This document shows positions 1 to 64,000 of a stretch of DNA of 64,000 bases, one piece after another. The notes beneath the pieces are model-generated. The model saw only the letters and a program-made list of their open reading frames with translations. It did no database searches and was not told the origin of the DNA. The translations under genes and the position numbers were made by a program. Position 1 is the stretch's first letter. The number at the start of each line of letters is the position of its first letter. This stretch comes from Patescibacteria group bacterium. Lineage in GTDB: Bacteria > Patescibacteriota > Patescibacteriia > Patescibacteriales > UBA12075. The stretch is taken from contig JAKJDO010000001.1 in the NCBI GenBank assembly GCA_022705905.1, forward strand, positions 28,692 to 92,691, in the 5' to 3' direction.

Positions 1-192
1 TTGAGCATTTTCATCGGCCTTATCTCCGTATTCTGGAAATTTTACTCGACTTTTTTTAACGCCGCCGGTCGCATTAGTAATTTTCTGCAATTCAGATAAT
101 ATCTCATTCCTTTTTTGCGTCAATTCTTTTTTGATTTGCTCAATAGTATTTTTGTCTAATACATTGTCATCTTTTTTAACTGCGTCTGTCAT
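1..192 (-). CDS. Partial CDS running off the window edge. The N-terminal 64 aa are MTDAVKKDDNVLDKNTIEQIKKELTQKRNEILSELQKITNATGG.., a coiled-coil start that could be DksA/TraR-like.
   Basis: Manual translation of the minus strand from an ATG at 190-192. The frame stays open to position 1. Confidence 0.3.
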   Translation of the reverse strand, partial: MTDAVKKDDNVLDKNTIEQIKKELTQKRNEILSELQKITNATGGVKKSRVKFPEYGDKADENAQ

Positions 193-309
193 ATTTTTAG
201 CTTCAATTTAAAATAAAAAATTCCCCAAAAATTTAGGAAAATCCCAAAATGAATATAATAATGATACAACATATTTCCGAATTTGGCAATATTATAAATT
301 TTGTATTAT

Positions 310-338
310 AAAAGGGGCCCAACGGGCCCCTTCTTTTT
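310..338. terminator. Bidirectional rho-independent terminator hairpin: aaaaGGGGCCCaacgGGGCCCCttcttttt.
   Basis: Perfect GC stem with a T-run on the plus strand and an A-run (U-run on the other strand) on the other side. Confidence 0.5.
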
Positions 339-772
339 ATATAAAAAATGAATTTGTGAGCCTAATGTTGAGCCCCATCCCTAAGAATTTGTTTAGTGTT
401 CATTAAACTATAATGGACAAGAAAATCCCGTTCTCAGGGGTAGTTTAAGGAGCTTTCCCTAATGGCTTTTTACCGGTCAATGGCAAGTTCTAATTTTTGT
501 TTTTTATTTTTTTTAAAACCTGCCTTTATTTTGTTTTTGTTTTTTTGCTTTTTTGACTAGTAAAAAGCAGAAAAATATATCCTGAAAAAATATTTAGATA
601 CATTTTTCTATAATTGATGTAAAACAGCGTACCTAATTATGTCTATTTATAGTATACCATATATTTTTAATCGGGTCAATAAAAAATAATAGACAAATAT
701 TAGCTTATATTAAATAATTTAATTTTATTTTACAACTTTAAGTACACTTTAATTTAGACAAAAGTTGTCTAT

Positions 773-801
773 TTATCCACACAACCCACCTTTTATCCAC
801 A
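773..801 (+). promoter_or_regulatory. Two perfect DnaA boxes (TTATCCACA at 773-781 and 793-801) in direct orientation, 20 bp apart, flanked by the palindromes tagacaaaagttgtcta and tagtctattattatttagacta.
   Basis: Exact match to the DnaA-box 9-mer consensus, read directly in the sequence. Confidence 0.5.
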
Positions 802-935
802 CAAAAACTTTAGTCTATTATTATTTAGACTAAAAAACCAGCAAAAAACTGACTAGCTAGTCTTGAAGCATTTTCCCCTAGACGCTAGGTCAGGAAAAAT
901 TCAATGATTATAGAAGAGTTTTCTGTAAAATTTGA

Positions 936-1006
936 GGTCTGGACCGGATTTGAACCGGTGAATAACAGTTTTGCAAACTGTTGCCTTACCGCTTGGCCAC
1001 CAGACC
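936..1006 (-). tRNA. tRNA-Cys (anticodon GCA).
   Basis: Cloverleaf folded by hand. Acceptor stem is GGTCTGG/CCAGACC, anticodon loop is TTGCAAA, and the T-arm is ACCGG-TTCAAAT-CCGGT. Confidence 0.8.
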
Positions 1007-1106
1007 ATAACATATTTTTAATATTAGCAAAAACTATGTTAAAAAACAAGTAATAAAAAATACCCGTTTCCGGGGTATATAAAAGGAATAACCTTTTTTA
1101 GGCCCT

Positions 1107-1652
1107 TCAAGGCGCAGCCAAAATCTCAACTTTTAATACTTTTATGCCAAATATTTTAGCCTCTTCCCTGTCTTTAAACCAAATATCAATATAATCATTA
1201 TAACGCGGGTTCATTCTATCTCTAACCACAAACACTTTATCGCCAAAGACGTCCGGCATCTTTATTTTTGTCCCAAAAGGCAAAAAATTAGCTGCTACCG
1301 AATCTTCGATGCCGTGTTCACACAAATTAAAACCATTGGCCGTCCGACAAGGATCGCCATCAGTTTGCCAAACATCAGAGGAATAAGCTGTAACCTTAAA
1401 AAAACCGCTCCTAGCAATTAATAAATCACCGTTCTCTGGCAAAAAATTCAATATTAGCAGGTCGTCGTCAGCAACAATTTGTTCTTCGGCTAACAACGAC
1501 GCTTGACCATCTTCATTAATTTGGCTGGCTAAAACTGGGACGGGATAAAGAATGAACTCGAAAACAACTAAAAAAACCAAGGACAAAACTATTTTCTTCC
1601 ACGTTTTTTTTGATAAAAATATATTATTTTTTTGTCTGTCTGGGGACGACAT
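1107..1652 (-). CDS. Secreted 3D-domain protein (MltA/YuiC/YabE-like peptidoglycan lytic-transglycosylase fold) with an N-terminal signal/TM segment.
   Basis: Hydrophobic N-terminus. The C-terminal block VTAYSSDVWQTDGDP...VVRDRM...IDIWF carries the three spaced Asp residues typical of the 3D domain. Confidence 0.55.
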   Translation of the reverse strand: MSSPDRQKNNIFLSKKTWKKIVLSLVFLVVFEFILYPVPVLASQINEDGQASLLAEEQIVADDDLLILNFLPENGDLLIARSGFFKVTAYSSDVWQTDGDPCRTANGFNLCEHGIEDSVAANFLPFGTKIKMPDVFGDKVFVVRDRMNPRYNDYIDIWFKDREEAKIFGIKVLKVEILAAP

Positions 1653-1860
1653 ACTTTATATAAAACAGTAAAAATAACTAATATTGCAAACAAAAAACCC
1701 TATCTCCAATAATTTTCCTTGGATGAATAGGGATTCTCTTGCTTCTATTTATATCATATCATACCAGGCGATAAAAGTCAACGAAATAATAGACTTAATA
1801 GATAAAAAAGAAGTCTAAAAAATGAAAGATAGACTTCTTCTTGTATTTTAAATTTTATAA

Positions 1861-2391
1861 TTAAAAACAATTTGGATCATTCATGCACTGCTGCAGCCCA
1901 CTAGGGACTTCTTCAAAAGTAGTTTCTGTCCAAATATCTGAAAAACTCCAACTGCTCCACCATTCAGAAAAGGACCATCCGCCGCCCGATCCAGAGCTAG
2001 AACTAGTGTCAACTGCGCCAGAACCGAATGGTATGGCATTAAATACAAAATATGTTATGGAATAAGCGGCTACGATAATAACTAAGCCAATCACGGCTTT
2101 AGTTATTGTGTCTTTAGCCTTAGTTACTTTTTGTTCATCGCCGCTGGCCGTCATCCAATTGAAGCCGGCATAAATTATAAGAATAACAAAAATTATGCCC
2201 AATATGCTTAAAAACCCCTGGATAACAGCCGCCATAATTGACCCTACATTTTCTGTCGTGCTAAAACCGCTGCGGCTGACAAAGCGATCATATTGAGTGT
2301 CAGCTAAAACCGCATTAAATAAAAACAAGCTCAAAACAAAAAGAAAAATAAAAATTTTTAACTTAATTTTATTGTTTTTGATAGTAAGCAT
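1861..2391 (-). CDS. VirB2/TrbC-like (T4SS-type) pilin paralog 1. It has a signal peptide, a variable ectodomain, two TM helices and a Trp/Ser-rich Cys-containing C-terminal tail.
   Basis: Core LSILGIIFVILIIYAGFNWMTASGDEQKVTKAKDTITKAVIGLVIIVAAYSI is shared by all seven tandem genes. Confidence 0.6.
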   Translation of the reverse strand: MLTIKNNKIKLKIFIFLFVLSLFLFNAVLADTQYDRFVSRSGFSTTENVGSIMAAVIQGFLSILGIIFVILIIYAGFNWMTASGDEQKVTKAKDTITKAVIGLVIIVAAYSITYFVFNAIPFGSGAVDTSSSSGSGGGWSFSEWWSSWSFSDIWTETTFEEVPSGLQQCMNDPNCF

Positions 2392-2400
2392 AAAAAATTG

Positions 2401-2787
2401 TTAATTTTGTCTAGACATCATAATAACGCCAACCACCAATTGGCCAATGGCGTAAGCGCCGGCTGTAATTATCAGGCCGATTATGGCGCGCTGGATGGTG
2501 CTTTTAGCCTTGTCTACTTTAGAGTTATCTCCGGCCGCCACCATCCAATTATAACCGCCATACAAGATTAAAACTGTAAAAATTATGCCTAATAATGAAA
2601 ATAAAACTTTAACAATGTCGCCGGCCATTTCAGCGGCCGTATATTCCGTCGCGGTCTTATAACCGCTGCTTGACTGCACCTTTTCCAGCTTATTTAACGC
2701 GGCGCTTTGCGCAAACACAAAATAAGGCAATATTAAAATTGCCACCAGAAACAAAAGATAAAAACTATTTTTTATTTTTTTACGCAT
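2401..2787 (-). CDS. VirB2/TrbC-like pilin paralog 2.
   Basis: Signal peptide plus the conserved core LLGIIFTVLILYGGYNWMVAAGDNSKVDKAKSTIQRAIIGLIITAGAYAI. Confidence 0.6.
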   Translation of the reverse strand: MRKKIKNSFYLLFLVAILILPYFVFAQSAALNKLEKVQSSSGYKTATEYTAAEMAGDIVKVLFSLLGIIFTVLILYGGYNWMVAAGDNSKVDKAKSTIQRAIIGLIITAGAYAIGQLVVGVIMMSRQN

Positions 2788-2822
2788 GATTTTAACTAAA
2801 TAATTAATAGACGCTCACTTTT

Positions 2823-3254
2823 TTAAGAAGTTAAAGAGCGTTCATAGGGCGCCACTATATTCATAACTATAAAATAAGTAATGGCATAGGCGGCAACCAC
2901 GATAACCAGGCCGATAACCGCCTCAGTTATTAAATCCTTACCCTTGGCCACCTGCTGCTCCTTGCCCATGGCTGTCATCCATAAATAACCGCCGTAAACT
3001 ATTAAACAAATAAATATTATCCCCAAAAATGATAAAAATATATTTATTATTCTGGCAACAACAAATTCCGGTGTCGTCCCTGTCTGATAGCCGCTGGCTG
3101 CCCTGGTGTAGCCAAAAGGCGTTTCCAGACTGACGCTAAAAGCGTCTTTCAAATTAATGGCCTGCGCCGCCGAACCGAACAAAAAACATATAAAAACTAT
3201 AAAGATGATGTAGCTAAAACTTCTCTTCATAATTGCTAAAATCAATATGATCAA
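2823..3254 (-). CDS. VirB2/TrbC-like pilin paralog 3.
   Basis: Conserved core FLGIIFICLIVYGGYLWMTAMGKEQQVAKGKDLITEAVIGLVIVVAAYAI. Confidence 0.6.
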   Translation of the reverse strand: MIILILAIMKRSFSYIIFIVFICFLFGSAAQAINLKDAFSVSLETPFGYTRAASGYQTGTTPEFVVARIINIFLSFLGIIFICLIVYGGYLWMTAMGKEQQVAKGKDLITEAVIGLVIVVAAYAITYFIVMNIVAPYERSLTS

Positions 3255-3299
3255 AAAAAGTCACCGAAATTTTTAAAATTTTATGATTGATGGCCTGCT

Positions 3300-3770
3300 C
3301 TACTGGGAGGTCTGGGTGGTGACAGTAGAAGAATCAAAGGAAATAATGCCGGTATCAATAGCGCTAATTATAAAATAACTAATAGCGTAAGCGGCCATAA
3401 CTATTATCAGGCCGATTAAAGAATTAGTTAATATATCTTTTGCTTTTTGAACTTTTTGCTGATCGCCCTTGGCTGTCATCCAAATAAAGCCGGCATAAAC
3501 CATCAAAATAAGAAAAATCACTCCTAAAAAAGAAAGTAAGGTTTGAATAACACTGCCGGAAATTTGAATTAATTTGTTCTCTGCCTGGTCAAGCTGCAAA
3601 GAGTTGTCATACCCCGCTCCGCCGCCAACTTTTTTCAAGCCGTTATTAAACAGGGTGGCGGAATTATCGGCTGCAAAAGACACTGAGGCAATTTGACTCG
3701 TGACAAAAATGCAAAAGAATATAACGGCTATAAATTTTAATTTTATAAATAACCTTTTATTTTTATTCAT
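3300..3770 (-). CDS. VirB2/TrbC-like pilin paralog 4.
   Basis: Conserved core FLGVIFLILMVYAGFIWMTAKGDQQKVQKAKDILTNSLIGLIIVMAAYAI. Confidence 0.6.
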   Translation of the reverse strand: MNKNKRLFIKLKFIAVIFFCIFVTSQIASVSFAADNSATLFNNGLKKVGGGAGYDNSLQLDQAENKLIQISGSVIQTLLSFLGVIFLILMVYAGFIWMTAKGDQQKVQKAKDILTNSLIGLIIVMAAYAISYFIISAIDTGIISFDSSTVTTQTSQ

Positions 3771-3775
3771 GGTGA

Positions 3776-4168
3776 TTAGCTGGTTATAACACTGCCGACA
3801 TAAGCGGTAATAGCATAAGCGGCTATAACTATTATTAAGCCGACAGCTGCGGCTTCCATTATATCTTTAGCCGTTTGCACGTTTTGTTGATTGCCGCGAG
3901 CTAACATCCAGGTAAAGCCGCCATAAATCATTAAAATTAAAAACAAAACGCCGATAAAAGACAGGCCGACGCCTATCGCGTTACCTATGGTCGTTGAGAT
4001 ATCTTTTTCCGGCAAGGTGCCATAAGCTTTTTCTGAAGATTGAGTTAAGCCGCTAAGAGCGCTGTCAACTGCTTTGCCCAGCGCGCTGTCAGCAATGCCA
4101 TAGCAAACAAAAAAAGCCAAAAAAATGGCTAAAAATGCTATCGTCTTTTTATATAAACCATTGCCCAT
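3776..4168 (-). CDS. VirB2/TrbC-like pilin paralog 5.
   Basis: Conserved core FIGVLFLILMIYGGFTWMLARGNQQNVQTAKDIMEAAAVGLIIVIAAYAI. Confidence 0.6.
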   Translation of the reverse strand: MGNGLYKKTIAFLAIFLAFFVCYGIADSALGKAVDSALSGLTQSSEKAYGTLPEKDISTTIGNAIGVGLSFIGVLFLILMIYGGFTWMLARGNQQNVQTAKDIMEAAAVGLIIVIAAYAITAYVGSVITS

Positions 4169-4287
4169 AAATTTTATTGCCTTTTGACGAAATTACTTCC
4201 GCCGCTATTAACACGAATTTTTCTTGCTAATGGCGGCGGACCCCTGAAAACAGGGGCCGCTTTTTATCTGCAATAAATATTCTGCGC

Positions 4288-4680
4288 TTAAGGGGTCGGG
4301 TTGCCAACGATGTTGTAAGCGAAGCCAACAACGATCTGAACGATGGCGTAAGCAGCGATAATGATGACTAAACCGATAATACCGGCGATAATAGTCTTTT
4401 TAGCCGAACCAACTCTGTCTTCATTGCCGCCAGCAGTAAGCCAAAGGAAGCCTCCGTAGAGGATTACGATAACGGCGATAATGCCCAAGAAAGTCATCAA
4501 ATAAGTGACGATATTAACTGCGGCCTCTTTTGGATCGTTGACGCTACTTGGTAAACCGAAATCGGCATCATTTATACCCAAAGGGTCAGTCGCTAGGGCG
4601 GGCAAGGCAACTAAAAGAGCTGGCATAATCATCGCTAATAAAGCCACGGCTGCCAATGCATTTTTAAATGTTTTTTTCAT
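4288..4680 (-). CDS. VirB2/TrbC-like pilin paralog 6.
   Basis: Conserved core FLGIIAVIVILYGGFLWLTAGGNEDRVGSAKKTIIAGIIGLVIIIAAYAIV. It is the closest paralog of gene 7. Confidence 0.6.
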   Translation of the reverse strand: MKKTFKNALAAVALLAMIMPALLVALPALATDPLGINDADFGLPSSVNDPKEAAVNIVTYLMTFLGIIAVIVILYGGFLWLTAGGNEDRVGSAKKTIIAGIIGLVIIIAAYAIVQIVVGFAYNIVGNPTP

Positions 4681-4793
4681 AATTTTTGACCTTTTAAATT
4701 AGTTAATAAATTTGACCTTTTTTTATATATTTATTAAATTTTTGCTATTGATTATTAATATCTAGATATAAACAATGTGTTTGTTTTTTTATT

Positions 4794-5174
4794 TTAGGCG
4801 CCGCTAAGCACGTTCATAGTCGTACTCACGATTATTTGAACTATAGCATAGGCTGAAATAATTATCACGAGTCCGATTAATCCGGCAATAATTGTTTTTT
4901 TGGCATCAGCAATTTTATCTTCATTGCCGCCAGCCACCATCCATTTAAAACCGCCCAGTAAAACTACAACTACGGCGATAATGCCCAAGAAAGTCATCAA
5001 ATACTTAACGGTGTTAACTGCTGCCGCTCGGGGATCACTGACTGAATTAGGCAGGCCTAAACTGCCTGCTTCATTCAATCCTAGATCGGCTTGGGCTTGA
5101 ACAGCTACCGCTAAAGCAGGAAAAATTATTAAAGCTAATGCGAGAGCTAAAAATAAATTAATTTTTTTGATCAT
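4794..5174 (-). CDS. VirB2/TrbC-like pilin paralog 7.
   Basis: Conserved core FLGIIAVVVVLLGGFKWMVAGGNEDKIADAKKTIIAGLIGLVIIISAYAIV. A G-rich RBS (gggaagggggtgagtc) lies just before the ATG. Confidence 0.6.
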   Translation of the reverse strand: MIKKINLFLALALALIIFPALAVAVQAQADLGLNEAGSLGLPNSVSDPRAAAVNTVKYLMTFLGIIAVVVVLLGGFKWMVAGGNEDKIADAKKTIIAGLIGLVIIISAYAIVQIIVSTTMNVLSGA

Positions 5175-5460
5175 GACTCACCCCCTTCCCGAATTTCTTC
5201 TGCTTGAAAAGAGACTTTTGGCATTTTAAAACAGAAAAAATTATTACTTATTTAGTTATCAACATTAATAATATTTTAACACTTTTTTTGTCAAAAAACA
5301 AATAATAGTGGTAAAATATAGCTGAATGGAAAAAATCTGCGGCTTCCGGCTAGGTTTTGCCTCGCGCCAAGCGAAGGAGTCGGTAGAATAAAGAAACTAT
5401 AGGCGGATAATCCAGCTGCTTCCTGTTTTTTTCTTTAATTTTTTACTATCTTATTATTTT

Positions 5461-7101
5461 GTGAAAAAAAATACCGGCAACATAATAATCTGGTCTTTGT
5501 TTTATAGCTTTGTTTTTGTTTTCCTTATTTATAATTCTTTTAGCTATCTTGACCCGGATTTAGGCTGGCATCTGAAAGTAGGCCAGCAAATAGCGGCCGA
5601 ACGAGCCGTCCCGGGTCTGGAAAATTACAATTATACATTGTCAGGTAAAAGTTGGGTTGATCATGAATGGCTAGCGAACCTGATTATTTTTCTAATCTAT
5701 GACCAGTTCGGCTACCTTGTTTTATCCGCGTTGTTTGCCCTGTTAATAATTCTGATTTTAATAATTCTAAACAGACAAATAAAAAAAATATGCCGGCAAT
5801 CTACCGAAAATTCTGCTTGGCTAACAATAATTATAATAATTTTAGAAATCCTGGGTGTGATAGCCGTCGCGCCGCATATTGGCGTCAGGATACAAGAAGT
5901 AGGGCTATTGTTTCTATTGCTGCTTCTGTTGGTTATCCAAAAATTTGAATCTGCTAAAAACTGGAAAACACTGTTATGGCTGCTGCCAATTTTATATTTT
6001 TGGTCTTGTTTGCACGGCAGTTTTTTAATCAGTCTTTTTATTTTAGGTTTTTGGATTTTTATAAAAATTATTGAGCGGCTGATTGCCGCCCGCTTTGGCT
6101 GTCGCCGTTTTTATTTTTTGAACTTTGAAAATAAAACAACTTGGCTGGACATAAAAAATTTCGCCTGGCTGGCATCAGCAGCTATAGCTAGCACCTTTTT
6201 TACTCCCTATGGTTTTAAGCTATATTCCTTTTTAGCCGACTATACTGATAATTTCTATGCTGAACATATTGTTGAGTGGCTGCCGGTTTTTACTTTTCCC
6301 TTTTCTTACGCGCAAATGTTTTACCTGTCTACGGCTATAGCCGTTGTCTTGATTTATTGCCTTAACTTTCACTATTCTCGAAAAAAAAACATCGCCTTCA
6401 CTCCTTCAATAAACCTCTGGCAGCTAGGCCTCTTTTTTGTTTTTTTGTTTTTAGCTTTTAAGTCACGACGTCACTTCCCGCTTTTTTTTATTGTCTCTCT
6501 ACCCATTATAGTGCAAATAATTTTTAATGAATTTCAATCGGCCAAAATTAACTTCAATCTTTTTAGAGGCTTTTTAATTAAATTTTATTTGCTGTCAGCC
6601 ATACTGCTGGCGGCAGCTGGATTAATTTTAAAAACTAATTTTACCAACGAACCATTTTTAAATAAAAATTTTTGCCAAACCTACCCCTGCGCCGCCATTA
6701 ATTTTCTAAAAAATAATGGCCAATATTCCAACCTGCGCTTATTTAACGATTATAATTGGGGCGGTTTTATGATTTGGACCTGGCCGGGGAAAAAAATATT
6801 TACAGACGGTCGTCTGCCACAATACCCCTACAATAATCATACCCTCCTAGAGGAATACTATGCATTTTTTGACGAGAAAAAAACAGAGGAGCGACTAGAC
6901 CAACATAACATTGAGCTCGTCTTGCTAAAAATAGAAAAACCACGAAAAATAAAAAGGTGGGAGCAAATAGTCTTCGGAATCAAAGATAGAGAGACTAAAA
7001 ATAATTTATCTAATTATTTAAGTGGCGCTAAAACATGGCGCTTGGTTTACACGGATGATATTAGCCAAATTTATGTTAAAAATAACAACGCCAATCAATA
7101 G
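5461..7101 (+). CDS. Polytopic membrane protein with more than 10 predicted TM helices and a C-terminal soluble domain. This is probably a GT-C fold glycosyltransferase or an oligosaccharyl/mannosyl-transferase-like protein.
   Basis: The hydrophobicity pattern is visible in the translation, and the gene sits in a glycosylation gene cluster. A promoter-like TTGTCA-18-TAAAAT lies at about 5296-5325. Confidence 0.4.
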   Translation: MKKNTGNIIIWSLFYSFVFVFLIYNSFSYLDPDLGWHLKVGQQIAAERAVPGLENYNYTLSGKSWVDHEWLANLIIFLIYDQFGYLVLSALFALLIILILIILNRQIKKICRQSTENSAWLTIIIIILEILGVIAVAPHIGVRIQEVGLLFLLLLLLVIQKFESAKNWKTLLWLLPILYFWSCLHGSFLISLFILGFWIFIKIIERLIAARFGCRRFYFLNFENKTTWLDIKNFAWLASAAIASTFFTPYGFKLYSFLADYTDNFYAEHIVEWLPVFTFPFSYAQMFYLSTAIAVVLIYCLNFHYSRKKNIAFTPSINLWQLGLFFVFLFLAFKSRRHFPLFFIVSLPIIVQIIFNEFQSAKINFNLFRGFLIKFYLLSAILLAAAGLILKTNFTNEPFLNKNFCQTYPCAAINFLKNNGQYSNLRLFNDYNWGGFMIWTWPGKKIFTDGRLPQYPYNNHTLLEEYYAFFDEKKTEERLDQHNIELVLLKIEKPRKIKRWEQIVFGIKDRETKNNLSNYLSGAKTWRLVYTDDISQIYVKNNNANQ

Positions 7102-8506
7102 CAACAACAAAATTTTGTCTTCCTTGAATATTTACCGGCTATTCTTCTGGATTTTCCTGTCTCTTTTAACCGTCTTACTCCACTCCAAACATTATATTGA
7201 TATTGACGAAGGACATGTTTTAGACGGAGCTTGGAATTTACTTAACGGTAAAAAACTATATTTTGATTTTTTTGAGTTTACCCCTCCTGGCGCTTATTAT
7301 TTAGTGCTTTGGTTATGGCAAATATTCGGCGTTAATTATTTAGTAGCTAAAATCGCGTCTTTAGCCGCGCTACTTCTAGCCGCGCTTGGTATTTATAAAA
7401 TTTGGTCGGCTGTAAGCCGCTATTTTAACATCAGCCGAGATTCTGTCTCTATATATCTAAGCATTTTTATTTTTATAATTTCCACCACCCACCTACCGAC
7501 TATCAGTTACCATACCTTCAATCTCGCTTTTACTGTCTGGGCGGTTTATTTTTTTATAAAAGCGCTCTCGATCCAGCCAAATAAAAATATTATTTTTTTT
7601 TCCGGATTGCTAACTGGCGCAGCTGCTCTATTTATGCAAAACAAGGGCGGTGCTCTGTTTTTAACCTTATTCTTATTTACCCTTTTTTTATTAATTAAAG
7701 AAAGAAAAAAAATATGGCTGCAATCATTGCTAATTTTATCAGTTGCGACGACACTGCCGATTATAACCCTGGCGGCTTTCTGGCCAGTTGGTTTGCTTTT
7801 TAAAAATTTAATCGCATTCCCGATATTTAACTACACCAAAGTGGCAATGGTTCCTTTTTATCTACTCTTTTTCTTTATTATTGTCTGGACGGGTGTTATT
7901 TGGCTGCTTAGAAAAAAAACCGCCACCGCCATACAATTTCTTTTTTTCTGGCAATTTATTTTGTTGTTTTCTATTTATTCTTTGGCCGACCATGCGCATC
8001 TATTGCTAGCTATATTCCCACTACTGGCGCTACTACCCGCTGTCCTTAATGAAATCAAAACGTCAATTTACAAAAATTATTTTTTTATCCTGACGGTGGT
8101 AACTATTTTTATCATTGTCTATCCCGCTCTTGTTTTTCTTAACAATTTTAAAAATTTGCCAACTGCAAAAGATTATAAATTTTTAGATTATATTGCCGCT
8201 AACTGCGACAAAACAGAATATTTATACGCCGGGCCGTTTATGTGCGGAATTTATTTTGAAACTCGAAAAATAAACCCAACGCCTTACGGCTGGCTTATTA
8301 CCAACCACCACACCGACGACCAATTTACCGACGCTAAAGAAAAATTAGAAATAAACACTCCAGCTTGCGCAATTTTAAATTACCAATTAGTCAAAAAATA
8401 TGGCTATAACATTGACAATCCGGTAGACAATTTTATTAAAGAGAACTATTATTTAGCTTATACCAGCAATGATGTAATGGTTTATAAAAAAAACCAACCA
8501 CAATAA
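7073..8506 (+). CDS. ArnT/PMT-family (GT83/GT39-like) GT-C membrane glycosyltransferase.
   Basis: A DE-type first-loop motif (DIDEGHVLDGAWNLL..PPGAYY) is followed by multiple TM helices. The ORF track starts it at 7022, overlapping the upstream gene. Internal Met codons at 7055 and 7073 are more likely starts, which implies translational coupling. Confidence 0.5.
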   Translation: MLKITTPINSNNKILSSLNIYRLFFWIFLSLLTVLLHSKHYIDIDEGHVLDGAWNLLNGKKLYFDFFEFTPPGAYYLVLWLWQIFGVNYLVAKIASLAALLLAALGIYKIWSAVSRYFNISRDSVSIYLSIFIFIISTTHLPTISYHTFNLAFTVWAVYFFIKALSIQPNKNIIFFSGLLTGAAALFMQNKGGALFLTLFLFTLFLLIKERKKIWLQSLLILSVATTLPIITLAAFWPVGLLFKNLIAFPIFNYTKVAMVPFYLLFFFIIVWTGVIWLLRKKTATAIQFLFFWQFILLFSIYSLADHAHLLLAIFPLLALLPAVLNEIKTSIYKNYFFILTVVTIFIIVYPALVFLNNFKNLPTAKDYKFLDYIAANCDKTEYLYAGPFMCGIYFETRKINPTPYGWLITNHHTDDQFTDAKEKLEINTPACAILNYQLVKKYGYNIDNPVDNFIKENYYLAYTSNDVMVYKKNQPQ

Positions 8507-8508
8507 AT

Positions 8509-9273
8509 ATGCTAAACGGAAAAAAAATCATAGTCGTTATGCCTGCTTACAATGCGGCCAAAACTCTTAAAAAAACTTACGAACAAATACCGCGAGATAT
8601 TGTTGACGATATCATTTTAGTTGACGATCGAAGCTCTGATGAAACTGTCAAGCAAGCCGAAAAATTGAACATCAAAACCTTTATACACGAAAAAAATAAA
8701 GGCTATGGCGGCAATCAAAAAACTTGCTATCAAGAGGCCCTTAAACTGGGCGCTGATATTGTAGTTATGCTACACCCCGATTATCAATACGACCCGCGCT
8801 TAATTACAGCTTTAAGTTCAATGATAGCTTCGGGTGTTTATGACGTGGCTCTCGGCTCAAGAATATTGGGAGGCGAGTCGGTTAAAGGCGGGATGCCCAG
8901 ATATAAATATTATCTAAATAGAATCCTGACTTTCATCCAAAATTTAGCCACCGGTAAAAAATTATCAGAATATCATACTGGCTACCGCGCCTTTTCCAGA
9001 AAAGTCCTGACTTCAATCCCTCTAAACAATAATTCTGATGATTTTGTGTTTGACAATCAGATGCTGATGCAAATTATATTTTTTAATTTTAAAATCGGTG
9101 AAATAAGCTGCCCGACAAAATACGAACCGGAATCGTCATCTATAAATTTTAAACGCAGTTGTGAATACGGCATCGGGGTTATTTTTACTATAATACAATT
9201 TTTTATAGCTAAATCAAAAATAACGACTATAAACATTTTCAGCGAAGAGAAGGCTAAAATTAATTTAAACTAA
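8509..9273 (+). CDS. GT2 polyprenyl-phosphate sugar synthase (Dpm1/ArnC/GtrB-like).
   Basis: N-terminal IVVMPAYNAAKTL...VDDRSSDET...KGYGGNQ is the GT2 Rossmann signature. Confidence 0.7.
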   Translation: MLNGKKIIVVMPAYNAAKTLKKTYEQIPRDIVDDIILVDDRSSDETVKQAEKLNIKTFIHEKNKGYGGNQKTCYQEALKLGADIVVMLHPDYQYDPRLITALSSMIASGVYDVALGSRILGGESVKGGMPRYKYYLNRILTFIQNLATGKKLSEYHTGYRAFSRKVLTSIPLNNNSDDFVFDNQMLMQIIFFNFKIGEISCPTKYEPESSSINFKRSCEYGIGVIFTIIQFFIAKSKITTINIFSEEKAKINLN

Positions 9274-10020
9274 ATGAAAGTCGATTTCTGCCTGCCGATT
9301 TATAATGAAGAAAAAATTTTAGAAAAAAATGTTTTAAAATTACTTAACTATTGCTCGGCGCAACAATTTAATTTTGATTGGAAAATTACTATCGTATCTA
9401 ACGGCTCTTCAGACAGCTCTTCAACTATTGGCGAAAAATTAAAAGCGGAAAATTCTGATAAAATTAATTTTATCAATATAAAAACCCCCGGCAGGGGTCA
9501 GGCCCTTAAAACGTATTGGCTAAAAAGTCCGGCTGATATAGTTGTTTACATGGATATTGATTTGGCCGTATCCTTGGACGAAATTCCGAGGCTAATCCAG
9601 CCTATTATTAATAAAACTTTTGATTTGCTTGTCGGCTCGCGCTTAATGCCGGAGTCAAAAATTAAAAGATCTTTTATTAGGGAGCTTAGCTCGCAAAGTT
9701 ACAATTTTTTATCCCGCGTTATTTTAAAACACAATTTTTCCGATATGCAATGCGGTTTTAAAGCTGTCAAAGCTGAAGTTTTTAAAAAAATCGCGCCGTA
9801 TATAAAAGACACTAAGTGGTTTTTTGATACCGAACTAATAATTTTTACAAAAATATTCGGTTATAAAATCAAAGAAATTCCGGTAAACTGGTCGGAAAAC
9901 AGATATGATGAGAGGGAAAGCAAGGTAAATATGTTCAAAGACAGTTTTAAATTCTTATATAATTTAATCGCGCTAAAAATAAGGCTGGCGAATATCAAAA
10001 AGAAAAATCTTGCCAATTAG
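9274..10020 (+). CDS. Second GT2-family glycosyltransferase.
   Basis: DFCLPIYNEEKIL...YMDIDLAV (DxD-type) motifs. The gene is adjacent to and in the same orientation as the first GT2. Confidence 0.65.
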   Translation: MKVDFCLPIYNEEKILEKNVLKLLNYCSAQQFNFDWKITIVSNGSSDSSSTIGEKLKAENSDKINFINIKTPGRGQALKTYWLKSPADIVVYMDIDLAVSLDEIPRLIQPIINKTFDLLVGSRLMPESKIKRSFIRELSSQSYNFLSRVILKHNFSDMQCGFKAVKAEVFKKIAPYIKDTKWFFDTELIIFTKIFGYKIKEIPVNWSENRYDERESKVNMFKDSFKFLYNLIALKIRLANIKKKNLAN

Positions 10021-10669
10021 TGGCGCTTAAATTTTTAACATCCACTGCCGCGGCAATGTTATATGGGCCGACACTTATTCTTTTTAATTTTTCTAAATAC
10101 GAGCCACAATTCAACCGCTCCCCAATATCATTAGCCAAGGCTCTAATATAGGTCCCGGTAGAACATGCTATTTTTATTTCTAAAATCGGCCAATCATATT
10201 TTAGGAGTTCAATATCATAGATGTTAATTCGCGACAACTTTCTTTCTACCACCTTGCCCTTCCTGGCTAATTCATAAAGTTTTTTACCATTCACTTTTTT
10301 AGCGCTAAACATCGGCGGCAGCTGATCTTGCTCGCCAACAAATTGCTGTAGAACATTTTTTACTTCATCAACACCAATTTTTTTAATGGTTTGCGGCCAG
10401 CTTGACATTCTTCCGGTACAATCAAATGTATCAGATGTAAAACCTAGACGTAATGTTGCTATATATTCTTTATCAAGCTTAGCAAATTTACCCATCTCTT
10501 TCGTAGCCTCACGTCCTATTGCCACAATCAAAACTCCTTCAGCAAAGGGATCCAACGTGCCAGCATGCCCAATTTTTTTAATGCCAGTTATTCGTCTTAA
10601 CTGATTAACTATATCGTGAGAAGTGGGCCCAACTGTTTTATTTATCACAATAAATCCTTGACTCGCCAT
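9995..10669 (-). CDS. truB: tRNA pseudouridine(55) synthase TruB.
   Basis: HAGTLDPFAEGVLIVAIG catalytic motif. Confidence 0.85.
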   Translation of the reverse strand: MASQGFIVINKTVGPTSHDIVNQLRRITGIKKIGHAGTLDPFAEGVLIVAIGREATKEMGKFAKLDKEYIATLRLGFTSDTFDCTGRMSSWPQTIKKIGVDEVKNVLQQFVGEQDQLPPMFSAKKVNGKKLYELARKGKVVERKLSRINIYDIELLKYDWPILEIKIACSTGTYIRALANDIGERLNCGSYLEKLKRISVGPYNIAAAVDVKNLSATNWQDFSF

Positions 10670-10857
10670 ATATAATTTGATTTTAAATTTTAAAACAATG
10701 ACTTAATTTATTAAAAATTATTTAAAAATTAGAAAATTAGAAATTATAAAATTTTCTACTCTAGCAAAATTCGTCACAAAAACGACCCAATACAGCCTCC
10801 AAGATTTCTCTAAATATTGACTTATTATAGATATTATTGTAAAGTTAAATAAAAATC

Positions 10858-10880
10858 AAGACAGTTAAGCTGTCTTTTTG
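10858..10880 (+). terminator. Hairpin aagacag-ttaag-ctgtctt followed by a T-run, 13 nt upstream of the infB ATG.
   Basis: Inverted repeat plus T-run, read directly. Confidence 0.4.
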
Positions 10881-10892
10881 TTAATAAAAGCC

Positions 10893-12866
10893 ATGAACAT
10901 CACGGAATTAGCCAGAATTTTAAAAATCACTCCGCAAGAGTTGCACGATTATCTGCCGCAACTAGGGTTTGATATTGGACAAAAGGCTATAAAAATTAAC
11001 GGTAGCGTAGCTAATAAAATAATTAGAGACTGGCCGCGATTAAAGCAGGAGATTCAACAAAAAAAATCGGCTGAAGCTGAAAAAGACAAGGCACAAACGA
11101 AAGACAACGTAGAGACAACAAAAAAAATTATTACAATTGCTAATTACATAAACGTCAGGGATTTGGCCGCTTCATCCGGCCTATCAGTCAACTCCATTTT
11201 ATCCGTACTGATGAAAAATGGAATCTTTATTTCTTTAAATGAAAAGATAGATTATGACACGGCTTGGCTAGTCGGTTCGGAACTAGGCGTAGAGGTTAAA
11301 CAGCAGCAAGCAGACGAGATGGAAGAAAAGAAGGAGACCAATAAATTAAAAGATATACTCTCCGCTGAAGACAAAGATAAGATGCAATCACGACCACCTG
11401 TTATTGTCGTTATGGGACACGTTGATCACGGCAAAACAAAGCTGTTAGATACTATTCGTGCCGCTCATGTTATTGATGGTGAAGCTGGCGGCATCACTCA
11501 ACACATCGGCGCCTACCAAGCTAAAAAGAAAGACCAAGTTATTACTTTTATTGACACTCCGGGACACGAAGCTTTTACTGCCATGCGCAGTCGCGGTGCC
11601 AAGATTGCTGACATTGCTATCTTGGTAGTGGCCGCGGACGACGGAGTAAAACCGCAAACCGTTGAAGCTTTTCGCATTATTGAAGCCGCGCAAATTCCAT
11701 TTATCGTCGCTATTAACAAAATCGATAAACCGGAAGCTAATATAGAAAAAACTAAGCAAGAACTTTCAAATCAGCTAAAAATTATGCCAGAAGATTGGGG
11801 CGGAAAGACTATCTGCGCTCCGATTTCGGCTAAAGATGGTACTGGCATCGACGATCTCCTTGATATGGTTCTTTTAATTGCCGAGGCGGAAATAGAAAAT
11901 ATTAAAGCTAACCCAAGCGCTTCAGCTGTGGGCACAATAATTGAGTCGCATATTGATAAAGGTTCCGGTCCAGTGGCTACTATTTTAGTCCAAAACGGCA
12001 CTTTAAAGATTGGCGATCAGTTAATGTTTAATAATATCAATATCGGTCGTGTCCGTAATCTAAAAGATTATCGCGGCAGCAATATCAATGACGCCAAACC
12101 AGCAACACCGGTACAAATTATCGGACTTAAAGCCATGCCGGAAGTTGGCGATGTCATTGAGGTCGGTGAGGGAGAAAAAATTAAATTTAAGAATGTTAAA
12201 AATTCTGCTGCGGCAGGCATAACAAATCAATCCGCCAGCGTTTCCGACGGCGACGAGAATGTCAAAAAAATTAACGTTATTATCAAGAGCGATGTTTTGG
12301 GCTCAGCTGAAGCGATTGAAGAGTCTTTAATGAAATTAAATTCTAAAGAAGTAAAAGTTAAAATAATCCATAAAGGCTTAGGTAACATCTCTGACGGCGA
12401 TATAAAACGAGCTGAAGCTGCTAAAAGCTCAATTTTAGGCTTTAATGTAAAAGTGGCGCCGAATATCCAGGAGCTAATTCGCGAAAAAAATATTGAGGTT
12501 AAAATTTACAATATTATTTACGATTTAATTAACGACATTAAAGAGCAAATTAAAAAAATGACTAGCCCTGTTTACAAAAGGGTTGACTTGGGAGAATTAA
12601 AAGTTTTGGCGGTTTTCCGTACTGAAAAAAATAATCAAATCATTGGCGGCAAGGTCATAAATGGAAAAGTAGAGAATAATGCTTCCGCTGAAATATTACA
12701 AAACAAGGCAGTCGTAGCTGCAGGCAAAATCGTGCGCCTCCAGTCAGGCAAACAAGACGTAAGCGTAGCTGACGAAAACCAAGAATGCGGTCTACAATAC
12801 GAAGGTGACCCGATCATTAAAGCTGGGGATATTCTTAAGGTTTATAAAGAGGTGGAAATAAAATAA
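10893..12866 (+). CDS. infB: Translation initiation factor IF-2.
   Basis: GTPase motifs [17 protein letters not shown] and DTPGHEAF. The ATG at 10893 is preferred over the TTG used in the ORF track. Confidence 0.9.
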
Positions 12867-12908
12867 TTAATTTTGATTTTTGATTTTTAAATTTTGAACT
12901 TTTAATAT

Positions 12909-13262
12909 ATGTCTCATCGCTTAGAACAAATAAATGAACTATTGCGCTCCGAATTATCTAACTTGCTAGCTAGAGAAGTGCCGCTAGAGAATGGGATGGT
13001 TACTATTACCTATGTTAAGTGCGGTGCTGATTTAAAAAATGCCACTATCGGTATCTCCGTCCTGCCGGAAGGACTGGCCGGCACGGCCCTAGAACAATTA
13101 AAAAAAATAAGCGGGCAATTGGCTCGAGAACTAAACAAGAAGATCAAAATAAAATTCATCCCCAGATTTTATTGGGAAATAGACAGCTTGGAAAGAAACG
13201 CCATAGAAATTGATAGAGCCGTCAGAGAGGCTAGGCGCAACGATGAACAATATGATAGGTGA
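12909..13262 (+). CDS. rbfA: Ribosome-binding factor A.
   Basis: 117 aa. The motif RSELSNLLAREV and the position directly after infB both fit RbfA. Confidence 0.8.
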   Translation: MSHRLEQINELLRSELSNLLAREVPLENGMVTITYVKCGADLKNATIGISVLPEGLAGTALEQLKKISGQLARELNKKIKIKFIPRFYWEIDSLERNAIEIDRAVREARRNDEQYDR

Positions 13263-14220
13263 GGCTAAATTTAAACAAACTTACCAAAAAATTTTAGATG
13301 CTAAAAATACTCTATTAACAATCCATGGACGTCCTGACGGCGATGCCATTTCTTCGCTTTGCATTCTAATTGAACTCTTAGAAAATAAACAAAAAATTTT
13401 TTTAGCTTATTCGCAAGACGTTATTCCTCGTTCTTATTTTTATTTACCTCATACCGAAAAAATCACTAACGATAAAGGGCAAATAAATTTTGATGACTTT
13501 GATTTAATTGTCGCCCTTGACTGCGGTTCTTTGGCTAGAACCGGATTAGTAAAAGAAATAAGCAGTCACCGCACCGATCAATTTATTATTGAATTCGACC
13601 ACCATCCGCTAATTGACGACTACGCCGACATCTCTAACCGCTATCCGGAACTAGCTTCAACCACGGAAGTGCTTTATCATTTTTTAAAAACTAATGAAAT
13701 TGCTATTAATAAAAACTATGCAAATTGTATTTTAACCGGTCTACTTACCGATACCGGTAATTTTCTCTTTCCGGTCACTTCTGACCGCGCTATTAGCATC
13801 GCTTCGGAAATGCTACTTTACGGCGCTAAATTCCCACAAATAATAGAAAGCACCCAGCGCAATAAAAGTCTTGGCGCCATGCGTCTCTGGGGCCATACTT
13901 TAAGCAACTTAATTGTCAATAAAAAATACAATATCGCGATAACCGTTGTCACCAAAGACGATATAGAAAAGAATAATGTTAGTGATGAAGAATTGGAGAG
14001 TCTTTCTAACTTCATTAGCAACTTGCATGACGTCAAAGCTATTTTGGTTTTACAGGAATTGTCAGACAACGAAATTAAAGGCAGTCTGCGCGCCACTCAA
14101 TCGAATCTAGATGTGTCAAAACTAGCCAGAATTTTAGGTGGCGGTGGTCATGTTAAGGCAGCCGGATTTAAAATAAACGGACAATTAACAAGAAGAGACG
14201 ACAAGTGGAAAATAATATAA
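13243..14220 (+). CDS. nrnA: DHH-family phosphoesterase (NrnA-like bifunctional oligoribonuclease/pAp phosphatase).
   Basis: DHH motifs HGRPDGDAISS and EFDHHP, and a GGGH motif near the C-terminus. The start was moved to an internal Met to avoid the overlap with rbfA. Confidence 0.7.
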   Translation: MNNMIGEAKFKQTYQKILDAKNTLLTIHGRPDGDAISSLCILIELLENKQKIFLAYSQDVIPRSYFYLPHTEKITNDKGQINFDDFDLIVALDCGSLARTGLVKEISSHRTDQFIIEFDHHPLIDDYADISNRYPELASTTEVLYHFLKTNEIAINKNYANCILTGLLTDTGNFLFPVTSDRAISIASEMLLYGAKFPQIIESTQRNKSLGAMRLWGHTLSNLIVNKKYNIAITVVTKDDIEKNNVSDEELESLSNFISNLHDVKAILVLQELSDNEIKGSLRATQSNLDVSKLARILGGGGHVKAAGFKINGQLTRRDDKWKII

Positions 14221-14346
14221 CTAAAAAACAATTTTTAATGATTGATCTCAAATTTTGAATGAATTTTTAATTTTTGAATGTTTAAAAATTAAATCATTAA
14301 ATTATTCATTAAAAATTTAAAATTAGAAATTAAAAATTATTTTGAA

Positions 14347-14375
14347 TTGACAACGTCTCAAAAAATATCTAAAAT
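14347..14375 (+). promoter_or_regulatory. Sigma-70-type promoter candidate for clpP: TTGACA-17-TAAAAT.
   Basis: Consensus hexamers with 17-nt spacing, about 35 nt upstream of the clpP ATG. Confidence 0.4.
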
Positions 14376-14410
14376 TATCAAATAACAAACTAATTATAAA
14401 ACCCAAATAT

Positions 14411-14989
14411 ATGCCTTTAATACCTACGGTCATTGAAAAATCGGGCCAAGTAGAACGGGCCTATGACATATACTCTCGCCTTCTGAAAGATCGCATTATC
14501 TTTTTAGGTGAGCCGATTGATGACCATGTTGCCAATATTGTCATCGCTCAATTTTTATTTTTAGATGCGGAGAACAAGAACAAAGATATAAAATTCTATA
14601 TCAATACGCCGGGCGGATCGGTTTCTGCTGGCATGGCTATCTACGATACGATGCAATATGTCAAAAGCGATGTTTGTACAATTTGCGTCGGCATGGCCGC
14701 CTCAATGGGTGCAGTGCTTTTAGCCGCTGGTGCGCCAGGTAAACGTTTTGCCCTACCCAATAGCGAAATCTTAATTCATCAAGTTATGGGTGGAGCTGAG
14801 GGCCAGGCCACTGACGTTAAAATACGAGCTGAACATATCTTAAAAATCAAAGATAAATTAAATAAAATACTAGCCAAACATACAGGACAAAAAATTACAG
14901 ATATTGAAAAAGACACTGATCGCGACCGTTTTATGTCCCCGGAAGAAGCTAAAAAATATGGAATTATTGATAAAATAATTGTTAAATAA
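14411..14989 (+). CDS. clpP: ATP-dependent Clp protease proteolytic subunit.
   Basis: [20 protein letters not shown] with a Ser-His-Asp triad context. Confidence 0.9.
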
Positions 14990-15006
14990 AAAAATAATTA
15001 AATTAC

Positions 15007-15030
15007 AAAACGGCCGTTCTTGGCCGTTTT
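15007..15030 (+). terminator. Rho-independent terminator after clpP: AAAACGGCC-gttctt-GGCCGTTTT.
   Basis: Perfect 9-bp stem plus T-run. Confidence 0.6.
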
Positions 15031-15329
15031 ATAATACTTGCCAAAACCATCAAACCGTGTTAGGATTATTTTTGTAATCCGCAAGGATGAAAAAAATAAT
15101 TAATAATTATTCTGTCGTTAGGAAAAAACTGTTGGCATAGCATAAATTTACTTTAATCTTAGGGAAAACTGTGAAACTTAATTATAACTTTTTGCAGACA
15201 ACCAAATACCTCAATCGATTTATTAAAATTGATTCTAGCCCAGCCAAAATTTAATTTGGCGATTTAAGATTATTGAAAATTTACTGGTAAGCAAAGCTTA
15301 AACCTCCTAACGATAGAGCCAGAATATTT

Positions 15330-16847
15330 ATGGAATTCATTATTTATGGAATTCTTCTGGTCATAGGTGGTTTTTTTGTTGGCTACTGGCTGCGCAAATT
15401 AAGAATGTCGCGTAAAATCATTTCAGCCGAACAAAAGGCGGAAAAGATTTTAGCAGATGTCAAAAATAAGCAGAACGAAATCATTTTGAGCGCCCAGGAA
15501 AAAGCGTTAAAAATTATTGAAGAAGCTAAAGACGAGGAAAAGAAAAGACGCCAAGAACTTAATAGCCTCCAATCCAGATTAGAAAAAAGAGAAACAACTT
15601 TCTCGCAAAAAATTCTAGAATTGCAGGACAAGCAACAATCTCTTTATGACAAAATCAACAAAGTAGAAGAGGTAAAAGAAAAAGTCCAAAAAATAAAAGA
15701 AGAGCAACTGGCTAAACTGGAAAAAATTTCAGGGCTGAGCAAAGACGAGGCCAAAGAAGTGATGTTCAAAAATTTGGAATCACAGATGAAGGACGATCTT
15801 CTGTCTCGCATTAAAAAATTAGAAGACGAAGCGACTGACAGTTTAGAAGAAAAATCACGAGATATCCTGGCTAGCACTATGCAGCGGCTAGTATCTAATT
15901 ACACGACTGAAATTACGACTACCGTAGTTGACCTGCCTGGCGATGAAATGAAAGGCAGGATTATCGGCCGTGAAGGCAGAAATATAAAAGTTATTGAACA
16001 ACTAACTGGCACGGAAATTATCGTTGATGATACGCCAAATGTCATAACCATTTCCGGCTTCTCGCCTATCCGTCGCCATATCGCTAAAAAAACTTTAGAA
16101 AGGTTAATTCTTGATGGCCGCATTCATCCAACTAAGATTGAAGAAGCTATCGAGGAATCTAAAAAAGAATTAGCTTTGGACATTAAAAAAGCTGGTGAGG
16201 AAGCGATGTATGAAGTTGGCGTTGCCGGCTTCGATCCTAAATTAGTACAAATTATCGGCCGCTTAAAGTACAGAACTAGTTACGGTCAAAATGCTTTAAG
16301 ACACTCGTTAGAGGTTGCTCATCTTTCAGCGCTTCTAGCTGAAGAATTAGGTATGGATGTTACTGTTGCTAAAAAAGCGGGCTTACTACACGATATCGGT
16401 AAAGCCGTTGACCACGAAGTCCAGGGCACACATCCAGAAATCGGTCGTGACATTGCTAAAAAGTTCAATTTACCACAAGAAATAATTGATCCGATTGAGA
16501 CTCATCACGATGACAGACCTCGAGGCTTAATTTCAATTATTGTTAAAGTAGCTGATGCTATTTCGGCTGCCCGACCAGGAGCTCGTCATGACACATACGA
16601 ACGATACTTGCAACGCTTAGAAGAATTGGAAAATATAGCTACTGGTTTTGAAGGTGTTGATAAAACTTATGCCATTCAAGCCGGTCGCGAAGTTCGAGTC
16701 TTTGTTATGCCCGATCAAGTAGATGACTTAGCTGCCCATAACTTAGCTCGCGATATCGCCAAAAAGATTGAACGGGAATTAAAATATCCAGGTGAAATTA
16801 AAGTTAATGTAATTCGTGAAATGCGCGTGACTGAATACGCTAGATAA
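15330..16847 (+). CDS. rny: Ribonuclease Y.
   Basis: N-terminal TM helix, a coiled coil, a KH domain (GRIIGREGRNIK) and an HD domain (LLHDIGK). Confidence 0.85.
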   Translation: MEFIIYGILLVIGGFFVGYWLRKLRMSRKIISAEQKAEKILADVKNKQNEIILSAQEKALKIIEEAKDEEKKRRQELNSLQSRLEKRETTFSQKILELQDKQQSLYDKINKVEEVKEKVQKIKEEQLAKLEKISGLSKDEAKEVMFKNLESQMKDDLLSRIKKLEDEATDSLEEKSRDILASTMQRLVSNYTTEITTTVVDLPGDEMKGRIIGREGRNIKVIEQLTGTEIIVDDTPNVITISGFSPIRRHIAKKTLERLILDGRIHPTKIEEAIEESKKELALDIKKAGEEAMYEVGVAGFDPKLVQIIGRLKYRTSYGQNALRHSLEVAHLSALLAEELGMDVTVAKKAGLLHDIGKAVDHEVQGTHPEIGRDIAKKFNLPQEIIDPIETHHDDRPRGLISIIVKVADAISAARPGARHDTYERYLQRLEELENIATGFEGVDKTYAIQAGREVRVFVMPDQVDDLAAHNLARDIAKKIERELKYPGEIKVNVIREMRVTEYAR

Positions 16848-16868
16848 TACTACATAAATTTCTTATAC

Positions 16869-16908
16869 AAAAAACCATTCTACTTATTCAAAGTTTAGTG
16901 GTTTTTTT
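16869..16908 (+). terminator. Terminator-like hairpin after rny: aaaaacca...tggttttttt, with a large loop.
   Basis: Inverted repeat plus T-run. The loop is unusually large. Confidence 0.35.
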
Positions 16909-17034
16909 GTATAAACAAATTTATAATTTCCAATTTTTAAATTTTAAATAATTTCTAATGCTTAATTTTAAAACATTAAAAATTTTAATCTTGTTTAAAA
17001 ATTAAAAATTACAAAATTAAAAATTTTTACCGCT

Positions 17035-17063
17035 TTGACTTAAATATTTATAATTGCTAAAAT
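17035..17063 (+). promoter_or_regulatory. Promoter candidate TTGACT-17-TAAAAT upstream of ymdB.
   Basis: Hexamer match with 17-nt spacing. Confidence 0.35.
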
Positions 17064-17090
17064 GGAGCTAACATTAAATAAACTCAAAGT

Positions 17091-17888
17091 ATGCTTAAAA
17101 TACTATTTATCGGCGATGTTTTTGGTAAAATGGGCCGGATCACCCTCAAAAGAACTGTCGGCAAGTTGAAAAGTAAATATAAAATTGATTTGGTAGTTGC
17201 AAATGCTGATAATTTGGCGCATGGCAAAGGCGTAACCGAGAGCACTTTAAAAGAAGCTCGAGAAGCGGGTGTTGACTTTTTTACTAACGGCGACCATGCT
17301 TTTGACGCCAATCAAATGGAACTTTATAAAAACCAACCAATTATCAGAGCGGCTAATTTCCCACCAGACACTCCGGGAAAAGGCTGGGCTATGGTCAATA
17401 CGAATGAATATAATATATTAATAATCAATTTGCTGGGCAGAGTTTTTATGAAAATGAATTATGATTGCCCTTTTAGAAAAATAGATGAAATATTAGCTAA
17501 TAATTTCTTGCCAGAAAATAAGCCATCTGCTATAATTATTGATATACACGCTGAAGCTACTTCGGAAAAAGTTGCTTTTAAACATTACGTTGACGGACGT
17601 GTTAGCGCCGTTCTCGGAACTCATACCCACATACCGACTGCCGACGCACAGATTTCTAGAAAAGGAACCGCTTTTGTTTCTGACGTCGGCATGGTGGGCA
17701 GCAACGAAAATTGTATCGGCGTTGATAAGGAATTTATTATCAAGGAATTTTTAACCCAGATTTCTTACCAGAAAAAAATTCCAGAAAAAGGAGAGTCAAT
17801 TTTTTGCAGCGTACTACTAACAATAAATCCTAAGACTGCTAAAACCGAAGCTATAAAACAAATTATTGAAAAAATTAATATAAATTAA
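17091..17888 (+). CDS. ymdB: YmdB-like metallophosphoesterase (2',3'-cyclic-nucleotide phosphodiesterase family).
   Basis: N-terminal ILFIGDVFGKMGR, and the conserved rny-ymdB gene order. Confidence 0.7.
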   Translation: MLKILFIGDVFGKMGRITLKRTVGKLKSKYKIDLVVANADNLAHGKGVTESTLKEAREAGVDFFTNGDHAFDANQMELYKNQPIIRAANFPPDTPGKGWAMVNTNEYNILIINLLGRVFMKMNYDCPFRKIDEILANNFLPENKPSAIIIDIHAEATSEKVAFKHYVDGRVSAVLGTHTHIPTADAQISRKGTAFVSDVGMVGSNENCIGVDKEFIIKEFLTQISYQKKIPEKGESIFCSVLLTINPKTAKTEAIKQIIEKININ

Positions 17889-17901
17889 TAATTACAAACA
17901 T

Positions 17902-18186
17902 ATGAACAAAGCAACTCTTATCGAAAAATTGGCAGCCGCAGCAGCTGTTTCTAAAAGAGACGCAGAAAATATGCTTGACGGCTTAGTAAAAATCATCATC
18001 GACGAACTCAAAGCTGAACGCGAAGTCACCATTACCGGTTTCGGTACATTTTTAGCCAGAAAAAGACATTCGCGCGGTGGCGTCAATCCGCAGAAACCAT
18101 CGGAAAGAATTCAGATTCCAGAAGTTACTGTTGCGAAGTTTAAAACCGGCAAGACCTTAAAAGACGCTTTGAAAGGCAAACTATAA
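17902..18186 (+). CDS. hup: DNA-binding protein HU.
   Basis: MNKATLIEKLA...ITGFGTF...RNPQT-like arm. Length is 94 aa. Confidence 0.85.
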   Translation: MNKATLIEKLAAAAAVSKRDAENMLDGLVKIIIDELKAEREVTITGFGTFLARKRHSRGGVNPQKPSERIQIPEVTVAKFKTGKTLKDALKGKL

Positions 18187-18212
18187 ATTTAACAACAATT
18201 TATCTTATACAC

Positions 18213-18243
18213 AAAAAACTGGATTTTCTAATCCAGTTTTTTG
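18213..18243 (+). terminator. Rho-independent terminator after hup: aactggatt-ttct-aatccagtt followed by tttt.
   Basis: 9-bp stem plus T-run. Confidence 0.6.
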
Positions 18244-18248
18244 TTTTG

Positions 18249-18320
18249 TGCTCCCGGCAGGATTCGAACCCACAATCCTTGGTCCGAAGCCAAGTGTGAT
18301 ATCCATTTCACCACAGGAGC
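18249..18320 (-). tRNA. tRNA-Arg (anticodon TCG).
   Basis: Manual fold. Acceptor GCTCCTG/CGGGAGC, anticodon loop CTTCGGA, T-loop GGTTCGAATCC. Confidence 0.75.
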
Positions 18321-18406
18321 TCTACTTCGCTAAAGCTTCGTAGAGCAAGCCGAAATTAGATAACTTATTCTTTTTGCCTGCCGTCCGGAGCTTTAGTGTA
18401 GAATAG

Positions 18407-18480
18407 TAGCTGGGGAGAGGTTTGAACTCTCGACCTTAGCGTTATGAGTGCTACGCTCTAACCAACTGAGCTACCCAGCC
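18407..18480 (-). tRNA. tRNA with CAT anticodon (Met, or Ile2 if lysidinylated).
   Basis: Manual fold. Acceptor GGCTGGG..CCCAGCT, D-arm GCTCAGTTGGTTAGAGC, anticodon loop CTCATAA. Confidence 0.7.
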
Positions 18481-18601
18481 ATTTTTTATTTATGATTTTT
18501 GAGATAATCAAGATTATTGGGATTTTTAGGATTACTATCATTCAACATTATCCTAAGAATCTCAAAGCTCTCAATAATCCCCACAATCCTAATATTAAAT
18601 A

Positions 18602-18674
18602 GTGCGCCCAGGGGGATTCGAACCCTCGACCGTCTCCTTAAGAGGGAGCTGCTCTACCAGCTGAGCTATGAGCG
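18602..18674 (-). tRNA. tRNA-Lys (anticodon CTT).
   Basis: Manual fold. Acceptor GCGCTCA/TGGGCGC, anticodon loop CTCTTAA, T-loop GGTTCGAATCC. Confidence 0.7.
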
Positions 18675-18736
18675 CATTTATTACAAAAAACTCCCTACGG
18701 AGTTCATTTTGATACTAACATAACTTGATAGAAAAA

Positions 18737-19114
18737 TCAAGCCTGATGTTTGGCGGCTTTTCTGGCGCCTTTTTCGTCTGAACCAAAATGATGGGCGATC
18801 TCATGTTTTACCGTATCAATAATATTCTTTTTACAATCTTCTGTATTGCTACTAGTTTGCATCAATGGTACACGAAAAATCGTAATTTTATCGGGCAAAA
18901 CGACTCCAAAATTAAGACGGCGAGATTGTATCACGCCCTCGTATAAACCTAGCAGGGAATATTTATTATACTTTTTAGTCTTACCCAGCTGCTCGCTCGT
19001 CGGAAAATCAGCGATAACAATAGCAACGTTATGCATCTTTTCTTTGAATTTATTCGGCAAATTATCTAATGCCTCTTCTACTATTTTTTCAAATTGTTCT
19101 TGGGGAATATTCAT
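18737..19114 (-). CDS. Small zincin-like metallopeptidase-family protein (Zincin_1/DUF1025-like).
   Basis: HEIAHHFG motif (HExxH) near the C-terminus. Confidence 0.5.
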   Translation of the reverse strand: MNIPQEQFEKIVEEALDNLPNKFKEKMHNVAIVIADFPTSEQLGKTKKYNKYSLLGLYEGVIQSRRLNFGVVLPDKITIFRVPLMQTSSNTEDCKKNIIDTVKHEIAHHFGSDEKGARKAAKHQA

Positions 19115-19217
19115 ATTAATTTATCATTTCGAGTGAAATTTAATGGAGCGAGAAATCTCTTAAACTACAAAGCCAACTTCAAGCTATTTCTCCCTGCGGT
19201 CGGAATGACAATAAAAA

Positions 19218-19913
19218 CTATTTATGTAGTATCGCATAATAATTATATGAATCGCTGTAAATTTTTTCTACTTTAAATCCTGCCTGCTGACAAACTTTCT
19301 TCAGCTCCCACTTATTAAAAGCGTGGTAATAACGTTTACTGACAATCATGCCCTGCGCGTTTTTCCAGTCGAACAAAATATCGCCCAGCTCCATCTTATT
19401 CTTTTTGATTAATTTAAGCAGAAAGAACTTAATAATTAATTTACGATGTTTTGGTTGAGACCATAAATTCCAAACAGAAACTATGACCTTGCCGTTATCG
19501 CCCACTTTATTTTTCAGCTGCCTAACTGCGTCAATCTGCAACTTTCGACTAGGAACGTGCTGTAATACAGCTATGCAAAAAACATAATCAAAATTTATCT
19601 CCGGAACCTGGCTCAGCTCCAAAATATCACCAACAGTAAATTTTGAGTTGGGATATTTAACTTTTGCCAATTCAATCAATTTCTCACTATTATCAACGCC
19701 TAGATATTTTATTTGTCTATCTTGCAAAGCCTCTAACAAGCGCCCGTTGCCGCAGCCGACGTCCAGTAAACTTTCGCCGTTTTTAACGTTTTTAACCAAT
19801 TCAACCAATTCTGGCCAAAGGTGTTTTTTCCTGGTTTCGTTAAATTGCTCAGCAATTTCTTCGTAATTTTTTTTAACAATATCTAGCAGTTCTTTTTGCG
19901 TTTGTTTGTTCAT
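19218..19913 (-). CDS. Class I SAM-dependent methyltransferase.
   Basis: Motif I LLDVGCGNGRLLE. Confidence 0.7.
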   Translation of the reverse strand: MNKQTQKELLDIVKKNYEEIAEQFNETRKKHLWPELVELVKNVKNGESLLDVGCGNGRLLEALQDRQIKYLGVDNSEKLIELAKVKYPNSKFTVGDILELSQVPEINFDYVFCIAVLQHVPSRKLQIDAVRQLKNKVGDNGKVIVSVWNLWSQPKHRKLIIKFFLLKLIKKNKMELGDILFDWKNAQGMIVSKRYYHAFNKWELKKVCQQAGFKVEKIYSDSYNYYAILHK

Positions 19914-19952
19914 ATTGCCAATATTTTACGACAAATTCAACTATTGTCAATG

Positions 19953-21947
19953 CTAGCGCTGCTTTTTTATCTTTTCGATATTATCCTTAATCAATTTTGT
20001 TTTTATTAAAAATTGTAGATGCTCAATAATCGTTTCTTCGTCTAGCTTCCGTTCTTTAGCAATTTTATTTATAGACAGTCCCCTGCTATACAATTCAAAG
20101 GTTTCCAATTGCGTTAACTTTGTATTAAGCCCAGATTTTTTATCTGACTCTTTTACGACAAATTCCTTTTCTTCTTTGCGTCTATAATAACGTCGATCGT
20201 CTCGATAAAAATCTTTTTTACTCTCTTCTTTGGCGCGGATAGCGTCGCCAGTTAAACAAACATCGCACTTACCGCAATTTTTAGTTTCACGATCGCCAAA
20301 ATATTCTAAAATATATTGCTGGCGACAACCGGTGTGATAAACATAATTTTCCATTTTATCAAGTTTGTGATAGGCGTGCGCCAATTTTTCCTTCAAAGCC
20401 CTAAAATCTATATCCACTTCGCTTAAATCCAATCTTTTTAAAATTCTGATTTCCGTTCCTTTAAAGGGCGGTTTATATTCCATTAAGCCTTTTTCAGCCA
20501 TTGATCTAATTAAACGCATCAACGATTCTTTTTTTATTTCTAAAATTTCGGCCACCTCTTCTAAATTAGCTTGCCAACCATTTTCTAGCTCAGAACTAAA
20601 CCGAGAGTAGAGTTTATGTAACAGGTCTAAACTTTTTTTAGAACGTTTCTGCAATTCTGTTATTACATCAGCAAAATCTTTTTGCAATTTTAGATAGGCG
20701 CTACCTTTTTTTTCATGAGAACGAGCGATCAGACCTTCTTTTTCCAACATCTTTAAGCTAGTACCGACAGCCATCTCCGGCAAGTTGTCGGATAAAATGG
20801 CGGCCAGTTCGGCATAAGTAATTTGTACAATATCCGACTCATAATTTAACAAAGTATTATAAATTTCTAAAATAATTTCCGGGGGCGGATTGTCGCCTTT
20901 AATAAAAAACTCTTGTAAATGCCGGTCGCGCGAATTGTAGAGCAATAAACAAAAACTTGGTTTGCCATCACGTCCTGCCCGACCCGCCTCTTGATAATAA
21001 GCCTCGATTGTACCCGGCATATCATAATGAATGACATAACGGACGTTGGCTTTATCTATGCCTAAGCCAAATGCATTGGTGGCTACAATAACTTTAACTT
21101 TGCCGTGTATAAAATTATCTTGAATCCATTTTCTTTCTTCAGCTTCAATGCCAGCGTGATAGCTAACCGCTTCAATATCATTCTCTAAAAGTACCTGTAA
21201 TAAATTATCAGCTCGAGCTCGAGTGCCAACGTAAATAATACCATGATCATCTGGTGCGCTGGAAATTGCATCAAGTACAAATTGCGGTTTTTTGGTCTCA
21301 TTGGCGTGAATGACACCAAATTGTAAATTATTCCTGGCAAAACCGGTAATTACTAGCTCCGGATTATTTAGGTCTAATTGTTTAATTATATCTTCACGCA
21401 CCTCTGGTGTGGCCGTAGCTGTTAAAGCGATAACTGGTGGATTGCCAACTTGAGCAATAGCTGAACGTAATTTTAAATAGCTAGGACGGAAGTCATGTCC
21501 CCATTGACTAATACAGTGAGCCTCGTCAATCGCAAACAAACTAACCTTAATATCATTAAGCGCGTTTAAAAAATCTAAACTATAAAATCTCTCTGGCGCT
21601 ATATACAATAATTTGTATTTGCCAGCTTTAACACCGTCTAAACGATTAGCAGTTTCGGCTGCGGAGATGGAAGAATTAATAAAAATTGCTGGTATGCCGA
21701 CACGAGATAAACTATCAACTTGATCTTTCATTAAAGATATTAATGGCGACACTACAATAGTCACGCCATCTAAAATTAAAGCCGGCAATTGATAGCAAAG
21801 CGATTTTCCGCCGCCAGTTGGCATAATGACTACTGTTGACTTACCGACTAAAACATTATCGATCGCCTGATCTTGACCTAGGCGAAAACTTTCATAACCG
21901 TAATGCTTTTTTAATATTGTTTTTAATTGTTGCTTTTTACTTTCCAT
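19953..21947 (-). CDS. recQ: ATP-dependent DNA helicase RecQ with a C-terminal Zn-binding, winged-helix and HTH extension.
   Basis: Motif [24 protein letters not shown] box [15 protein letters not shown], and a Cys cluster CGKCDVC. Confidence 0.85.
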
Positions 21948-22035
21948 AAAACTATTTTCAGCTTAACAAACCTGCCCGCTCCAGTCAAAAACCCTGCTAA
22001 CCGCAGGGCTTCTGTTCGTTTTTTCTAACAACAAA

Positions 22036-22371
22036 CTATTTTTTAATAGACATCACGTTTTTCTTTGCCATTTCAATTGCGTACTGCTCGGTTCCAGTTT
22101 CTTTTATCCTGGCAATAGAAGCATTTCTGTCTGATTTAAAAATTAGAGAAAATAATTTACTGATTGGATTGTTAAATTTTTTACAATCATTAGCGACTTT
22201 ATAAGTAGCGCAATCAGCACAGCTACTATATTTATTTTCGATACAGCAAGTTCTGATCTTGCACCAAGTTGCTTTTACATTTTCTTTGCAACCAGCGCAT
22301 TTTTTGTTTATAAATTTTTTACAAGCTCCGCAATAAAGCCCGCAATAAGCTACTAAGTTTTTGTCTGCCAT
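22036..22371 (-). CDS. Cysteine-rich DUF3795-like protein.
   Basis: CGLYCGACKKF...CAGC...C motif pattern. Confidence 0.5.
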   Translation of the reverse strand: MADKNLVAYCGLYCGACKKFINKKCAGCKENVKATWCKIRTCCIENKYSSCADCATYKVANDCKKFNNPISKLFSLIFKSDRNASIARIKETGTEQYAIEMAKKNVMSIKK

Positions 22372-22376
22372 ATTCT

Positions 22377-23222
22377 TTATTTATGCTTTTTTTTATATAA
22401 ATCTAAGGTATTTTTAAACAACATAGCAATCGTCATTGGACCCACTCCACCAGGCACGGGGGTAATGAAGCTAGCCTTGTTTTTAACGTCTTCAAAATCA
22501 ACATCGCCGCAGACCTTATCACCGTCCCTAGTTATGCCAATATCAATTATGACAGCGTCTTTCTTAATAATGTCGGAACTTACAAGCTTTGCTTTGCCAA
22601 CGGCTGAAATTAGAAGGTCGGCCTTAGCAGTTTTCTCCACTAAATTGATATCGCTGGACTTGGCTATTTGGACTCTACCACCCATGCACTCCAAGACTTT
22701 TTTAACACTGCGCCCAAAAATTTCTGAATTAATAATTGCGCAAATATTTTTACCTCGCATATCATAATCAATGCTTTGTAAAATTTCTAAAATCACGGCA
22801 ATCAGCGGCGGAACTACCTCTTTGTTGTTGCAACTGGCAAATAATTTTTTAACATTTTCCGGATGAAAACGATCAACGTCTTTAACAGGGTCAATGGCTC
22901 TAATTATACCGTCTGTATCAAATCCTTCTGGTAGGGGCAGCTGAATCAAAACAGCATCAACACTATCGTCTTTATTAAGAAATTCTATGGTGTCGTAAAT
23001 TTCTCGTTCAGAAATATTTTCTGGACATTTATAAATATGGGTATCTATGCCTACCTTTTTTGCCTCCTTTTCTTTCAAATTAACATACAAAACAGAGTCT
23101 TCTCTGTCGCCAATCAAAATAATAGCCAAACTGGGTCGTTCGCCCTTCAAATCATAAATTTCTTTCGCTACCTCGTCTTTTATTTTTTCGGCTAAAACCT
23201 GACCATTTATTATTTGGGCCAT
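22377..23222 (-). CDS. folD: Bifunctional methylene-THF dehydrogenase/cyclohydrolase.
   Basis: Rossmann motif PGGVGPMT and the expected N-terminal substrate domain. Confidence 0.85.
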   Translation of the reverse strand: MAQIINGQVLAEKIKDEVAKEIYDLKGERPSLAIILIGDREDSVLYVNLKEKEAKKVGIDTHIYKCPENISEREIYDTIEFLNKDDSVDAVLIQLPLPEGFDTDGIIRAIDPVKDVDRFHPENVKKLFASCNNKEVVPPLIAVILEILQSIDYDMRGKNICAIINSEIFGRSVKKVLECMGGRVQIAKSSDINLVEKTAKADLLISAVGKAKLVSSDIIKKDAVIIDIGITRDGDKVCGDVDFEDVKNKASFITPVPGGVGPMTIAMLFKNTLDLYKKKHK

Positions 23223-23881
23223 AAAGCAATAAAATACTTAATAAAAATTAGGGCAATCAAATGCAAAGGATAAAACCAATAAAAAAAATGTTTTGGCAAT
23301 TTAATTTTAATCAGCTGTTGCTGAAAATATATTGCTGGTATAAATCCTAAAAATGAAAAAAGTAATAAAATTTGATCACTAACTTTATACGCCAATAAAG
23401 AAAGCGCTGCTAGACAAACTACCAAAAGTAATTTTTGCGATCTAAAAAAATAAAAAAGACTTGTCATTATAATCCCATAAAGTCCGTAATCGCATTTTAT
23501 AAAATAAGCAAAAATAATAATTAGCAAAGCCAGCCAATACTTCCTTTTATCACAAGCGAAGATGAACAAGAGAGATAGCAAAAGAGAAAATATAATATTT
23601 AATTCATTCTTGCCAAAAAGTATCATAAAAGGAATTTGTGATATAGCACCAAAAAATAATAATCGATAAAAGTACATCTTTAGATTGGAAGTGTGTCGAT
23701 AGCCGTCGGCTATACCAGCCGCAAAAATAGGAAAAGCGATCCTTCCAATAATACGTAAGGGCATTATTTGCGGAAAAAAAACCAAGCCAACGTGGTCAAC
23801 AATCATTGACAACGCTGCCGCCAATTTCAAAAAATCATTTTTATCATTAATCAAGGATAATCCACTGCTATTTATCACCAT
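23210..23881 (-). CDS. TraX-family polytopic membrane protein. F-pilin acetylase TraX belongs to this family.
   Basis: N-terminal LKLAAALSMIVDHVG matches the TraX signature (K-I-A-x-x-x-M-x-x-DH-x-G). There are 6-7 TM helices. Confidence 0.5.
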   Translation of the reverse strand: MVINSSGLSLINDKNDFLKLAAALSMIVDHVGLVFFPQIMPLRIIGRIAFPIFAAGIADGYRHTSNLKMYFYRLLFFGAISQIPFMILFGKNELNIIFSLLLSLLFIFACDKRKYWLALLIIIFAYFIKCDYGLYGIIMTSLFYFFRSQKLLLVVCLAALSLLAYKVSDQILLLFSFLGFIPAIYFQQQLIKIKLPKHFFYWFYPLHLIALIFIKYFIALWPK

Positions 23882-23901
23882 TTAATATAGTTGAGATTGA
23901 A

Positions 23902-25149
23902 TTAAATACTAGGAATTGGGAATGCCAAGCACATTAACTTTACATCTTCTTTTATTTTTTCCAGCAGCTCAATTTCTTCTCTATGATCAATTGCACTATT
24001 AATCCAAGTAGCAATCTTTTTAATTTCATCCTCTTTCATACCGCGCGTGGTTATGGCTGGTGTTCCGAAACGAACGCCAGATGGATTAAGCGGCGGATTC
24101 GGATCGTTCGGTACAGTAGAGCGACTGACTGAAATACCAACTCGATCCAAAACCGCCTCCGCCTCTTTACCTGACAATCCTTTGCTCGTCATATCAACTA
24201 CTATCAAGTGGTTGTCAGTACCGCCAGATATAACTCTATATCCCATTTTTACCATTTCGTCTGACAAAGTGGCTGCGTTCTTTTTTACCTGTTTAATATA
24301 CTCTTTAAACTCAGGTTGCAACGCTTCGCCAAAAGCTACGGCTTTAGCAGCATTAATATGGTCATGCGGTCCGCCCTGCATGCCCGGAAAAACCGCTTTA
24401 TCGATCAATTTGGCGTATTGTTCTTTGCACATTATCATTGCTCCTCTCGGTCCGCGCAGTGTTTTATGAGTGGTGGTAGAAACTACGTCAAAAATTGGCA
24501 CAGGATTATCCATCTCACCAGCAGCAATTAACCCGGCTGTATGAGCAATATCGGCAAAAGTATAAGCGCCCACTTCATCAGCGATTTCTTTAAATTTCAT
24601 CCATTCAATTTCCCGCGAATAAGCGCTATATCCCGCTACAATCATCTTCGGTTTCTCGCGCAAGGCTACTTCTCTGACTTTTTTCATATCTATTTTACCG
24701 GTAGTTTCATCAACTTCATATTGAACAAAGTTATAAAGAATGCCGGAAAAATTTACCGGATGACCATGCGACAAATGACCGCCATGATCCAGCTTTAGAC
24801 CTAAAACTTTATCGCCTGGTTTTAAAAAAGCAAAATAAACAGCCGCATTAGCTGGCGAACCGGAAAGCGGCTGAACATTAACGTGATCAGCGGAAAATAG
24901 TTTTTTAGCGCGTTCAATAGCAATGTTTTCGACTTCATCAATACAAGTGTTGCCCCCGTAATATCTATGTCCCGGATAGCCTTCACTATATTTATTAGTT
25001 AGCACCGTTCCCATGGCTTCCAGCACTGCTTTAGAAACATAATTTTCCGAGGCGATCATTTCCATTTCTTCCGTTTGCCTGGTCATTTCCCTCTTTATCG
25101 CCACCATGACCTCTTCATCCTGATCCGCTAAATTTTTATAGTTTAACAT
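23902..25149 (-). CDS. glyA: Serine hydroxymethyltransferase.
   Basis: SENYVSKAVLEAMGTVLTNKYSEGYPGHRYYGG and a PLP-Lys region (TTTHKTLRGPRG). Confidence 0.9.
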   Translation of the reverse strand: MLNYKNLADQDEEVMVAIKREMTRQTEEMEMIASENYVSKAVLEAMGTVLTNKYSEGYPGHRYYGGNTCIDEVENIAIERAKKLFSADHVNVQPLSGSPANAAVYFAFLKPGDKVLGLKLDHGGHLSHGHPVNFSGILYNFVQYEVDETTGKIDMKKVREVALREKPKMIVAGYSAYSREIEWMKFKEIADEVGAYTFADIAHTAGLIAAGEMDNPVPIFDVVSTTTHKTLRGPRGAMIMCKEQYAKLIDKAVFPGMQGGPHDHINAAKAVAFGEALQPEFKEYIKQVKKNAATLSDEMVKMGYRVISGGTDNHLIVVDMTSKGLSGKEAEAVLDRVGISVSRSTVPNDPNPPLNPSGVRFGTPAITTRGMKEDEIKKIATWINSAIDHREEIELLEKIKEDVKLMCLAFPIPSI

Positions 25150-25489
25150 ATGTTTAAAATTTAATTCAAAATGTGTCGCTTCGCGACAGATATTATAAAA
25201 TTTTGGTGCAACTAATAAGTCATAGGCGGATTTTAAAAGCGAGATTTATCATCTCGCTATACCTATATTTTATGCTCAAAAATACGTTTTGTCAAAAACA
25301 AAAGAAGAGACCAACTTGCTGTCTCCTCTCCTCTTACAATAAAAAATTGGGACGTGCTGTTCCCTCTCCTTTCATAAATACACGTCGTCTGTTTTTTCCC
25401 TCTTGCCAAATAGCAGCCAGAAGATCGCCAACACAACCAATGCTAAAAGCTTAAGGATCCTCTTTCTCAAGGTGGCACTCCCTTCCTCT

Positions 25490-26077
25490 TTATCCTAATT
25501 TTTTATACGTCATCTTTTTTAGATCTGCCCACCAATCAGTAAATTCTGTCTGCTTCATTTCCGCTAGAATGCTTTTAGCTGATTCTGTTTCTAAAGCTTC
25601 CTCTACATTATTAATCCAATTCTGCGCGGAGCGATAACCTTGATCGTAATATTCTTTAGCCTGAAAAGCAACTTCCAGCCAATCAGAATCTTTAGCAACA
25701 ACTCCTTCTTGAGTTTTTCTCTCTTCTATCTCGTCAAAATAACCTTGCCATTTGTTTTTTACCTCTTCCCCTAACAATTCCAGCTGATCATCGAGCACCT
25801 TTCTTTCACCCTCTACTTTATCATAATACCTGGAAACTACTTTGTTAAAATCACCAGTCCGCGTTTCCGGGTTATCGTGCATTACTAATATCGACGCCAC
25901 CCGTTCTGGATTAACGCCTTCCATTACCGCTAGAATATAACCAATCTGCGCCGCTCGATAAACATGTTCACCAACGGTTACTGGATTCTTAACACCGGCA
26001 TGCCACCAACCGGTATGTACTTGCCGCTTTAATTGACCTAATTCAAAAATAAAATTTACTATATTTTTTATATCCAT
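25490..26077 (-). CDS. HD-domain hydrolase (YfbR-like 5'-deoxynucleotidase family).
   Basis: H...HD metal-binding motifs (GEHVYR, VMHDNPE). Confidence 0.55.
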   Translation of the reverse strand: MDIKNIVNFIFELGQLKRQVHTGWWHAGVKNPVTVGEHVYRAAQIGYILAVMEGVNPERVASILVMHDNPETRTGDFNKVVSRYYDKVEGERKVLDDQLELLGEEVKNKWQGYFDEIEERKTQEGVVAKDSDWLEVAFQAKEYYDQGYRSAQNWINNVEEALETESAKSILAEMKQTEFTDWWADLKKMTYKKLG

Positions 26078-26090
26078 ATATTTAAATTAA

Positions 26091-27779
26091 TTATAACAAT
26101 TTTTTAACCATATAACTGTTCTCTAAATCATAACCAAATTTTCTATAATAGTCTCGTACCCCGACCCCGGAAATAACCACCATTTTTTTATAGCCGTTCT
26201 TCTTCGCGATTTTCTCTGCTTCAGACAATAGTTTCCTGCCAAGGCCAGAATGCTGCGTTTTCTTCTTGCTGCCCACAGGCATTAGCTCACCATAAACATG
26301 CAGTTCTCTAATCAGCGCTGTTTTTTTCATCTCGAGCAAAGCGAGAGATCTCTTAGATTCTGTCTCTGACTTTAAGGGATTTCTCTCGTCACTTTGTGAC
26401 GATCGAAATGACAAATTATTTTTTGGCAAACGTAATCGGCAAAAGCCATACAACGTTTTTCCGTCTTTACTATTATAGCTAATGAAATATTCTTCGCCGC
26501 CTGACGCCTTGTAACTTTCAACTTTCAACTTTGCAACTTTTAGCCTCTTCTCTCGCGCCTCTCGGCAGCGAATACATCTACACTCCACACCACGGTCTTT
26601 CATAACCTGGCGTAGATTCGTAATCATATTGCCAGCAATGATTGATTCTGACGGAATGTCGCGTATCAATCTAATTATTCTTACATATTCCGGCGTTACT
26701 TGTTTACATTTTATGATCAGCTCTTCCAGCCTCTTGTTCGCATACGGTTTGTATTCGCCTTGTTTCCACCATTTATATAGCTCACTGCCTTTGGTCACGA
26801 CTGTCGGATAAAATTTAATTTGATCTGGCTGAAACCGTTCATCAGCAAATAACTGCTGATACATTTTAAAGTCTTTAGCTGGCGTTGAACCAGGCAGTCC
26901 TGGCATGATGTGATATGTAACTTTAAAACCGAAATCTTTTAGCAATTTTGTCGCCCGCGTAATGTCGGTTACATTGCTGCCTCGTTTATTTAATTTTAAA
27001 ATTTTATCATCAATAGCTTGCACGCCAATTTCCAAACGCGTACATCCTAATTCCCGCATTTGCCACAATTCTTTCTCGTTTATATAATCCGGTCTAGTTT
27101 CAAGTGTAATCCCTATTATCTTATATTTAGCTTTTTCATTTTTTTTCTGTTCTTTTAACAACTCTCTCTTTAGTTTTTTAATTTTTAGTTTTGAGTTGTA
27201 ATTTTGACTTTTGAATTTTGACTTTTGAATTTTATTAAATTCATTTGCCGCTTCAAAGCATTGCCAAACATACCAATATTTATACTCTCTCGGCAGGTAG
27301 CTCCATGTTCCACCAATAACAATCAATTCAATTTTTGTTGGTTCGTGGCCATTATTAACTAGCGCACGCAAACGATCTTGTACTTGAACGTAAGGATTAA
27401 ACTCGCAACGAATCGCGCGCATAACCGCTGGTTCATTAGACAAATAACTTTGCGGTACATTTTTTTCCGTCGGACAATAAGTGCACTTTCCTGGACAAGG
27501 ATACGGCATAGTTAAAACCGCTACCGGTGCGATACCCGACAAAGTCCTAATACTACGTTTGCGTAAAATCCTCAGTAAATCATTATTAGGCTGCCTTAAT
27601 TGTTTTTTAACCTGATTTTGATAGTATGACAAAATTTCGGAATTAAGAAAAATTTTAATCCCGTACTTTTTAGCAATTTTACGCTTTACCAACATTAAGT
27701 CATTGCGCGTTTTTATCTTCGCTCTTAGCAGCTCTGCAATGGCCCGTTGCTTGTTTTTGGTGTTTTTTGATGATATCAT
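26091..27779 (-). CDS. Elp3-family tRNA uridine(34) acetyltransferase homolog (radical SAM plus C-terminal GNAT).
   Basis: Radical-SAM Cys cluster YPCPGKCTYCP, a C-terminal GNAT region (QHSGLGRKLL), and a length of 562 aa. Confidence 0.7.
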   Translation of the reverse strand: MISSKNTKNKQRAIAELLRAKIKTRNDLMLVKRKIAKKYGIKIFLNSEILSYYQNQVKKQLRQPNNDLLRILRKRSIRTLSGIAPVAVLTMPYPCPGKCTYCPTEKNVPQSYLSNEPAVMRAIRCEFNPYVQVQDRLRALVNNGHEPTKIELIVIGGTWSYLPREYKYWYVWQCFEAANEFNKIQKSKFKSQNYNSKLKIKKLKRELLKEQKKNEKAKYKIIGITLETRPDYINEKELWQMRELGCTRLEIGVQAIDDKILKLNKRGSNVTDITRATKLLKDFGFKVTYHIMPGLPGSTPAKDFKMYQQLFADERFQPDQIKFYPTVVTKGSELYKWWKQGEYKPYANKRLEELIIKCKQVTPEYVRIIRLIRDIPSESIIAGNMITNLRQVMKDRGVECRCIRCREAREKRLKVAKLKVESYKASGGEEYFISYNSKDGKTLYGFCRLRLPKNNLSFRSSQSDERNPLKSETESKRSLALLEMKKTALIRELHVYGELMPVGSKKKTQHSGLGRKLLSEAEKIAKKNGYKKMVVISGVGVRDYYRKFGYDLENSYMVKKLL

Positions 27780-27815
27780 AATATTAGAACAGTATAACTA
27801 ATTAACCATAAATTT

Positions 27816-28982
27816 ATGAAAAAAACAATAGTTATAAGCACCCTTCTATTGTCTTTGGCCATATTTGTTCCGTTCGGGGTTCATGCCGCTATAGTTAAAG
27901 GCAGTCCCTCTGTTTATGTCGGCAGAGACGAAGTTGTGCCCGACAATCTTTATGCCGCAGGCAATGTCATCACCATTGACGGTACAATCAAGGGCGACTT
28001 AATTTGTGCAGGTATGACTGTGAATATCAATGGCCAAGTGGAAGGCGACATTATCTGTGCAGGACAAAATATAAATATTAATGGTTCGGCGTCAGGCAGT
28101 GTCCGCGTGGCTGGCAGTATTATCAACCTTAATAACAAAGTCGGGAGGAATGTAAATGCGGCCGGTGGTTTCGTCAATTTCGGCAGTAACGCTGATGTAG
28201 CACGCGATGTAATAATGGGTGCTGGCAATAGCGAACTGCGCGGAAAAATAAATGGTGATTTAGTGGCTGGTGGCGGAAATATGATTCTTGACGATGAAAT
28301 TAAGGGCAGTGCCAGACTTTGGATAGATCGCAATGTTAAAGGCGAGCGCCAACCTTTTACTGCGCAAACCAGCCCGTTAACACTGACCGACAAGGCCAGA
28401 ATAAACGGTTTCTTAGAATACACGTCGTCTGACAATGCGGATATCGCCGCTGGAGCAATTATCAAGGGCGAAACTAAACATAATCTACCAGAAAAAAAAC
28501 CGGCAGACCAAAAGGCTTTAGCCGCTATCTACGGTTGGATAAAACTAGTCTCTTTATTTGCTTGTTTGGTAGTTGGCATGGTGATCGTTAGCGTCTGGCG
28601 AGAAGAAACTAAAAAGATTATCGACCAAATGTTTGACAAAGTCGGACCATCGCTGGGCTGGGGCGTAGCCGTACTATTTTTAACACCGATCTTAGTCATA
28701 GTTCTAATGATAACTATGATCGGCATTCCGCTCGGACTTATCCTGGGTGCTCTTTGGATGATTGCTATTTATGTCAGCAAAATCTTTGCCGCCATTTTGC
28801 TAGGTCGCGAGTTAGTAAAAAAATTCTGGGACAAGAAGAAAGACTCTTTAATTACCGCTATGATTCTAGGCGTCTTTGCCCTCTGGATTCTATGCCTTAT
28901 TCCGATTGTCGGTTTTGCCGTCTGCTTCGTCGCCACTCTTTGGGGACTTGGCGGCCTCTGGCTATTCTTCAAAAGGACTTAA
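27816..28982 (+). CDS. Bactofilin-like beta-helical repeat protein with an N-terminal signal peptide and a C-terminal 4-TM membrane domain.
   Basis: Tandem G-D/N-hydrophobic repeats (GDLICAGMTVNINGQVEGDIICAGQNININGSASG...). The C-terminus is hydrophobic. Confidence 0.45.
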   Translation: MKKTIVISTLLLSLAIFVPFGVHAAIVKGSPSVYVGRDEVVPDNLYAAGNVITIDGTIKGDLICAGMTVNINGQVEGDIICAGQNININGSASGSVRVAGSIINLNNKVGRNVNAAGGFVNFGSNADVARDVIMGAGNSELRGKINGDLVAGGGNMILDDEIKGSARLWIDRNVKGERQPFTAQTSPLTLTDKARINGFLEYTSSDNADIAAGAIIKGETKHNLPEKKPADQKALAAIYGWIKLVSLFACLVVGMVIVSVWREETKKIIDQMFDKVGPSLGWGVAVLFLTPILVIVLMITMIGIPLGLILGALWMIAIYVSKIFAAILLGRELVKKFWDKKKDSLITAMILGVFALWILCLIPIVGFAVCFVATLWGLGGLWLFFKRT

Positions 28983-29158
28983 CTTGAAATACAAGCGGTG
29001 GTGATAAACTGCCGCTTTTTTGTTTGCTAAAGTTGAAGAAAAAGAGATATAATAAAAGCAAAGTTCGCATATAACTAGTTATGATGCCATCGCTCGTTCC
29101 GTTCGCAACAGCGCATAACTTAAAAATATTTATATTATTTTCAAATTAAATTATTGGC

Positions 29159-29479
29159 ATGAACAAAAAAATAACACTTGGAATTATTATTTTTACCATA
29201 TTAGCAATTGCCGTAAGTATATTTTTAGCATTTCCTAAAATTAAAGAATTAAATATTAAATTCTCAATAGAAAAAGCAAACTATTGCGAAGTAGATTCGG
29301 ACTGTGTTGATGCGGGAGGAAAATGCCCTTTTGGCTGCTATGCATATGTTAACAAAAATGAAGCTGAAAAAATCTCGCAATTAATCCAATCGTATGATTC
29401 CAAGTGTGTATACGGTTGCGTCTCGTGTCTAACTGCAACTTGTAAAAATAAAAAATGTGAAGAAGTGTGCGAACGATAA
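29159..29479 (+). CDS. Small secreted or membrane Cys-rich protein with 12 Cys residues.
   Basis: N-terminal TM helix and CxxDxDC.../CxxxC patterns. No recognisable family. Confidence 0.35.
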   Translation: MNKKITLGIIIFTILAIAVSIFLAFPKIKELNIKFSIEKANYCEVDSDCVDAGGKCPFGCYAYVNKNEAEKISQLIQSYDSKCVYGCVSCLTATCKNKKCEEVCER

Positions 29480-29560
29480 AATTCTTTTCCGCCATACTGT
29501 CAATCGGTTTCACTATTTGATTTTCTCTTGTAAAAAATAAGTTAAAAATAATTAATCTAT

Positions 29561-30925
29561 ATGCGAATCAACCCAAATATTTTTAAGGCTTACGATATCC
29601 GCGGAATTTACGGTCAAGATTTAAACGAAGACACTGCTTATCGTCTTGGACGAGCTTACGTTGAAATGAGAAGCGAGGAAAGTGGCCAAACCGATTTTAC
29701 TTTTGTTGTGGCGCGCGATATGCGCATCTCGTCTCCATCGCTTAAAGATTTTCTAATCAAGGGCATGGTAGAAGGTGGCGCTAATGTAGTTGATATCGAT
29801 CTAGCCTCAACACCGACTTTTTATTTTGCGGTGGCTAATTTTAATTATGATGGCGGGATTATCGTCTCCGCTTCGCACAACCCCAAAGAATACAATGGTT
29901 TTAAGCTAACGCGCGCTAAAGCCGTGCCGATTAGCGGGGAGACTGGAATGGATATCTTACGCGATAAAGTGCTGGCTGGAAATTTTAACACAGTGGAAAA
30001 AATCGGCGAAGTAATAAGCAGAAATGACATTCTAGAAAAGCAAGTCGGGCACGATTTGCAATTTACTGATTTAGACAAAATTAAGAAATTGAAAATAGTA
30101 GCTGACACTGCCAACGGTATGGGCGCGCAATATTTAGAGAAGTTATTCGCTAAATTACCTTGCGAACTAATTAAAATGAATTTTGAGCTAAACGGTAATT
30201 TCCCGAATCACGAAGCCGATCCTCTCAAAGATGAAAATAATAATGATCTGCAAGAAAAAATTATCGCCGCCAAAGCCGACTTAGGCATAGCGGTTGATGG
30301 CGATGGCGATAGAATATTCTTTATAGACAATACCGGAAGAACAATCGAACCGGCTATAATTCGCGGCATTTTATCAAAAATATTTTTACGCGAAAAACCA
30401 GGCGCAAAAATTGCTTACGATATTAGGCCAGGCAAAATTACGCCCGATATGATAAAAGAAGGCGGAGGTATCCCAATTATTACCCGTGTCGGCCACTCTT
30501 TGATCAAAGAAGTTGCGCTAAAAGAAGGAGCGTATTTTGCCGGCGAATCTTCAGGACACTTTTTTCTGAATTTACCGATCGGCTGCTTCGAAATGCCAAT
30601 GATAATGATTTTAAAATTATTAGAAGAATTTTCTCAATCCGGCAATTCGGTATCCGAATATACGCGCCCGCTCTATCGCTATTTTCATTCCGGCGAGATT
30701 AATTCAGTTGTTGAAGATAAAGAAGGAGTTTTCGCACAACTAAAAGAAAGGTACAATGATGCAGAAATTAACGAACTGGATGGCGTAACGATAACTTACC
30801 CTGATTTCTGGTTTAATGTCCGTGGCTCAAATACTGAACCAAAAGTTAGACTAAACTTAGAAGCAACTACCAAAGAATTAATGGAAGCCAAACGAGACGA
30901 AGTGTTAAAAATTATTAGAAGCTAG
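29561..30925 (+). CDS. Phosphomannomutase/phosphoglucomutase.
   Basis: Active-site SASHNPKEYNGFK and a DGDGDR metal loop. Confidence 0.8.
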   Translation: MRINPNIFKAYDIRGIYGQDLNEDTAYRLGRAYVEMRSEESGQTDFTFVVARDMRISSPSLKDFLIKGMVEGGANVVDIDLASTPTFYFAVANFNYDGGIIVSASHNPKEYNGFKLTRAKAVPISGETGMDILRDKVLAGNFNTVEKIGEVISRNDILEKQVGHDLQFTDLDKIKKLKIVADTANGMGAQYLEKLFAKLPCELIKMNFELNGNFPNHEADPLKDENNNDLQEKIIAAKADLGIAVDGDGDRIFFIDNTGRTIEPAIIRGILSKIFLREKPGAKIAYDIRPGKITPDMIKEGGGIPIITRVGHSLIKEVALKEGAYFAGESSGHFFLNLPIGCFEMPMIMILKLLEEFSQSGNSVSEYTRPLYRYFHSGEINSVVEDKEGVFAQLKERYNDAEINELDGVTITYPDFWFNVRGSNTEPKVRLNLEATTKELMEAKRDEVLKIIRS

Positions 30926-30950
30926 ATCGCAAAAGAATCCTAAAATAACT

Positions 30951-30980
30951 GAAGGCCTTGGTTTCGCGTCAAGGCCTTTG
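30951..30980 (+). terminator. Terminator after the mutase: ggccttg-gtttcgcgt-caaggcc followed by ttt.
   Basis: 7-bp GC stem plus T-run. It may also serve as the minus-strand terminator. Confidence 0.5.
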
Positions 30981-30999
30981 ATAAAACAAAAGAATTTTT

Positions 31000-31366
31000 C
31001 TAATTCTGACGATAGATAGCGATTCCCTTAAGAATGCTTCCGGGACCAACCATGATCCAAAGTCTTGCACCGGGAAGAACTTGGTAGCTATCGCCTAGAA
31101 TGATCTTGCAAGGATCATTCATGCCATGATATAACACCCCACCGCCATAATAAAAGAACATATTAATGCTGTATCTAGCAACACATGGCCTCTTAGATGT
31201 TAAAAACTCGATAAGCTTAATAGAGCACAGACCGCTCAGGGCCTGTCTTATTAGCTCCTCCCTTTCGTTGTACTGATCGCCGTGGCCATCAAACAATCCT
31301 CTAAAAAAGTCCAAGGGGTCGCAAAACAAAACCCAAAGTACCGATATTCAAGTTGTTCATGCCTTT
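31000..31366 (-). CDS. Hypothetical protein of about 120 aa, apparently frameshifted.
   Basis: A strong RBS-ATG gives a 19-aa frame (MNNLNIGTLGFVLRPLGLF*) that stops. A 109-aa ORF continues in another frame across a T-homopolymer (gggttttgttttgcg). Confidence 0.3.
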
Positions 31367-31383
31367 CCTCCTCGTATAATAAA

Positions 31384-32385
31384 CTATTTTATTCCTATTT
31401 TATTTTTTACTTCTCCCAAAGTCGTCTTAGCAATTGGTTCTACTTTTTTTGCCCCAGATTTTAATATCTCTTCTGTTTCCTCCGAACTGATCATATTATA
31501 CTTCTTCTGGAATTCCGTCAAGAACTGCTTAACAACCTCTGCCAAGTCTTTCTTCAAATCTCCATAACCCTTACTCTTATATTTATTTTCTAAATTTTTT
31601 ATCGTTTCATTTGCTAACAAAGAATAAATAACTAACAAATTGGAAATGCCTGGTTTATTTTTTACGTCGTATTTAATTTCGGAACCAGAGTCAGTTTCGG
31701 CGCGCATAATTTTTTTCGCGGCTTTGGCAGGATCGTCAGTCAAAGTAATATAGTTATATTCGCTCTTGGCGCTTTTACTCATTTTTTTAGTCGGATCATC
31801 TAAACCCATAATACGTGAACCTTCTTTTAAAATTTTTGGCTCAGGAAGAACAAAAGTCTCGCCAAATTGTTGATTAAAACGCCTGGCTAATTCTCTGGTT
31901 AATTCAACATGTTGCAATTGGTCATCACCAACCGGCACAACGTCAGTATTGTAAAGCAGGATATCAGACGCCATTAAAACCGGATAATCAAATAGTCCAA
32001 CACCGGCATTATCTTCTTTGCCGTCGCCAACTTTATCTTTAAATTGGGTCATGCGATATAAATCGGACATCCGCGTTACTGTATTTAAAATCCAAGCCAA
32101 CTCCGTGTGTTCCGTCACATCTGACTGTTGAAAAATAATTGATTTTTTTGGATCAATACCAGCGGCTAAATAAATTTTAGCGACTTCGATAATTTTCTTT
32201 TTTAAAACTTCTGGATCTTGTTTGACTGTTATGGCATGATAGTCAACTACACAAAAAATACAATTGTACTCATCTTGCAGTTCTCGCCATTGAGTTATAG
32301 CGCCAAGGTAATTGCCAATATGCAAATTGCCGCTTGGCTGAATGGCGGAAAATATTGTTTTTTTATTGTTTGTTGCTTGTTTCAT
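31384..32385 (-). CDS. trpS: Tryptophan--tRNA ligase.
   Basis: HIGH-type motif (PSGNLHIGNY) and KMSKS. Confidence 0.9.
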   Translation of the reverse strand: MKQATNNKKTIFSAIQPSGNLHIGNYLGAITQWRELQDEYNCIFCVVDYHAITVKQDPEVLKKKIIEVAKIYLAAGIDPKKSIIFQQSDVTEHTELAWILNTVTRMSDLYRMTQFKDKVGDGKEDNAGVGLFDYPVLMASDILLYNTDVVPVGDDQLQHVELTRELARRFNQQFGETFVLPEPKILKEGSRIMGLDDPTKKMSKSAKSEYNYITLTDDPAKAAKKIMRAETDSGSEIKYDVKNKPGISNLLVIYSLLANETIKNLENKYKSKGYGDLKKDLAEVVKQFLTEFQKKYNMISSEETEEILKSGAKKVEPIAKTTLGEVKNKIGIK

Positions 32386-32433
32386 ATAACCCTATTTTAT
32401 CTTAAAAATTACTTAATTTCAAGTTTGTTTTTA

Positions 32434-32464
32434 TGGTGAGGAATAAGTTTTACTTATTCCTCAC
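32434..32464 (-). promoter_or_regulatory. Perfect 13-bp hairpin GGTGAGGAATAAG-tttta-CTTATTCCTCACC immediately upstream of trpS.
   Basis: Seen directly. There is no canonical U-run, so this may be an attenuator or processing structure. Confidence 0.4.
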
Positions 32465-32485
32465 CATTCGATTGCAGACACGAGC

Positions 32486-32677
32486 CTAGACGCCTGTCCA
32501 GGGCCCTCTCCTTGTTAACTTTTCCCTGAGATCATCTGGCTTAAATCTGTCGGCATTTCTCATTCCACGTCTTTTATTCCGCTGCTGTTTTCTAGTTCCT
32601 GCTTTTTTTCTATGTCTCTCAATTGCTTTGACGATTGCCTTGTCGCGGTCACTGTTGGAATGATCCTTCATAAACAT
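32486..32677 (-). CDS. 63-aa very basic protein, possibly ribosomal protein S21-like.
   Basis: Strong RBS (agaggagga + 5 nt + ATG). KAIERHRKKAG...RFKPDDLREK loosely resembles S21 (ALRRFKR..EKAG...YEKP). GC is about 45%, higher than the host. Confidence 0.35.
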   Translation of the reverse strand: MFMKDHSNSDRDKAIVKAIERHRKKAGTRKQQRNKRRGMRNADRFKPDDLREKLTRRGPWTGV

Positions 32678-32693
32678 TCCTCCTCTTAGTCGT

Positions 32694-32864
32694 TTAGTCG
32701 TTGAAATACATCCGAAACCTTCTTGTGCATCCGCACTCTTTACGCGGGCTGCCCCAACCTGGCCTTATTGTTTCTATTTCTTTGTTGCAATGCGGACAGA
32801 CTTCTTTATTCCCCTCCTTAGTTTCTTGCTTGTTTTTTCTCTGAGTCGTCGTTTTGCCACCCAT
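32694..32864 (-). CDS. 56-aa zinc-ribbon protein (CPHC...CGC).
   Basis: RBS aaggaggt + 6 nt + ATG (Met66 of the longer ORF in the track). The gene starts immediately after the T-box terminator. Confidence 0.4.
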   Translation of the reverse strand: MGGKTTTQRKNKQETKEGNKEVCPHCNKEIETIRPGWGSPRKECGCTRRFRMYFND

Positions 32865-32880
32865 TCTTACCTCCTTGATC

Positions 32881-33285
32881 TTTAAATTTTTTCGTAAAAT
32901 AAAAACCCTCGTCTTTTTCTCCACACTAAAAATATGGAAAAAAGGACGAGGGCATTTGCCACCCGCGGTGCCACCTTCTTTGTCTCGCCGTAGTCCCGAG
33001 CATTCAGGACGAAGGCGGATTCGTTTTTTATCTGACGAATTAAAAAAATCCGTCAGCAAAACGGATCAAGACCACTTTTACTGACTCCATCCTACGCCAA
33101 GGCTCCGGATGGCAAGCCTACCAGCCTAAATTTGACGCGACGACATCAGTTATCCTTATTACGGAGGAAGCCGAATAACCACTAACGCAGTTATCACCCA
33201 CCCTGTCGAATGACGGGGTAAAATATGCCCAACCTCCCGCGAAAACGGGAGACATATTTATAGGTTTTAATAAATGTAATGTTCT
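32881..33285 (-). promoter_or_regulatory. T-box riboswitch leader, probably Trp-specific, with terminator and antiterminator.
   Basis: Minus-strand T-box sequence AAGGUGGCACCGCGGG (plus 32962-32976) matches the consensus AGGGUGGNACCGCGG. The UGGC bulge would pair with a tRNA ending GCCA (G discriminator, as in tRNA-Trp). The terminator is CCCUCGUCC...GACGAGGG plus U-run (plus 32906-32951), and its 5' strand overlaps the antiterminator partner CCUUUUUU of AAAGAAGG. The region is GC-rich and structured. Upstream (33297-33324) is a TTGACT-16-TACTAT promoter-like element. Confidence 0.55.
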
Positions 33286-33388
33286 AAAAATATAGTAGCA
33301 CAAACAAAAAATTAGTCAAATTATTGACAAAATAATATTTTTATGATATCTTTCCAAAAAAACAAAAAACAGCAAGGAGGCAACAGTC

Positions 33389-33715
33389 ATGAAGGATGAA
33401 AAAAAGATCCAAGAGGATAGAGAACGAGCAATCGTTCTGACCACTTTCATCGCTTTTGAAATATTGATGGGGGCGCTAGCTTTTTGGCTAGCGTGCGATG
33501 ATGTACGAATCATGCTCAAAGCATCATTCATTCATCAGTTCATTCGAAACTTCTGGTGGTCCAACGTATACTTCATAGCTATATTTATCACCATCGTATT
33601 GGCCATTCAGTTTCACCGCCACCAACTCACCACTCCCTTCTGGAAAAAAAGGGGGTGGCTACGCCGAACAAAAAACAAGATTCTCAAAGGAGACAGGATA
33701 GCTTATCTCCGATGA
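33389..33715 (+). CDS. Hypothetical small membrane protein (108 aa, 3 TM).
   Basis: Strong RBS (caaggaggcaacagtc ATG). No homology recognised. Confidence 0.3.
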   Translation: MKDEKKIQEDRERAIVLTTFIAFEILMGALAFWLACDDVRIMLKASFIHQFIRNFWWSNVYFIAIFITIVLAIQFHRHQLTTPFWKKRGWLRRTKNKILKGDRIAYLR

Positions 33716-33802
33716 GACAAGCCGGGCCGAGCAGATTACACCGCTCGGCCTTCACCATTCTAAATTGACATTTATTTATATAAATTGATACAGTAATACT
33801 AT

Positions 33803-34618
33803 ATGATTAATTTTTTACACAATTTTACCCCCAATCCAATTTTAATCTCATTTGGACCGCTTCATGTTTATTGGTACGGCATATTTATTGTTTTGGGCAT
33901 TATTGCAGCCTTAATTGTCGCTTTAAAATTAGCTGAGTATTACCAAATTAAAAAGGAAGGCATTGTTGATTTGGCCTTTTACTTAATTATTGGTGGTGTT
34001 ATTGGCGCGCGTATTTATCATATCTGTCTGAAATTTTCTTATTACGCTGAACACCAACTAGATATTTTCAAATTATGGAATGGCGGTTTGGCCATCCATG
34101 GCGCAATTATTGCCGGCGTAATTGTCATGTACGTTTTTGCTAAAAATAAAAATCTAAACTTCTGGCAACTTGCAGCTATAACAGTCCCCGGATTGGCGCT
34201 AGCTCAAGCTATCGGCCGCTGGGGAAATTATTTTAATCAGGAATTGTATGGCAGACCGACTACGTTACCTTGGGGCGTTCCTATTCAATTTAACAATCGT
34301 GTTCTTGAATATTATACCTCAAATTATTTTCATCCTACTTTTTTATACGAATCTTTGGGTTCGCTAATTATCTTTGCTGTTTTGTTATTTATGCATTACT
34401 TAATTATCAAAAAGCAAAAATTAAATTTTCGATATATCGTCTTCGCTTATTTGGTTTTATACTCTCTTTTAAGATTTGCAACTGAAATTTTACGCGTCGA
34501 CTCAACTACGATTTTTCTCGGTTTACGTTTACCACAAATAGTAAGCTTAATAATTATACTGACTTCCCTGACTTGGTTTATCTGGAATAGCCGTCATACT
34601 GCCCTTGCCAAAAAATAA
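33803..34618 (+). CDS. lgt: Prolipoprotein diacylglyceryl transferase.
   Basis: GPLHVYWYG..., GGLAIHGA and IGRWGNYFNQELYG signature. Confidence 0.85.
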   Translation: MINFLHNFTPNPILISFGPLHVYWYGIFIVLGIIAALIVALKLAEYYQIKKEGIVDLAFYLIIGGVIGARIYHICLKFSYYAEHQLDIFKLWNGGLAIHGAIIAGVIVMYVFAKNKNLNFWQLAAITVPGLALAQAIGRWGNYFNQELYGRPTTLPWGVPIQFNNRVLEYYTSNYFHPTFLYESLGSLIIFAVLLFMHYLIIKKQKLNFRYIVFAYLVLYSLLRFATEILRVDSTTIFLGLRLPQIVSLIIILTSLTWFIWNSRHTALAKK

Positions 34619-34638
34619 GTTATGTGTTAGTATCAAGT

Positions 34639-34660
34639 CGGTGGCTCTCACACCGTTTTT
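34639..34660 (+). terminator. Terminator after lgt: cggtg-gctctca-caccg followed by ttttt.
   Basis: Hairpin plus T-run. Confidence 0.5.
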
Positions 34661-34692
34661 ATTTTAAATTTTAATGGAAATATCATAAAACT

Positions 34693-34959
34693 ATGCCTAA
34701 TCTAAAATCGGCAAAAAAGGAATTAAGAAAAAGCAAAAAGAGACAAATTCGCAATACGCAAATTAATGATAACCTAAAAAAGCTTATCAAAAATAGCCGC
34801 AAAGCAATAGAGGCTAAAGACTCTAAGGCCAAAGAACTGGTAGCGCAAACTATGAAAGCTCTGGATAAAGCGGCGCAAAAAGGTATTATCAAAAAGAATA
34901 ACCGCGATCGTAGAAAATCAAGATTGCATACCAAACTGAATGCGATGCTGAAAAAATAA
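34693..34959 (+). CDS. rpsT: 30S ribosomal protein S20.
   Basis: MPNLKSAKKELRKSKKRQIRN. Length is 88 aa. Confidence 0.85.
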   Translation: MPNLKSAKKELRKSKKRQIRNTQINDNLKKLIKNSRKAIEAKDSKAKELVAQTMKALDKAAQKGIIKKNNRDRRKSRLHTKLNAMLKK

Positions 34960-34980
34960 TCCCTTGATTCACTATAAACG

Positions 34981-35008
34981 AAAAATCACCGAACAGGTGA
35001 TTTTTTGT
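34981..35008. terminator. Bidirectional terminator between rpsT and holA: aaaaatcacc-gaacag-gtgatttttt.
   Basis: Perfect stem flanked by an A-run and a T-run. Confidence 0.6.
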
Positions 35009-35020
35009 TTTATCTAAAAG

Positions 35021-36007
35021 CTATATTTTTGCAATCATTAAACTCAAGGCCGCTTTAAAATCTCCTTGTCCACTTTTTATTTTTCTATCGACCTCCAATA
35101 AATCGCTAAAAATCTTCTTTAGTAAATCCGAAGAAAAACCCCCAACCTGACCAGAGCATTTTTGCACTACGAAGGGATGAAAGTGCAATTGGCTAGTGAT
35201 CTTGCGCTGACTCATGCCTGCGTCTATAGCCTCTTTAACTTGCAGCAGTATTTTAAACTGGCGAATGATCATTGTTAGTAAATATTGTTCAGCCACACCA
35301 GCCTCCATTTCTTGCTCTAGCAATTTTATCGCTTGCGCTTTATTTTTATTACCAATAGCATCGGATAACGCAAAAATATTTTCATCAATTTTACCACGGC
35401 TTAAGGCCTCGACATCTTCCTCACTAATTACTGCTTCACTTTCTGGCAAAAGTTGCGCTTTCTTAAAATTTATTAGCTTTTCAATTTCATTATTAAGTTG
35501 CCATAAATCACTGCCAAACATGCTGGCTAGATTTAACACTGCTTGTGGCTTAACTTTAGCTTCACGAGCTGTAAATTCTTTTTTTATCCAAACTGCCGTT
35601 TCCGTGTTCGATAATTTTTTAAAATTCTGAGCATACTTCTGCTCGCTCAAAAATTTAAATAATTTATTTTTTTCCAATTTAGCGCCACTGGTTTCGTCCC
35701 AAAAAATAATTATATTATCATCTGCCTTGTCTTTACTCTTTGCTGTTTTTTTGAAATAGTCAAAAACTTTTTCTAGTATTTTCTCGCTCTTATTGCTAAA
35801 AATATTTTCTACGACAATCATGCGCTTGCGCGCAAAAAGCGAACGCGCGCCGATTGCCTCGCTTAATCCTTCGATCATTAAACTTTCACCAGCCAAACTA
35901 ACAATACCATTGCCAGTAGGATCAACTTCGCGGATGAACTTATCTTTCAATTCTTTTAGTTTTTGGCGGCTACGAAATGTATCTTCGCCGTATAAAAATA
36001 TAATCAT
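35021..36007 (-). CDS. holA: DNA polymerase III delta subunit.
   Basis: N-terminal IIFLYGEDTF..., AAA-like fold, and a length of 328 aa. Confidence 0.7.
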   Translation of the reverse strand: MIIFLYGEDTFRSRQKLKELKDKFIREVDPTGNGIVSLAGESLMIEGLSEAIGARSLFARKRMIVVENIFSNKSEKILEKVFDYFKKTAKSKDKADDNIIIFWDETSGAKLEKNKLFKFLSEQKYAQNFKKLSNTETAVWIKKEFTAREAKVKPQAVLNLASMFGSDLWQLNNEIEKLINFKKAQLLPESEAVISEEDVEALSRGKIDENIFALSDAIGNKNKAQAIKLLEQEMEAGVAEQYLLTMIIRQFKILLQVKEAIDAGMSQRKITSQLHFHPFVVQKCSGQVGGFSSDLLKKIFSDLLEVDRKIKSGQGDFKAALSLMIAKI

Positions 36008-36016
36008 ACCTGTTCG

Positions 36017-36057
36017 TCTCCTCTCCTTGTTTGAAGGGGGAGGTTGGGGTGGAGTTT
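36017..36057. repeat. G-rich palindromic repeat: ctcctctccttg-tttg-aagggggaggttggggtggag followed by tttt. It belongs to the same family as 40476-40535, 61143-61182 and 63968-63991.
   Basis: Recurring G-tract arm (GAGGG-Y-GGGG-TG-AGG) paired with a C-rich arm. Here it lies in the holA 5' UTR. Confidence 0.5.
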
Positions 36058-36314
36058 TAAAAACTGTAACAAAATGGCTTAAATTACGTATTATTAAGTA
36101 GAACTAATTTAATAATATGATAAATAGAAGATTACCGCAAATTAAACCAATCGTCAACCACGGCTCTGCTTGTGGCACTGGCTACATGTCAGACTTTTAT
36201 CGATCTGGCTGGTTTAAATTTGTATTGTAATCTTTTTTTCATATACATTCTCCAAATTTAGCCTTACCGGGTCGGTAAGGCTAAATTTTATTAACCAAAA
36301 AACTAGAAAGGAGA

Positions 36315-36875
36315 ATGTTTATGAAGCAAAACATCCCGTTTCTCAAAGGAGAAAAAATCAATCTTTGTCCTTTAAATGAAGAATTGCATTTAGATAATAC
36401 ATTACAGTGGCTAAACGACGAAGACGTTATCAAATGGTTATTGATGATTTTCCCTCTATCAGAAACTCAAGAAAAAGATTGGTTTGCCAAACGTTTAATC
36501 TTAAGCAACCCACCGTCTGATATACTTTTAGCTATTGTCTTAAAAGACGGAAAACACGTCGGCAATATTGGCCTGCATAAGATCGACTGGATTTCACGGC
36601 GCGCTGAATTAGGAATTGTTATCGGCGATAAAGAACAATGGGGTAAAGGCCTTGCTACTGAAGCTGAGAGCCTGCTTATAGATTTTGCCTGGAAAAAACT
36701 TAACCTCTGTAAAATTACTGCCCATGTCTTCTCCGACAATATTGCTAGCCTAAAAGCCTTACAAAAAAATGGCGCCGTCGAGGAAGCCAGGCTCAAAGAT
36801 CATATCTGGAAAAATGGAAAGTTTAACGATCTTATTGCTCTGGCGATTTTCAACAACCAAGAGTCGCCTAAATAA
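36315..36875 (+). CDS. GNAT-family N-acetyltransferase (RimJ/RimL-like).
   Basis: GNIGLHKIDWISRRAELGIVIGDKEQWGKGLATEA. Confidence 0.7.
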   Translation: MFMKQNIPFLKGEKINLCPLNEELHLDNTLQWLNDEDVIKWLLMIFPLSETQEKDWFAKRLILSNPPSDILLAIVLKDGKHVGNIGLHKIDWISRRAELGIVIGDKEQWGKGLATEAESLLIDFAWKKLNLCKITAHVFSDNIASLKALQKNGAVEEARLKDHIWKNGKFNDLIALAIFNNQESPK

Positions 36876-36876
36876 A

Positions 36877-36915
36877 GGCAAAGTTCACTCTTTACCGACC
36901 CGAACTTTGCTTTTT
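36877..36915. terminator. Bidirectional terminator: gcaaagttc...gaactttgc followed by ttttt.
   Basis: 9-bp stem plus T-run, between convergent genes. Confidence 0.55.
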
Positions 36916-36919
36916 AAAT

Positions 36920-38242
36920 TTATTTCAATTTTAGAACTTCTTGCTTGAATAACTTACCGCGCTCTTTATAGTTTTTAAACATACCAAAGCTCGCGCAGGC
37001 CGGTGACATTAAAACAACGTCTCCTAGTTTAGCATTCTTACGGGCAGTAGCAACTGCTTCTTTCATGCTGTTCACAACTTTAATTTTTTTCTTATCAAAC
37101 CTAACTTTTTCAACTTCTTTTTTCATTCTTAGCGTTGCATCACCTTTAAATAAAACTAAAAAATTAACTTTCTTATTAATAACTTTTGCTAGCTCCTTAA
37201 AATTAGAATTCTTTTCTGCTCCACCGGCAAGTAATATAATCGGCTGTGAAAAAGATTTTAAAGCAATAATCGTTGATTCTGGCGTAGTGGCGAAACTATC
37301 GTTATAGTACGCGACACCTTTGACATTACCAACCAGCTCAATGCGATGTTCCAGCCCTGAAAAATTTTTAACAGATTTAACAATAACTTTTTCTTTTATA
37401 CCAACAATTTTAGCAACCTCGACAGCTGCAGCAATATTTTCTTTATTGTGTTCTCCAACCAATTTACTTTTTAAATTAGATTTTTCAAAGAATTTAATTT
37501 TACTAGCTAACTTTATATTGTGAATTTTCTTCTTCAACTTGGAATTAGCAATAAAATATTCAGTTTTTTTCTGATATTTAGCTATATTTAATTTTGCCTG
37601 CCAGTAAATTTTAGCGTTTTTATGATAGTTCGGATTGTTAGGATCGGCCGGCGCTAAATGCTCATTAAAAAAGTTTGTCATCACTGCAATTTTTGGACTG
37701 ATTGTCATATCTTCCAGCTGAAAACTGGAAAGCTCAAAAACAATCCAATCGTTTTTTCTCACTTTCTCAAAAAAATCAAAGGGCGCTACGCCAATATTGC
37801 CCGCCAACCAAACGCGTTTTTTACCTTTCTTTAAAATATGGTAAATTAATGATGAAGTTGTGCCCTTACCTTTCGTACCAGTCACACCAATTATATTTTT
37901 AGTCGGACTTAGTTCTATAAAAAACTCAATCGGATTTATAATTTTTACGTTCATTTTTTTTACCTCAACCAATCCTTTATCAAACAATGGCCAGCCAGGT
38001 GAACGAAACAACAAATCAAATCCGCTTAAATTTTTGTTCGCGTCTTTACCTAATTTCCAATGTATATTTTTTCTAGTTCGCAAAACACTAAATTTTTTAC
38101 CCAACTCTTTCTCGTTCTTAAAATCACAAATAGTAATTTGGCAATCTATTTTTTTTCTAAGAAAAAATTTAATTAAAGCTAGATTTTCTATGCCTAGCCC
38201 CAGAAAAGCTATATTCTTATTTTTTAATGTTGACAAATTCAT
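36920..38242 (-). CDS. murD: UDP-N-acetylmuramoyl-L-alanine--D-glutamate ligase.
   Basis: N-terminal Rossmann (IAFLGLG) and the Mur ligase P-loop GVTGTKGKGTT. Confidence 0.8.
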   Translation of the reverse strand: MNLSTLKNKNIAFLGLGIENLALIKFFLRKKIDCQITICDFKNEKELGKKFSVLRTRKNIHWKLGKDANKNLSGFDLLFRSPGWPLFDKGLVEVKKMNVKIINPIEFFIELSPTKNIIGVTGTKGKGTTSSLIYHILKKGKKRVWLAGNIGVAPFDFFEKVRKNDWIVFELSSFQLEDMTISPKIAVMTNFFNEHLAPADPNNPNYHKNAKIYWQAKLNIAKYQKKTEYFIANSKLKKKIHNIKLASKIKFFEKSNLKSKLVGEHNKENIAAAVEVAKIVGIKEKVIVKSVKNFSGLEHRIELVGNVKGVAYYNDSFATTPESTIIALKSFSQPIILLAGGAEKNSNFKELAKVINKKVNFLVLFKGDATLRMKKEVEKVRFDKKKIKVVNSMKEAVATARKNAKLGDVVLMSPACASFGMFKNYKERGKLFKQEVLKLK

Positions 38243-38290
38243 ATTTTATAATAAAATCTTAACAATACAATAAATAAGGAGGAGTAAAAA

Positions 38291-38530
38291 TTGAAAAACA
38301 TAAGATACGAAGTAGTGGGCATACTAATAACTGGTGAAATTAGAGGAGGCGAGGTCTGTCCTCCGAGCATGTGGTATCATGTTAAAACTGGAAGAGAAAT
38401 TCTGGAAGCGACTATCTTTACCAAACAAGGACCTATTGAAATTGAAGTCTGTTGCAAAGGCTGGGCAGCAAAAACTCCAGAAGAGTTCTCAAAAGTTGAA
38501 CCCCTAACTAAATATTATATGTTCCAATAA
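38291..38530 (+). CDS. Hypothetical 79-aa protein (TTG start) with four Cys.
   Basis: Strong RBS (ataaggaggagtaaaaa TTG). No family recognised. Confidence 0.3.
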   Translation: MKNIRYEVVGILITGEIRGGEVCPPSMWYHVKTGREILEATIFTKQGPIEIEVCCKGWAAKTPEEFSKVEPLTKYYMFQ

Positions 38531-38582
38531 AACACCGGTCTTTATCCATCGTTGGCAGGCACTCTCAAAGCTCCTGCCTTTC

Positions 38583-41423
38583 TTATTTTAGCTCTCCCCA
38601 ACTATCTCCCGTATTAGCATCAACTACCACCGGCACTTTTAACTTTAACACTTCTTCCATTATCTTTTTAATCTTCTCAGACAATTCCTGTACTTTAGCC
38701 GATTTTATTTCAAAAAGCAATTCGTCGTGTACTTGTAAAATCATTTTTACATCTTCCGTTTTATATTCTTTTTTTATCATCTTCTCAATTTCAATCATGG
38801 CGATCTTTATCATATCCGCAGCTGTGCCTTGCAGCGGTGTGTTGATAGCCATGCGCTCGGCCGCTTTTTTAACCATAACTACTGACGAATTTATTTCCGG
38901 TAAATAACGCCGGCGGCCAAATAGCGTTTCCGAATAACCATTCTCCCGCGCTTCATCCACTACTTCTTCCACCCATTTCTTTATGCCTTGATAGGCTTTA
39001 AAATAATTGGCAATAAATTCACGCGCTCTGTCATAAGAAATGTCAGCCGTCTGCGACAAACCGTGCGGACCTTGACCGTATAAAATACCGAAATTAGTTG
39101 CCTTAGCTTCACGGCGCATTTCTTTCGTAACCTCCTCTAATTTAACGCCGTTAATAGCGGCGGCAGTGGCTATATGAATATCTTCCCCTTTTTTAAAAGC
39201 CTCGATCATTTTCTTATCGCCTGACATATGCGCCGCTAACCGTAACTCAATCTGTGAATAATCTAAACTTAATAATTTACATCCCGAGCAAGCAACAAAA
39301 GCCTTCCGAATTTCATTGCCCAATTCGGTGCGCACCGGAATATTCTGCAAATTCGGTTCGGTTGAAGATAAACGACCAGTCGCCGTAATCGTTTGATTAA
39401 AGCTGGTATGCAAGCGACCATCTTTTTTGCTAATTAAATCCGGCAAGGCATCGGCATAAGTTGAACTTAATTTTGCTAACTCGCGATATTCTTGAACTAG
39501 CCTAATAATCGGATGGGCGTCTTTTAATTTATCTAATTCATCAGCAGCGGTTGAAAATCCGGTTTTATTCTTCCCGATATTTAAAGACGAAATTTCTAAT
39601 TTTTCAAACAAAATTTCGCGTAACTGCTGAGTTGACTTAATGTTAAACTCTATGCCAGCTAATTTATATATTTTTTTCTCTAATGTCTTTATTCTTTTGT
39701 CTATTTCACGGCTTAATTCTACCAAAACATTTTTGTCGAGTAACACGCCTTTGTCTTCCATATCGGCCAGCACCGTCACAAGCGGCATTTCAATTTCATA
39801 AAATAATTTTTCCATTTTCTGTTCGCGCAATTGTTTGCTTAATGCATTTACGAGCCGCCTAGTAAAATCAGCGTCTTCACAGGAATACAAGCTTAACTTC
39901 TCAGCTTCAACTTCGTTAAAATTTTTCTTATCGCGCCCCTTGCCGAGCAAATCTTCTTTTGATATTTTTTCAAAACCTAATTCCGTAAACGTCACGGCGT
40001 CTAAATTATGCTGGCGTGTACCCGGATTTAACAAATAAGAAGCGATCATCGTATCAAAAGCAACGTTAGCTACATTAATGCCGCTGCTTTTCATTACTCG
40101 ATAATCAAACTTAATATTATGACCGTATTTCTCAATCTTGGGATTCTCAAAAATCGACCGTAAATTTTCTAGCCAAGGATGAATTTTATTCTCTTCTTTT
40201 TTGTTAAAATTGAAAAGAGTGTTTTGCTTGTCATCCTGAGCGCTAGCGAAGGATCTCGTTTTTTTCACCACGCTTACAAAATACGCCTCGCCGTCTTTCC
40301 AGGAAAAACTAATACCTAATAAATTTGCAATCAGGGGATCAAAAGAATCAGTTTCTGTGTCAAAAACAAATCTGCTTTGTTTTTTAAGTTTGCTTAAAAA
40401 ATCTAAAAACTTTTTCTCGTCATCGACTAAAATATATTTAAATTCTTTTTTATTCCTCTCAAATTTATCAAAAATCTCTCCTCCTTTCTCTCGCCCCCTC
40501 CCTTTTTGAAAGGGAGGGGCGGGGAGGGTTTTAGCGCTGCCTGAAAACAAACTATGAACGCGCGGCAAAAGCGACTTAAACTCTAAATCGCTAAACAATT
40601 TTACAACTTCTTCTTGCTTGATATTGCCAAACCGAGCATCGTCTAAATTAAACTTAATTTTTACATCACGTTTAATCGTTGCTAAACTTTTTGACATCAA
40701 CGCATCTTTTTTATGCTCTTTCAATAATTCTCTAATTCTATCTTTGATTTTAGCTGAATTAATATTTTTATAAACTCCATCTAAGGTTTTAAATTCAATT
40801 AATAATTCACTCGCGGTTTTCTCGCCAATGCCTTTTACGCCCGGAATATTATCGCTCGGATCGCCGCGCAAAGCCTTATAATCAATCATCTGCTCCGGTT
40901 TTAAACTAAAGCGCGCTTTCACTGTTCTAGCATCATACAAAATACTGTCAGACAAACCACGGCTCATCGTATAAACTTTAGTATTATCATCAACTAACTG
41001 CAAAGTGTCCATATCACCAGTTACAATAATCTTTTCAATATCACCATCAACTCTGGCGGTAATCGTGCCGATTAAATCGTCAGCTTCAAAGCCAGCTTCA
41101 GCAAAAACAGGGATGGCAAAAGCTTCTGCTAATTCTTTAACACGCGGAATTTGCGTATATAAATCATCCGGCGCTTTAACGCGCGTCGCTTTATAATCTT
41201 TATATTCAATATGCCGGAAAGTCGGCCCAGCTTTATCTAAAGTTAAAACAACATAATCAGGCCTAAACTCTTTTAACGCTTTAAGTAAAACAGTCGCAAA
41301 ACCATAAACAGCATTAACCATCTCCCCTTTTTTAGTGGTCATAGTTGGCGGTAAAGCGTGAAAACTGCGATGTATCAGCGCATTTCCGTCAATTATTATC
41401 ATTTTTTCCTTTTTGCTGGTCAT
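38583..41423 (-). CDS. polA: DNA polymerase I (5'-3' exonuclease, 3'-5' exo-like and polymerase domains).
   Basis: N-terminal IIIDGNALIHRSFHA, exo motif FDTETDS, and polymerase motifs (DYSQIELR, QVHDELLFE). Confidence 0.9.
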   Translation of the reverse strand: MTSKKEKMIIIDGNALIHRSFHALPPTMTTKKGEMVNAVYGFATVLLKALKEFRPDYVVLTLDKAGPTFRHIEYKDYKATRVKAPDDLYTQIPRVKELAEAFAIPVFAEAGFEADDLIGTITARVDGDIEKIIVTGDMDTLQLVDDNTKVYTMSRGLSDSILYDARTVKARFSLKPEQMIDYKALRGDPSDNIPGVKGIGEKTASELLIEFKTLDGVYKNINSAKIKDRIRELLKEHKKDALMSKSLATIKRDVKIKFNLDDARFGNIKQEEVVKLFSDLEFKSLLPRVHSLFSGSAKTLPAPPFQKGRGREKGGEIFDKFERNKKEFKYILVDDEKKFLDFLSKLKKQSRFVFDTETDSFDPLIANLLGISFSWKDGEAYFVSVVKKTRSFASAQDDKQNTLFNFNKKEENKIHPWLENLRSIFENPKIEKYGHNIKFDYRVMKSSGINVANVAFDTMIASYLLNPGTRQHNLDAVTFTELGFEKISKEDLLGKGRDKKNFNEVEAEKLSLYSCEDADFTRRLVNALSKQLREQKMEKLFYEIEMPLVTVLADMEDKGVLLDKNVLVELSREIDKRIKTLEKKIYKLAGIEFNIKSTQQLREILFEKLEISSLNIGKNKTGFSTAADELDKLKDAHPIIRLVQEYRELAKLSSTYADALPDLISKKDGRLHTSFNQTITATGRLSSTEPNLQNIPVRTELGNEIRKAFVACSGCKLLSLDYSQIELRLAAHMSGDKKMIEAFKKGEDIHIATAAAINGVKLEEVTKEMRREAKATNFGILYGQGPHGLSQTADISYDRAREFIANYFKAYQGIKKWVEEVVDEARENGYSETLFGRRRYLPEINSSVVMVKKAAERMAINTPLQGTAADMIKIAMIEIEKMIKKEYKTEDVKMILQVHDELLFEIKSAKVQELSEKIKKIMEEVLKLKVPVVVDANTGDSWGELK
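40230..40258. repeat. Solo arm of the GTCATYCTGAGCG...CGAAGRATCTCG repeat family, in-frame inside polA (encodes ..RSFASAQDDK..).
   Basis: Same 29-mer family as 41528-41577, 51801-51866 and 62016-62135. Confidence 0.5.
40476..40535. repeat. G/C-rich palindromic repeat inside polA: cgccccctcccttt-ttga-aagggaggggcggggaggg followed by tttt. It encodes ..LPAPPFQKGRGREKGGE..
   Basis: Hairpin-forming, compositionally aberrant, and the same family as the holA-UTR and yidD-yidC elements. Confidence 0.5.
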
Positions 41424-41437
41424 TGTTTTTTTCTTTT

Positions 41438-41462
41438 GTCATTCCCGCGCAGGCGGAAATCC
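41438..41462. repeat. Hairpin repeat GTCATTCCCGCG-cag-GCGGAAATCC (family of three copies: 41438, 51161, 56478).
   Basis: Near-identical 24-mers with an 8-bp stem attcccgc/gcgggaat, each just upstream of a gene start (polA here). Confidence 0.5.
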
Positions 41463-41527
41463 ATTTCCTTATTCATTCTACTCCTATTACACCACATAAA
41501 AACCCTTAAAACAAGCCCATCCTCTTT

Positions 41528-41577
41528 GTCATTCTGAGCGTCTGCCTTGCCTGGCAGGCGGGTTAGCGAAGAATTTC
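41528..41577. repeat. Solo copy of the GTCATTCTGAGCG..GCGAAGAATTTC repeat with an internal palindrome gccttgcctggcaggc.
   Basis: The family appears in four places in the window. Confidence 0.45.
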
Positions 41578-41688
41578 GTCTCCTTGCCTTTTACCTAACC
41601 AGGGTATAAAATTAAAGTGTAAAAAGCCAGATTATACCTATTATTTTTTATTGTTTTACTCGCTAGTTTTAAACAAAAAAACAACAAA

Positions 41689-42214
41689 TTCGCATATAAC
41701 TAGTTAAGTGGAATTTTTTTGCTCGCCTATAAGCGCAACATTTATTAAAACCAGATAAACAATTAACTACACGGAACTTCACGACATCAGAATCATCAAA
41801 CAGGACGAAAGAGGTATAATTTATGATTGTGGCAAATCCAGTTTTATTTCAAGAAAGAAAGGAACTATAAGTGCCAATCATAAACATGAAGATCCCGAAA
41901 TTGTTTACCTGGTTAAAGGAGAAGTGGAATTAACAATTGGTGATGAAACCCAAATTGTAAAAGCTCCAATCATGTTCAAGACTGATTCTAATGTTTATCA
42001 CAAATTGGTTGCGCTTACTGATATAGAACTTGTTATTGATAGAGACGGCGAGTAAAAAACTCAAGCCACGCTGCGCTCTCGTTCCGCTTCGCTTCAATCG
42101 GATCACTTAACAAGGGATATATGGTTCGGGGCTCGGCTCGCCCCTCACCCAAATTTTTCTTCCACTTCGTTCCAGAAAAACTTCGTATATACCTGATGTT
42201 ATGACGCCATCGCT
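41689..42214 (+). mobile_element. Candidate small insertion element of about 525 bp. It is bounded by TTCGCATATAACTAGTTA (left) and GTTATGACGCCATCGCT (right). The same two ends are directly juxtaposed at 29064-29094, which looks like an empty site. The cargo is a frameshifted cupin gene.
   Basis: An exact 18-mer is shared between 29064-29081 and 41689-41706. The 13-mer tgaYgccatcgct is shared between 29082-29094 and 42202-42214. Confidence 0.4.
41823..42055 (+). pseudogene. Cupin-domain gene interrupted by a frameshift. MIVANPVLFQERKEL* is followed in the +1 frame by ..SANHKHEDPEIVYLVKGEVELTIGDETQIV..DRDGE.
   Basis: RBS plus ATG, then a stop after 15 codons. The downstream frame has the cupin-like H.H..E...G pattern. 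The frame break is at an A-rich run. Confidence 0.4.
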
Positions 42215-42250
42215 ATCTTTATAGCTATTTAATTATTAATTAATAAAACA

Positions 42251-42631
42251 ATGAACGAACAACCAGACAAAATTGAACAAAAAATACTAGCCTCCGAAGT
42301 GTATGAGGCATCAACCCCAGATCAAAGCAGCCTTGAGAAAGAAGATGCAAACGAAGAAGTCGACGAAATAGTAAAAGACTATCTAAAAGAAGAACTAAAT
42401 GGCAAAGAGCCTGCAACTATGGAGGAAATTATTGCGAATGCTAATAGATTAAATTTAGAAGATCAAGAGATTATTGAATCAGTAGAACGTTTAGCTAAAA
42501 ACGGATTCTTAGACAAAATGGTTGAGGGCGACTATATAGCTTACAGCCTTAACCCAGTAGAAAATTATGGTTCAGAAAGATTGGCACAAAATGACGACGA
42601 AAAAGATAAAGGCTATGATTTAGCCGCTTAA
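42251..42631 (+). CDS. Hypothetical acidic protein (126 aa).
   Basis: Complete ORF, very acidic (E/D-rich), followed by a strong terminator. Confidence 0.4.
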   Translation: MNEQPDKIEQKILASEVYEASTPDQSSLEKEDANEEVDEIVKDYLKEELNGKEPATMEEIIANANRLNLEDQEIIESVERLAKNGFLDKMVEGDYIAYSLNPVENYGSERLAQNDDEKDKGYDLAA

Positions 42632-42642
42632 TTTACCAAATA

Positions 42643-42674
42643 CAAAACAGACCGGAAAAATCGGTCTGTTTTTT
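42643..42674. terminator. Bidirectional terminator: aaaacagaccgg-aaaaa-tcggtctgtttttt.
   Basis: 8-bp stem with flanking A-run and T-run. Confidence 0.6.
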
Positions 42675-42678
42675 ACTT

Positions 42679-42918
42679 TTATATAAGATGTTTTTTGGTA
42701 AAAGCGTAGCCTGAGCTTGATTTTAAATATTTTTCAAAACTATATGCCTTTTGTTTTTCAACAAAAGCAGAATACCAAACCAGAATATATGGTCGTTTTA
42801 TATTTGAATATCTGGTTTTTCCAGAATTGTGTTCATGTATTCTCCGCTTTAAATCAGATGTCGCCCCTATATATCGGCTACGATCTTTTTCGCTTTGAAG
42901 AATATAAACGTAATACAT
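42679..42918 (-). CDS. GIY-YIG nuclease-family small protein (YhbQ/UPF0213-like).
   Basis: MYYVYILQSEKDRSRYIGATSDLKRRIHEHN is a GIY-x10-YIG motif. It is a paralog of the 50700-51017 gene. Confidence 0.65.
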   Translation of the reverse strand: MYYVYILQSEKDRSRYIGATSDLKRRIHEHNSGKTRYSNIKRPYILVWYSAFVEKQKAYSFEKYLKSSSGYAFTKKHLI

Positions 42919-43035
42919 AACTTTGTTGCCCCACTCCGCTAGGCTTCGCGGGGCACCACTTCACTTTTTGATATAACTATTTTATTTTTATATGTGCGTG
43001 CACCGCGTAGCTTGGAGTAAAAGCGACAAGCGAAG

Positions 43036-43111
43036 TGGTGGACCGTACCGGGATCGAACCGGTCACCTCCTGCGTGCAAAGCAGGCACTCTACCAGATGA
43101 GCTAACGGCCC
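43036..43111 (-). tRNA. tRNA-Ala (anticodon TGC), CCA encoded.
   Basis: Manual fold. Acceptor GGGCCGT/ACGGTCC, anticodon loop TTTGCAC, T-loop GGTTCGATCC. Confidence 0.8.
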
Positions 43112-43188
43112 AGCCTATAAAATATGTCAGGGAATATTCCCTGGCAGACTATACTTTTATATCTTAAATCAGAAAAAAAAGCAAGACC

Positions 43189-43449
43189 CTAAACGTCCAT
43201 ATCATTAAGCTGCGGATACATCATCTTTATTACGGGCTTAAAAAGCCAAAACAAAAACGGTCCGATTAAGTTAAATGTCGTCAAAGCGCCCAAAAAAAAT
43301 ACAAAAATACCAATGAATTTATACCACAACCTGCTTCCGCCCCACTTTTCAAAGAAGGCTACTGGCCCAAGATTGTTATAAAGCCAATTGGCGTAATAGG
43401 TAACAGAAAAACCTAAGGCCAATAAAAGAATACCGATAACTGTTTGCAT
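43189..43449 (-). CDS. Small membrane protein (86 aa, 2-3 TM).
   Basis: Hydrophobic helices. No family recognised. Confidence 0.35.
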   Translation of the reverse strand: MQTVIGILLLALGFSVTYYANWLYNNLGPVAFFEKWGGSRLWYKFIGIFVFFLGALTTFNLIGPFLFWLFKPVIKMMYPQLNDMDV

Positions 43450-43481
43450 AGTTTTTGTATCTAATTTAAATTTTAATTTAA

Positions 43482-44834
43482 TTACTTTATATAGTTTAAC
43501 GGATTATATTTTGTTCCGTTAATAATAACTTCAAAATGAAGATGCGAACCAGTAGACCAGCCGGTTGATCCCATGGCTGCGATTGCTTGTCCTTTAGTAA
43601 CGGCCTCTCCTTTCTCTACATAAAATTTTGATAAATGGGCGTATCTGGTTTTTTTGCCACCGCCATGGTTAATGACTATCTGATTGCCATAGCCGGACCC
43701 CCAGCCCTCAATTTCAACTGTGCCCGAGTCGGCGGCATAAATCGGCGTGCCCAATGGTCCGGCAATATCAAGGCCGGTATGACGCCAAGAAAAATATTGC
43801 GTGATTTTTCTAACACCTGCCGGCCAATTCATCTTGTTGCCGGAAACAGGAGCAGCTCCCGGATCCTTAACTAAATCAACAATCGTAGAAATGCCGGTGT
43901 AACGGGTTGGCTGCGCAACCGGAGTCGATATTTTTTTACCGCCAGGAATAAATAATTTGTCGCCTACTGCCAATTTAGAACCATCTGCAATTTTATTGGC
44001 TTCAATAATTTTATTTTCTTCAATGTCATATTTTTTAGCGATGCTAGCCAGAGTGTCGCCCTTAGCCACTTGATGATTAAGACCGCTCATCGGCAAAATT
44101 CTCAATTTATCACCCGGCCTAATCAAACTATAAACGCTCAAATTATTCTCCCATAAAATCGTGCTGACGCTAATCTCAAATTTTTCCGCAATTGTGCTAA
44201 TAGTGTCGCCTTTCTCAACAACGTAAGTTGTCGTTTCTGTGCGCGGCCGCTTAGAGATCTTGGTCGTAGCAATATCCGGCTTAACCATAGAACCCCCTTC
44301 TTGAATGGTTTTTATCTCACCGCCCTCTTCTTCTCCGCTCATGCTAGCGGTTGTTTGCGGGCGAAAAGCGCTTAAATTGTCTAGATACGATTGTTGAATA
44401 GCGGAAATAGTTTGTTCTTGATTAAAAGTCTCAACAATAAGCTGTTGGTCATCATAACCAGGGGCGTTAAATTCATTGCTGATTAAATCAGCCAGTATTG
44501 TCCGCGCAGGATTAATCGGCATATTCTCGGCACTGGTTCGATAAGATAAATTTATAAAAAGAAGCAAGGCTGTCATGCTGACCACTAATATATGGACAAA
44601 TTTTTGTTTAAATAAAAAAACTACCGGATTATGCCTAGCTCTCTGCCAGCCCAATTTTTTAATTATAAAAAAATACCAACCATATATTCGCACAATCACT
44701 TTGTAAAAAATTATCCGTAAAATGAAACGTAATGGTAAAAAAATAATATACGTGAAGACGAATGCTAATACTTTCTTTAATAAAAGCAAAAAGCTAATCA
44801 AAACTAACAGTAGGGAAACGGCAAAATTTATCAA
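43482..44834 (-). CDS. M23-family peptidoglycan endopeptidase with an N-terminal TM segment and two LysM domains.
   Basis: LysM motifs (YVVEKGDTISTIAEKF, HQVAKGDTLASIAKKY) and the M23 catalytic region (HTGLDIAG..., GSTGWSTGSHLHFE). Confidence 0.8.
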   Translation of the reverse strand: MINFAVSLLLVLISFLLLLKKVLAFVFTYIIFLPLRFILRIIFYKVIVRIYGWYFFIIKKLGWQRARHNPVVFLFKQKFVHILVVSMTALLLFINLSYRTSAENMPINPARTILADLISNEFNAPGYDDQQLIVETFNQEQTISAIQQSYLDNLSAFRPQTTASMSGEEEGGEIKTIQEGGSMVKPDIATTKISKRPRTETTTYVVEKGDTISTIAEKFEISVSTILWENNLSVYSLIRPGDKLRILPMSGLNHQVAKGDTLASIAKKYDIEENKIIEANKIADGSKLAVGDKLFIPGGKKISTPVAQPTRYTGISTIVDLVKDPGAAPVSGNKMNWPAGVRKITQYFSWRHTGLDIAGPLGTPIYAADSGTVEIEGWGSGYGNQIVINHGGGKKTRYAHLSKFYVEKGEAVTKGQAIAAMGSTGWSTGSHLHFEVIINGTKYNPLNYIK

Positions 44835-45013
44835 GAGATTGGCGCCTTTCTTGTCTTTATTTTTAAAATTATTTTTTAACTGATAATAACCAATATATTT
44901 AAATTAGAATAAATAAAAAAAGCTTTAATATTAGCTTAAAATTTACAACTCAATTATCATTATTGCTAAAAATAACGTACCATGTTTTTTACCTCCAGTC
45001 AACCAAAAACAAA

Positions 45014-45043
45014 AAAGACTGTAAAAAAATATACAGTCTTTTT
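45014..45043 (-). terminator. Terminator after rnj: aagactgta-...-tacagtctt plus U-run on the minus strand.
   Basis: 9-bp stem with A-run and T-run. Confidence 0.55.
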
Positions 45044-45061
45044 CGCTATTTAGATACTATC

Positions 45062-46918
45062 TTACACCTTTATTATTACTGGCAGAACCATCGGACGACG
45101 TTTAGTCTGGCTAAATAAAAATTGTCCTATCTCGTTTCTAATCTTATTCTTTATATAATCATCGTCAGCCGGCGTGCGCGAATCATGATCTTTGACAATT
45201 TTCTTTACTTTCATTCTGGTTTTCTCGATTAAATCTTTATTCTCCTTCATATAAACAAAGCCGCGAGAAATAATATCCGGGTTGCCGATTGGATCGCCGG
45301 TTTTAGAATCAATAGTGGCGATAGCTACAATCATGCCGTCTTCGGACATAACGCGGCGGTCGCGCAAAACGATATTAGAAACATCGCCCACCCCCAAACC
45401 GTCAACCATGACATAATCAGTGGGCACTCTTTCGTCAGTCAACTTGCCAACTACTGTTTGCCCGCTTTTGCTAAGTTCAACTACCTGACCGTTGTCGGCC
45501 ACAAAAATTTTATTTTCCGAAATGCCAACTTGCGCCGCCAATTCAGCATGGGCCTGCAACATATAATGGTTAGCTTCAATCGGCATAAAAAATTCCGGTT
45601 TTAAAAGACGCATCATTAACTTCAAATCTTCTTGTTTGGCGTGACCGCCAGCATGAACATCCATCATTTCATAATGGATAATGCGAGCGCCCTGCCTAAC
45701 AATCATATCTTTTAAATTTTGAATACTGCGTTCATTGCCGGGAATAACCGACGATGAAAAAATGACAGTGTCGCCTGGCTTTAAACTAATGGTGCGATGG
45801 TCGCCATTCACTACGCGCATTAAGAAAGCGTTACTTTCAGCTTGAGCCCCTGTTCCTAAAATAATTACTTTTTTATCAGGCAATCTGTTCAAATCATGAT
45901 CGTTGATTAAAATGCTGGGATTAAATTTCAGATACCCTATTTGGTGAGCAATCTCGACGTTATCGTTCATGCTTCTGCCTTGCAAATATATTTTGCGGTT
46001 ATATTTCTCGGCTAAATCAAATATCTTCTGAACGCGACTTAATTGGGAGGCAAAAGTGCCGATAATGATGCGGCCTTCTAGCTTCTCAAAAATTTTATCA
46101 ATTTCGTCACCGATGGAAGATTCGGATACTTGGTAGCCTGGCTTACCGGAATCAGTTGAGTCAGACATCAAAAGTAAAATGCCTTTGCCGCCAATCTGGG
46201 CAATGCGATTTAAATCAGCTGGCTTGTCATTAACCGGGCTATAATCAATCTTAAAATCACCGGTATGAATAACCGTACCAATCGGCGTATGAATAATCAC
46301 TGCAAAAGTATCTGGAATTGAATGGTTCAGGCGTAAAAATTCCACGCGAAAATTACGACCTAATTGCAAAATGCTATTTTCATCAATTTCCTTAACGTTC
46401 AGCTTGGGACATCTCTTAAACTCTTCACAACGCTTTCTGACTAAACCAGCTGTTAATTTTCCCGTAAATATGGGCGGATTGCCGATATTGCCGATAATAT
46501 GGGGCACCCCGCCGATATGATCCATGTGCCCGTGAGTTATCACTACGCCCTTTATCCAATCCTTCTTGTCTTCAAGATAGGCAGCGTTAGGAATGATATA
46601 ATCAATGCCCGGCATATCTTCTTCCGGAAACTGCAGACCCATATCAATAATAATAATTTCTTTGTCATACTCAATTAAAGTCATATTGCGACCCACTTCT
46701 TCCAAGCCGCCGAGTACAATCACGCGTAGTTTTCCTTGCTCAAATTTAGCCTCTCTGTTTTTAGGCGCTAAGTGGGCATCTTTTCTGGCGTTGGCAGACT
46801 GGACTGTTGTTTTGCTTTCTTTGGCTGCTCGCAGACCGACATAAGAACGGCCGCTCGCCGGTTTGTCTTTTTTTTCTTCGCTAGTTCGCGATAAATTTGG
46901 TTTGTATTTTGTTATCAT
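45062..46918 (-). CDS. rnj: Ribonuclease J with a basic N-terminal extension of about 60 aa.
   Basis: Metallo-beta-lactamase motif VITHGHMDHIGG, beta-CASP and C-terminal domain. Length is 618 aa. Confidence 0.85.
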   Translation of the reverse strand: MITKYKPNLSRTSEEKKDKPASGRSYVGLRAAKESKTTVQSANARKDAHLAPKNREAKFEQGKLRVIVLGGLEEVGRNMTLIEYDKEIIIIDMGLQFPEEDMPGIDYIIPNAAYLEDKKDWIKGVVITHGHMDHIGGVPHIIGNIGNPPIFTGKLTAGLVRKRCEEFKRCPKLNVKEIDENSILQLGRNFRVEFLRLNHSIPDTFAVIIHTPIGTVIHTGDFKIDYSPVNDKPADLNRIAQIGGKGILLLMSDSTDSGKPGYQVSESSIGDEIDKIFEKLEGRIIIGTFASQLSRVQKIFDLAEKYNRKIYLQGRSMNDNVEIAHQIGYLKFNPSILINDHDLNRLPDKKVIILGTGAQAESNAFLMRVVNGDHRTISLKPGDTVIFSSSVIPGNERSIQNLKDMIVRQGARIIHYEMMDVHAGGHAKQEDLKLMMRLLKPEFFMPIEANHYMLQAHAELAAQVGISENKIFVADNGQVVELSKSGQTVVGKLTDERVPTDYVMVDGLGVGDVSNIVLRDRRVMSEDGMIVAIATIDSKTGDPIGNPDIISRGFVYMKENKDLIEKTRMKVKKIVKDHDSRTPADDDYIKNKIRNEIGQFLFSQTKRRPMVLPVIIKV

Positions 46919-47069
46919 AATTTATTTTATGTAAATTTAAAATTTACATTATATTTTTTTATTAATTATTAATTTCCGCCAAAGTTGCCGCTTGACAATA
47001 CTGCTTGAGTACTTCAACTGTCGACCAATCAGCTAAAAACGGCAAAAATCTTTGGTTAGAAAAAAACTG

Positions 47070-47153
47070 TGCCGGAAAGAGGACTTGAACCTCCATGGAC
47101 TTGCGCCCGCATGCACCTGAAGCATGTGCGTCTACCAATTTCGCCATTCCGGC
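47070..47153 (-). tRNA. tRNA-Leu (anticodon CAG) with a long variable arm.
   Basis: Manual fold. Acceptor GCCGGAA/TTCCGGC, anticodon loop TTCAGGT, long extra arm, T-loop GGTTCAAGTCC. Confidence 0.8.
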
Positions 47154-47229
47154 AATAGAATAAAACTGCGCTGAGTTAACCGCTCAACAACACTTCTTAT
47201 AATATATAAATAAGCTTATTGACTAATGA

Positions 47230-49197
47230 TTACCAAACTAATTTCTTGCCTGTTTGTAGATACCATTCCTGAACATTAGCAAAACGATCACAAGGCAATA
47301 ATATGTCTTTAACCGCAAAACCTTTTAACTTTGAGCTCTGCGGATAAATATATACCGGCGAATACATAAATATAGCTGGCAATTGCTCGGCGATTATTTC
47401 TTGAAATTTCTTATAAAGTTCTTGGCGTTTGGCAGTATCAGAAGTCAAGCGAGCGTCTTCCAACAACTGATCAGTCTCTTTGTCGGAAAAATTGGCAATA
47501 TTAAATCCTCCGACGCCGGTTTGGGATGAATGCCAAAAAGCATAAGGATCAGGATCACCACCTAACGCCTGGCCGTAAAACAAGGCGTCAAAATTACGGC
47601 CTTTTAAAACCTCAGTTTGTATCTGGCTGGCAGAAAAAAACTGTAGCTCGGTTTTAACTCCTAATGCCTCCCAAAAATTTTTTATTGATTCAGCCACAAT
47701 CTTGTTTTCATTACGATCAACTGTATTCAGTCTGATAATCAAAAATTCGCCTTTCTTCTGCCTCCACTTACCTTCTCCGACCCGTAAAATTTTATCAGCC
47801 GCGGCCATGGTCTGTTCGTCGCTAGAGCCTAGGGCTTCCGTGGCCTGTTGCACTTGTTCGGAAGTAACATCAACCAACTTCCAATCGGTATTGTTCAACA
47901 ATTCATCAGACTTGCTTGTATTATACTCGTATTTCTTAATATCCTGGTAATATGCAAAACTATTGGATAAAATCGGTCCGTCAACTAAATAAGCACTTCC
48001 GTTTAAATGCTCGTTAATTATCTGATTGCGATCAAGCGCATAAGCCAATGCCTGCCTAACTGCCTTATCAGCTAAAGCGGGGTTGCCCTGTTGGTTTAAA
48101 AAAACAGCAGTCAATTGCGGCATAAACAATCGATTAAAATTATAGCTTTTGGGCGTAATTATCTGATTTTTAAGACCCTCTGAAAGATAGCTGATGCCAT
48201 CAACTTCATTGTTGTTCAAAGCATTAATAGCCTCTTCAAAGCTCGGATAAAATTTAAAAACTATATTAACGTACGGCTTCTCGCCGTAATAATCATCGTT
48301 AATTGATAGACTGTACTCTTTAATATTACCGGCTTTATCAACTATATATTTATCAAAACGATAAGGCCCTGAGCCAATCGGTTTTTTTTGATATTGAGTA
48401 AGCTCAAAAGACTCTGGCGCGATCTCTCCCCATAAATTCGCGGGCAAAATGCCAAAAGTAAGCAAGTCCAAAAAAGCGGCATACGGCTCAGACAAAATAA
48501 ATCTTAATTTTTCGTTGTCTATTTTTTCAATTTCTACCCCAGAAAAGCTAGGGCGCAAAGGAGAATTGTACTGTTTATTTTTAATGGCCCCGAATGTAAA
48601 AACTATATCATCGGCATTCAATGAACTACCGCTAATCAAAGAGTTGCCAGATTGCCACCTTGCGTCTTCCTTGATGGTCAAAGTATAAACCTTATTATCA
48701 GCTGAAATTTCATAATTATCGACCAAGTCTTTAACTAATTCTCCGTTTTGGCCGCGTTTAAAAAGCGAAGAGTAAACTAAACTGCTTATATCATTATCAA
48801 CGTCATTAACTTTGGCATATAACGGGTTAACATGCACCGGCGAACCAACTAAAGCTTCGACATAAGTACCCCCACGCACCGGCACTAACTGCAAATGGTC
48901 TTTATAAAATTTACCTCCCAAGAAAACCAAGCAAATAATAATAATAAACAAACTGACTCTAACAACAAAAAGCTCCCGGGGACTAAGAAACCTTTTAATA
49001 TATTTTATTTGTTTGAAGCTGGGAATCCTAGTTTTAGACAATGAAAAAACTAATTTTTTATCTAGCTCTATCTGCTGGCGAGAATAATCGACTTTCTTGT
49101 TCTTAAAATTAAAAGAGGGCAAAAAATCAATCAAATTAGCAAAAGCCTCTTGGATGGTTTTAATTGTTTTTTTAAAAAATATAATCAATGAGTCCAC
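47230..49197 (-). CDS. ABC transporter substrate-binding protein, family 5 (peptide/nickel-type), membrane-anchored.
   Basis: N-terminal TM segment and SBP_bac_5-like core (..YTLTIKEDARWQSG..). Length is 655 aa. Confidence 0.6.
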   Translation of the reverse strand: MDSLIIFFKKTIKTIQEAFANLIDFLPSFNFKNKKVDYSRQQIELDKKLVFSLSKTRIPSFKQIKYIKRFLSPRELFVVRVSLFIIIICLVFLGGKFYKDHLQLVPVRGGTYVEALVGSPVHVNPLYAKVNDVDNDISSLVYSSLFKRGQNGELVKDLVDNYEISADNKVYTLTIKEDARWQSGNSLISGSSLNADDIVFTFGAIKNKQYNSPLRPSFSGVEIEKIDNEKLRFILSEPYAAFLDLLTFGILPANLWGEIAPESFELTQYQKKPIGSGPYRFDKYIVDKAGNIKEYSLSINDDYYGEKPYVNIVFKFYPSFEEAINALNNNEVDGISYLSEGLKNQIITPKSYNFNRLFMPQLTAVFLNQQGNPALADKAVRQALAYALDRNQIINEHLNGSAYLVDGPILSNSFAYYQDIKKYEYNTSKSDELLNNTDWKLVDVTSEQVQQATEALGSSDEQTMAAADKILRVGEGKWRQKKGEFLIIRLNTVDRNENKIVAESIKNFWEALGVKTELQFFSASQIQTEVLKGRNFDALFYGQALGGDPDPYAFWHSSQTGVGGFNIANFSDKETDQLLEDARLTSDTAKRQELYKKFQEIIAEQLPAIFMYSPVYIYPQSSKLKGFAVKDILLPCDRFANVQEWYLQTGKKLVW

Positions 49198-49260
49198 AAA
49201 AAAATATGAGCTTGGGTCGTTTGTTATAACAACAAAACAAACCCATTTATTAAGGAGTTC

Positions 49261-49476
49261 TTATTTTATAATGACGTAAAAGGAAATAGCGAAGAAGATA
49301 ATAGATAAAGCTATGGTTGAGATAAATATTTTCTTTTCTAGCCCGCGTTTAGCCATATAGAAACCGCCACCGCTGCCTCCAAAGACACCTGACAAACCGC
49401 CGCTCCTATTCTGCATCAAAACAGCCGTTATCAATAATATCGAAACAATAATTTGCAATATTTTAATAAAATCCAT
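49261..49476 (-). CDS. secG: Preprotein translocase subunit SecG.
   Basis: 71 aa, two TM helices, Gly-rich loop LMQNRSGGLSGVFGGSGGG. Confidence 0.7.
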   Translation of the reverse strand: MDFIKILQIIVSILLITAVLMQNRSGGLSGVFGGSGGGFYMAKRGLEKKIFISTIALSIIFFAISFYVIIK

Positions 49477-49518
49477 ATAAATAAATTATATCACATTTTG
49501 TCTTATTAGTCAATATAA

Positions 49519-49866
49519 CTACGTTTTTACAGTCTCTACTATTTTTTTCATTACCTCTTGGTTATTTTCGGCTAAATCAGCCAATACTTTCTTATCTATT
49601 AAAATATCCTTTTTCTTCAATAAGGCCATAAAACGGGAGTAGCTTAAATCGTATTCTTTAACAAAGGCGCTGATTTTAATATGCCACAAACCACGATTAA
49701 CTCTCTTTTTTTTGCGTCTGTCAACATAAGCATGAACACCAGCCTTAACTACCGCTTCTTTAGCGCGCTTAATTAATTTTTTACGCCCCCATTTATATCC
49801 TTTGGTTTTGGCTAAAAGCTTTTTTCTTTTTTTTGTATGAGAAGTTCCTCTTTTTACTCTTGGCAT
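49519..49866 (-). CDS. rplT: 50S ribosomal protein L20.
   Basis: MPRVKRGTSHTKKRKKLLAKTKGY. Confidence 0.9.
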   Translation of the reverse strand: MPRVKRGTSHTKKRKKLLAKTKGYKWGRKKLIKRAKEAVVKAGVHAYVDRRKKKRVNRGLWHIKISAFVKEYDLSYSRFMALLKKKDILIDKKVLADLAENNQEVMKKIVETVKT

Positions 49867-49898
49867 ATTTTTAAATAATAATTACTCAAAAACCTAAT

Positions 49899-50096
49899 TT
49901 AATTATAAGGCATCAGGGTTTTAATAGTTTTCTCTAAAGATGAATGTGTATCAATATCCCGTCTTTTATTACGCTTGGTTTTGCCTGATTCGCGAGCGTT
50001 AAAATGATCTTGTCCAGCTTTTCTTTGCTTGATTTTCTTGGTTTTAGTTATAGAAAAACGCTTGCTGGTGGCTTTGTGTGTCTTTATTTTAGGCAT
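49899..50096 (-). CDS. rpmI: 50S ribosomal protein L35.
   Basis: MPKIKTHKATSKRF. Length is 65 aa. The gene lies between infC and rplT. Confidence 0.85.
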   Translation of the reverse strand: MPKIKTHKATSKRFSITKTKKIKQRKAGQDHFNARESGKTKRNKRRDIDTHSSLEKTIKTLMPYN

Positions 50097-50149
50097 AATA
50101 TTTAATAAGTAATAATAAAAAACAGGTACTTTACCTGGTTTTTTACAGA

Positions 50150-50707
50150 TTAATCGTTACGATTGAATAACACCATATTATATCTTCCACCCTGTTTTGT
50201 CAAGTCCTGCTCAACGCCCAAATTCAAACCCTCTCTGGTCTGTAAATGTTTTACAAAATCTCTGATTGTTTCAGCGCCCTTCTCTGGAAATTGCTTTTCG
50301 CGCCCTTTAAGCATCAGCTCTATCTTCAATTTATCGCCTCTTTTTAAAAATTTCTCTGCCTGCTCAGCGCGCATTTCTGAATCATGCTGGCTAATTCTAA
50401 CTGACAGTCTAACGCATTTTAATTCCACTTTTTTCTGCTGAACTTTCTGCTTATGCGCCTTCTTTTCCTGCTCGTATTTAAATTGACCGTAATCCATTAT
50501 CTTAACCACCGGACATTCGCCTTTAGGATTAACTTCAACTAGATCCGATTCTGCTTCACGCGCCATTGCTAATGCTTCTTGAATACTAATCCGACCTCGA
50601 TTTTCTCCATTTTCATCAATCAGAAAAACCTCGGGTACACGAATTTGTTCGTTGACCCTAAATCGTTTTTCTTCGGTTGGTTTCGCTTTTTTCCAAGTTC
50701 TACGCAT
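50150..50707 (-). CDS. infC: Translation initiation factor IF-3.
   Basis: INEQIRVPEVFLIDENGE.. and the infC-rpmI-rplT gene order. Confidence 0.85.
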   Translation of the reverse strand: MRRTWKKAKPTEEKRFRVNEQIRVPEVFLIDENGENRGRISIQEALAMAREAESDLVEVNPKGECPVVKIMDYGQFKYEQEKKAHKQKVQQKKVELKCVRLSVRISQHDSEMRAEQAEKFLKRGDKLKIELMLKGREKQFPEKGAETIRDFVKHLQTREGLNLGVEQDLTKQGGRYNMVLFNRND

Positions 50708-51017
50708 AAAATGAGTGGCTACCCGCCAATTGGGCGGGCTCTCGACCTTGGCAAGGTCGCCCTTTAACTAAAGTGTTATTTAAAATCTTTTGGAGATCTT
50801 CTCTGCCGTGTCCAGTCTTAAAAAATCTTTCTCTTTTTCTTGCATCAATCTCATCTATAAACGCTTCGGCAAATATCAATTTGAACAATCTTCTATTTCT
50901 AGTAGATTCATTCGCTCCGTCGTTATGTTTTTTAATTCTTTCATCTAAATTTTCTGTGTAACCAATATATAATTTTTTATCTTTCAAACTTCTTAAGATG
51001 TAAACGTAATAAAACAT
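50700..51017 (-). CDS. GIY-YIG nuclease-family small protein. Its C-terminal tail reads through a tRNA-Gly-derived repeat.
   Basis: MFYYVYILRSLKDKKLYIGYTENLDERIKKHN motif. The gene is wedged between tRNA-Gly and infC. Confidence 0.6.
   Translation of the reverse strand: MFYYVYILRSLKDKKLYIGYTENLDERIKKHNDGANESTRNRRLFKLIFAEAFIDEIDARKRERFFKTGHGREDLQKILNNTLVKGRPCQGREPAQLAGSHSFYA
50739..50760. repeat. 22-nt exact duplicate of the tRNA-Gly anticodon-arm region (ctctcgaccttggcaaggtcgc; tRNA copy at 51061-51082) plus an adjacent pseudo-T-arm (cccgcc-aattg-ggcggg).
   Basis: Exact match seen in the sequence. It lies at the distal end of the GIY-YIG gene. Confidence 0.55.
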
Positions 51018-51032
51018 CTTTTTTATATTTCA

Positions 51033-51107
51033 TGGAGCGGGTAACGGGAATTGAACCCGTCTCTCGACCTTGGCAAGGTCGCATAATAGCCACTATACGA
51101 TACCCGC
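51033..51107 (-). tRNA. tRNA-Gly (anticodon GCC), CCA encoded.
   Basis: Manual fold. Acceptor GCGGGTA/TACCCGC, anticodon stem CGACC/GGTCG with loop TTGCCAA, T-loop GGTTCAATTCC. Confidence 0.8.
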
Positions 51108-51160
51108 CTACGTTCTGCTTCGACAGAACTCCGGCGGGGCAAGTCCGCCAGTTTTTCCGT

Positions 51161-51185
51161 GTCATTCCCGCGAAAGCGGGAATCC
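51161..51185. repeat. Hairpin repeat GTCATTCCCGCG-aaa-GCGGGAATCC (family copy 2).
   Basis: Perfect 8-bp stem with a GAAA loop. A GC hairpin ggcgg-ggcaagt-ccgcc plus T-run precedes it at 51132-51155. Confidence 0.5.
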
Positions 51186-51323
51186 AGAAAATTGTAGGAA
51201 ATAAAATTCTATACGAAAAAAGTTAAGAAATCAAAGATTCTTAACAATAATTATTATAGAGTAAAACTATTTTTTTGGCAAGGGCTTGAAAATAAGATAA
51301 AATTATGTTATAGTCCGAAAGAT

Positions 51324-51794
51324 ATGTCAGCCTTAGCAGTCAACAAAAGAGCCAATTTTGATTATGAAATAACCGACAAACATGAAGCCGGCATCGTTCT
51401 TTTTGGCCATGAAGCCAAATCAATCAAAACCGGGCACATCAGCCTAAAAGGGGCTTTTGTTACCGTAAAAAATACAACCAAAAACCTGCCGGAATTATAT
51501 CTGATCAACGCGCACATACCTCTTTATGCTAAAGCTAGCACTGTCAAATCATATGATCCTACGCGACCCAGAAAATTACTCCTGCACAAAAATGAAATAA
51601 ACAAATTAATTGGCAAGAAACAAGAACAAGGATTAACCTTGGTGCCGATCAAAATTTATTCTAAGCACAGTTTGATAAAACTAGAATTCGGTGTCGGCCG
51701 TGGCAAAAAAAAGTTCGACAAAAGAGAGGTGATAAAAAAACGCGAGGTTGATAAACAAATTAGAACTTTGACAAAAACGAAAGCAAGAAAATAA
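51324..51794 (+). CDS. smpB: SsrA-binding protein.
   Basis: MSALAVNKRANFDYEI..GIVLFGHEAKSIK. The gene is followed by tmRNA. Confidence 0.85.
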   Translation: MSALAVNKRANFDYEITDKHEAGIVLFGHEAKSIKTGHISLKGAFVTVKNTTKNLPELYLINAHIPLYAKASTVKSYDPTRPRKLLLHKNEINKLIGKKQEQGLTLVPIKIYSKHSLIKLEFGVGRGKKKFDKREVIKKREVDKQIRTLTKTKARK

Positions 51795-51800
51795 CCTACT

Positions 51801-51866
51801 GTCATCCTGAACGAAGTGAAGGATCTCGCAATTAAAAACAAGATTCTTCGCTTTGCTCAGAATGAC
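51801..51866. repeat. MITE-like inverted-repeat element. Arm gtcatcctgaacgaagtgaaggatctcg, 12-nt spacer, inverted arm agattcttcgctttgctcagaatgac. It lies between smpB and ssrA.
   Basis: The two arms are imperfect reverse complements and belong to the GTCATYCTGAGCG family. Confidence 0.5.
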
Positions 51867-51874
51867 AAAAATAC

Positions 51875-52254
51875 GGGGATGATAGGATTCGATAATAATG
51901 CCATCTAAAAACATTCGGAACGTGCCTGACACCACGCAAATCTGTCAAAAACAATAAGTGCAAAAAACTTATTAGCAAAAGCTATGGACGCTTTCCGCGC
52001 ACCAGCTTTCGCTCCTGTTCTTGCCTAAAAACGCAAGAGCCATCCGTCCAGTCAGGCCTGATAGCTGGTCACGGGTGTCATAACATCGGGCTTAGTTTAT
52101 AAAGACGTTCTGATTTATAGACAAAATTAAAGAACTAGCTATTATCGGTTTTGTTTAGTTTTCTACGTTAGTGGTTAAATTCCAAACTAAACTATTTCCG
52201 TAAATATGTTTTCTAGATTATTATTAGACGCGGGTTCAACTCCCGCCATCTCCA
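51875..52254 (+). ncRNA. ssrA: tmRNA (ssrA).
   Basis: 5' GGGGATGATAGGATTCGA and 3' GACGCGGGTTCAACTCCCGCCATCTCCA form the tRNA-like domain. An internal tag ORF (..AKAMDAFRAPAFAPVLA*) spans about 51975-52026. The gene is immediately downstream of smpB. Confidence 0.85.
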
Positions 52255-52270
52255 CTCGGTTTTAAAAAAG

Positions 52271-52304
52271 AAAAGGCGGCTCGCTGAGAACCGCCTTTTT
52301 TTGT
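52271..52304 (+). terminator. Terminator after ssrA: aaggcgg-ctcgctgagaa-ccgcctt followed by tttttt.
   Basis: 7-bp GC stem plus T-run. Confidence 0.6.
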
Positions 52305-52344
52305 TCATCAGTCTGCATACCGTCTGGCACGGCTGCTCGACTAC

Positions 52345-52698
52345 CTACTTGTATAAGATTTTGAGCGTGCCTGTTGGTATGTTGGCTGCCTCCACTTCGC
52401 AGGCACTCCTTATCTGCGGCGGTTCGCTACCGCCCGGCGAAAAGTACCATTTCGCAGCAATCTGACTCGCGAAACTGGGAGTAAGGCAAAAAACACACGC
52501 GTTGCGCCCAGACAGAGCCGGACTGATGATCGAGATCGTCTGGTACGTGACGTCGTATCCGACGATCTGACCAGTTATCGTTCTCTCCTCGCTATCGCCC
52601 CGTCTCCGATAAGAATAGGTAAAATTCTTTCCCACTGCCTCGTCAACTGGCGGCAACCCAACCCTCCTCAGAAACTCATCTATCTTTGTCTTATCCAT
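52345..52698 (-). CDS. Hypothetical 117-aa protein encoded by a GC-rich (about 52%) segment that looks compositionally foreign.
   Basis: RBS gagaggag + 7 nt + ATG. Composition differs sharply from its surroundings. It sits between ssrA and tRNA-Leu. Confidence 0.4.
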   Translation of the reverse strand: MDKTKIDEFLRRVGLPPVDEAVGKNFTYSYRRRGDSEERTITGQIVGYDVTYQTISIISPALSGRNACVFCLTPSFASQIAAKWYFSPGGSEPPQIRSACEVEAANIPTGTLKILYK

Positions 52699-52848
52699 TA
52701 TGAGCTCCTCTCTTAGAATGTTCGAATCTTAAAATACTATAGAAAAGCATTAATTATGTCAAGTTTGCATAAACTTGCCAAAACTAAAAACATCGGCTAC
52801 AATAATTTTGAGCATGACCTGCTTATTTTTTATTAGGAAGTCAAGCTT

Positions 52849-52932
52849 GCCGTGGTGGCGGAACTGGTAGACGCGCTGGACTTAAAATCCAGTTGTGGCG
52901 ACACAGTGAGGGTTCGATTCCCTCCCACGGCA
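52849..52932 (+). tRNA. tRNA-Leu (anticodon TAA) with a long variable arm.
   Basis: Manual fold. Acceptor GCCGTGG/CCACGGC, anticodon loop CTTAAAA, T-loop GGTTCGATTCC. Confidence 0.85.
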
Positions 52933-52935
52933 CAA

Positions 52936-52968
52936 AAAAAAGAGAGACCAACTTTGACCTCTCTTTTT
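52936..52968 (+). terminator. Terminator after tRNA-Leu: agagag...ctctct followed by tttttt.
   Basis: Inverted repeat plus T-run. Confidence 0.45.
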
Positions 52969-52981
52969 TATTCTTAAAAAT

Positions 52982-54268
52982 TTATTTTTCTACATTCCAT
53001 TCTTTCAGCTTATTAACTACTTTCTTACTAGCAAAAACGTTATAGACATAATTTAAATATTCCGGTGAATGAAGCTTTTTTAGAACTTCTTGATTGTCAT
53101 GATAATGTTTTTTCATTTCAGCAACGTGCTTTTCGACTTCCTCTTCTTCGACTTTGATATTTTCCCTTTCAGCAATTTCTCTAATTAGTAGAGACGCCTT
53201 TACTCTCTTAACCGCTTCTGGCAATAAATCTAGCATTAATTGATCGTGAGTTTTTTTGATGCTAGCTAAATAGTCCTCAAACTTACCACCCTGCTCGGCA
53301 ATGGTATGTTCTAGTTCATGAACCATATTGTGACTTTCATGTTCGATCAACATTTCTGGCAAATCATTAATTCTGGTTTTCTCTAAAATTTTTCCCAAGA
53401 TTTCTTTTTCTAAAACCTGTTCAGCCTCTTTATCTTTTTGATCAACAACGCTCTTCTTAACATTATTCTTAAAGTCTTCAAATTTCTTTAATCCAAAGGC
53501 ACTAGCAAAGTCATCGTCAAGCGCTGGCAGCTCTCTTTTATAAACTTCTTTAATTGTCACTCGGAAATCTACCATTTTACCAGCCAAATTTTTCATATGG
53601 AAATCAGCCGGATATGGCAGTTCAAATTCGCGCACGTCGCCCTTTTTAGCACCAATTATTTTTTTATCAAAGCCAGGGACAATATAATCTTTACCGACTA
53701 CAATCGCCGCATCTTTACCTTGCCCGCCCTCAACCGGCACTTTATCTAAAAACATAGCTAGGTCAACTAAAACCTTATCTCCGTCTTTTACTTCCTCGTC
53801 AGATAAAATTTCCTTAACGCGCATTTCACGTAAATCATTTAGAATTTTATTTATTTCCTCGTCTTCTACTTTTACCTCTTTCTTTTTTATTTTTAAATCT
53901 TTATACTCGCCTAATTTTATTTCTGGTAACACGGCTACAATGATTTTAAATTCTAAAGGATTGCCTGGTGCTAATTTGGTAATTTCAACTTTCGGTTGTC
54001 CGACAATTTGCCTCTCAATATTGTCTTTCAAAATCTGGTCGATGTTCTTGTGAATAGCTAAATTAGCTGCTTCTTCTAGAATCGTCATGTCGCCTATTTT
54101 CTGACGCAAAATGTCTATTGGCACATTACCAGGACGAAACCCATCAATCTTCACCTCCCGAGATACGTTCTTCGCGCCTTGTTCATAAAATGGCTTTAAT
54201 TCATCATAAGTCATCTCCACCGCTAGCTCAAATTGTGATTTCCCCAAATCTTTTTTTTCTATTTTCAT
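52982..54268 (-). CDS. tig: Trigger factor.
   Basis: N-terminal ribosome-binding domain (GFRPGNVP), PPIase and C-terminal domains. Length is 428 aa. Confidence 0.85.
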   Translation of the reverse strand: MKIEKKDLGKSQFELAVEMTYDELKPFYEQGAKNVSREVKIDGFRPGNVPIDILRQKIGDMTILEEAANLAIHKNIDQILKDNIERQIVGQPKVEITKLAPGNPLEFKIIVAVLPEIKLGEYKDLKIKKKEVKVEDEEINKILNDLREMRVKEILSDEEVKDGDKVLVDLAMFLDKVPVEGGQGKDAAIVVGKDYIVPGFDKKIIGAKKGDVREFELPYPADFHMKNLAGKMVDFRVTIKEVYKRELPALDDDFASAFGLKKFEDFKNNVKKSVVDQKDKEAEQVLEKEILGKILEKTRINDLPEMLIEHESHNMVHELEHTIAEQGGKFEDYLASIKKTHDQLMLDLLPEAVKRVKASLLIREIAERENIKVEEEEVEKHVAEMKKHYHDNQEVLKKLHSPEYLNYVYNVFASKKVVNKLKEWNVEK

Positions 54269-54277
54269 AGTTTAGAA

Positions 54278-55210
54278 TTATTTATCAAACACTTCTTGCA
54301 ACTTTGGTGTTACTTGTTTTTTACGCGATAAAATGCCTTCAATATAAACTCGGCTATTTTCTAGCCTTTTACCAAAAGCTTCGGCAAAACCGGCCTCATC
54401 ATCAGTCGCGACTAGAAACTGAGAACCTTCATTTATAATATCAGTAATAAACAAAATCGTTGTGTGATAGCCGTTGCTGCTTTTTATGTTTTGCAATTTT
54501 TCTAAAATTGAATCTTCCCTATTTTTAAATTCTGTTAAATCAACTGTTTCGACCTGGCCGATACCGAACTTACCGACCTTCATGGCGAAGTCTTTAAAAT
54601 CACTTTTGATTAAATTTTCATCTGACAATTCGGCTACACTGGCGCGAACTTTGAAAATCTCCATACCGAACTCCTGCCAATTTTCAATTTCAGCAATTTT
54701 CGCCAGGTCGGCAATAATGTCTTTGTCTTTAGCTGTGCAAGTTGGCGATTTGGTAATTACGGTGTCAACTAAAACAGCTGCTAGCATCAATCCGGCTAGT
54801 TTTTTGTCTAAAACTACATTGTTGCTTTTATATAAGTCAAAAACTATTGAGCAGCTTGAACCCCAAGGTTTAACGTAGAACAAAATTGGTTCACTGTATT
54901 TAAAATCAACTTTATGGTGGTCAATAACTTCAATAATTCTAGCGCTTTCAATACCATCAACGGCGTGTCCAAATTCATTGTGGTCAACTAGAACTACCTG
55001 TTTGTCAGCGGCATTATCAAGAATCGCCGGAACGTAAAAACCAAATTTATCTAAAGCATATTTTGTTTCCTTATTTACTTCGCTGGTGACAACCGCTTCA
55101 TATCGATCTGTGTTCTCTAAAATATTTTTTAAATTAGCATAGGCCATCGCCGCAAACACACTGTCCGCATCCGGCGATTTATGGCCGACTACATAAATTT
55201 TGTCTAACAT
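54278..55210 (-). CDS. ppaC: Family II (Mn-dependent, DHH) inorganic pyrophosphatase.
   Basis: VVGHKSPDADSVFAAMAY, DHN and DHH motifs. Length is 310 aa. Confidence 0.85.
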   Translation of the reverse strand: MLDKIYVVGHKSPDADSVFAAMAYANLKNILENTDRYEAVVTSEVNKETKYALDKFGFYVPAILDNAADKQVVLVDHNEFGHAVDGIESARIIEVIDHHKVDFKYSEPILFYVKPWGSSCSIVFDLYKSNNVVLDKKLAGLMLAAVLVDTVITKSPTCTAKDKDIIADLAKIAEIENWQEFGMEIFKVRASVAELSDENLIKSDFKDFAMKVGKFGIGQVETVDLTEFKNREDSILEKLQNIKSSNGYHTTILFITDIINEGSQFLVATDDEAGFAEAFGKRLENSRVYIEGILSRKKQVTPKLQEVFDK

Positions 55211-55231
55211 ATTTTTAAAATTAATTATTTT

Positions 55232-56488
55232 TTATTCTTGGACTTCAGCTTCTGGCTCTGGCGTTACTTCTTCTACGACCGGCTTCTTTTCTTCCGCTTC
55301 TTCAGCTTCCACTTTTTTACTTTTTTCGTCTTCGGTTTTTTCAACAATATCAATTTTCCAACCAGTCAATTTTGCCGCCAATCTCGCGTTTTGTCCGCCT
55401 TTGCCGATCGCTAAAGATAATTGCTCGGAAGACACTATCACAATCGCTTTCTTTTCCGCTTCATCTATTTCAATATTAATAATTTTAGCAGGCGATAAAG
55501 AGTTGCTAATATATTTGACAGGATCTTCATCGTAAGCAATAATGTCAACTTTCTCTCCGCCTAGTTCCTGGATGATCGTTTGGATGCGCGCGCCTCTTTG
55601 TCCCACACAAGAGCCGATCGGATCGACGTTGTCGGAATCGGTCCAAACTGCGACTTTTGAACGCGAACCAGCCTCTCGAGCCACACCTTTTATTTCTATT
55701 AAACCGTTGGAAATTTCCGGAATTTCCAGATAAAAAACTTTCTTTAAAATTTCATCCGAAGTTCTGGACAAAACAATCTCCGGTCCCTTAGTTTTTGAAC
55801 TTACTTCTTTAACAAAAACCTTGATGCGATCTCCGGTATTGTATCGCTCGCCTGGAATTTGCTCGTCAGGCGGCAAAACACCGACTGACTTGCCTAGGTC
55901 AACTAAAACGACCCTGCCTTCGCGTCTTTGCACAACACCGCTAACAACTTCATGCTCTTTGTCTTTAAAATCGGCAAATACCATTTCTCTTTCCGCTTCT
56001 CGCAGTCTCTGAATAATAACTTGCTTGGCGGTTTGAGCAGCCATACGACCATAAGACTCAGGTACTTCTAACTTCGTTTTTATTTCATCGCCGATTTTAG
56101 CTGTTTTTTTAATTAACTTGGCCTCAGTAATTTGCACTTCAGTTTTAGGGTTAAACCTTCTTTTTTCTTCTTCACCTTCTGCGCCCTCAGCTGAAGCCGT
56201 CTCGTTAGTTACAGCCGCTATCTCTTCCTCACCCTCTTCAATTATTTCTTCTTCTGGCATATCTTCAACCACAGTTTTTACGTCGTAAACTTTTGATTTG
56301 CCGGTCTCTGGATCAAACTCCACTTTAATATTTTGATTTTTTTTGCCGTAGTCCTTGCGATAAGCAGCGGCTAAAGCTGATTCAACTGTTTCAATAACGG
56401 CTTCGTAGCTTAGCCCCTTTTCTTCGCAAATTTGTCTAATAGCTTTTAATATTTCTGACATAATTTTATATTCTAGTGTCATTCCCAC
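55232..56488 (-). CDS. nusA: Transcription termination/antitermination factor NusA with an acidic insert.
   Basis: N-terminal domain (MSEILKAIRQICEEKGL), S1 and two KH domains. Confidence 0.85.
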   Translation of the reverse strand: MGMTLEYKIMSEILKAIRQICEEKGLSYEAVIETVESALAAAYRKDYGKKNQNIKVEFDPETGKSKVYDVKTVVEDMPEEEIIEEGEEEIAAVTNETASAEGAEGEEEKRRFNPKTEVQITEAKLIKKTAKIGDEIKTKLEVPESYGRMAAQTAKQVIIQRLREAEREMVFADFKDKEHEVVSGVVQRREGRVVLVDLGKSVGVLPPDEQIPGERYNTGDRIKVFVKEVSSKTKGPEIVLSRTSDEILKKVFYLEIPEISNGLIEIKGVAREAGSRSKVAVWTDSDNVDPIGSCVGQRGARIQTIIQELGGEKVDIIAYDEDPVKYISNSLSPAKIINIEIDEAEKKAIVIVSSEQLSLAIGKGGQNARLAAKLTGWKIDIVEKTEDEKSKKVEAEEAEEKKPVVEEVTPEPEAEVQE

Positions 56489-56501
56489 GCAAGCGGGAAT
56501 C
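56478..56501. repeat. Hairpin repeat GTCATTCCCACG-caa-GCGGGAATC (family copy 3), overlapping the nusA start region.
   Basis: Same family as 41438 and 51161. Confidence 0.5.
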
Positions 56502-56844
56502 TAAATTAATGAAAAAGGCTAGTTTATCTATTGATAACTAGCCTGAATGCCTCTTTATAATATCACGTCCCTGACTACTTGTCAAATTTAAAACAATATG
56601 ATAGCATTTACTTTGATAGTCAGAGACGACTATTTCTTTTTTTCAAGTCGGTTTTTCTATAAAATTTTAGCTGAGCGGCAGTCTTGTCTGGCTGCAATCC
56701 CACTGGAGATGAAGAATGGTTAGTTTAATTAACTGCCCTCAAAAACTTGCCAGGCTCGTCTTGCGTGTCGTGCGGGAAACGCCGCCCTGTCAAGGTCTAC
56801 AAATAAATTTATAAAATACACCTAATTAATAAAACCTTCAGCGC

Positions 56845-56919
56845 GGAGTGGTAGTTCAGTTTGGTTAGAACGCCGCCCTGTCACGGCGGAGGTCGCGGGT
56901 TCGAGCCCCGTCCACTCCG
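56845..56919 (+). tRNA. tRNA-Asp (anticodon GTC), flanked by an extended inverted repeat (ccttcagcgc...gcgctgaagg) and followed by a T-run.
   Basis: Manual fold. Acceptor GGAGTGG/CCACTCC, anticodon stem CCGCC/GGCGG with loop CTGTCAC, T-loop GGTTCGAGCCC. Confidence 0.8.
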
Positions 56920-57275
56920 CGCTGAAGGTTTTTTATTTTGGCGAGTCACGGTGGTAAGGATCTGTCTCGTTTGCCCGCCCAAAGCCGCAAGTATTTGCGA
57001 CGAGAGTAGTCTGCTCCATAAATGATAAAATGGTCTCAATAAAAAAACCTTTTTTGTTTTAATGGAGATCTTAATCAAAAGATGTTAAAATAAAAACAAA
57101 GTTAATTTAAAAAACATGCTACTAATAATAATCCTAATCATTTTTATCCTGATGGCTGGCGCTGCAATTTATCTTGGCGCTAAAGAAGACGAGAAAAAGA
57201 AAAAATAATTTTCAAAAAGACGACATAAAAAAACAACCTCAGAATTTTAAGGCTGTTTTTTTTATTAAAAATTTA

Positions 57276-58403
57276 TTATTGTTTAATCGGCATAATAATA
57301 TAAATGTACCCCAAATCTTTTTCCGATTTTAACACACAGGGCGTATTGCCATCAATAATGCCTAATTTAATTGTATCGCCTTCAATATTGTTGACGCCAT
57401 CCAGTAAATAACGAAAATTAACGACGATGCCGTTGTCTTTACCATTTACTGCCGCTTCCAGCTCGGTAATATTTTCGCCAGTCTGGCTGGAAGAAGAAGA
57501 AATAATAATCTTATTTTTACCTAAAGGAAAATCCAAGTTAACATCATTGACGCCTGACTTCGAAAAAATCGACGCCGCCTTAACAGCGCGCACTAATTCA
57601 TCGCGATTAACCGACACGCTCGTCTCGCTTTTAGAAGGAATTATCTGCTTATAGTCAGGATACTGACCTTCAATCAATCTTGAAACTAACTCGGTATTAC
57701 CGATTATAAATAAAATCTGGTTGTCATTCACATAAAACTCTATGTCTTCGCTTTCTTCGCTCAAATTCTCATTTTTAACAGCTGACATTATTCTAATCAA
57801 CTCCTGTAGCGTCTTGGCTGGAATAATTATTTTTTTGTCGGTTTTAGAGTTTGTTTTTATTTTTATTTCTTTTTCCGCTAGTCGATAGCTATCCGTAGCG
57901 GCCATAATTAATTTATCGCCACTAAAATAAAACTGCACGCCCGTCAGCTCAATTCTAGTTTCACTGTTAGATACGGCAAAAATAACTTGCGACAAAGCTT
58001 TTCTAAACTCATTAGCTTCAGCTTTAAAATATTCTTTTCTTTCCACTTTTGGGATTAACGGAAATTCGTCTGCCTCCTGGCCACGCACTACTGTTTTATA
58101 ATTTTCGCTTTTAATTAATAAATTACTGTCTTTGCGCTCTATTTCCACTTTTTTGTTAGGCAACAAAGCAATAAATTCCGAAACGACCTTAGAATCGACT
58201 GTAAATACGCCCTCTTTTTCAATCTTGCCCCGGACAGTTGCTGTAATGCCAACTTCTAAATCAGTAGTTATCAACCTAATATTGCCGTCTTTAGCCTCAA
58301 TCATAACATTGTTCAGAATCGGCAAATTTACGTTTTTGCCGGCAATATGACTGGCAATTAAAATACCGCTTTTAAAATTTTCCTGAAGGCTGGTAATTTT
58401 CAT
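57276..58403 (-). CDS. dnaN: DNA polymerase III beta sliding clamp.
   Basis: 375 aa with a three-domain clamp pattern. It follows dnaA directly. Confidence 0.85.
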   Translation of the reverse strand: MKITSLQENFKSGILIASHIAGKNVNLPILNNVMIEAKDGNIRLITTDLEVGITATVRGKIEKEGVFTVDSKVVSEFIALLPNKKVEIERKDSNLLIKSENYKTVVRGQEADEFPLIPKVERKEYFKAEANEFRKALSQVIFAVSNSETRIELTGVQFYFSGDKLIMAATDSYRLAEKEIKIKTNSKTDKKIIIPAKTLQELIRIMSAVKNENLSEESEDIEFYVNDNQILFIIGNTELVSRLIEGQYPDYKQIIPSKSETSVSVNRDELVRAVKAASIFSKSGVNDVNLDFPLGKNKIIISSSSSQTGENITELEAAVNGKDNGIVVNFRYLLDGVNNIEGDTIKLGIIDGNTPCVLKSEKDLGYIYIIMPIKQ

Positions 58404-58414
58404 ATTTTTATAAA

Positions 58415-59767
58415 CTAATTGTTGTTATATAAAAGCTGTTTAATAGACTCTATGTCTTGCTTGATGCGCTCGTTGTCGTCCGCTTCTTTCGTAATTTTGT
58501 TAAAGGCATGCATGGCAGTAGTGTGGTCGCGACCGCCAATTTCCTGGCCAATGGTCGGATAAGACGTGTTGGTCTCTTTGCGCATTAAAAACATAATAAT
58601 CTGCCGCGGATAAACCAGCTCTTTTTTACGGCACTTGCCAGTCAAGTCCTTGGTTTCAACATCAAAATATTTAGAAACAGACTCAATAATGTCTTTGCCG
58701 GTAATTGACTTGGTTTTAGTTGAGGTGATGATGCTGCCTAAGACGCTCTTGGAAGAATCAATAGTTGGCTTGGTGTTGTTAAATTCATGAAAAGCAATTA
58801 ACCGGTTCAGCGCCCCCTCCAGCTCGCGAATGTTGCTTTGAATATTGTTGGCAATATAATACAAAATTTCCGGGTCTAAAGAATAATTTTTTTCGCGGCA
58901 TTTAGCTTCTAATATTGCCATTCTGGTTTCAATGTCTGGCTGGGCAATGTCAACAATCATGCCCCACTCAAATCTAGACAACAGCCTTTTTTCTAAAGCT
59001 GGAATGGATTTAGGCGGGCGATCACAAGTCAAAACAATTTGTTTATTAGTTTGGTGAAGTTCGTTAAAAGTATGAAAAAATTCTTCCTGGGTGCCGTCTT
59101 TACCGGCCATAAACTGAATATCGTCTATCAGCAACAAATCAACGTTACGATAAAGGTCTTTGAATTCTTTGGCCTTGCCATTTTTTACTGAATGAATATA
59201 ATCGTTGGTAAAACGTTCACAGGTGATATATAAAATTTTATTGGTTCTTTTTGAAATTTCATGACCCACGGCTTGCAACAGGTGTGTCTTGCCCAGACCC
59301 ACGCCGCCATAAATAAACAAGGGGTTATAAGCATTGCCCGGATTGGCGGCCACTGCCTGGCTGGCGGCGTGCGCCAATTCGTTGCCTTTGCCGACAATAA
59401 AGCTTTCAAAATTATAGCGGGCGTTCAAGCCAAACTGATTAATGGAAACGGGTTCGCTACTCGCTTCTTCTTTTTTTATTTTTATTTTTTTAAGCAAATC
59501 ATCCATCGGGCTGTTTCTTCTGGTTTCAACTTTATAAAATATCTGCTTAACCGTCTTGGTGCTGACACTCTGGATTGCGCCAGAAATTTGCTGATGATAC
59601 TTTTTTTCCAACCAAGCCTTAGTAAAGGTGTTGGGCACACAAATGACAACCTTTTCGTCTTCAAACGAAGAAATAAAAGTGTTTTTAAACCAGGTGGTGA
59701 AATTTGCCTTGGATAAATTAAGTTCTATTTCGCCAAGCACCGCCTGCCAAAGTTGATCGTGATTCAT
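58415..59767 (-). CDS. dnaA: Chromosomal replication initiator DnaA.
   Basis: Walker A GGVGLGKTHLL, sensor motifs, and a C-terminal DNA-binding domain. Confidence 0.9.
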   Translation of the reverse strand: MNHDQLWQAVLGEIELNLSKANFTTWFKNTFISSFEDEKVVICVPNTFTKAWLEKKYHQQISGAIQSVSTKTVKQIFYKVETRRNSPMDDLLKKIKIKKEEASSEPVSINQFGLNARYNFESFIVGKGNELAHAASQAVAANPGNAYNPLFIYGGVGLGKTHLLQAVGHEISKRTNKILYITCERFTNDYIHSVKNGKAKEFKDLYRNVDLLLIDDIQFMAGKDGTQEEFFHTFNELHQTNKQIVLTCDRPPKSIPALEKRLLSRFEWGMIVDIAQPDIETRMAILEAKCREKNYSLDPEILYYIANNIQSNIRELEGALNRLIAFHEFNNTKPTIDSSKSVLGSIITSTKTKSITGKDIIESVSKYFDVETKDLTGKCRKKELVYPRQIIMFLMRKETNTSYPTIGQEIGGRDHTTAMHAFNKITKEADDNERIKQDIESIKQLLYNNN

Positions 59768-60358
59768 AGCCCAATGGTTAATAGTTAATTTAAATTTATT
59801 CTTTTTTAAAAGCGTTTTTAATAGCAGTTGGAATTATACCAGATAATAAAACTTTTAAAAACCCTAATTTTGTTTACAAGTTGTTTATAAACAGTGGAAA
59901 ATAAACATTCCATTTTTATTTTTATAAAGCCGGTTAATTTTTAAAAACTCGTTGGCAACAACCTCTATTTTTATAATTTAATTAAATATATAAAGATAGT
60001 AATAGTAATAATAAGGAGGTGGTTAAAGTTTAATTAATCTTTAATTTGTTTAATAATAGCGGTAAATGGCTATAACAAACTGTTGACAAGCCTGACCGAC
60101 TTTTGTGGATTGGGTTTAATAAAATGTGCTTAACTTCTCGTCTGGTGTTTTTAATACTAATGTTTTACACCCCTTGTACCAAAAAAACAACAGACATCAA
60201 ACAACAAGGCCACAAACAATACCACCACTTAATCACAGATAAGTGCGTCTTAAAAACGTTGACGCTCCATTTTATTTTTTCTAATTGACTAAAAAAAATT
60301 AAAATGTTATGTTAATCAAGAAAATAATATAAAAATAATTTTGTAATAAATTTATTTT
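59768..60358. promoter_or_regulatory. Candidate oriC, or at least the dnaA promoter region: an AT-rich 590-bp spacer between divergent rpmH and dnaA.
   Basis: Conserved rnpA-rpmH/dnaA-dnaN synteny. Only degenerate DnaA boxes are visible (ttataaaca, tgtggattg). Confidence 0.4.
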
Positions 60359-60508
60359 ATGCCTAAAAGAACTTACCAGCCAAATAAGCGTCGGGCTTCG
60401 AAAAAACATGGCTTCCGCAAGCGCATGCAAACCAAGTCTGGCAGAAAAGTTATTAAAGCCCGAAAAAATAGGGGTCGTAAAGTTTTAACCAAGAAGAAAA
60501 TTAAATAA
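60359..60508 (+). CDS. rpmH: 50S ribosomal protein L34.
   Basis: Manual translation [49 protein letters not shown]. The gene is below the ORF-track length cutoff. Confidence 0.8.
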
Positions 60509-60541
60509 ATTTTTAAACTTTGTTTTTTTTGTGGTTAATGT

Positions 60542-60883
60542 ATGTTAAAAAAATATAACCGGTTGGCAAAAACGAAAGACATAGACAGCGTATTTAAATA
60601 TGGTAAAAATAATTTCAGTAATTTTTTAGGAGCCAAAATTTTAGACAACCAGTTGGTTTTTAATAGATTTGCTGTTGTTGTCGGCACTAAAATAAGCAAG
60701 AAGGCCGTAGTCAGAAACAAGATTAAAAGACAAATTAGAGAGATTATAAAACAAGAACAGCCTGATTTTAAAACAGGAAAAGACATAATTATTCTAACTT
60801 TGCCAGCGATTTTTAATAAAAAATTTGCTGATATTAGGGAAGATTTAATAAAGGTTTTTAAAAAAGCCAGACTTTATAAATAA
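60542..60883 (+). CDS. rnpA: RNase P protein component.
   Basis: 113-aa basic protein with an RNR-like motif ([12 protein letters not shown]). It directly follows rpmH. Confidence 0.8.
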
Positions 60884-61140
60884 TGAAAAACAGCTTCGTT
60901 TATCTACCTCGTTATTTTTTGATCACGATAATTAAGTTTTATCAAAAAACGTTATCGTTTGATCACGGCCTGTTTAAACATCTTTTTCCCTATGGATTTT
61001 GTCGTTTTAAACCAACTTGCTCTGAATATGCTATAGCAGCTATTGCTAAGTACGGAGTGATTAGAGGTGGGATAAAGTCTGCTTGGAGAGTTGTGCGCTG
61101 TAATCCGTTTAATAAGGGCGGTTACGATCCATTAAAATAA
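60883..61140 (+). CDS. yidD: Membrane protein insertion efficiency factor YidD.
   Basis: FYQKTLS...[10 protein letters not shown]...[11 protein letters not shown] signature. Confidence 0.8.
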
Positions 61141-61142
61141 TT

Positions 61143-61182
61143 CGCCCTCGCTTTGTTTGGAGGAGAGGGTCGGGGTGAGGTT
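61143..61182. repeat. G-rich repeat copy between yidD and yidC: cgccctcgctttgtttggaggagagggtcggggtgaggtt.
   Basis: Family with 36017, 40476 and 63968. This copy contains the yidC RBS. Confidence 0.45.
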
Positions 61183-61198
61183 AAAATAAATTAAATCA

Positions 61199-61930
61199 AT
61201 GGAACAAGGAATATTTTTTACATTTTTTTATCAGCCGATTTTAAATCTGGTGGTTTTTTTATATAACATTATTCCTGGCCAAGACCTGGGTTTAACAATT
61301 ATTGCCTTAACCATAATTATTAAGGCTGCGTTATTACCATTATCAAAAAGTTCAATTAAATCACAAAAAGCATTACAAGAGTTGCAGCCCAAGATAGATG
61401 AACTAAAGGCTAAGTATAAAGATAAAAAGGAGGAAATGGGCAAGGCCATGCTGGAGATGTATAAGCAGAATAAAATTAACCCGCTCTCTTCTTGCTTGCC
61501 GCTTATTATCCAACTCCCCTTCTTAATCGCCGTTTTTCAAGTTTTTCGCGATGGTTTAGCTAACGGCGCTCTAAATAGCGTTTATTCTTTTATAGATAAA
61601 CCAGAGGTTATAAATCAGGTGGCATTCGGCTTTCTCGATCTGTCAAAAAACCACAATATAGTTTTAGCGGTTTTAGCCGGCGCGGCTCAGTTTTGGCAAT
61701 CAAAAATGATGATGACAAAGCGCCCGGCTGTTAAGATTCCGGAATCAAAGGACGAAGATATGGCCGCGATTATGAATAAGCAGATGTTATATATCTTCCC
61801 ATTGATGACCGTTTGGTTCTCCTACACCTTTCCGGCTGGTCTAGCGCTTTATTGGTTTGTTCTTACACTACTTGGAGTCGCTCAGCAATATTACATTTTT
61901 AAAAGCAAGAAGAAGGACGAAGTAAAGTAA
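61199..61930 (+). CDS. yidC: Membrane protein insertase YidC (short form).
   Basis: 243 aa with 5 TM helices. It follows rpmH-rnpA-yidD in the conserved order. Confidence 0.8.
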   Translation: MEQGIFFTFFYQPILNLVVFLYNIIPGQDLGLTIIALTIIIKAALLPLSKSSIKSQKALQELQPKIDELKAKYKDKKEEMGKAMLEMYKQNKINPLSSCLPLIIQLPFLIAVFQVFRDGLANGALNSVYSFIDKPEVINQVAFGFLDLSKNHNIVLAVLAGAAQFWQSKMMMTKRPAVKIPESKDEDMAAIMNKQMLYIFPLMTVWFSYTFPAGLALYWFVLTLLGVAQQYYIFKSKKKDEVK

Positions 61931-62015
61931 AATATTTTAGCTAGTTTTAAATAAAAAATGTCTATTATAGAATAGATGTTTTTTTATTTATATGCTATAA
62001 TTATTTTGTATTTTT

Positions 62016-62135
62016 ATGTCATCCTGAGGCTGTAGGCCGAAGGATCTCGGGTGTCTTGCAAGTTGTTCGTGTTTGCAAAACAACCAGAGATTCTTCGCTG
62101 CCTGCCTGCCGGCCGGCAGGCGCTCAGAATGACAT
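62016..62135. repeat. MITE-like inverted-repeat element of 120 bp. The arms are atgtcatcctgagg..gccgaaggatctcggg and cagagattcttcgc..gctcagaatgacat, each with an inner palindrome. Its right end overlaps the murI ATG.
   Basis: The arms are reverse complements of each other and belong to the GTCATYCTGAGCG family. The central part contains ttgcaa palindromes. Confidence 0.5.
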
Positions 62136-62976
62136 GCTAGTAATTATGATTGGAGTTTTTGATTCGGGCTTTGGCGGCCTCACAATTTTAAAAAGTTTTT
62201 TAGATAAGTTGCCTGAATACGATTATGTTTATTTAGGTGATAACGCGCGCGCGCCTTACGGCAGTAAGTCGCACGACACAATTTATCAATACACCTGCGA
62301 AGCATTAAAATTTTTATTTGCGCAAGGTTGCGATTTAGTAATTCTCGCTTGCAATTCTGCATCGGCTGAAGCCTTGCGTCAAGTCCAGCAAGAATTCTTG
62401 CCAAAGAATTTTCCCGACAAAAAAGTTTTAGGCGTGGTCGTGCCAATCGTTGAAGGCGTGACTGAATTTATAGAAAATAAAAAGTTGGATTCTAAAAAAG
62501 TTCGCGTTGGCATCATCGGTACGCGCGCGACGATTGAATCAAAAGTTTTTGAAAAAGAATTAGCGAAAAGAAATTTTTCCGGTGAGATTTTAGCTCGCGC
62601 CTGTCCCCTGCTCGTTCCGCTGGTTGAAGAAAACTGGACAAAGCGGCCGGAAACAAAAACAATTCTAAAAAAATATTTACAACCGCTAAAAACAAATAAC
62701 ATTAATATCTTAGTTTTAGCCTGTACTCACTACCCTATTTTATTTAATCAAGTTCAACACGCAATCGGTCGTAAAGTTTTTGTATTAAATCCGCCAGAGA
62801 TCGTGGCTGAGAAATTAAAAGATTTTTTAAAGCGCCATCCCGAGATAGAAACTAGACTCTCTAAAAATAAAAAAAGGTTGTTTTACACAACCGATAATGT
62901 TCAGCGTTTTTCCAAATTCACTTCGAGATTTTTAAACCTCCAAAGTCCTCAGATAGAAAAAACAAAAATAAGTTGA
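62134..62976 (+). CDS. murI: Glutamate racemase.
   Basis: VFDSGFGGLT and a CTHYP-type second active-site motif. The start is taken at an internal Met (the ORF track begins at 62056, inside the repeat element). Confidence 0.8.
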   Translation: MLVIMIGVFDSGFGGLTILKSFLDKLPEYDYVYLGDNARAPYGSKSHDTIYQYTCEALKFLFAQGCDLVILACNSASAEALRQVQQEFLPKNFPDKKVLGVVVPIVEGVTEFIENKKLDSKKVRVGIIGTRATIESKVFEKELAKRNFSGEILARACPLLVPLVEENWTKRPETKTILKKYLQPLKTNNINILVLACTHYPILFNQVQHAIGRKVFVLNPPEIVAEKLKDFLKRHPEIETRLSKNKKRLFYTTDNVQRFSKFTSRFLNLQSPQIEKTKIS

Positions 62977-63217
62977 TTTCATATAACGTTTAAGAATATC
63001 CGAAGTCCCGCCCATATTCTATGCGCAAGACTTTTAATATCCCAACATACTTTTTAATGGAACTAACCGTTTGAATATCATAGCGGGATTTGGGTCGAGA
63101 AAATTTTTCTTGCCTTGAAAATATATTTGTGAAAAATTTTTGAGCCGTATATTCTTTGTTATCGGATGTAGTCAAAAATCTCTTTCCTTATTAAAAGAAA
63201 TTTAATTTTTTGGCAAT

Positions 63218-63829
63218 TTATTTTGTTAACTGAAAACTTTTAAATATCTTACTAACATCTTGAAGCGCCACTGATCCTTGTTCTGTTGAATCTTGAACGA
63301 TTACTTTACCTAAAAATATATATTTGTCGTTACTTCCAATTTCAGTATTGCACGGATACATAGCAATTCCAGTTTCCTTCTGTTCCTTTTCACATTCGCT
63401 TACATCTTTTTCATATTCTTCTTTTAATTTTGAATCTATTATATCGATTGCAAAAAGACATTCTTTGTGGGCTGTTTCAAGACAAAATTTAATTCTTTTG
63501 CGGTTAGGGTCATTTAACTCAACATCTAGCATACCTTGATTGTAATCAATTTTTGTTTCAATGAAATAGTTTTTCCAATTATTTGTCAGAGTTATTTGGA
63601 ATCCATATTCCTGATTTGAATATATAGTATTGGCACTGTTTGTAATAGAATTATTATCGTTTTGCTGAATGGGCGTATTGGCAATTTGTTGAGGTGGTTG
63701 TTGCGTTGCTTGTGGAGTGACTACTGCTGGCAGCTGGTTATCTTGCTTTATCGTTGCAAAATATATAGTTGTGCCAAATAAGACAATGCCAACAGCTATT
63801 AAAATTGTAATGATTGTTTTTTGATTCAT
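63218..63829 (-). CDS. Hypothetical secreted or membrane-anchored protein (203 aa) with a Gln/Pro-rich linker and a Cys-containing C-terminal domain.
   Basis: N-terminal TM or signal segment. No family recognised. Confidence 0.4.
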   Translation of the reverse strand: MNQKTIITILIAVGIVLFGTTIYFATIKQDNQLPAVVTPQATQQPPQQIANTPIQQNDNNSITNSANTIYSNQEYGFQITLTNNWKNYFIETKIDYNQGMLDVELNDPNRKRIKFCLETAHKECLFAIDIIDSKLKEEYEKDVSECEKEQKETGIAMYPCNTEIGSNDKYIFLGKVIVQDSTEQGSVALQDVSKIFKSFQLTK

Positions 63830-64000
63830 TTGATTTAAAATATTTAGATTAAAATTATTGTTTATTTCAAGTTATCACGACCTTTGGAAAATTGCCAAAA
63901 AATTAAAATATAAATTGAGAGAGATTTTTGACTATTTCCGATAACTACTTATATACGAACTTTGTTTTAAAACCCTCTCCCCTTCCCGACGATTAAATTT

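Follow-up and report, generated by a model that had tools for sequence, protein, structure and literature searches.

A chromosomal array of seven VirB2-like (PF18895) pilin genes with conserved order in a Falkowbacteria-like patescibacterium

A published survey found VirB4 in 2,417 of 3,035 Patescibacteria assemblies, and published data (Table S1) mark it for all seven ABY1 rows examined, three of which are Falkowbacteria. In the available text of Quinonero-Coronel et al. 2025 (PMC12102498), 441 VirB2 arrays of 2-11 genes are reported from 383 Patescibacteria assemblies, with a mean identity of 25% and a maximum of 54%. A pilin gene lies near virB4 in 1,135 of 1,948 assemblies, and the legend of figure S9, on arrays near virB4, gives Microgenomatia and Saccharimonadia as the richest (PMC12102498). 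Published examples are the six-gene array in the T4SS locus of Southlakia epibionticum ML1, which is essential (Wang et al. 2023, via PMC12857230), and the 'Sec secreted array' of Nanosynbacter lyticus TM7x (PMC12102498). No patescibacterial VirB2 filament has been seen so far, and the role of the T4SS is described as 'completely unknown' in reviews (PMC11665869).

The window analyzed here, a stretch of 64 kb, belongs to an ABY1/Falkowbacteria-like host which is identical or nearly so to 'Parcubacteria group bacterium ADurb.Bin316', an organism recurrent in anaerobic-digester-type metagenomes. The initial annotation had noted seven consecutive same-strand paralogues within 1107-5174, and all seven minus-strand ORFs were found there, at 1861-5174 (Table 1). 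They are named g1 to g7 in order of transcription; the initial annotation counted by coordinate, its paralogue 1 being g7 and its paralogues 6 and 7 being g2 and g1. With the published patescibacterial arrays they share PF18895 and PF04956, tandem same-strand genes that are alike in structure and very divergent in sequence (18-58% identity here), and a chromosomal location without relaxase in a monoderm host phylum. However, the array of Saccharimonadia is found within the T4SS locus, while here 50 kb or more separate the array from any possible T4SS gene. The array is one more example of the kind described across the phylum in 2023-2025, and the suggestion of an unrecognised filament system is not supported: such arrays are published (PMC12102498, PMC12857230), and g2 is identical to P0145, which NCBI already names 'TrbC/VIRB2 family protein [Parcubacteria group bacterium ADurb.Bin316]'.

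Table 1. Position and strand of the features of the pilin locus and its neighbours.
Feature	Coordinates	Strand	Description
Membrane-anchored MltA/YuiC-fold ('3D-like') putative lytic transglycosylase	1107-1652	-	181 aa
Promoter-like site of the 1107-1652 gene	1753-1781	-	TTGACT-17-TATGAT plus extended TG; consensus match only, 10/12
Terminator-like hairpin and U-run	1799-1842	-	Ends the pilin operon, after g7
g7	1861-2391	-	176 aa, last pilin gene; PF18895 46.2, PF04956 29.3, NF045849 42.9 bits
g6	2401-2787	-	128 aa; PF18895 30.6 bits
g5	2823-3254	-	143 aa from TTG start; PF18895 31.9 bits
g4	3300-3770	-	156 aa; PF18895 41.4, NF045849 39.3 bits
g3	3776-4168	-	130 aa; PF18895 32.1 bits
g2-g3 spacer	4169-4287	-	Strongly structured: MFE -42.1 kcal/mol, z -5.5
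g2	4288-4680	-	130 aa; PF18895 39.0, PF04956 30.3 bits
g1	4794-5174	-	126 aa; promoter-proximal, first pilin gene; PF18895 39.0 bits
Divergent cluster	5461-10020	+	Two polytopic membrane proteins of ~500-550 aa (GT-C-like, inferred) and two GT2 glycosyltransferases

According to Pfam, all seven proteins match PF18895 (T4SS_pilin) above its gathering score of 26.6 bits, with scores of 30.6-46.2 bits, and only g2 and g7 pass the threshold of PF04956 (TrbC), which bears out the VirB2/TrbC-like identity initially proposed. NF045849 is the best NCBIfam match of all seven and spans the two-helix core, although only g7 exceeds its curated cut-off of 40. In each gene product, a Sec-type signal peptide is followed by a variable N-terminal segment on the extracellular side, a membrane hairpin and a variable extracellular tail; every protein shows an N-terminal hydrophobic signal segment and two more hydrophobic segments. 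A short basic loop connects the two helices of the conserved helix-loop-helix hairpin, and Ser, Thr and Gly abound in the exposed segments. Alignment of the seven proteins shows a shared core with 14 invariant columns and a mean pairwise identity of 0.52, compared with 0.22 before and 0.28 after the core; among orthologues, identity is 0.55-0.63 in the core, 0.23-0.34 in the ectodomain and 0.08-0.32 in the tails. The core is thus clearly better conserved than the ends in both comparisons and the described architecture holds, but 'near-invariant' overstated the conservation of the core.

The AF2 model of g1 predicts a signal helix (residues 2-30) and a helical hairpin (48-80 and 85-124), which is consistent with VirB2, as is the topology. 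No structural match accompanies the model: the best Foldseek hit was ATP synthase subunit c with E=1, and a profile of the seven pilins found no solved pilin. Agrobacterium VirB2 (T-pilin) and F-/P-type TraA/TrbC are likewise small; their signal peptide is long, a short basic loop connects their two hydrophobic helices, and both termini lie outside. The Pfam TrbC model links them to two of the seven genes. They differ in that the host here is monoderm and has seven paralogues instead of one, with no evidence of an outer-membrane core, VirB5, cyclisation or acetylation, no structural match and no partner ATPase found locally. Type IV major/minor pilin operons offer an analogy only: they also contain ordered, distinct small subunits with a conserved hydrophobic core and variable exposed parts, and modular versions with grafted domains, but fold and signal are unrelated, the assembly machinery is different, and neither a class III signal peptide nor an N-methylation motif is present here.

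The ATG of g1 is preceded by the purine-rich sequence GGGGGTGA. The g1-g2 spacer is unstructured (z 0.22) by comparison with the g2-g3 spacer, which none of 200 shuffles equals in folding and which may act as a partial terminator, or as an mRNA processing or stabilising element separating g1-g2 from g3-g7. For g5, the ATG at 3230 (135 aa), as in public gene calls, is the more likely start. The hairpin behind g7 has a 13-bp stem (-13.8 kcal/mol, z -3.9, 0 of 200 shuffles as good) followed by UUUUUU. Among the individual proteins, g4 shows a Ser/Thr-rich tail and a long ectodomain, and the Trp/Ser-rich, Cys-containing tail noticed earlier in g7 was confirmed: it is species-specific, Gly/Ser- and then Trp/Ser-rich, and ends in C-x5-C (QQCMNDPNCF; Cys169 and Cys175). 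The orthologues of g7 are the last genes of their arrays and have shorter Gly/Ser tails, and the one in L032 also contains the C...DPNC loop.

Positional orthology of the pilin types extends to about 35 related genomes. The order of the paralogues is kept (Spearman 0.83 over 137 reciprocal-best-hit pairs), with strict colinearity in 22 of 30 loci. The reciprocal best hits of g1 are the first genes of related arrays, g3 has positional orthologues in 17 of them, and the orthologue of g6 is the penultimate gene. The first type (g1/g2) was duplicated independently in different lineages; since it is the g1 type that is amplified lineage by lineage, g1 is a candidate major subunit. Here, g1 and g2 are indeed the closest pair (62% amino acid and 63% nucleotide identity), as first noted, but their synonymous sites are saturated (pS 0.67, dS ~1.7), and the duplication is therefore old and not recent. 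Their core dN/dS of 0.10 indicates strong purifying selection. The array consists of distinct pilin types that are ancient, ordered and conserved in position.

These data bear on the proposal of a pilin-variation locus, in which one copy would be expressed at a time, or copies would recombine to alter the surface, after the model of pilE/pilS or of the multiple VirB2 paralogues of Anaplasma and Bartonella. Highly variable ectodomains and tails around a conserved core fit antigenic or phase variation, and host-range and immune-evasion analogies have been drawn for VirB2 arrays (PMC12102498). The VirB2 paralogues of Anaplasma phagocytophilum and Bartonella also show tandem amplification and divergence, with a proposed role in surface or host-interaction diversity (cited in PMC12102498); however, theirs belong to diderm intracellular pathogens and are located in virB operons or next to them, whereas the paralogue order here is ancient and conserved, with no sign of ongoing variation. 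All seven genes are full-length with their own start codon and signal peptide, and the types hold their positions across genomes. Furthermore, comparison of the locus between six independent assemblies of different projects shows no rearrangement and 0-3 SNPs in 12 kb, and the array has no long near-identical repeats, its inter-copy DNA repeats being only 61-70% identical over 170 nt. Because the locus is near-clonal in these assemblies and lacks recombination repeats, it looks like a fixed multi-subunit set and not like a switching cassette, and antigenic variation is very improbable.

The gene downstream of the array had been described as a 3D-domain protein echoing the VirB1-VirB2 pairing. 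Its product shows a TM helix (15-35), a disordered linker and a double-psi beta-barrel (79-178) with a predicted MltA/YuiC-like fold, and its homologues are named '3D domain-containing protein' by JGI and NCBI. The Pfam 3D model gave no match at E<=1, and just one of 43 homologues reaches E=0.13. As in MltA/YuiC (Sps), a conserved T-x-Y motif and Asp residues at YuiC-like spacing are present, although the Pfam 3D model is failed. Likeness to VirB1 consists in being a putative enzyme, predicted to be extracytoplasmic and membrane-anchored (as is MltA/YuiC), whose gene adjoins the pilin operon as VirB1 adjoins VirB2. However, the fold of VirB1 is SLT/lysozyme-like, unlike a double-psi beta-barrel, and the gene is a transcription unit separate from the pilin operon, with its own promoter-like site after the terminator hairpin. 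Of 41 independently retrieved loci, 14 have a 3D-like homologue downstream of the array, in part of the clade only, and many relatives have an opposite-strand gene in between. The VirB1 echo is thus an analogy only.

Upstream of the array, the two GT2 genes of the divergent cluster were assigned by Pfam matches. The flanking membrane-protein families were interlinked by hhalign (86-98% probability), and two of 29 members match PMT_2, at 4e-7. Of the 16 arrays with full flanks, 11 have GT-C-like genes at a distance of 4 kb or less, related GT-C-like/GT2 clusters recur next to arrays of other genomes, and a DUF2079 protein adjoins two arrays. The cluster may be linked to pilin glycosylation. The TraX gene at 23210-23881 is real (PF05857, 129.9 bits), but it belongs to a glyA-traX-folD operon 18 kb from the array and no homologue was found near related arrays; it looks unrelated to the array.

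The array stands in a housekeeping context (infB, truB, lspA, tsaE, rplS). This context weighs against a remnant of an integrated conjugative element (ICE) whose other transfer genes were lost, as do the absence of integrase or relaxase domains and of a GC shift in the window, the preservation of the same syntenic block across many species of the class, and purifying selection on the core. The idea draws on the similarity to the mycoplasma ICE pilin-like conjugal-transfer protein Mbov_0395/MMCAP2_0565 (NF045849), which shares the two-helix core and is the best NCBIfam match; it is, however, ICE-borne and single-copy in wall-less Mollicutes, and g1-g6 score less than the cut-off of the family. 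We regard such an origin as scarcely credible.

No VirB4, VirB6 or VirD4 domain was present in any scanned ORF of the window, in agreement with the initial annotation, and VirB3 was absent from the window as well. Scans of 10 kb beyond g7 and beyond the gene at 63218-63829, which extend about 8 kb outside the window at the low end and 9.8 kb at the high end, found none of the four either. VirB4 adjoined none of about 45 related arrays inspected, and the case for a T4SS connection therefore depends on homology and on other classes. In relatives, an N-terminal PF18895 module is fused to proteins of 592-3185 aa in housekeeping contexts, with signal peptidase I and HisRS, S21-like and YqeY genes as neighbours; Pfam scans of four of these proteins showed Big_5 Ig-like repeats in all and also TIG in one. 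There is also a conserved solo pilin, whose partner is a glycoside-hydrolase-like gene next to Wzx and GT1 genes.

T4SS-independent surface display would read these observations otherwise: the PF18895 hairpin would be a general Sec-inserted membrane anchor or self-assembling coat subunit, showing variable, possibly glycosylated ends or anchoring large adhesins without VirB4 machinery, and its true partners would be the GT-C-like/GT2 genes and the MltA-like enzyme. The lack of an adjoining VirB4-like gene in ABY1-like arrays, the Ig-repeat fusions, the solo pair, the Ser/Thr/Gly-rich exposed segments and the recurrent envelope neighbours (GT-C-like proteins, GT2, DUF2079, PBP1, SBP_bac_1 and MGDG synthase) are in its favour. 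However, homology connects the family with VirB2/TrbC and with the mycoplasma protein, the saccharimonadial array lies inside a T4SS locus and both are essential, pilin genes are often near virB4 in the phylum, ABY1 genomes generally carry VirB4, and distinct types that keep their order suit an assembly of several subunits; furthermore, the GT-C assignment was made indirectly, and such genomes commonly contain GT genes. We consider surface display possible but rather unlikely.

We favor, with moderate confidence, a chromosomal VirB2-like array typical of Patescibacteria whose hairpins are built by a T4SS into a surface filament or channel extension. The operon structure (promoter-like site, purine-rich g1 leader and hairpins) was counted for this reading; the separate 3D-like transcription unit was counted against it, as were the absence of T4SS genes from the scanned region and of VirB4 beside related arrays, the searches without a structural match, and the fusions to giant Ig-repeat proteins, which are hardly possible for a major pilus subunit. 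In comparison with the text of PMC12102498, in which arrays of ABY1 type flanked by GT-C-like, GT2 and 3D-like genes are not described, the conserved positional orthology of paralogue types is new; the new details are the ordered types, the lineage-by-lineage amplification of the first type, the old g1/g2 duplication, the recurrent GT-C-like/GT2 neighbours, the lack of an adjoining VirB4 and the operon context of TraX. In the proposed T4SS assembly, Sec export and signal-peptidase cleavage would leave pilin hairpins pooled in the membrane, from which a patescibacterial MPF-FATA-like T4SS, whose VirB4 and VirB6 genes would lie at another place in the genome, would extract them. The separately transcribed MltA/YuiC-fold putative enzyme may open the peptidoglycan as a functional analogue of VirB1, and the divergent cluster may glycosylate the Ser/Thr-rich exposed segments. 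The product would be a heteropolymeric surface filament or channel extension for host-cell contact, with g1/g2 as major subunits and g3-g7 as low-abundance specialised ones; the variable ends of the subunits would point outward and set surface or host specificity.

The region 1107-5174 contains eight ORFs, all on the minus strand. Seven of them (g1-g7, numbered in transcription order, the reverse of the initial annotation) encode VirB2-like pilins, and the eighth, downstream of g7, encodes the 3D-like protein. The g1-g7 products have 126-176 amino acids and share an alignable core, the conserved two-helix segment, with 14 invariant columns. All seven exceed the gathering threshold of PF18895 T4SS_pilin (26.6 bits, whole-protein score), with 30.6-46.2 bits, and this family is precomputed on all 120 g1 homologues among the matches listed; the seven VirB2/TrbC-like pilin paralogues of the initial annotation are therefore real. 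The PF04956 TrbC/VirB2 threshold (27.9 bits, whole-protein score) is passed by g2 and g7 only. NF045849, the Mbov_0395 pilin-like conjugal-transfer protein of mycoplasma ICEs, was the top NCBIfam match for the seven proteins; g7 alone passes its curated cut-off of 40 bits, and g1-g3, g5 and g6 score 19-28 bits. Furthermore, g2 is identical to the NCBI entry [quoted passage not shown].

Features of the pilin array, its surroundings and related loci
Feature	Position	Strand	Description
g1 pilin	4794-5174	-	PF18895 39.0 bits; PF04956 20.6 (below threshold); first in transcription order
g2 pilin	4288-4680	-	PF18895 39.0 bits; PF04956 30.3 (passes)
g3 pilin	3776-4168	-	PF18895 32.1 bits; no PF04956 match at E≤1
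g4 pilin	3300-3770	-	PF18895 41.4 bits; PF04956 14.9 (below threshold); NF045849 39.3
g5 pilin	2823-3254	-	PF18895 31.9 bits; no PF04956 match at E≤1
g6 pilin	2401-2787	-	PF18895 30.6 bits; no PF04956 match at E≤1
g7 pilin	1861-2391	-	PF18895 46.2, PF04956 29.3, NF045849 42.9 bits
g2-g3 spacer	4169-4287	-	two stable hairpins, -42 kcal/mol, z -5.5
3D-like gene	1107-1652	-	181 aa
3D-like 5' leader	1688-1744	-	hairpin then U-run, -20.6 kcal/mol, z -2.7
tRNA-Cys	934-1006
Noncoding element	296-547	-	about 250 nt
GT-C-like/GT2 cluster	5461-10020	+	two polytopic membrane proteins (about 500-550 aa) and two GT2 genes
dnaA	58.4-59.8 kb
203-aa protein	63218-63829	-	no Pfam match
Copy of 203-aa protein	L009 10001-10612		identical
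Solitary eighth pilin and glycoside-hydrolase-like gene	L001 18822-20307		some 8 kb outside the low end of the window
Giant PF18895 fusion	L047 9959-11935
Giant PF18895 fusion	L049 8063-19402
Giant PF18895 fusion	L055 6702-15307
Giant PF18895 fusion	L059 7510-9879
Giant PF18895 fusion	L060 8164-17077
Giant PF18895 fusion	L061 8075-16558
Giant PF18895 fusion	L065 9854-16876

Hydropathy analysis showed three hydrophobic segments in each of the seven proteins, an N-terminal signal and two more, and their alignment shows a conserved loop, G-x-(D/N/K)-x-x-K/R-V-x-x-A/G-K, between the two helices. The proteins thus have the VirB2-type layout of signal peptide, two hydrophobic helices and short basic cytoplasmic loop. 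The AF2 model of g1, built from the alignment of the seven paralogues only (pLDDT 70.6 overall, 71-89 in the core), has a signal helix (residues 2-30), an unstructured stretch and a long helical hairpin (48-80 and 85-124). Foldseek of this model against the PDB returned nothing at E≤0.001 (top hit ATP synthase subunit c, E=1), and a profile of the seven paralogues found nothing significant among PDB sequences. Since a helical hairpin is too plain a shape to tell families apart, the model is uninformative with respect to the solved pilins (F, pED208, T-pilus); the structure is compatible with the pilin fold proposed initially and, beyond that, speaks neither for nor against it. The last-position orthologues g7 (residues 169-175) and the final pilin of locus L032 carry long low-complexity tails that end in a Cys...DPNC loop (QQCMNDPNCF and QPCGEEGDPNCPPPGL, respectively), which from its sequence may be a small disulfide-bonded terminal knob.

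The seven-paralogue profile matches 66,670 cluster representatives (50% identity level, E≤0.001), and the closest kin of the pilins and of the 3D-like protein belong to Candidatus Falkowbacteria, Magasanikbacteria, Uhrbacteria and other Patescibacteria. Many matched database proteins (P0241-P0389) show 2-16 separate pilin-profile matches in a single ORF of 230-1775 aa; these are true fusions of tandem hairpins or else products of merged gene calls, as in lineages with reassigned stop codons. According to the available text of Quinonero-Coronel et al. 2025 (PMC12102498), who searched 3,035 Patescibacteria genomes with PF18895 and PF04956, VirB4, the T4SS ATPase, occurs in 2,417 assemblies (80% of all); 1,948 VirB4-positive assemblies have VirB2-like pilins, which lie near virB4 in 1,135. 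That text defines an array as at least two VirB2-like genes, in tandem or one gene apart, highly divergent and chromosomal. The g1-g7 genes, seven contiguous genes with pairwise identities of 18-58% on a Patescibacteria chromosome, agree with it on every point. Given the number of profile matches and the published arrays, the family and the array architecture are established and the locus is a further member: its VirB2-like reading is correct, it falls in a published class and it is already so annotated in NCBI.

The initial annotation had also suggested a locus for pilin variation. Its observation that the ends vary more than the core was borne out, mean pairwise identity between paralogues being 0.52 in the core, 0.22 before it (ectodomain) and 0.28 after it (tail), with the same trend in positional orthologues (0.55-0.63, 0.23-0.34 and 0.08-0.32, respectively). 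The closest pair, g1 and g2, shows 62% protein identity, with saturated synonymous sites (pS 0.67) and a core dN/dS of about 0.10; the duplication is therefore old, not recent as had been supposed, and the core is under strong purifying selection. Variation by recombination among cassettes is poorly supported and can be discarded, because all seven copies are complete genes, because DNA repeats between copies are only 61-70% identical, and because the locus, present in six assemblies from several projects (JGI, ENA, NCBI, Logan), shows 0-3 SNPs over 12 kb and no rearrangement. The fixed order of pilin types likewise tells against a variation locus.

This order was seen in related loci from other genomes, four of them retrieved through the 3D-like protein and 52 through the pilin (three paralogues as query), in which pilins were called with an HMM built from the seven paralogues. 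Retrieval by the WMTA.G and Q.V.K.KD patterns skews the sample towards ABY1-like relatives, whose arrays typically comprise 4-15 genes. The reciprocal best hits to g1-g7 keep their order (Spearman 0.83, n=137 pairs), and 22 of the 30 loci with three or more such pairs are strictly colinear. The g7 type is last, the g6 type penultimate and the g1/g2 types are the first genes, the first type being present in one to four copies according to the lineage. Such an arrangement is what a fixed multi-subunit set with a major, amplifiable first type would show, and not what a cassette would.

Genes for the assembly machinery are absent from the surroundings. As initially annotated, the window has no VirB4, VirB6 or VirD4; the domain scan of its ORFs found none of these, and no VirB3 or relaxase domain, with the same outcome in the flanks up to about 8 kb beyond the low end and 9.8 kb beyond the high end. 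No VirB4-like gene adjoins the array in about 45 related arrays, where every ORF of at least 560 aa in the 56 related loci was examined for a Walker A motif and Pfam domains; each candidate was identified as another protein, namely FtsK, IF-2, Mfd, an SMC-like protein, PNPase, GyrA, H+-PPase, SBP_bac_5, RNase J, PBP1 and PPDK. VirB4 is marked in all seven ABY1 genomes sampled from Table S1 of PMC12102498, three of them Falkowbacteria, and T4SS machinery elsewhere in the host genome is thus plausible, as far as those seven entries go. We consider it probable that the array encodes Sec-exported hairpins which a T4SS encoded elsewhere assembles into a heteropolymeric surface structure for host contact. 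The seven proteins would be exported by Sec and then cleaved; the hairpins would be held in the membrane with both ends outside, as in VirB2; and a patescibacterial MPF-FATA-like T4SS would build the structure, with g1 and g2 as major and g3-g7 as minor subunits. Of this reading, the homology, the topology, the ordered paralogy and the operon structure are observed.

That the array is an ICE remnant is poorly supported, and this origin was rejected. Its best NCBIfam family does come from mycoplasma ICEs; the window is ordinary chromosome, with infB, rbfA, clpP, rny, recQ, folD, glyA, polA, rnj, tig, nusA, dnaN and yidC, ten tRNA and tmRNA genes and a GC content without anomaly. Monoderm (MPF-FATA) T4SSs are said, in the available text of PMC12102498, to lack VirB2 homologues, and the NF045849 match, taken from sequence, hints that the MPF-FATA system may have had a VirB2-like protein ancestrally, with no co-option. 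The distance between the array and dnaA is about 53 kb. In L016, L023, L033, L050 and L058 the array lies a few kb from dnaN and a probable dnaA, with a PBP1 gene between; these positions are in line with the clustering of T4SS genes near the origin stated in that same text.

The gene downstream of g7 had been read as a 3D-domain protein of MltA type. Its product shows no match to PF06725 at E≤1 and no Pfam match of any kind, SLT and lysozyme-like domains included; one of 43 homologues matches PF06725, at E=0.13, and JGI and NCBI call homologues "3D domain-containing" despite this. PDB sequence searches with the protein alone or with the 43-sequence profile gave nothing significant. In the AF2 model (pLDDT 77.7, barrel >90) a TM helix is followed by a disordered linker and then by a double-psi beta-barrel of the MltA domain A/YuiC kind, so that the predicted fold stands even though the PF06725 model fails. 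T88, Y90, D117, D145 and D156 are invariant in the 43 homologues, and the D145-D156 spacing of 11 equals that of D151-D162 in YuiC, whose D162 is catalytic (PMC4499186); compared without residue-level superposition, the position aligned with the first Asp may rather be N122. We infer a putative active, membrane-anchored lytic transglycosylase, which could open the wall for the array. VirB1 is of SLT type whereas this protein is a predicted beta-barrel, and the suggested echo of the VirB1-VirB2 pairing is reduced to a functional analogy at most. In 14 of the 41 array loci considered (the window and those retrieved through the pilin itself) the array is followed downstream by a homologue, often with an opposite-strand gene in between. 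The association is therefore real within a Falkowbacteria-like subclade, and could reflect inherited synteny as much as function.

On the other side of the array, the GT-C-like/GT2 cluster is transcribed divergently from it. Its two membrane proteins have no Pfam match, and PDB sequence searches with the two flanking membrane-protein profiles gave nothing significant. Polytopic membrane proteins of about 500-550 aa, whose first loop carries a conserved acidic motif, are the recurrent neighbours of arrays, and homologues stand beside arrays in differing genomic contexts (L010-L062). Their families are joined by hhalign at 86-98% probability, two of 29 match PMT_2 at 4e-7, and a DUF2079 protein adjoins two arrays; on these grounds we read them as probable GT-C-type glycosyltransferases. 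Such genes are found within 4 kb of 11 of the 16 arrays with full flanks, together with GT2 enzymes as in the window, which suggests an extracytoplasmic glycosylation module linked to the pilins.

These neighbours, and the lack of an adjoining VirB4, fit the main rival reading, in which the hairpin module of the ABY1 class works independently of a T4SS and serves as membrane anchor or as coat subunit in association with genes for envelope glycosylation; with VirB4 marked in the sampled ABY1 genomes, we consider it unlikely. Bolder, and rather improbable in our judgement, is that ABY1 arrays are uncoupled from the T4SS and form an autonomous Sec-fed surface system, whose ordered hairpins would be glycosylated by the GT-C-like/GT2 neighbours and helped through the wall by the MltA-fold protein, the hairpin module serving also as membrane or filament anchor of giant Ig-repeat adhesins. 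Assembly by a T4SS encoded elsewhere is the reading we retain.

Pilin modules also occur outside arrays. In seven loci an N-terminal PF18895 module (signal peptide and hairpin) is fused to proteins of 592-3185 aa. All four giant fusions scanned with Pfam contain Big_5 Ig-like repeats, one of them also TIG. They adjoin hisS, an S21-like gene, yqeY and signal peptidase I, in housekeeping contexts, with no T4SS gene near them in the seven loci, and could be called "modular VirB2-like pilins". The solitary eighth pilin gene, paired with a glycoside-hydrolase-like gene, is kept across relatives (L010, L011, L012, L013, L035 and L043); the partner has weak Cellulase, GH42 and GH10 matches and the pair adjoins Wzx-type flippase and GT1 genes.

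The seven pilin genes form an operon, which ends after g7 in a 13-bp hairpin with a U-run (z -3.9). Upstream, a TTGACA at 5294-5289 has no good -10 hexamer at 16-18 nt, and no promoter could be placed with confidence. The g2-g3 spacer, whose hairpins lack a clear U-run, may serve as an attenuator or act on RNA stability, and thereby fix the proportion of g1/g2 to g3-g7; the g1-g2 spacer has no strong structure. The 3D-like gene is served by a promoter-like site (TTGACT-17-TATGAT) and a terminator of its own. Its leader hairpin, located between the promoter-like site and the start codon, could be an attenuator of this putative cell-wall hydrolase gene; at E≤1, searching 1-1900 against Rfam yielded nothing beyond tRNA-Cys and chance-level sRNA matches. 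Between tRNA-Cys and a dksA/traR-type zinc-finger gene starting at 191, a noncoding element shows 72-74% DNA identity at the same position in at least nine related genomes, where proteins are only about 50% identical. RNAalifold predicted a long-range helix, CCCUGAGAA/UUCUUAGGG, with compensatory changes, and a GGGGCUCAG segment that could base-pair with a GC-rich terminator in its 3' half, an arrangement suggestive of a terminator/antiterminator. The element has no match in Rfam at E≤1, and we regard it as a candidate for a new sRNA or riboswitch-like leader.

The TraX-family gene of the initial annotation has a genuine TraX domain (PF05857, 129.9 bits), that of the F-pilin acetylase family. 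It is flanked by glyA and folD, sharing a 13-bp overlap with the latter, and has no homologue in any of the 56 related loci; its linkage to the pilin genes is therefore unsupported and it was discarded as an array partner. The copy of the 203-aa protein gene stands in a very different context, near phage-type integrase and DUF559 genes on a 1.06-Mb contig of GCA_040772285.1, and the gene may be mobile or multi-copy.

Much of the uncultured diversity of bacteria belongs to the Patescibacteria. What their T4SS does is described as "completely unknown" (PMC11665869), and the role of the pilin arrays is also stated to be unknown in the reviews consulted (PMC11665869, PMC12857230), yet both are essential in the one tractable species: the six-gene array of Southlakia epibionticum is stated in the available text of a 2025 review to lie inside the T4SS locus and to be essential (PMC12857230). 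Neither of these two reviews reports a patescibacterial VirB2 filament. The locus alone does not open the question of these roles, since its organism has not been cultured and arrays of this type are already published. Comparison added that the pilin types keep a fixed order, that no VirB4 adjoins the arrays across a class, that they have GT-C-like/GT2 and MltA-fold neighbours and that the module recurs in giant fusions, details that do not change the category of the locus and do yield concrete hypotheses. These can be tested in tractable relatives: that the paralogues are a fixed, ordered subunit set and not a variation cassette, that in one whole class arrays sit with glycosyltransferase and cell-wall genes and not with VirB4, and that the hairpin module is also part of giant adhesin-like fusions. 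In addition, the match to a mycoplasma ICE family bears on whether VirB2-like pilins were ancestral to the monoderm (MPF-FATA) system or were co-opted later.

Follow-up and report, generated by a model that had tools for sequence, protein, structure and literature searches.

In the Ppm1/Pmt, ArnC/ArnT, GtrB/GtrC and CsbB/YfhO systems, a GT2 polyprenyl-phosphate-sugar synthase and a GT-C transferase are encoded side by side, an arrangement shared by the locus described here. The Pgf system of Streptococcus mutans (the GT2 enzyme PgfS with PgfM1, PgfE and PgfM2), which glycosylates surface proteins, brings together a GT2 and two polytopic membrane proteins. In Pseudomonas aeruginosa group IV strains, the gene of the GT-C enzyme TfpW adjoins pilA, and the enzyme arabinosylates the type IV pilin (bioRxiv 10.1101/2020.04.19.049825). 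Arrays of VirB2-like pilin genes occur widely among Patescibacteria; 441 have been described, with 2-11 pilin genes each and highly divergent paralogues, and one such array is reported to be essential for epibiotic growth (PMC12102498). Glycosyltransferases beside the arrays are not mentioned in the text of that paper, and no glycosylation of bacterial conjugative pili has been described (PMC9905601).

The present host, a member of the Patescibacteria, is an ultrasmall bacterium, and its DNA was analysed over a stretch of 64 kb (the window). Four tightly spaced genes, ORF1 to ORF4, occupy the plus strand from 5461 to 10020 (Table 1) and are the only ORFs between a pilin array and truB. The spacers are 2 nt between ORF2 and ORF3 and 0 nt between ORF3 and ORF4. 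The original prediction of two GT-C proteins and two Dpm1/ArnC/GtrB-like GT2 enzymes was borne out in gene content, and the parts for polyprenyl-phosphate-sugar synthesis and for transfer outside the membrane are all encoded in the cluster, which by itself is an ordinary kind of system. An overlap of ORF1 with ORF2 had also been predicted and is probable, but the 80 nt given for it (7022-7101) apply to the maximal ORF only. The candidate starts of ORF2 are 7022 (the maximal ORF), 7055, 7073 and a TTG at 7115; for ORF1, 5497 is a candidate besides 5461. Public annotations begin the gene at 7073 (477 aa, P0121) or 7055 (483 aa), with overlaps of 29 nt and 47 nt, respectively, and the true overlap is probably in this range; with the TTG start there would be none.

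Table 1. Features of the pilin and glycosyltransferase locus, in coordinates of the window
Feature	Position	Strand	Size	Remark
VirB2-like T4SS pilin array	1861-5174	-	seven paralogues	divergent from ORF1; proposed acceptor set
Pilin gene	1861-2391	-		array member
Pilin gene	2401-2787	-		array member
Pilin gene	2823-3254	-		array member
Pilin gene	3300-3770	-		array member
Pilin gene	3776-4168	-		array member
Pilin gene	4288-4680	-		array member
Pilin gene	4794-5174	-		array member
Promoter-like site TTGTCA-18-TAAAAT	5288-5317	+		TG extended -10; top score in promoter scan
Putative ancestral ORF1 start and remnant ORF	5326-5391	+	21 codons	ATG 8 nt past the -10
Lineage-specific GC-rich insertion	5337-5460	+		parts conserved promoter from present GTG start
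ORF1	5461-7101	+	546 aa	predicted GT-C-fold glycosyltransferase, unnamed family; conserved core gene
ORF2	7073-8506	+	477 aa, start uncertain	predicted ArnT/PMT_2-like GT-C; accessory
ORF3	8509-9273	+	254 aa	GT2, DPMS/AglJ/PpgS-like; accessory
ORF4	9274-10020	+	248 aa	GT2, ArnC/DPMS-like; conserved partner of ORF1

Both ORF3 and ORF4 match PF00535 (E = 1.6e-21 for ORF3), and their best relatives are DPMS, ArnC, AglJ and PpgS, in agreement with the predicted synthase type. For ORF3, the PDB-sequence match is DPMS (5mlz, E = 2e-10), and the NCBIfam matches to AglJ, PpgS and dolichyl-P-hexose transferase all fall far under their cutoffs. The single sequence of ORF4 matches ArnC (E = 5e-12). When the ORF4 family profile was searched against PDB sequences, DPMS (1e-20), ArnC (5e-17) and GtrB (1e-10) filled the top seven places and stood at least 100-fold ahead of the cytoplasmic GT2 enzymes, which does not favour a cytoplasmic sugar-nucleotide family. 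Judged from these nearest relatives and from its invariant D94-x-D96 (DxD motif), ORF4 is predicted to be a GT2 of the DPMS/ArnC/GtrB class. No hydrophobic segment above the Kyte-Doolittle threshold was found as a C-terminal transmembrane anchor in either protein. Members of the DPMS/ArnC/GtrB class without an anchor exist, human DPM1 among them. In the equivalog comparison with ArnC, AglJ, PpgS and PgfS, the best scores of ORF3 and ORF4 were 66 and 61 bits, as against NCBIfam cutoffs of 325-529.

The AlphaFold2 (AF2) model of ORF2 has a pLDDT of 91, and its significant Foldseek matches in the PDB are all GT-C enzymes, the best being ArnT (5f15, E = 2e-6, TM-score 0.60). The ArnT/PMT-like DE loop motif of the original prediction is found as IDIDEG straight past TM1, with D45 invariant among 38 homologues. 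Of these homologues, 30 match PF13231 (PMT_2; best E = 1.4e-11), and the window protein itself gives no match to this model at E ≤ 0.1. With the DE motif in loop 1 and the ArnT-like modelled fold, ORF2 has the features of a PMT/ArnT-like GT-C. As to ArnT orthology, ORF2 matched no NCBIfam family at E ≤ 1, and its profile search of PDB sequences returned no GT-C.

ORF1 could be placed by structure. Searches of Pfam, NCBIfam and PDB sequences with the single sequence, a profile or all 54 family members gave no match. The AF2 model (pLDDT 92, pTM 0.92), however, has GT-C enzymes as all of its 23 best Foldseek matches in the PDB (E ≤ 0.2, probability 0.89-1.00), including DPY19, STT3/PglB/AglB, AftA, ALG9 and ArnT. 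The model thus places ORF1 in the GT-C superfamily at the level of the fold; no transporter appeared among the matches of either large protein. Across the 54 sequences, D31, D33, D67-H68-E69, R143, H185, E272, R337-H338 and D449-G-R451 are invariant, and in the model topology all of them lie on the outer face or in the external C-terminal region, which is modelled as a small alpha/beta domain. D31 and D33 follow TM1 (residues 5-28) and precede the first loop helix (34-47), at the place where a GT-C enzyme is expected to carry its acidic motif. Lys and Arg make up 10 of 50 residues in the inside loops and 5 of 85 in the outside loops. Comparison of profiles aligned ORF1 with ORF2 from end to end (hhalign E = 7.8e-5), and a natural GT2-ORF1 fusion is known (P0377, hhalign probability 99.9). 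Relatives of ORF1 occur in 335 species-level genomes, with hundreds of cluster representatives matching at E ≤ 1e-30, and a fold and a probable activity can now be assigned to this large family of "hypothetical proteins".

We surveyed the synteny of the locus in 80 species-level genomes, with counts taken over 71 or 72 related loci. In 52 of 72 loci, ORF1 is followed by an ORF4-type GT2. The ORF2 gene is found in only 9 of 72, and an ORF3-like gene (at least 40% identity) in only one of 72. The cluster is not conserved as a whole: its core is ORF1 with ORF4, to which ORF2 and ORF3 are accessory additions. On the other side, a divergent pilin gene lies within 700 nt of ORF1 in 62 of 71 loci. 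Over the 3 kb that precede ORF1, pilin genes reach a density of 1.7-1.8 per kb; the 2 kb that follow it contain none. In the window, Pfam T4SS_pilin (PF18895) is found in five of the seven pilins (E = 1e-7 to 1e-10), and a pilin HMM matches all seven array ORFs and no other ORF; the corresponding array is also called in locus L081. The ORF1 family is large in Patescibacteria and adjoins pilin arrays nearly always.

Taken together, these results suggest a two-step, lipid-carrier-dependent glycosylation system acting on the outer face of the membrane. On the cytoplasmic face, ORF4 (core) and ORF3 (accessory) would move a sugar from a nucleotide sugar onto polyprenyl phosphate. The polyprenyl-phosphate-sugar would then be flipped across the membrane by a putative flippase, for which the cluster holds no gene; there is also no small 4-TM GtrA-like protein, as in a GtrA/B/C-type system, among the four ORFs. 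On the outer face, ORF1 (core) and ORF2 (accessory) would pass the sugar to acceptors, with the conserved acidic residues past TM1 (D31/D33 in ORF1, D45/E46 in ORF2) in catalysis. The ORF1 family stands nearly always beside conjugation-type pilin arrays, and therefore the likely target of the ORF1/ORF4 pair would be the VirB2-like T4SS pilins of the divergent array or a component of their pilus. In keeping with this, the pilins are enriched in Ser+Thr in their external C-terminal tails (17-20% versus a background of 10.6%). Pilins are probably the acceptor as far as synteny can tell, and we give this whole account, acceptor included, an even chance of being right. Folds, family relationships, operon packing and conserved synteny are what was observed, whereas the sugar, the carrier lipid and the flipping step are presumed. 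What counts against the account is that the cluster holds no flippase gene, that both GT2 enzymes are free of the membrane anchors of ArnC, GtrB and DPMS and score far under all NCBIfam equivalog cutoffs, and, for pilins as acceptor, that the nearest pilin orthologue has no conserved Ser/Thr or sequon, that some loci have no adjacent pilin and that glycosylated conjugative pili have not been described in bacteria. More tentatively, and with odds we would put somewhat below even, the ORF1 family could be a GT-C family that has so far gone unrecognised and is dedicated to glycosylation of VirB2-like pilins in Patescibacteria, with the polyprenyl-phosphate-sugar of the adjacent GT2 as donor. If so, glycosylation of T4SS-type pilins would be met here for the first time. 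Accessory modules (ORF2/ORF3 here, methyltransferases in L003 and L092) would then diversify the surface glycan on appendages that have been linked with epibiotic life.

The same biochemistry could instead serve a general envelope component (a teichoic-acid-like polymer, a lipoglycan, an S-layer protein or other surface proteins), with the pilin adjacency as inherited gene order of no functional significance. This is unlikely, though it is the strongest of the alternatives. The best structural match of ORF2, ArnT, is a lipid A modifier. Among 73 orthologues of the nearest pilin, there is no conserved acceptor Ser/Thr or N-x-S/T sequon, and external conservation is limited to the motifs DFGLN and DPR. 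Some members of the ORF1 family have no adjacent pilin (9 of 71 loci, and the distant members L084, L093 and L095). In close relatives the whole region is syntenic, including lspA, dksA and a 181-aa gene, so that vertical inheritance contributes, and the synteny could come in part from common ancestry inside one CPR clade. Against inherited order alone, the adjacency outlasts rearrangement and the loss of all other neighbours in distant ORF1 subfamilies (about 32-34% identity), where it is kept in divergent (L087-89), flanking (L086) and co-oriented (L094) forms. Nor are pilin genes scattered, with none in the remaining 58 kb of the window. We prefer pilins as the acceptor of the core pair.

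It is improbable that ORF1 is an oligosaccharyltransferase of the STT3/PglB/AglB type, which would transfer to protein, en bloc, a glycan already assembled on a polyprenyl-diphosphate carrier. STT3 subunits do give ORF1 its top TM-scores (0.53-0.57), and its C-terminal domain matches the C-terminal globular domain of AglB (3vu0, TMt 0.52, E = 0.05), but TM-scores around 0.55 are generic among GT-C enzymes. No Pfam STT3 match was found in ORF1 or the 54 family members, the ORF1 sequence has no WWDYG motif, and the likeness to GT66 oligosaccharyltransferases is at the fold level only. Genes for an initiating phosphoglycosyltransferase and for a Wzx-type flippase are both missing from the cluster, and ORF4, the partner conserved with ORF1, resembles a monophosphate-sugar synthase.

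Upstream of ORF1, the predicted TTGTCA-18-TAAAAT promoter is the top-scoring site, with a putative transcription start near 5324-5326, and its block is near-identical in the two closest relatives, L090 and L092, though the ORF1 proteins there share only 53-55% identity with that of the window. The GC-rich patch that follows is also real (GC of 0.5-0.62 at 5335-5395 versus 0.1-0.25 in the flanks). The original prediction had taken 5335-5450 for a structured leader, a description that was not confirmed. The segment is part of an insertion of about 125-135 nt that is missing from the upstream regions of L090, L092, L003 and L011. In the closest relatives the start codon of ORF1 lies 5-24 nt past the -10, and the spacer from pilin to ORF1 is 286 nt here versus a median of 143 nt in relatives. 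The remnant ORF is in the frame of ORF1 and ends in a TAA at 5389-5391. Alignment of ATGGAAAAAATCT with the beginning of ORF1 in L092, ATGTGTAAAAAATCT, marks the ATG at 5326 as the predicted ancestral start codon of ORF1. The "leader" is a lineage-specific insertion between the conserved promoter and ORF1, and a conserved structured RNA is not supported. A cis-regulatory RNA (riboswitch or attenuator) controlling the operon is very improbable, although the segment sits between promoter and start codon, is closed by T-runs at 5419-5433 and is identical across three independent assemblies. Rfam covariance models gave no match on the plus strand of 5175-5460 at E ≤ 10, the minimum free energy equals that of shuffled sequence (z = 0.13), with folding of both strands negative or uninformative, and nhmmer and blastn found no similarity in 80 related loci. 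The sole Rfam match in the region was a trivial one to CrcZ on the minus strand (13.6 bits). A tRNA scan of the leader found none, and two exact-pattern scans of metagenome contigs gave 0 matches each. A MITE or other mobile-element origin of the insertion was considered and is unsupported: there is no second copy within the window, and a repeat search brought up neither terminal inverted repeats nor target-site duplications, just low-complexity A/T matches like GAAAAAAT.

Polytopic membrane proteins are frequent neighbours of virB2 genes, but it is hardly credible that ORF1 is such a structural T4SS component (a VirB6/TrbL-like channel protein) and no enzyme, as it has no TrbL/VirB6 Pfam match, only GT-C glycosyltransferases among its Foldseek matches at E ≤ 0.2, an invariant acidic motif past TM1 typical of GT-C catalysis, and a family fused to or adjoining GT2 enzymes.

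Compared with Ppm1/Pmt, ArnC/ArnT, GtrB/GtrC and CsbB/YfhO, the locus is alike in that its GT2 enzymes have DPMS, ArnC and GtrB as nearest relatives and that its GT-C proteins carry an acidic motif past TM1 and an external C-terminal domain. It is unlike them in that ORF1 matches no sequence model of their GT-C families, the GT2 enzymes are anchorless and far under the equivalog cutoffs, no GtrA, ArnE/F or GtcA-type flippase is present, and two GT-C and two GT2 genes share one operon. Pgf is likewise a multi-gene cluster with GT2 and polytopic membrane components, and ORF3 and ORF4 have weak NCBIfam PgfS matches (E = 1e-8 to 1e-9), but at 34-38 bits versus a cutoff of 500 bits; moreover, the window cluster has no epimerase, and the proposed acceptors differ. 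With TfpW, ORF1 shares the GT-C class, conservation of an acidic motif in external loop 1, a gene directly beside pilin genes and, as proposed here, a lipid-linked donor. Whereas TfpW modifies a T4P pilin and ends in a TPR domain, the putative target of ORF1 is a VirB2-like T4SS pilin and its C-terminal domain is small and alpha/beta. A conserved GT-C/GT2 pair beside such arrays provides a concrete hypothesis of pilin modification that is testable by mutation. The seven-gene array of the window is of the kind described previously in Patescibacteria (PMC12102498), and what is new is the association of such arrays with a GT-C/GT2 pair.

The AlphaFold2 model of ORF1 (54 homologues) has a pLDDT of 92 and a pTM of 0.92, and all of its Foldseek matches in the PDB down to an E value of about 0.2 are GT-C glycosyltransferases (DPY19 C-mannosyltransferase, STT3/PglB/AglB, AftA, ALG9 and ArnT), with no transporter among the scoring matches. 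The ORF2 model (38 homologues; pLDDT 91, pTM 0.91) matched ArnT best (5f15, E 2e-6, TM 0.60), followed by PglB, AglB, DPY19 and ALG12. Neither window protein has a Pfam or NCBIfam match; PF13231 (PMT_2) is matched by 30 of the 38 ORF2 homologues but not by ORF2 itself. The DE motif predicted for ORF2 is present behind TM1 as IDIDEG, in which D45 is invariant. Because the profiles of the two families can be aligned over their whole length (hhalign E 7.8e-5, prob 61%), ORF1 and ORF2 are distant paralogues. D31-x-D33, immediately behind TM1, is invariant in the ORF1 family, as are D67-H68-E69, R143, H185, E272-W273, R337-H338 and D449-G-R451. The model implies an 11-TM topology in which the invariant membrane-domain residues fall in outer-face loops or at outer helix ends, and D449-G-R451 within the external C-terminal domain; Lys and Arg account for 10 of 50 residues in the inside loops vs 5 of 85 in the outside loops. 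As modelled, the residue layout is that expected of a GT-C active site using a lipid-phosphate-linked donor.

Both ORF3 and ORF4 matched PF00535. A single-sequence search with ORF4 found ArnC structures (E 5e-12) and DPMS nearest. With a profile of 42 orthologues, among which D94-x-D96 is invariant, the seven best PDB sequences were DPMS (1e-20), ArnC (5e-17) and GtrB (1e-10), and cytoplasmic GT2 enzymes were at least 100-fold weaker. ORF3 matched DPMS at 2e-10, and its NCBIfam matches (AglJ, PpgS and dolichyl-P-hexose transferase) all scored far under the equivalog cutoffs. No TM segment was predicted in ORF3 or ORF4; they resemble anchor-less members of the DPMS/ArnC/GtrB class and are orthologous to no named enzyme. 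These matches bear out the original prediction of two polytopic GT-C proteins and two Dpm1/ArnC/GtrB-like enzymes. Since the GT-C candidates are not transporter-like and the GT2 enzymes are not of the cytoplasmic type, the biochemical core of the interpretation holds. The four genes form a genuine operon for polyprenyl-phosphate-dependent glycosylation, a type of system already known, with polyprenyl phosphate as the presumed carrier lipid. On the inner face, ORF4, and in the window also ORF3, would put the sugar on polyprenyl phosphate; the loaded carrier would then be flipped across, and ORF1, in the window also ORF2, would transfer the sugar on the outer face. The four-gene cluster contains no flippase gene.

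Coordinates of the features in the window and in related loci
Feature	Location	Coordinates	Strand	Length
ORF1	window	5461-7101	+	546 aa
ORF2 (maximal ORF)	window	7022-8506	+	
ORF3	window	8509-9273	+	
ORF4	window	9274-10020	+	
ORF4/truB 3' overlap	window	9995-10020		26 nt
Promoter-like site	window	5288-5317		
GC-rich segment	window	5337-5460		about 125-135 nt
Seven VirB2-like pilin genes (T4SS_pilin, PF18895)	window	1861-5174	-	
Outermost pilin paralogue	window	1861-2391	-	176 aa
Gene at far end of pilin array	window	1107-1652	-	181 aa
Its counterpart	L090	1643-2188		
Its counterpart	L092	1922-2458		
TraX-like protein	window	23210-23881	-	223 aa
dnaN, dnaA (-); rnpA, yidD, yidC (+)	window	57276-61930	-/+	
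Low-GC intergenic gap	window	~59.8-60.5 kb		
Class I SAM methyltransferase	L003	7627-8352		
Class I SAM methyltransferase	L092	7631-8374		
Protein with T4SS_pilin-like domain	L094	1459-3531		690 aa

The window is part of a Patescibacteria (CPR) genome. BWY51_00689 of "Parcubacteria group bacterium ADurb.Bin316" is 100% identical to ORF2, and BWY51_00690 is the cluster mate of ORF1. The four genes are tightly packed, with spacers of 2 nt between ORF2 and ORF3 and 0 nt between ORF3 and ORF4. The overlap at 7022-7101 proposed earlier reflects the longest possible ORF2 reading frame. In public annotations ORF2 begins at 7073 (477 aa), in agreement with the N-termini of its homologues, or at 7055 (483 aa), and a TTG at 7115 is a further possible start; the two genes thus overlap by 29-47 nt or not at all. 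At L090, which with L092 is the closest related locus, the equivalent junction overlaps by 4 nt. ORF4 also overlaps the convergent truB at the 3' ends, likewise in L081 and L082.

What is new is a core GT-C in an unnamed family that, in Patescibacteria, keeps its place next to arrays of VirB2-like pilin genes. The ORF1 family is large, almost confined to this group and annotated "hypothetical". A word-indexed search gave 575 matches, and an exhaustive search of cluster representatives gave 384 at E <= 1e-30 and 12,415 at E <= 1e-3; relatives occur in 335 species-level genomes. Among the best 80 genome loci, a divergent pilin gene lies at most 700 nt from ORF1 in 62 of the 71 with enough upstream sequence, and a same-strand ORF4-type GT2 is found downstream in 52 of 72 (directly adjacent in 36). 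The 3 kb before ORF1 carry 1.7-1.8 pilin genes per kb, and the first 2 kb downstream carry none. Since only 9 of these 72 loci have an ORF2-type gene and 1 has an ORF3-type gene, the conserved unit consists of the pilin array, ORF1 and ORF4; ORF2 and ORF3 are an accessory module put between the core genes in the window's lineage. In other lineages their position is occupied by a class I SAM methyltransferase, followed by a confirmed GT2 in L003 and by a 199-aa unannotated gene in L092. A methyltransferase in this position suggests lineage-specific variation of glycan or acceptor modification.

Distant ORF1 subfamilies keep the pilin adjacency while all else varies: P0273 (32% identity) is oriented divergently to an array of six pilin genes and has a PBP after it, P0294 (34% identity) has pilin genes on either side, and P0328 is placed after a co-oriented pilin gene run. 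No adjacent pilins were found at P0297, P0365 or P0299, the last of which retains a GT2 neighbour. The metagenomic P0377 (713 aa) joins a GT2 domain at its N-terminus to an ORF1-family GT-C domain in a natural fusion (hhalign prob 99.9%), conserving the DPDLGWHL, WIDHEW and FIDGRGP motifs. At L094, a co-oriented pilin gene run begins with a protein that carries a T4SS_pilin-like domain at its C-terminus and ends in an ORF1-family gene, near dnaA and a T2SSE ATPase. In the window, genes that we take from their N-terminal sequences to be dnaN, dnaA, rnpA, yidD and yidC flank a low-GC gap (0.30), the probable replication origin, which is some 55 kb away from the pilin/GT locus.

Within the 64 kb of the window, the seven small genes upstream of ORF1 are the only ORFs matched by a pilin HMM. 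Because their adjacency to ORF1 is conserved and rearrangement-resistant, we infer that the VirB2-like pilins are the probable acceptor of ORF1. Ser and Thr are moderately enriched in the external C-terminal pilin tails (17-20% vs 10.6%), as in ...DSSTVTTQTSQ in the window; no invariant Ser/Thr or sequon was found in the nearest pilin orthologue. Another example of an external tail is the unusual Ser-, Gly- and Trp-rich C-terminal extension of the outermost paralogue (50 residues; …SSSSGSGGGWSFSEWWSSWSFSDIW…CMNDPNCF), which is predicted to lie outside the membrane. The 181-aa protein has no Pfam match. Close relatives conserve it at the distal end of the array, where dksA/traR-type zinc-finger and lspA genes lie beyond it, and it is possibly part of the pilin locus. 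A 223-aa protein encoded about 18 kb away from the array matches Pfam TraX (PF05857, E 1.7e-37). TraX of F plasmids N-acetylates the VirB2-type F-pilin, and the window protein is a possible second pilin-modifying enzyme.

The promoter predicted before ORF1 is the top-scoring site in the region, and the block holding it is almost identical in L090 and L092. As the ORF1 proteins of these loci share only 55% and 53% identity with that of the window, respectively, the near-identity of the block supports a real promoter. In both relatives the ORF1 start codon lies 5-24 nt past the -10, giving a leaderless or very short-leader transcript. The ancestral ATG is retained in the window at 5326, where ATGGAAAAAATCT aligns with ATGTGTAAAAAATCT of L092, and is followed by the GC-rich segment, which both relatives lack. 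The frame from this ATG is that of ORF1 but is broken by TAA at 5389-5391, and ORF1 resumes at a GTG at 5461. The pilin-to-ORF1 spacer is 286 nt in the window vs a median of 143 nt in 62 related loci. The segment is identical across three independent assemblies and is therefore real sequence; no second copy was found within the window, no similarity in 80 related loci and no tRNA in a tRNA scan. We conclude that it is a lineage-specific insertion. The structured leader proposed at 5335-5450 did not hold up, with no Rfam match at E <= 10, folding no better than shuffles (z of 0.13 on the + and 1.25 on the - strand) and no counterpart in L090 or L092; the segment is not a conserved regulatory RNA.

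According to the literature, bacterial conjugative pili have not been described as glycosylated (PMC9905601), and a survey of Patescibacteria T4SS pilin arrays makes no mention of glycosyltransferases (PMC12102498). The position of the ORF1 family beside VirB2-like pilin arrays makes the glycosylation of T4SS pilins a hypothesis that can be tested. Its nearest functional precedent, likewise a GT-C gene adjoining a pilin gene, is TfpW, which is encoded beside pilA and arabinosylates type IV pilin (bioRxiv 10.1101/2020.04.19.049825). Unlike the role proposed for ORF1, TfpW targets another kind of pilin, and it carries a TPR domain.

Follow-up and report, generated by a model that had tools for sequence, protein, structure and literature searches.

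Which genes does a tryptophan T-box govern when two very small open reading frames lie between it and the gene for tryptophanyl-tRNA synthetase? The question is raised by a locus on the minus strand of a 64-kb stretch of Patescibacteria DNA (the window, by which we mean the whole stretch that was analysed), where a sequence-only reading had placed a Trp-type T-box riboswitch in control of a transcript that carries two small ORFs ahead of trpS. We computed the RNA architecture, the covariation, the invariance of the specifier, the genes carried by related leaders, and the conservation of ORF1, ORF2 and the promoter. The best explanation is, we think, very probably a Trp-specific T-box attenuator that governs mainly ORF1 and ORF2, with trpS mostly self-expressed. 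The features of the locus are as follows.

33292-33319, minus strand: promoter-like site of the leader (TTGACT, 16 nt, TACTAT, with a TG-extended -10), from a promoter scan
32897-33269, minus strand: complete T-box leader of the short-Stem-I Trp class, a full-length match to the class model R1
33223-33257, minus strand: truncated Stem I, read from the sequence, with lower helix AUAUGU/GCAUAU, upper helix CUCCCG/CGGGAG, cap UUUUCG and a 5-nt 3' bulge, GUUGG
33229-33231, minus strand: specifier codon UGG (Trp) within the Stem I bulge, followed by G33228
33200-33219, minus strand: variable hairpin between Stem I and Stem II, ACCCCGUC AUUC GACAGGGU, from folding
33174-33195, minus strand: Stem II, GAUAAC/GUUAUU, with six covarying pairs and the invariant apical sequence UGCGUUAGUG at 33189-33180
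33153-33173, minus strand: Stem IIA/B pseudoknot, with IIA CGG/CCG and an F-box-like CCGUAA at 33164-33159
33165-33168 and 33153-33156, minus strand: helix IIB, loop UCCU (33168-33165) pairing with AGGA (33156-33153)
33081-33149, minus strand: extra helix between IIA/B and Stem III, CUGA(UGUCG...GGAG)UCAG, pairs read from the sequence, with an insert of about 55 nt in the window
32982-33072, minus strand: expanded Stem III (GUCUUG.../...CGAGAC), with 5' flank AAGUG and 3' flank AAAG
33042-33066, minus strand: pause- or terminator-like hairpin AUCCGU/ACGGAU plus U7 inside Stem III, from a terminator scan
32938-32981, minus strand: antiterminator, with A1 AAAGAAGG/CCUUUUUU, the 7-nt bulge UGGCACC (32973-32967) and A2 GCGGG.../...CCUCGU
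32962-32977, minus strand: T-box core AAGGUGGCACCGCGGG, with the UGGC bulge at 32973-32970
32974-32981 and 32938-32945, minus strand: the A1 strands, AAAGAAGG (32981-32974) and CCUUUUUU (32945-32938)
32896-32952, minus strand: intrinsic terminator CCCUCGUCC...GACGAGGG (32952-32906) plus U-run UUUUUAUUUU (32905-32896), from folding
32694-32864, minus strand: ORF1, 56 aa, Cys4 zinc-ribbon-like (CPHC...PGWG...CGCT), with Shine-Dalgarno (SD) sequence AAGGAGG at 32876-32870
32486-32671, minus strand: ORF2, 61 aa from the second ATG, highly basic (AIVKAIERHRKKAGTRKQQRNKRRG ... RGPWTGV), with SD GAGGAGG at 32685-32679
32433-32467, no strand assigned: perfect hairpin after ORF2, 16 bp including A-U ends, about -29 kcal/mol, from folding
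32394-32422, minus strand: promoter-like element of trpS (TTGAAA, 17 nt, TAAAAT) ending 8 nt before the ATG, from a promoter scan
31384-32385, minus strand: trpS, tryptophanyl-tRNA synthetase, 333 aa (Pfam PF00579, tRNA-synt_1b, E 8.6e-80)

A T-box leader with a truncated Stem I

Rfam's T-box model, RF00230, had been named as the check on the proposed T-box, and it does match the leader in a local 1.2-kb search (29.4 bits, E 2.2e-4), though far below its gathering score of 93; a scan of the 64-kb window at that score gave no match. The model aligns the T-box/antiterminator segment correctly and, in the region of Stem I, leaves 58 unaligned nucleotides in place of 87 model positions. None of 25 related leaders reached the gathering score (0 of 26 members tested overall), and we read the Rfam miss as a limit of the model rather than as a missing element. 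A class-specific covariance model, R1, built from 33 related leaders with the window left out, matched 33269-32897 over its full length with 123.9 bits (E 3.6e-28), the sole strong match in 64 kb and one far beyond chance. Core, antiterminator and terminator are all present on the minus strand, and we regard this interval as confirmed to be a genuine Trp T-box transcription attenuator, a variant with a truncated Stem I.

The class to which the leader belongs has about 100 members, drawn from Patescibacteria MAGs and metagenomes, and a common architecture: a truncated Stem I whose 5-nt bulge holds UGG, Stem II, a IIA/B pseudoknot, an extra helix, Stem III, a UGGC or UGGU bulge and a terminator. 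Across the 33 leaders, 96.4% of cells pair, against 38-52% in slid controls, and compensatory changes occur at 28 of 43 pairs; none of 500 shuffles reached the observed values. An RNAalifold consensus independently recovered Stem I, Stem II, IIB, the extra helix and the terminator. Both helices of Stem I covary (compensatory changes at 10 of 12 pairs), and above the bulge it consists, in class members, of 5-11 bp with small loops and no conserved motif. Stem II has six covarying pairs in the class, all four outer pairs of the extra helix covary, and so do the A1 and A2 antiterminator helices and the pairs of the terminator. IIB is 100% paired, with compensatory changes at three of its four pairs (UCCU/AGGA against AGCU/AGCU and others); the invariance of IIA is uninformative, since IIA was fixed by the search pattern.

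Other parts of the leader are shared less widely. Only part of the class carries the variable hairpin ACCCCGUC/GACAGGGU, and the hairpin AUCCGU/ACGGAU plus U7 inside Stem III is kept in sequence in 13 members. The 3' arm of the latter can pair alternatively with the downstream AAUUCGUCAG, an alternative helix that covaries when judged by eye, and the hairpin with its U7 could end some transcripts prematurely. A nearly identical promoter (TTGACT...TGCTACTAT) stands ahead of homologous leaders in L037 and L038; promoter-like matches as such are common in AT-rich DNA (16 found against 9.5 expected). Measured from the promoter-like site the leader is about 390 nt long, with a GC content of 0.47 and a folding z-score of -5.4, much as had been described (about 400 nt, about 50% GC and rich in hairpins).

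The proposed competition between antiterminator and terminator is borne out by the sequence. The two forms share the strand CCUUUUUU/CCCUCGUCC, which is 5' in the terminator and 3' in the antiterminator, and are mutually exclusive, their strands are perfectly complementary, a U-run follows the terminator, and the computed folding energies are -37.2 kcal/mol for the terminator form and -15.6 kcal/mol for the antiterminator form. From here we infer tRNA binding, switching, transcript ends and the functions of ORF1 and ORF2, and the steps of the mechanism are taken over, by analogy, from that established for T-boxes. Transcription would start near 33285. With tRNA-Trp charged, the terminator at 32952-32906 would form in the nascent RNA, and polymerase would stop in the U-run at 32905-32896. 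A build-up of uncharged tRNA-Trp would let its anticodon, CCA, pair with the UGG specifier at 33231-33229, which the Stem I bulge presents and which Stem II and the IIA/B pseudoknot would support, while its free 3' end, GCCA, would pair with UGGC at 32973-32970 in the T-box bulge. This second pairing would stabilise the antiterminator helix A1 (AAAGAAGG/CCUUUUUU) and permit read-through. ORF1 and ORF2 would then be the genes most directly under T-box control, and read-through into trpS would add at most a starvation-dependent increment.

Expression of trpS

The T-box does lie upstream of trpS, as had been claimed. That trpS belongs to the T-box transcript is less secure, since trpS has no SD and has a conserved promoter-like element of its own, which makes its control by the T-box uncertain. 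Relatives of trpS are 60-75% identical to it. The pattern TTGnnn-17-TAnnnT was found upstream of trpS in 17 of 43 relatives (2.45 +/- 1.47 in shuffles), and it is kept in relatives that have no T-box. An SD was found ahead of trpS neither in the window nor in any of the 43. From these sequences, the trpS mRNA seems to be leaderless or near-leaderless, trpS is probably expressed mainly from its own promoter, and the T-box may govern mainly ORF1 and ORF2 instead.

A single T-box operon of ORF1, ORF2 and trpS, in which the hairpin after ORF2 is a stabiliser or a processing site and trpS depends mainly on read-through, is a serious possibility, though in our judgement a somewhat improbable one. 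That hairpin is indeed perfect, as had been reported; it has 16 bp rather than 13, and at 32467-32433 no U-run follows it on either strand. A typical terminator of this genome is a hairpin with an A-run on one side and a T-run on the other; the ORF2 hairpin lacks a U-run, and so transcription may well proceed into trpS. In Firmicutes, trpS is a classical T-box target, at least eight members of the class have the order T-box, trpB, trpS (with trpS 25-50 nt after trpB), and weak R1 matches lie directly upstream of trpS in L064 and L070. However, the promoter-like element of trpS is conserved where the T-box is absent, and the closest relatives of trpS lack the T-box module and express trpS without any T-box. 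Moreover, in L009 a canonical terminator separates the small Cys ORF from trpS, and the small-ORF unit of L201 also ends in one. Horizontal acquisition of the module, as had been suggested, is conceivable: it would fit the patchy distribution, the closest trpS relatives being without the module.

Integrity of the leader, its specifier and its small proteins

It is very improbable that the leader is a decaying relic, T-box-like but no longer switching, with the expansions of the extra helix and Stem III as signs of degeneration. Such a view could point to the very low RF00230 score, to the two large inserts by comparison with compact class members, and to the interval between leader and ORF1, from which trpB2 is absent, unlike in L009, L200 and L201. 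However, the leader in the window keeps all the conserved positions and helices of the class, its terminator and antiterminator strands have kept their perfect complementarity, and the Stem III insert is not random; it is a sub-family feature common to 12 other leaders. Furthermore, the whole locus was found, identical, on 23 contigs from several samples.

The UGG specifier expected in Stem I was found at 33231-33229. In every genuine class member (about 100), UGGG stands at the specifier position, preceded by U, G, C or A according to the member; the search pattern fetched UGG leaders only, and it was the variation of the flanking base, together with the cargo, that was used to place the specifier. 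UGGU is the commoner T-box bulge, with 49 members against 30 for UGGC. These counts agree with the pattern of Trp-family T-boxes, which use UGGU or UGGC, with a G:U wobble to G73 (PMC7778990). No tRNA-Trp gene was found in the 64-kb window, and the discriminator base is thus taken from related loci and not from this organism. There, G73 occurs in five of six tRNA-Trp genes, in keeping with the proposed link between UGGC and a discriminator G; the exception is L131, which has a tRNA-Trp with A73 beside a UGGC T-box. The genes behind class leaders are trpB, trpB2, trpS, trpE and trpD-like genes, and also trpB-trpS. Bacterial tRNA-Gly has U73 as its discriminator. We give almost no credence to an overlapping triplet as specifier, with another tRNA sensed: GGG for glycine, one base 3' (33230-33228), is equally invariant in the class, but the bulge suits G73 of tRNA-Trp and not U73 of tRNA-Gly, the cargo is overwhelmingly of Trp genes, and the NUG frames are excluded by the freely variable base 5' of UGG.

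The strong ribosome-binding sites described for ORF1 and ORF2 are there, as the SDs AAGGAGG and GAGGAGG. The homolog search that had been suggested was made for both proteins. Word-indexed protein searches with ORF1 and ORF2 returned self matches only, whereas an exhaustive HMMER search and a profile search found four ORF1 homologs (P0003, P0004, P0009 and P0010), 50-63% identical, that keep the Cys, PGWG and CGCT positions, and ORF1 is no longer an orphan. Nor is ORF2, for which reading the neighbour of an ORF1 homolog gave a homolog in L201, 52% identical, of the same length and with the same C-terminus, directly after the ORF1 homolog and with SDs; a partial homolog stands in L200, and the NCBI record annotates a 61-aa gene at ORF2. 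In both L200 and L201 the gene order is trpB2, ORF1 homolog, ORF2 homolog, terminator. ORF1 and ORF2 are a conserved pair, which elsewhere stands last in T-box-type trpB2 operons. The suggestion that the small ORFs are co-regulated with the charging of tRNA-Trp is strengthened by the conservation of both proteins and by this arrangement. It is scarcely conceivable that ORF1 and ORF2 are chance ORFs or leader peptides in a long 5' UTR of trpS: word-based searches gave only the proteins themselves, Pfam, NCBIfam and PDB matches are lacking, and identical contigs yielded no substitutions for coding constraint, but the ORF1 homologs retain their motifs, the ORF2 homolog retains length, C-terminus, order and SDs, and the DNA around the homologs is otherwise unrelated to the window.

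The families to which the two proteins might belong were also sought. Pfam at E<=1 gave none for either; ORF2 has no NCBIfam family and no PDB match, and its resemblance to S21, which had been raised, could not be upheld. A PDB profile search with ORF1 gave no match, and no anti-TRAP chain at E<=10; Foldseek returned only generic Zn-ribbon matches, at E>1. AF2 models of ORF1 are of moderate confidence (pLDDT 67.5 and 61.6), with a core of about 75-84 and two beta-hairpins. ORF1 was rejected as an anti-TRAP, DnaJ-CR or LysW homolog in view of the absence of a significant match, and ORF1-ORF2 as the remnant of a trpB pseudogene, tblastn with TrpB and TrpB2 finding nothing in the window. For the coding-constraint test, L138 and L184 were both 100% identical to the window, with zero substitutions.

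Small Cys-pair ORFs stand directly behind 18 of 22 class leaders, against 16 of 505 (odds ratio about 138, p about 1e-20). ORF1, ORF2 and the many other, unrelated small Cys-pair first genes behind Patescibacteria Trp T-boxes might be effectors of a starvation signal. They would be small Zn-ribbons, produced only while tRNA-Trp lacks its amino acid, and would act on Trp salvage (TrpB2), TrpRS or translation, whether at the level of protein or of RNA, as a convergent counterpart of anti-TRAP. We offer this tentatively, and consider it rather unlikely.

Significance and relation to known systems

Transcriptional T-boxes whose Stem I is naturally truncated are widespread among Patescibacteria (CPR) and invisible at the Rfam threshold, and therefore riboswitch censuses under-count regulation in reduced genomes. 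In the literature that we searched, no paper tied T-boxes to Patescibacteria or CPR. The class is also a natural test of co-transcriptional tRNA capture without an elbow-binding platform; to our knowledge, capture without a platform has so far been studied only in translational ileS leaders of actinobacteria. ORF1, ORF2 and the wider set of small Cys-rich ORFs are tied to the response to Trp starvation, which makes them testable candidates for the role of protein-level regulator, or of TrpB2 partner, where metabolism is minimal. Finally, a T-box beside an aminoacyl-tRNA synthetase gene need not control that gene.

The closest known relatives of the leader are the class I T-boxes (RF00230; for example B. 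subtilis tyrS and trpS). In class I T-boxes, a distal Stem I platform of interdigitated T-loops binds the tRNA elbow. The leader shares with them a specifier codon that lies in a bulge of Stem I and precedes a purine, the Stem II and IIA/B pseudoknot elements, F-box-like CCGUAA included, and UGGNACC as the 7-nt bulge that separates A1 from A2. In both, an intrinsic terminator that ends in a U-run competes with the antiterminator, and the leader's use of UGGU or UGGC is that of the Trp family. Stem III is flanked by purines in both, and AAGUG and AAAG in the window fit the RRRxG-Stem III-AA motif of T-boxes (PMC7583486). Unlike in class I T-boxes, Stem I of the leader is truncated to an upper helix of 6 bp under a small loop and has neither AG bulge nor distal-loop platform, and the short hairpin that forms Stem II bears the invariant cap UGCGUUAGUG. 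A further helix, which covaries, is inserted between IIA/B and Stem III, the host phylum is Patescibacteria, and the 26 members tested all fall short of the Rfam gathering score.

A naturally truncated Stem I is found in the class II translational T-boxes of actinobacterial ileS (PMC7583486, PMC7778990). These resemble the leader in lacking the elbow platform and in keeping Stem II and IIA/B, which are presumably essential for tRNA binding when Stem I is truncated. Unlike in class II, the expression platform of the leader is a terminator with a U-run and not an SD sequestrator; the SD of ORF1 (32876-32870) lies outside the terminator hairpin, about 20 nt beyond it. The leader differs further in its Trp rather than Ile specifier, its phylum, its extra helix and its expanded Stem III.

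The proposed counterpart in regulatory logic is the anti-TRAP operon of B. subtilis, rtpA (yczA), in which a Trp T-box induces a zinc-binding protein of about 53 aa on uncharged tRNA-Trp (PMC10327191). ORF1 differs from anti-TRAP in that it has no detectable sequence relationship to it and no PF15777 match, in its Cys spacing (CPHC-x17-CGC) and in its basic partner, ORF2. TRAP is not known in Patescibacteria. In size class ORF1 matches anti-TRAP, and the regulatory logic would be alike: ORF1 lies behind a Trp T-box and has four conserved Cys residues and a modelled core of two hairpins. A few class members (L114, L129 and L180) carry CxxCxGxG repeats. If the effector reading is true, the counterpart of anti-TRAP would be driven, in a phylum without known TRAP, by a transcriptional T-box class that does without the elbow platform of Stem I.

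The leader and its locus

The minus strand carries what the sequence-only reading had described, namely a T-box core, a terminator, two small ORFs, a hairpin and trpS. The anatomy below was read from the sequence, guided by alignments and models of the class, that is, the short-Stem-I Trp leaders of Patescibacteria to which the window leader belongs.

Features of the leader and the downstream genes
33319-33292, minus: promoter-like TTGACT-16-TACTAT, upstream of the leader
33257-33223, minus: short Stem I; lower helix AUAUGU/GCAUAU, upper helix CUCCCG/CGGGAG, UUUUCG cap
33219-33200, minus: variable hairpin
33195-33174, minus: Stem II, with the invariant cap UGCGUUAGUG
33149-33081, minus: extra helix CUGA...UCAG, with covariation in all four outer pairs
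33072-32982, minus: expanded Stem III, flanked by AAGUG and AAAG
32981-32938, minus: antiterminator, bulge UGGCACC
32977-32962, minus: T-box core AAGGUGGCACCGCGGG, near the leader 3' end
32952-32906, minus: strong terminator hairpin CCCUCGUCC...GACGAGGG, followed by the tail UUUUUAUUUU
32864-32694, minus: ORF1, 56 aa, zinc-ribbon-like, SD AAGGAGG
32671-32486, minus: ORF2, highly basic, from the second ATG, SD GAGGAGG
32467-32433: perfect hairpin 3' of ORF2, between ORF2 and trpS
32385-31384, minus: trpS (Pfam tRNA-synt_1b, E 8.6e-80)

The leader is about 390 nt long and rich in hairpins (minimum free energy -143.6 kcal/mol, z-score -5.4 against shuffles). Folding gave -37.2 kcal/mol for the terminator form and, once the 3' terminator strand was blocked, -15.6 kcal/mol for the antiterminator form. 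The 3'-side bulge of Stem I is 5 nt (G-U-U-G-G), and Stem IIA is CGG/CCG with an F-box-like CCGUAA. Stem IIB is UCCU:AGGA in the window and AGCU/AGCU in the related loci L037 and L038, and thus covaries. The flanks of Stem III fit the RRRxG-Stem III-AA motif of the T-box discriminator domain (PMC7583486). The unusual length is due to two lineage-specific expansions, Stem III and the extra helix, the latter absent from the Rfam consensus.

Within Stem III, an element conserved in sequence in a sub-family of the leaders, AAUCCGUUUUnCUGnCGGAUUUUUUU (33066-33025, minus), forms the hairpin AUCCGU/ACGGAU followed by U7; it recurs in L086, L100, L121, L128, L130, L153, L162, L191, L192, L195, L197 and L199. 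The 3' arm of this hairpin can pair alternatively with a downstream AAUUCGUCAG, with compensatory changes (GACGG/UCGUC versus GGCGG/CCGCC). Possible roles are programmed pausing, weak early termination or a second switch within the T-box. L037 (about 930-1040), L038 (about 1600-1700) and L039 (about 1640-1720) carry, 3' of the T-box terminator and ahead of trpB, a second conserved element, AUAUUCUACAAUCG..UUCUGAAUAUUGGCG with a hairpin and a U-run, which looks like a tandem second attenuator of no assigned type.

A family of T-box leaders with predicted tryptophan specificity

No T-box was matched when the whole window was scanned with Rfam at the gathering score. A permissive search of 1.2 kb gave RF00230 at 29.4 bits (E 2.2e-4; gathering score 93). 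That alignment is good over the Stem II/IIA/Stem III/antiterminator part, but 58 unaligned nt stand in place of the model's 87 Stem I positions, and the leader also has two long insertions. None of 25 other class members reached the gathering score either.

Among 80 reference-genome trpS loci, five (L009, L013 and L037-L039) have a T-box core upstream of trpS, in leaders whose architecture is plainly that of the window. The conserved Stem II/IIA core, scanned once against metagenomes, hit 119 stretches, of which about 100 are genuine class leaders. We aligned 33 compact, non-redundant leaders, leaving out the window, and the RNAalifold consensus showed compensatory changes in 37 of 52 pairs. 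A second, hand-written structure for the same leaders made the antiterminator form explicit, including the IIA/IIB pseudoknot. Of the cells, 96.4% pair under this structure; sliding the 3' partners by 1-3 columns lowers the figure to 38-52%. Both sides change in 28 of 43 pairs, and none of 500 shuffles reached any observed measure. The covariance model R1, built from this alignment, matched the window leader over its full length at 123.9 bits (E 3.6e-28). The T-box call of the sequence-only reading, which a covariance model was to check, thus falls below the Rfam gathering score and is borne out by R1. Given the covariation, the slid and shuffled controls and the R1 score, we have very little doubt that the element is a genuine T-box-class RNA, and there is a coherent leader family that the Rfam model does not capture. 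The runner-up R1 match in the 64 kb (16.9 bits, E 0.009; 40402-40533, minus) overlaps a hairpin, CCCCTCCCTTTTTGAAAGGGAGGGG (40495-40519), and is probably a mere terminator-like match.

Every genuine class member has UGG (33231-33229 in the window) and a following G. NUG specifier frames are excluded by the variable base 5' of UGG (U 59 + 17, G 11, C about 5, A about 5). The frame one base 3', GGG, is likewise invariant, but the T-box bulge, UGGU in 49 members and UGGC in 30, matches instead the pattern that TBDB gives for leaders of the Trp type, in which the discriminator, G73, is paired directly or through a G:U wobble (PMC7778990). G73 is present in five of the six tRNA-Trp genes of the fetched loci. 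Behind class leaders lie trpB-trpS, trpB2, trpS, anthranilate synthase I and two TrpD-like (Glycos_transf_3) families, as well as an EamA transporter, an ELFV dehydrogenase and GCS2-like proteins. On the invariance of UGG, the bulge, G73 and these genes, we are confident that the leader is Trp-specific.

A GCS2-like (glutamate-cysteine ligase family 2) protein of about 250 aa is the first gene in L086, L118, L121, L137, L151, L179, L192 and L196, and an ELFV-type amino-acid dehydrogenase recurs in L120, L122, L124 and L150. In L120 (4204-4279) and L150 (3103-3178, minus), the Trp T-box is preceded at about 120 nt, on its own strand, by a tRNA-Trp(CCA) gene with G73, so that the sensor is encoded directly behind its ligand; L120 has a second tRNA-Trp gene at 7330-7402. 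Nine tRNA genes lie in the window, tRNA-Trp not among them, together with an ordinary tmRNA gene (51875-52257, 149 bits, tag AKNLLAKAMDAFRAPAFAPVLA).

The small ORFs and the control of trpS

Word-indexed searches made ORF1 and ORF2 appear to be orphans, a view overturned by more sensitive searches. Exhaustive phmmer found the ORF1 homologs P0003 (63% identical) and P0004 (57%), and P0009 and P0010 came from a profile search; C23, P24, C26, E29, I30, P35, G36, W37, G38, R41, C44, G45, C46 and T47 are invariant. In L200 and L201 an ORF1 homolog comes after the end of a trpB2 that is 75-77% identical to the TrpB2 of L009. Directly 3' of this homolog in L201 is a 60-aa ORF, 52% identical to ORF2 and sharing AKAIxRHxxKAxTRKQQRxKxRG and a C-terminal RGPWTG, and then a canonical terminator. 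The P0010 and P0004 contigs have the same layout, a long gene followed by an ORF1 homolog and, for P0004, a 64-aa gene. Judged by these homologs and their gene order, ORF1 and ORF2 form a pair conserved in Trp operons. The window pair follows the T-box directly, lacking an intervening trpB, and trpB was not found anywhere in the 64 kb. It is likely that the leader attenuates transcription of the pair. Neither protein matched Pfam, NCBIfam or PDB sequences. The AF2 model of ORF1 shows, at moderate confidence, a zinc-ribbon-like core of two hairpins, for which a fold search returned generic, non-significant matches, and any specific function for either protein would be proposed with low confidence.

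The NCBI annotation of ORF1 (PLH29_00345) is 76 aa, with a GTG start that falls within the terminator's 3' strand (32864-32924, minus), and JGI gene calls give a 121-aa ORF spanning the T-box. On its homologs and SD, the right form is the 56-aa one.

Small ORFs recur behind class leaders. Enough downstream sequence was available for 68 non-redundant leaders; their first ORF with an SD was small (at most 110 aa) in 25 cases, and 15 of these had at least two C-x(1-4)-C pairs. For ORFs of 40-110 aa, Cys pairs were found in 18 of 22 behind leaders, a set including the hand-picked L134, L155 and L013, versus 16 of 505 background small SD-preceded ORFs of the same loci (Fisher p about 1e-20). By sequence these ORFs form several families without relation to one another; CxxCxGxG repeats occur in a few, whose similarity to DnaJ-CR or Anti-TRAP is weak and non-significant.

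The sequence-only reading had also put trpS on the T-box transcript, and this part stands less well. The hairpin 3' of ORF2 has no U-run on either strand, whereas the usual terminators of this genome are hairpins between an A-run and a T-run, so transcripts may plausibly continue into trpS. Many class members also have trpS directly after trpB behind the T-box. However, a TTGAAA-17-TAAAAT match (32422-32394) ends 8 nt upstream of the trpS ATG. The strict TTGnnn-17-TAnnnT occurs upstream of trpS in 17 of 43 Patescibacteria relatives, always with 17-nt spacing (shuffles 2.45 +/- 1.47), its -10 hexamer ending 6-9 nt or about 20-30 nt upstream of the start codon. An SD precedes trpS in none of the 43. 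Moreover, the closest TrpS relatives, L001-L008, have neither a T-box nor a small Cys ORF, L008 sharing the divergent lgt/trpS synteny of the window, and in L009 and L201 a canonical terminator closes the small-ORF unit. We therefore lean towards a mainly autonomous trpS, to which the T-box more likely contributes no more than an increment; main dependence of trpS on the T-box is a doubtful alternative.

The -10 hexamer lies only 6-9 nt from the ATG in the window, L002, L003, L008, L015 and L026, a spacing that suggests leaderless trpS mRNAs; in contrast, ORF1 and ORF2 have perfect SDs. A similar promoter-like element inside the trpB 3' end of L037-L039 was seen by eye and missed by the strict criterion. 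Elsewhere in the window, a second perfect 16-bp hairpin (36254-36288; AAATTTAGCCTTACCG GGT CGGTAAGGCTAAATTT) without a clear T-run resembles the post-ORF2 hairpin, and classic bidirectional terminators with A-run/T-run flanks lie at 18211-18244, 34981-35005, 42644-42672 and 45012-45043.

Comparison with known systems

Our literature search, incomplete in coverage, found no paper linking T-boxes with Patescibacteria or CPR, which is weak evidence of novelty. By its discriminator, terminator, specifier and Stem II/IIA-B, the window element falls within the definitions of a class I transcriptional T-box and is predicted to work like one, but it scores below the Rfam threshold and has no Stem I distal platform. 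A truncated Stem I has been described in the translational ileS leaders of actinobacteria (PMC7583486, PMC7778990); these sequester the SD, whereas the window element has a terminator. In B. subtilis a Trp T-box induces rtpA, which encodes the small Zn-binding anti-TRAP protein (PMC10327191). The small ORFs have no detectable homology to anti-TRAP, and the parallel lies in the regulatory logic of small Cys ORFs behind Trp T-boxes. We suggest that this uncharacterised leader cargo is potentially interesting.
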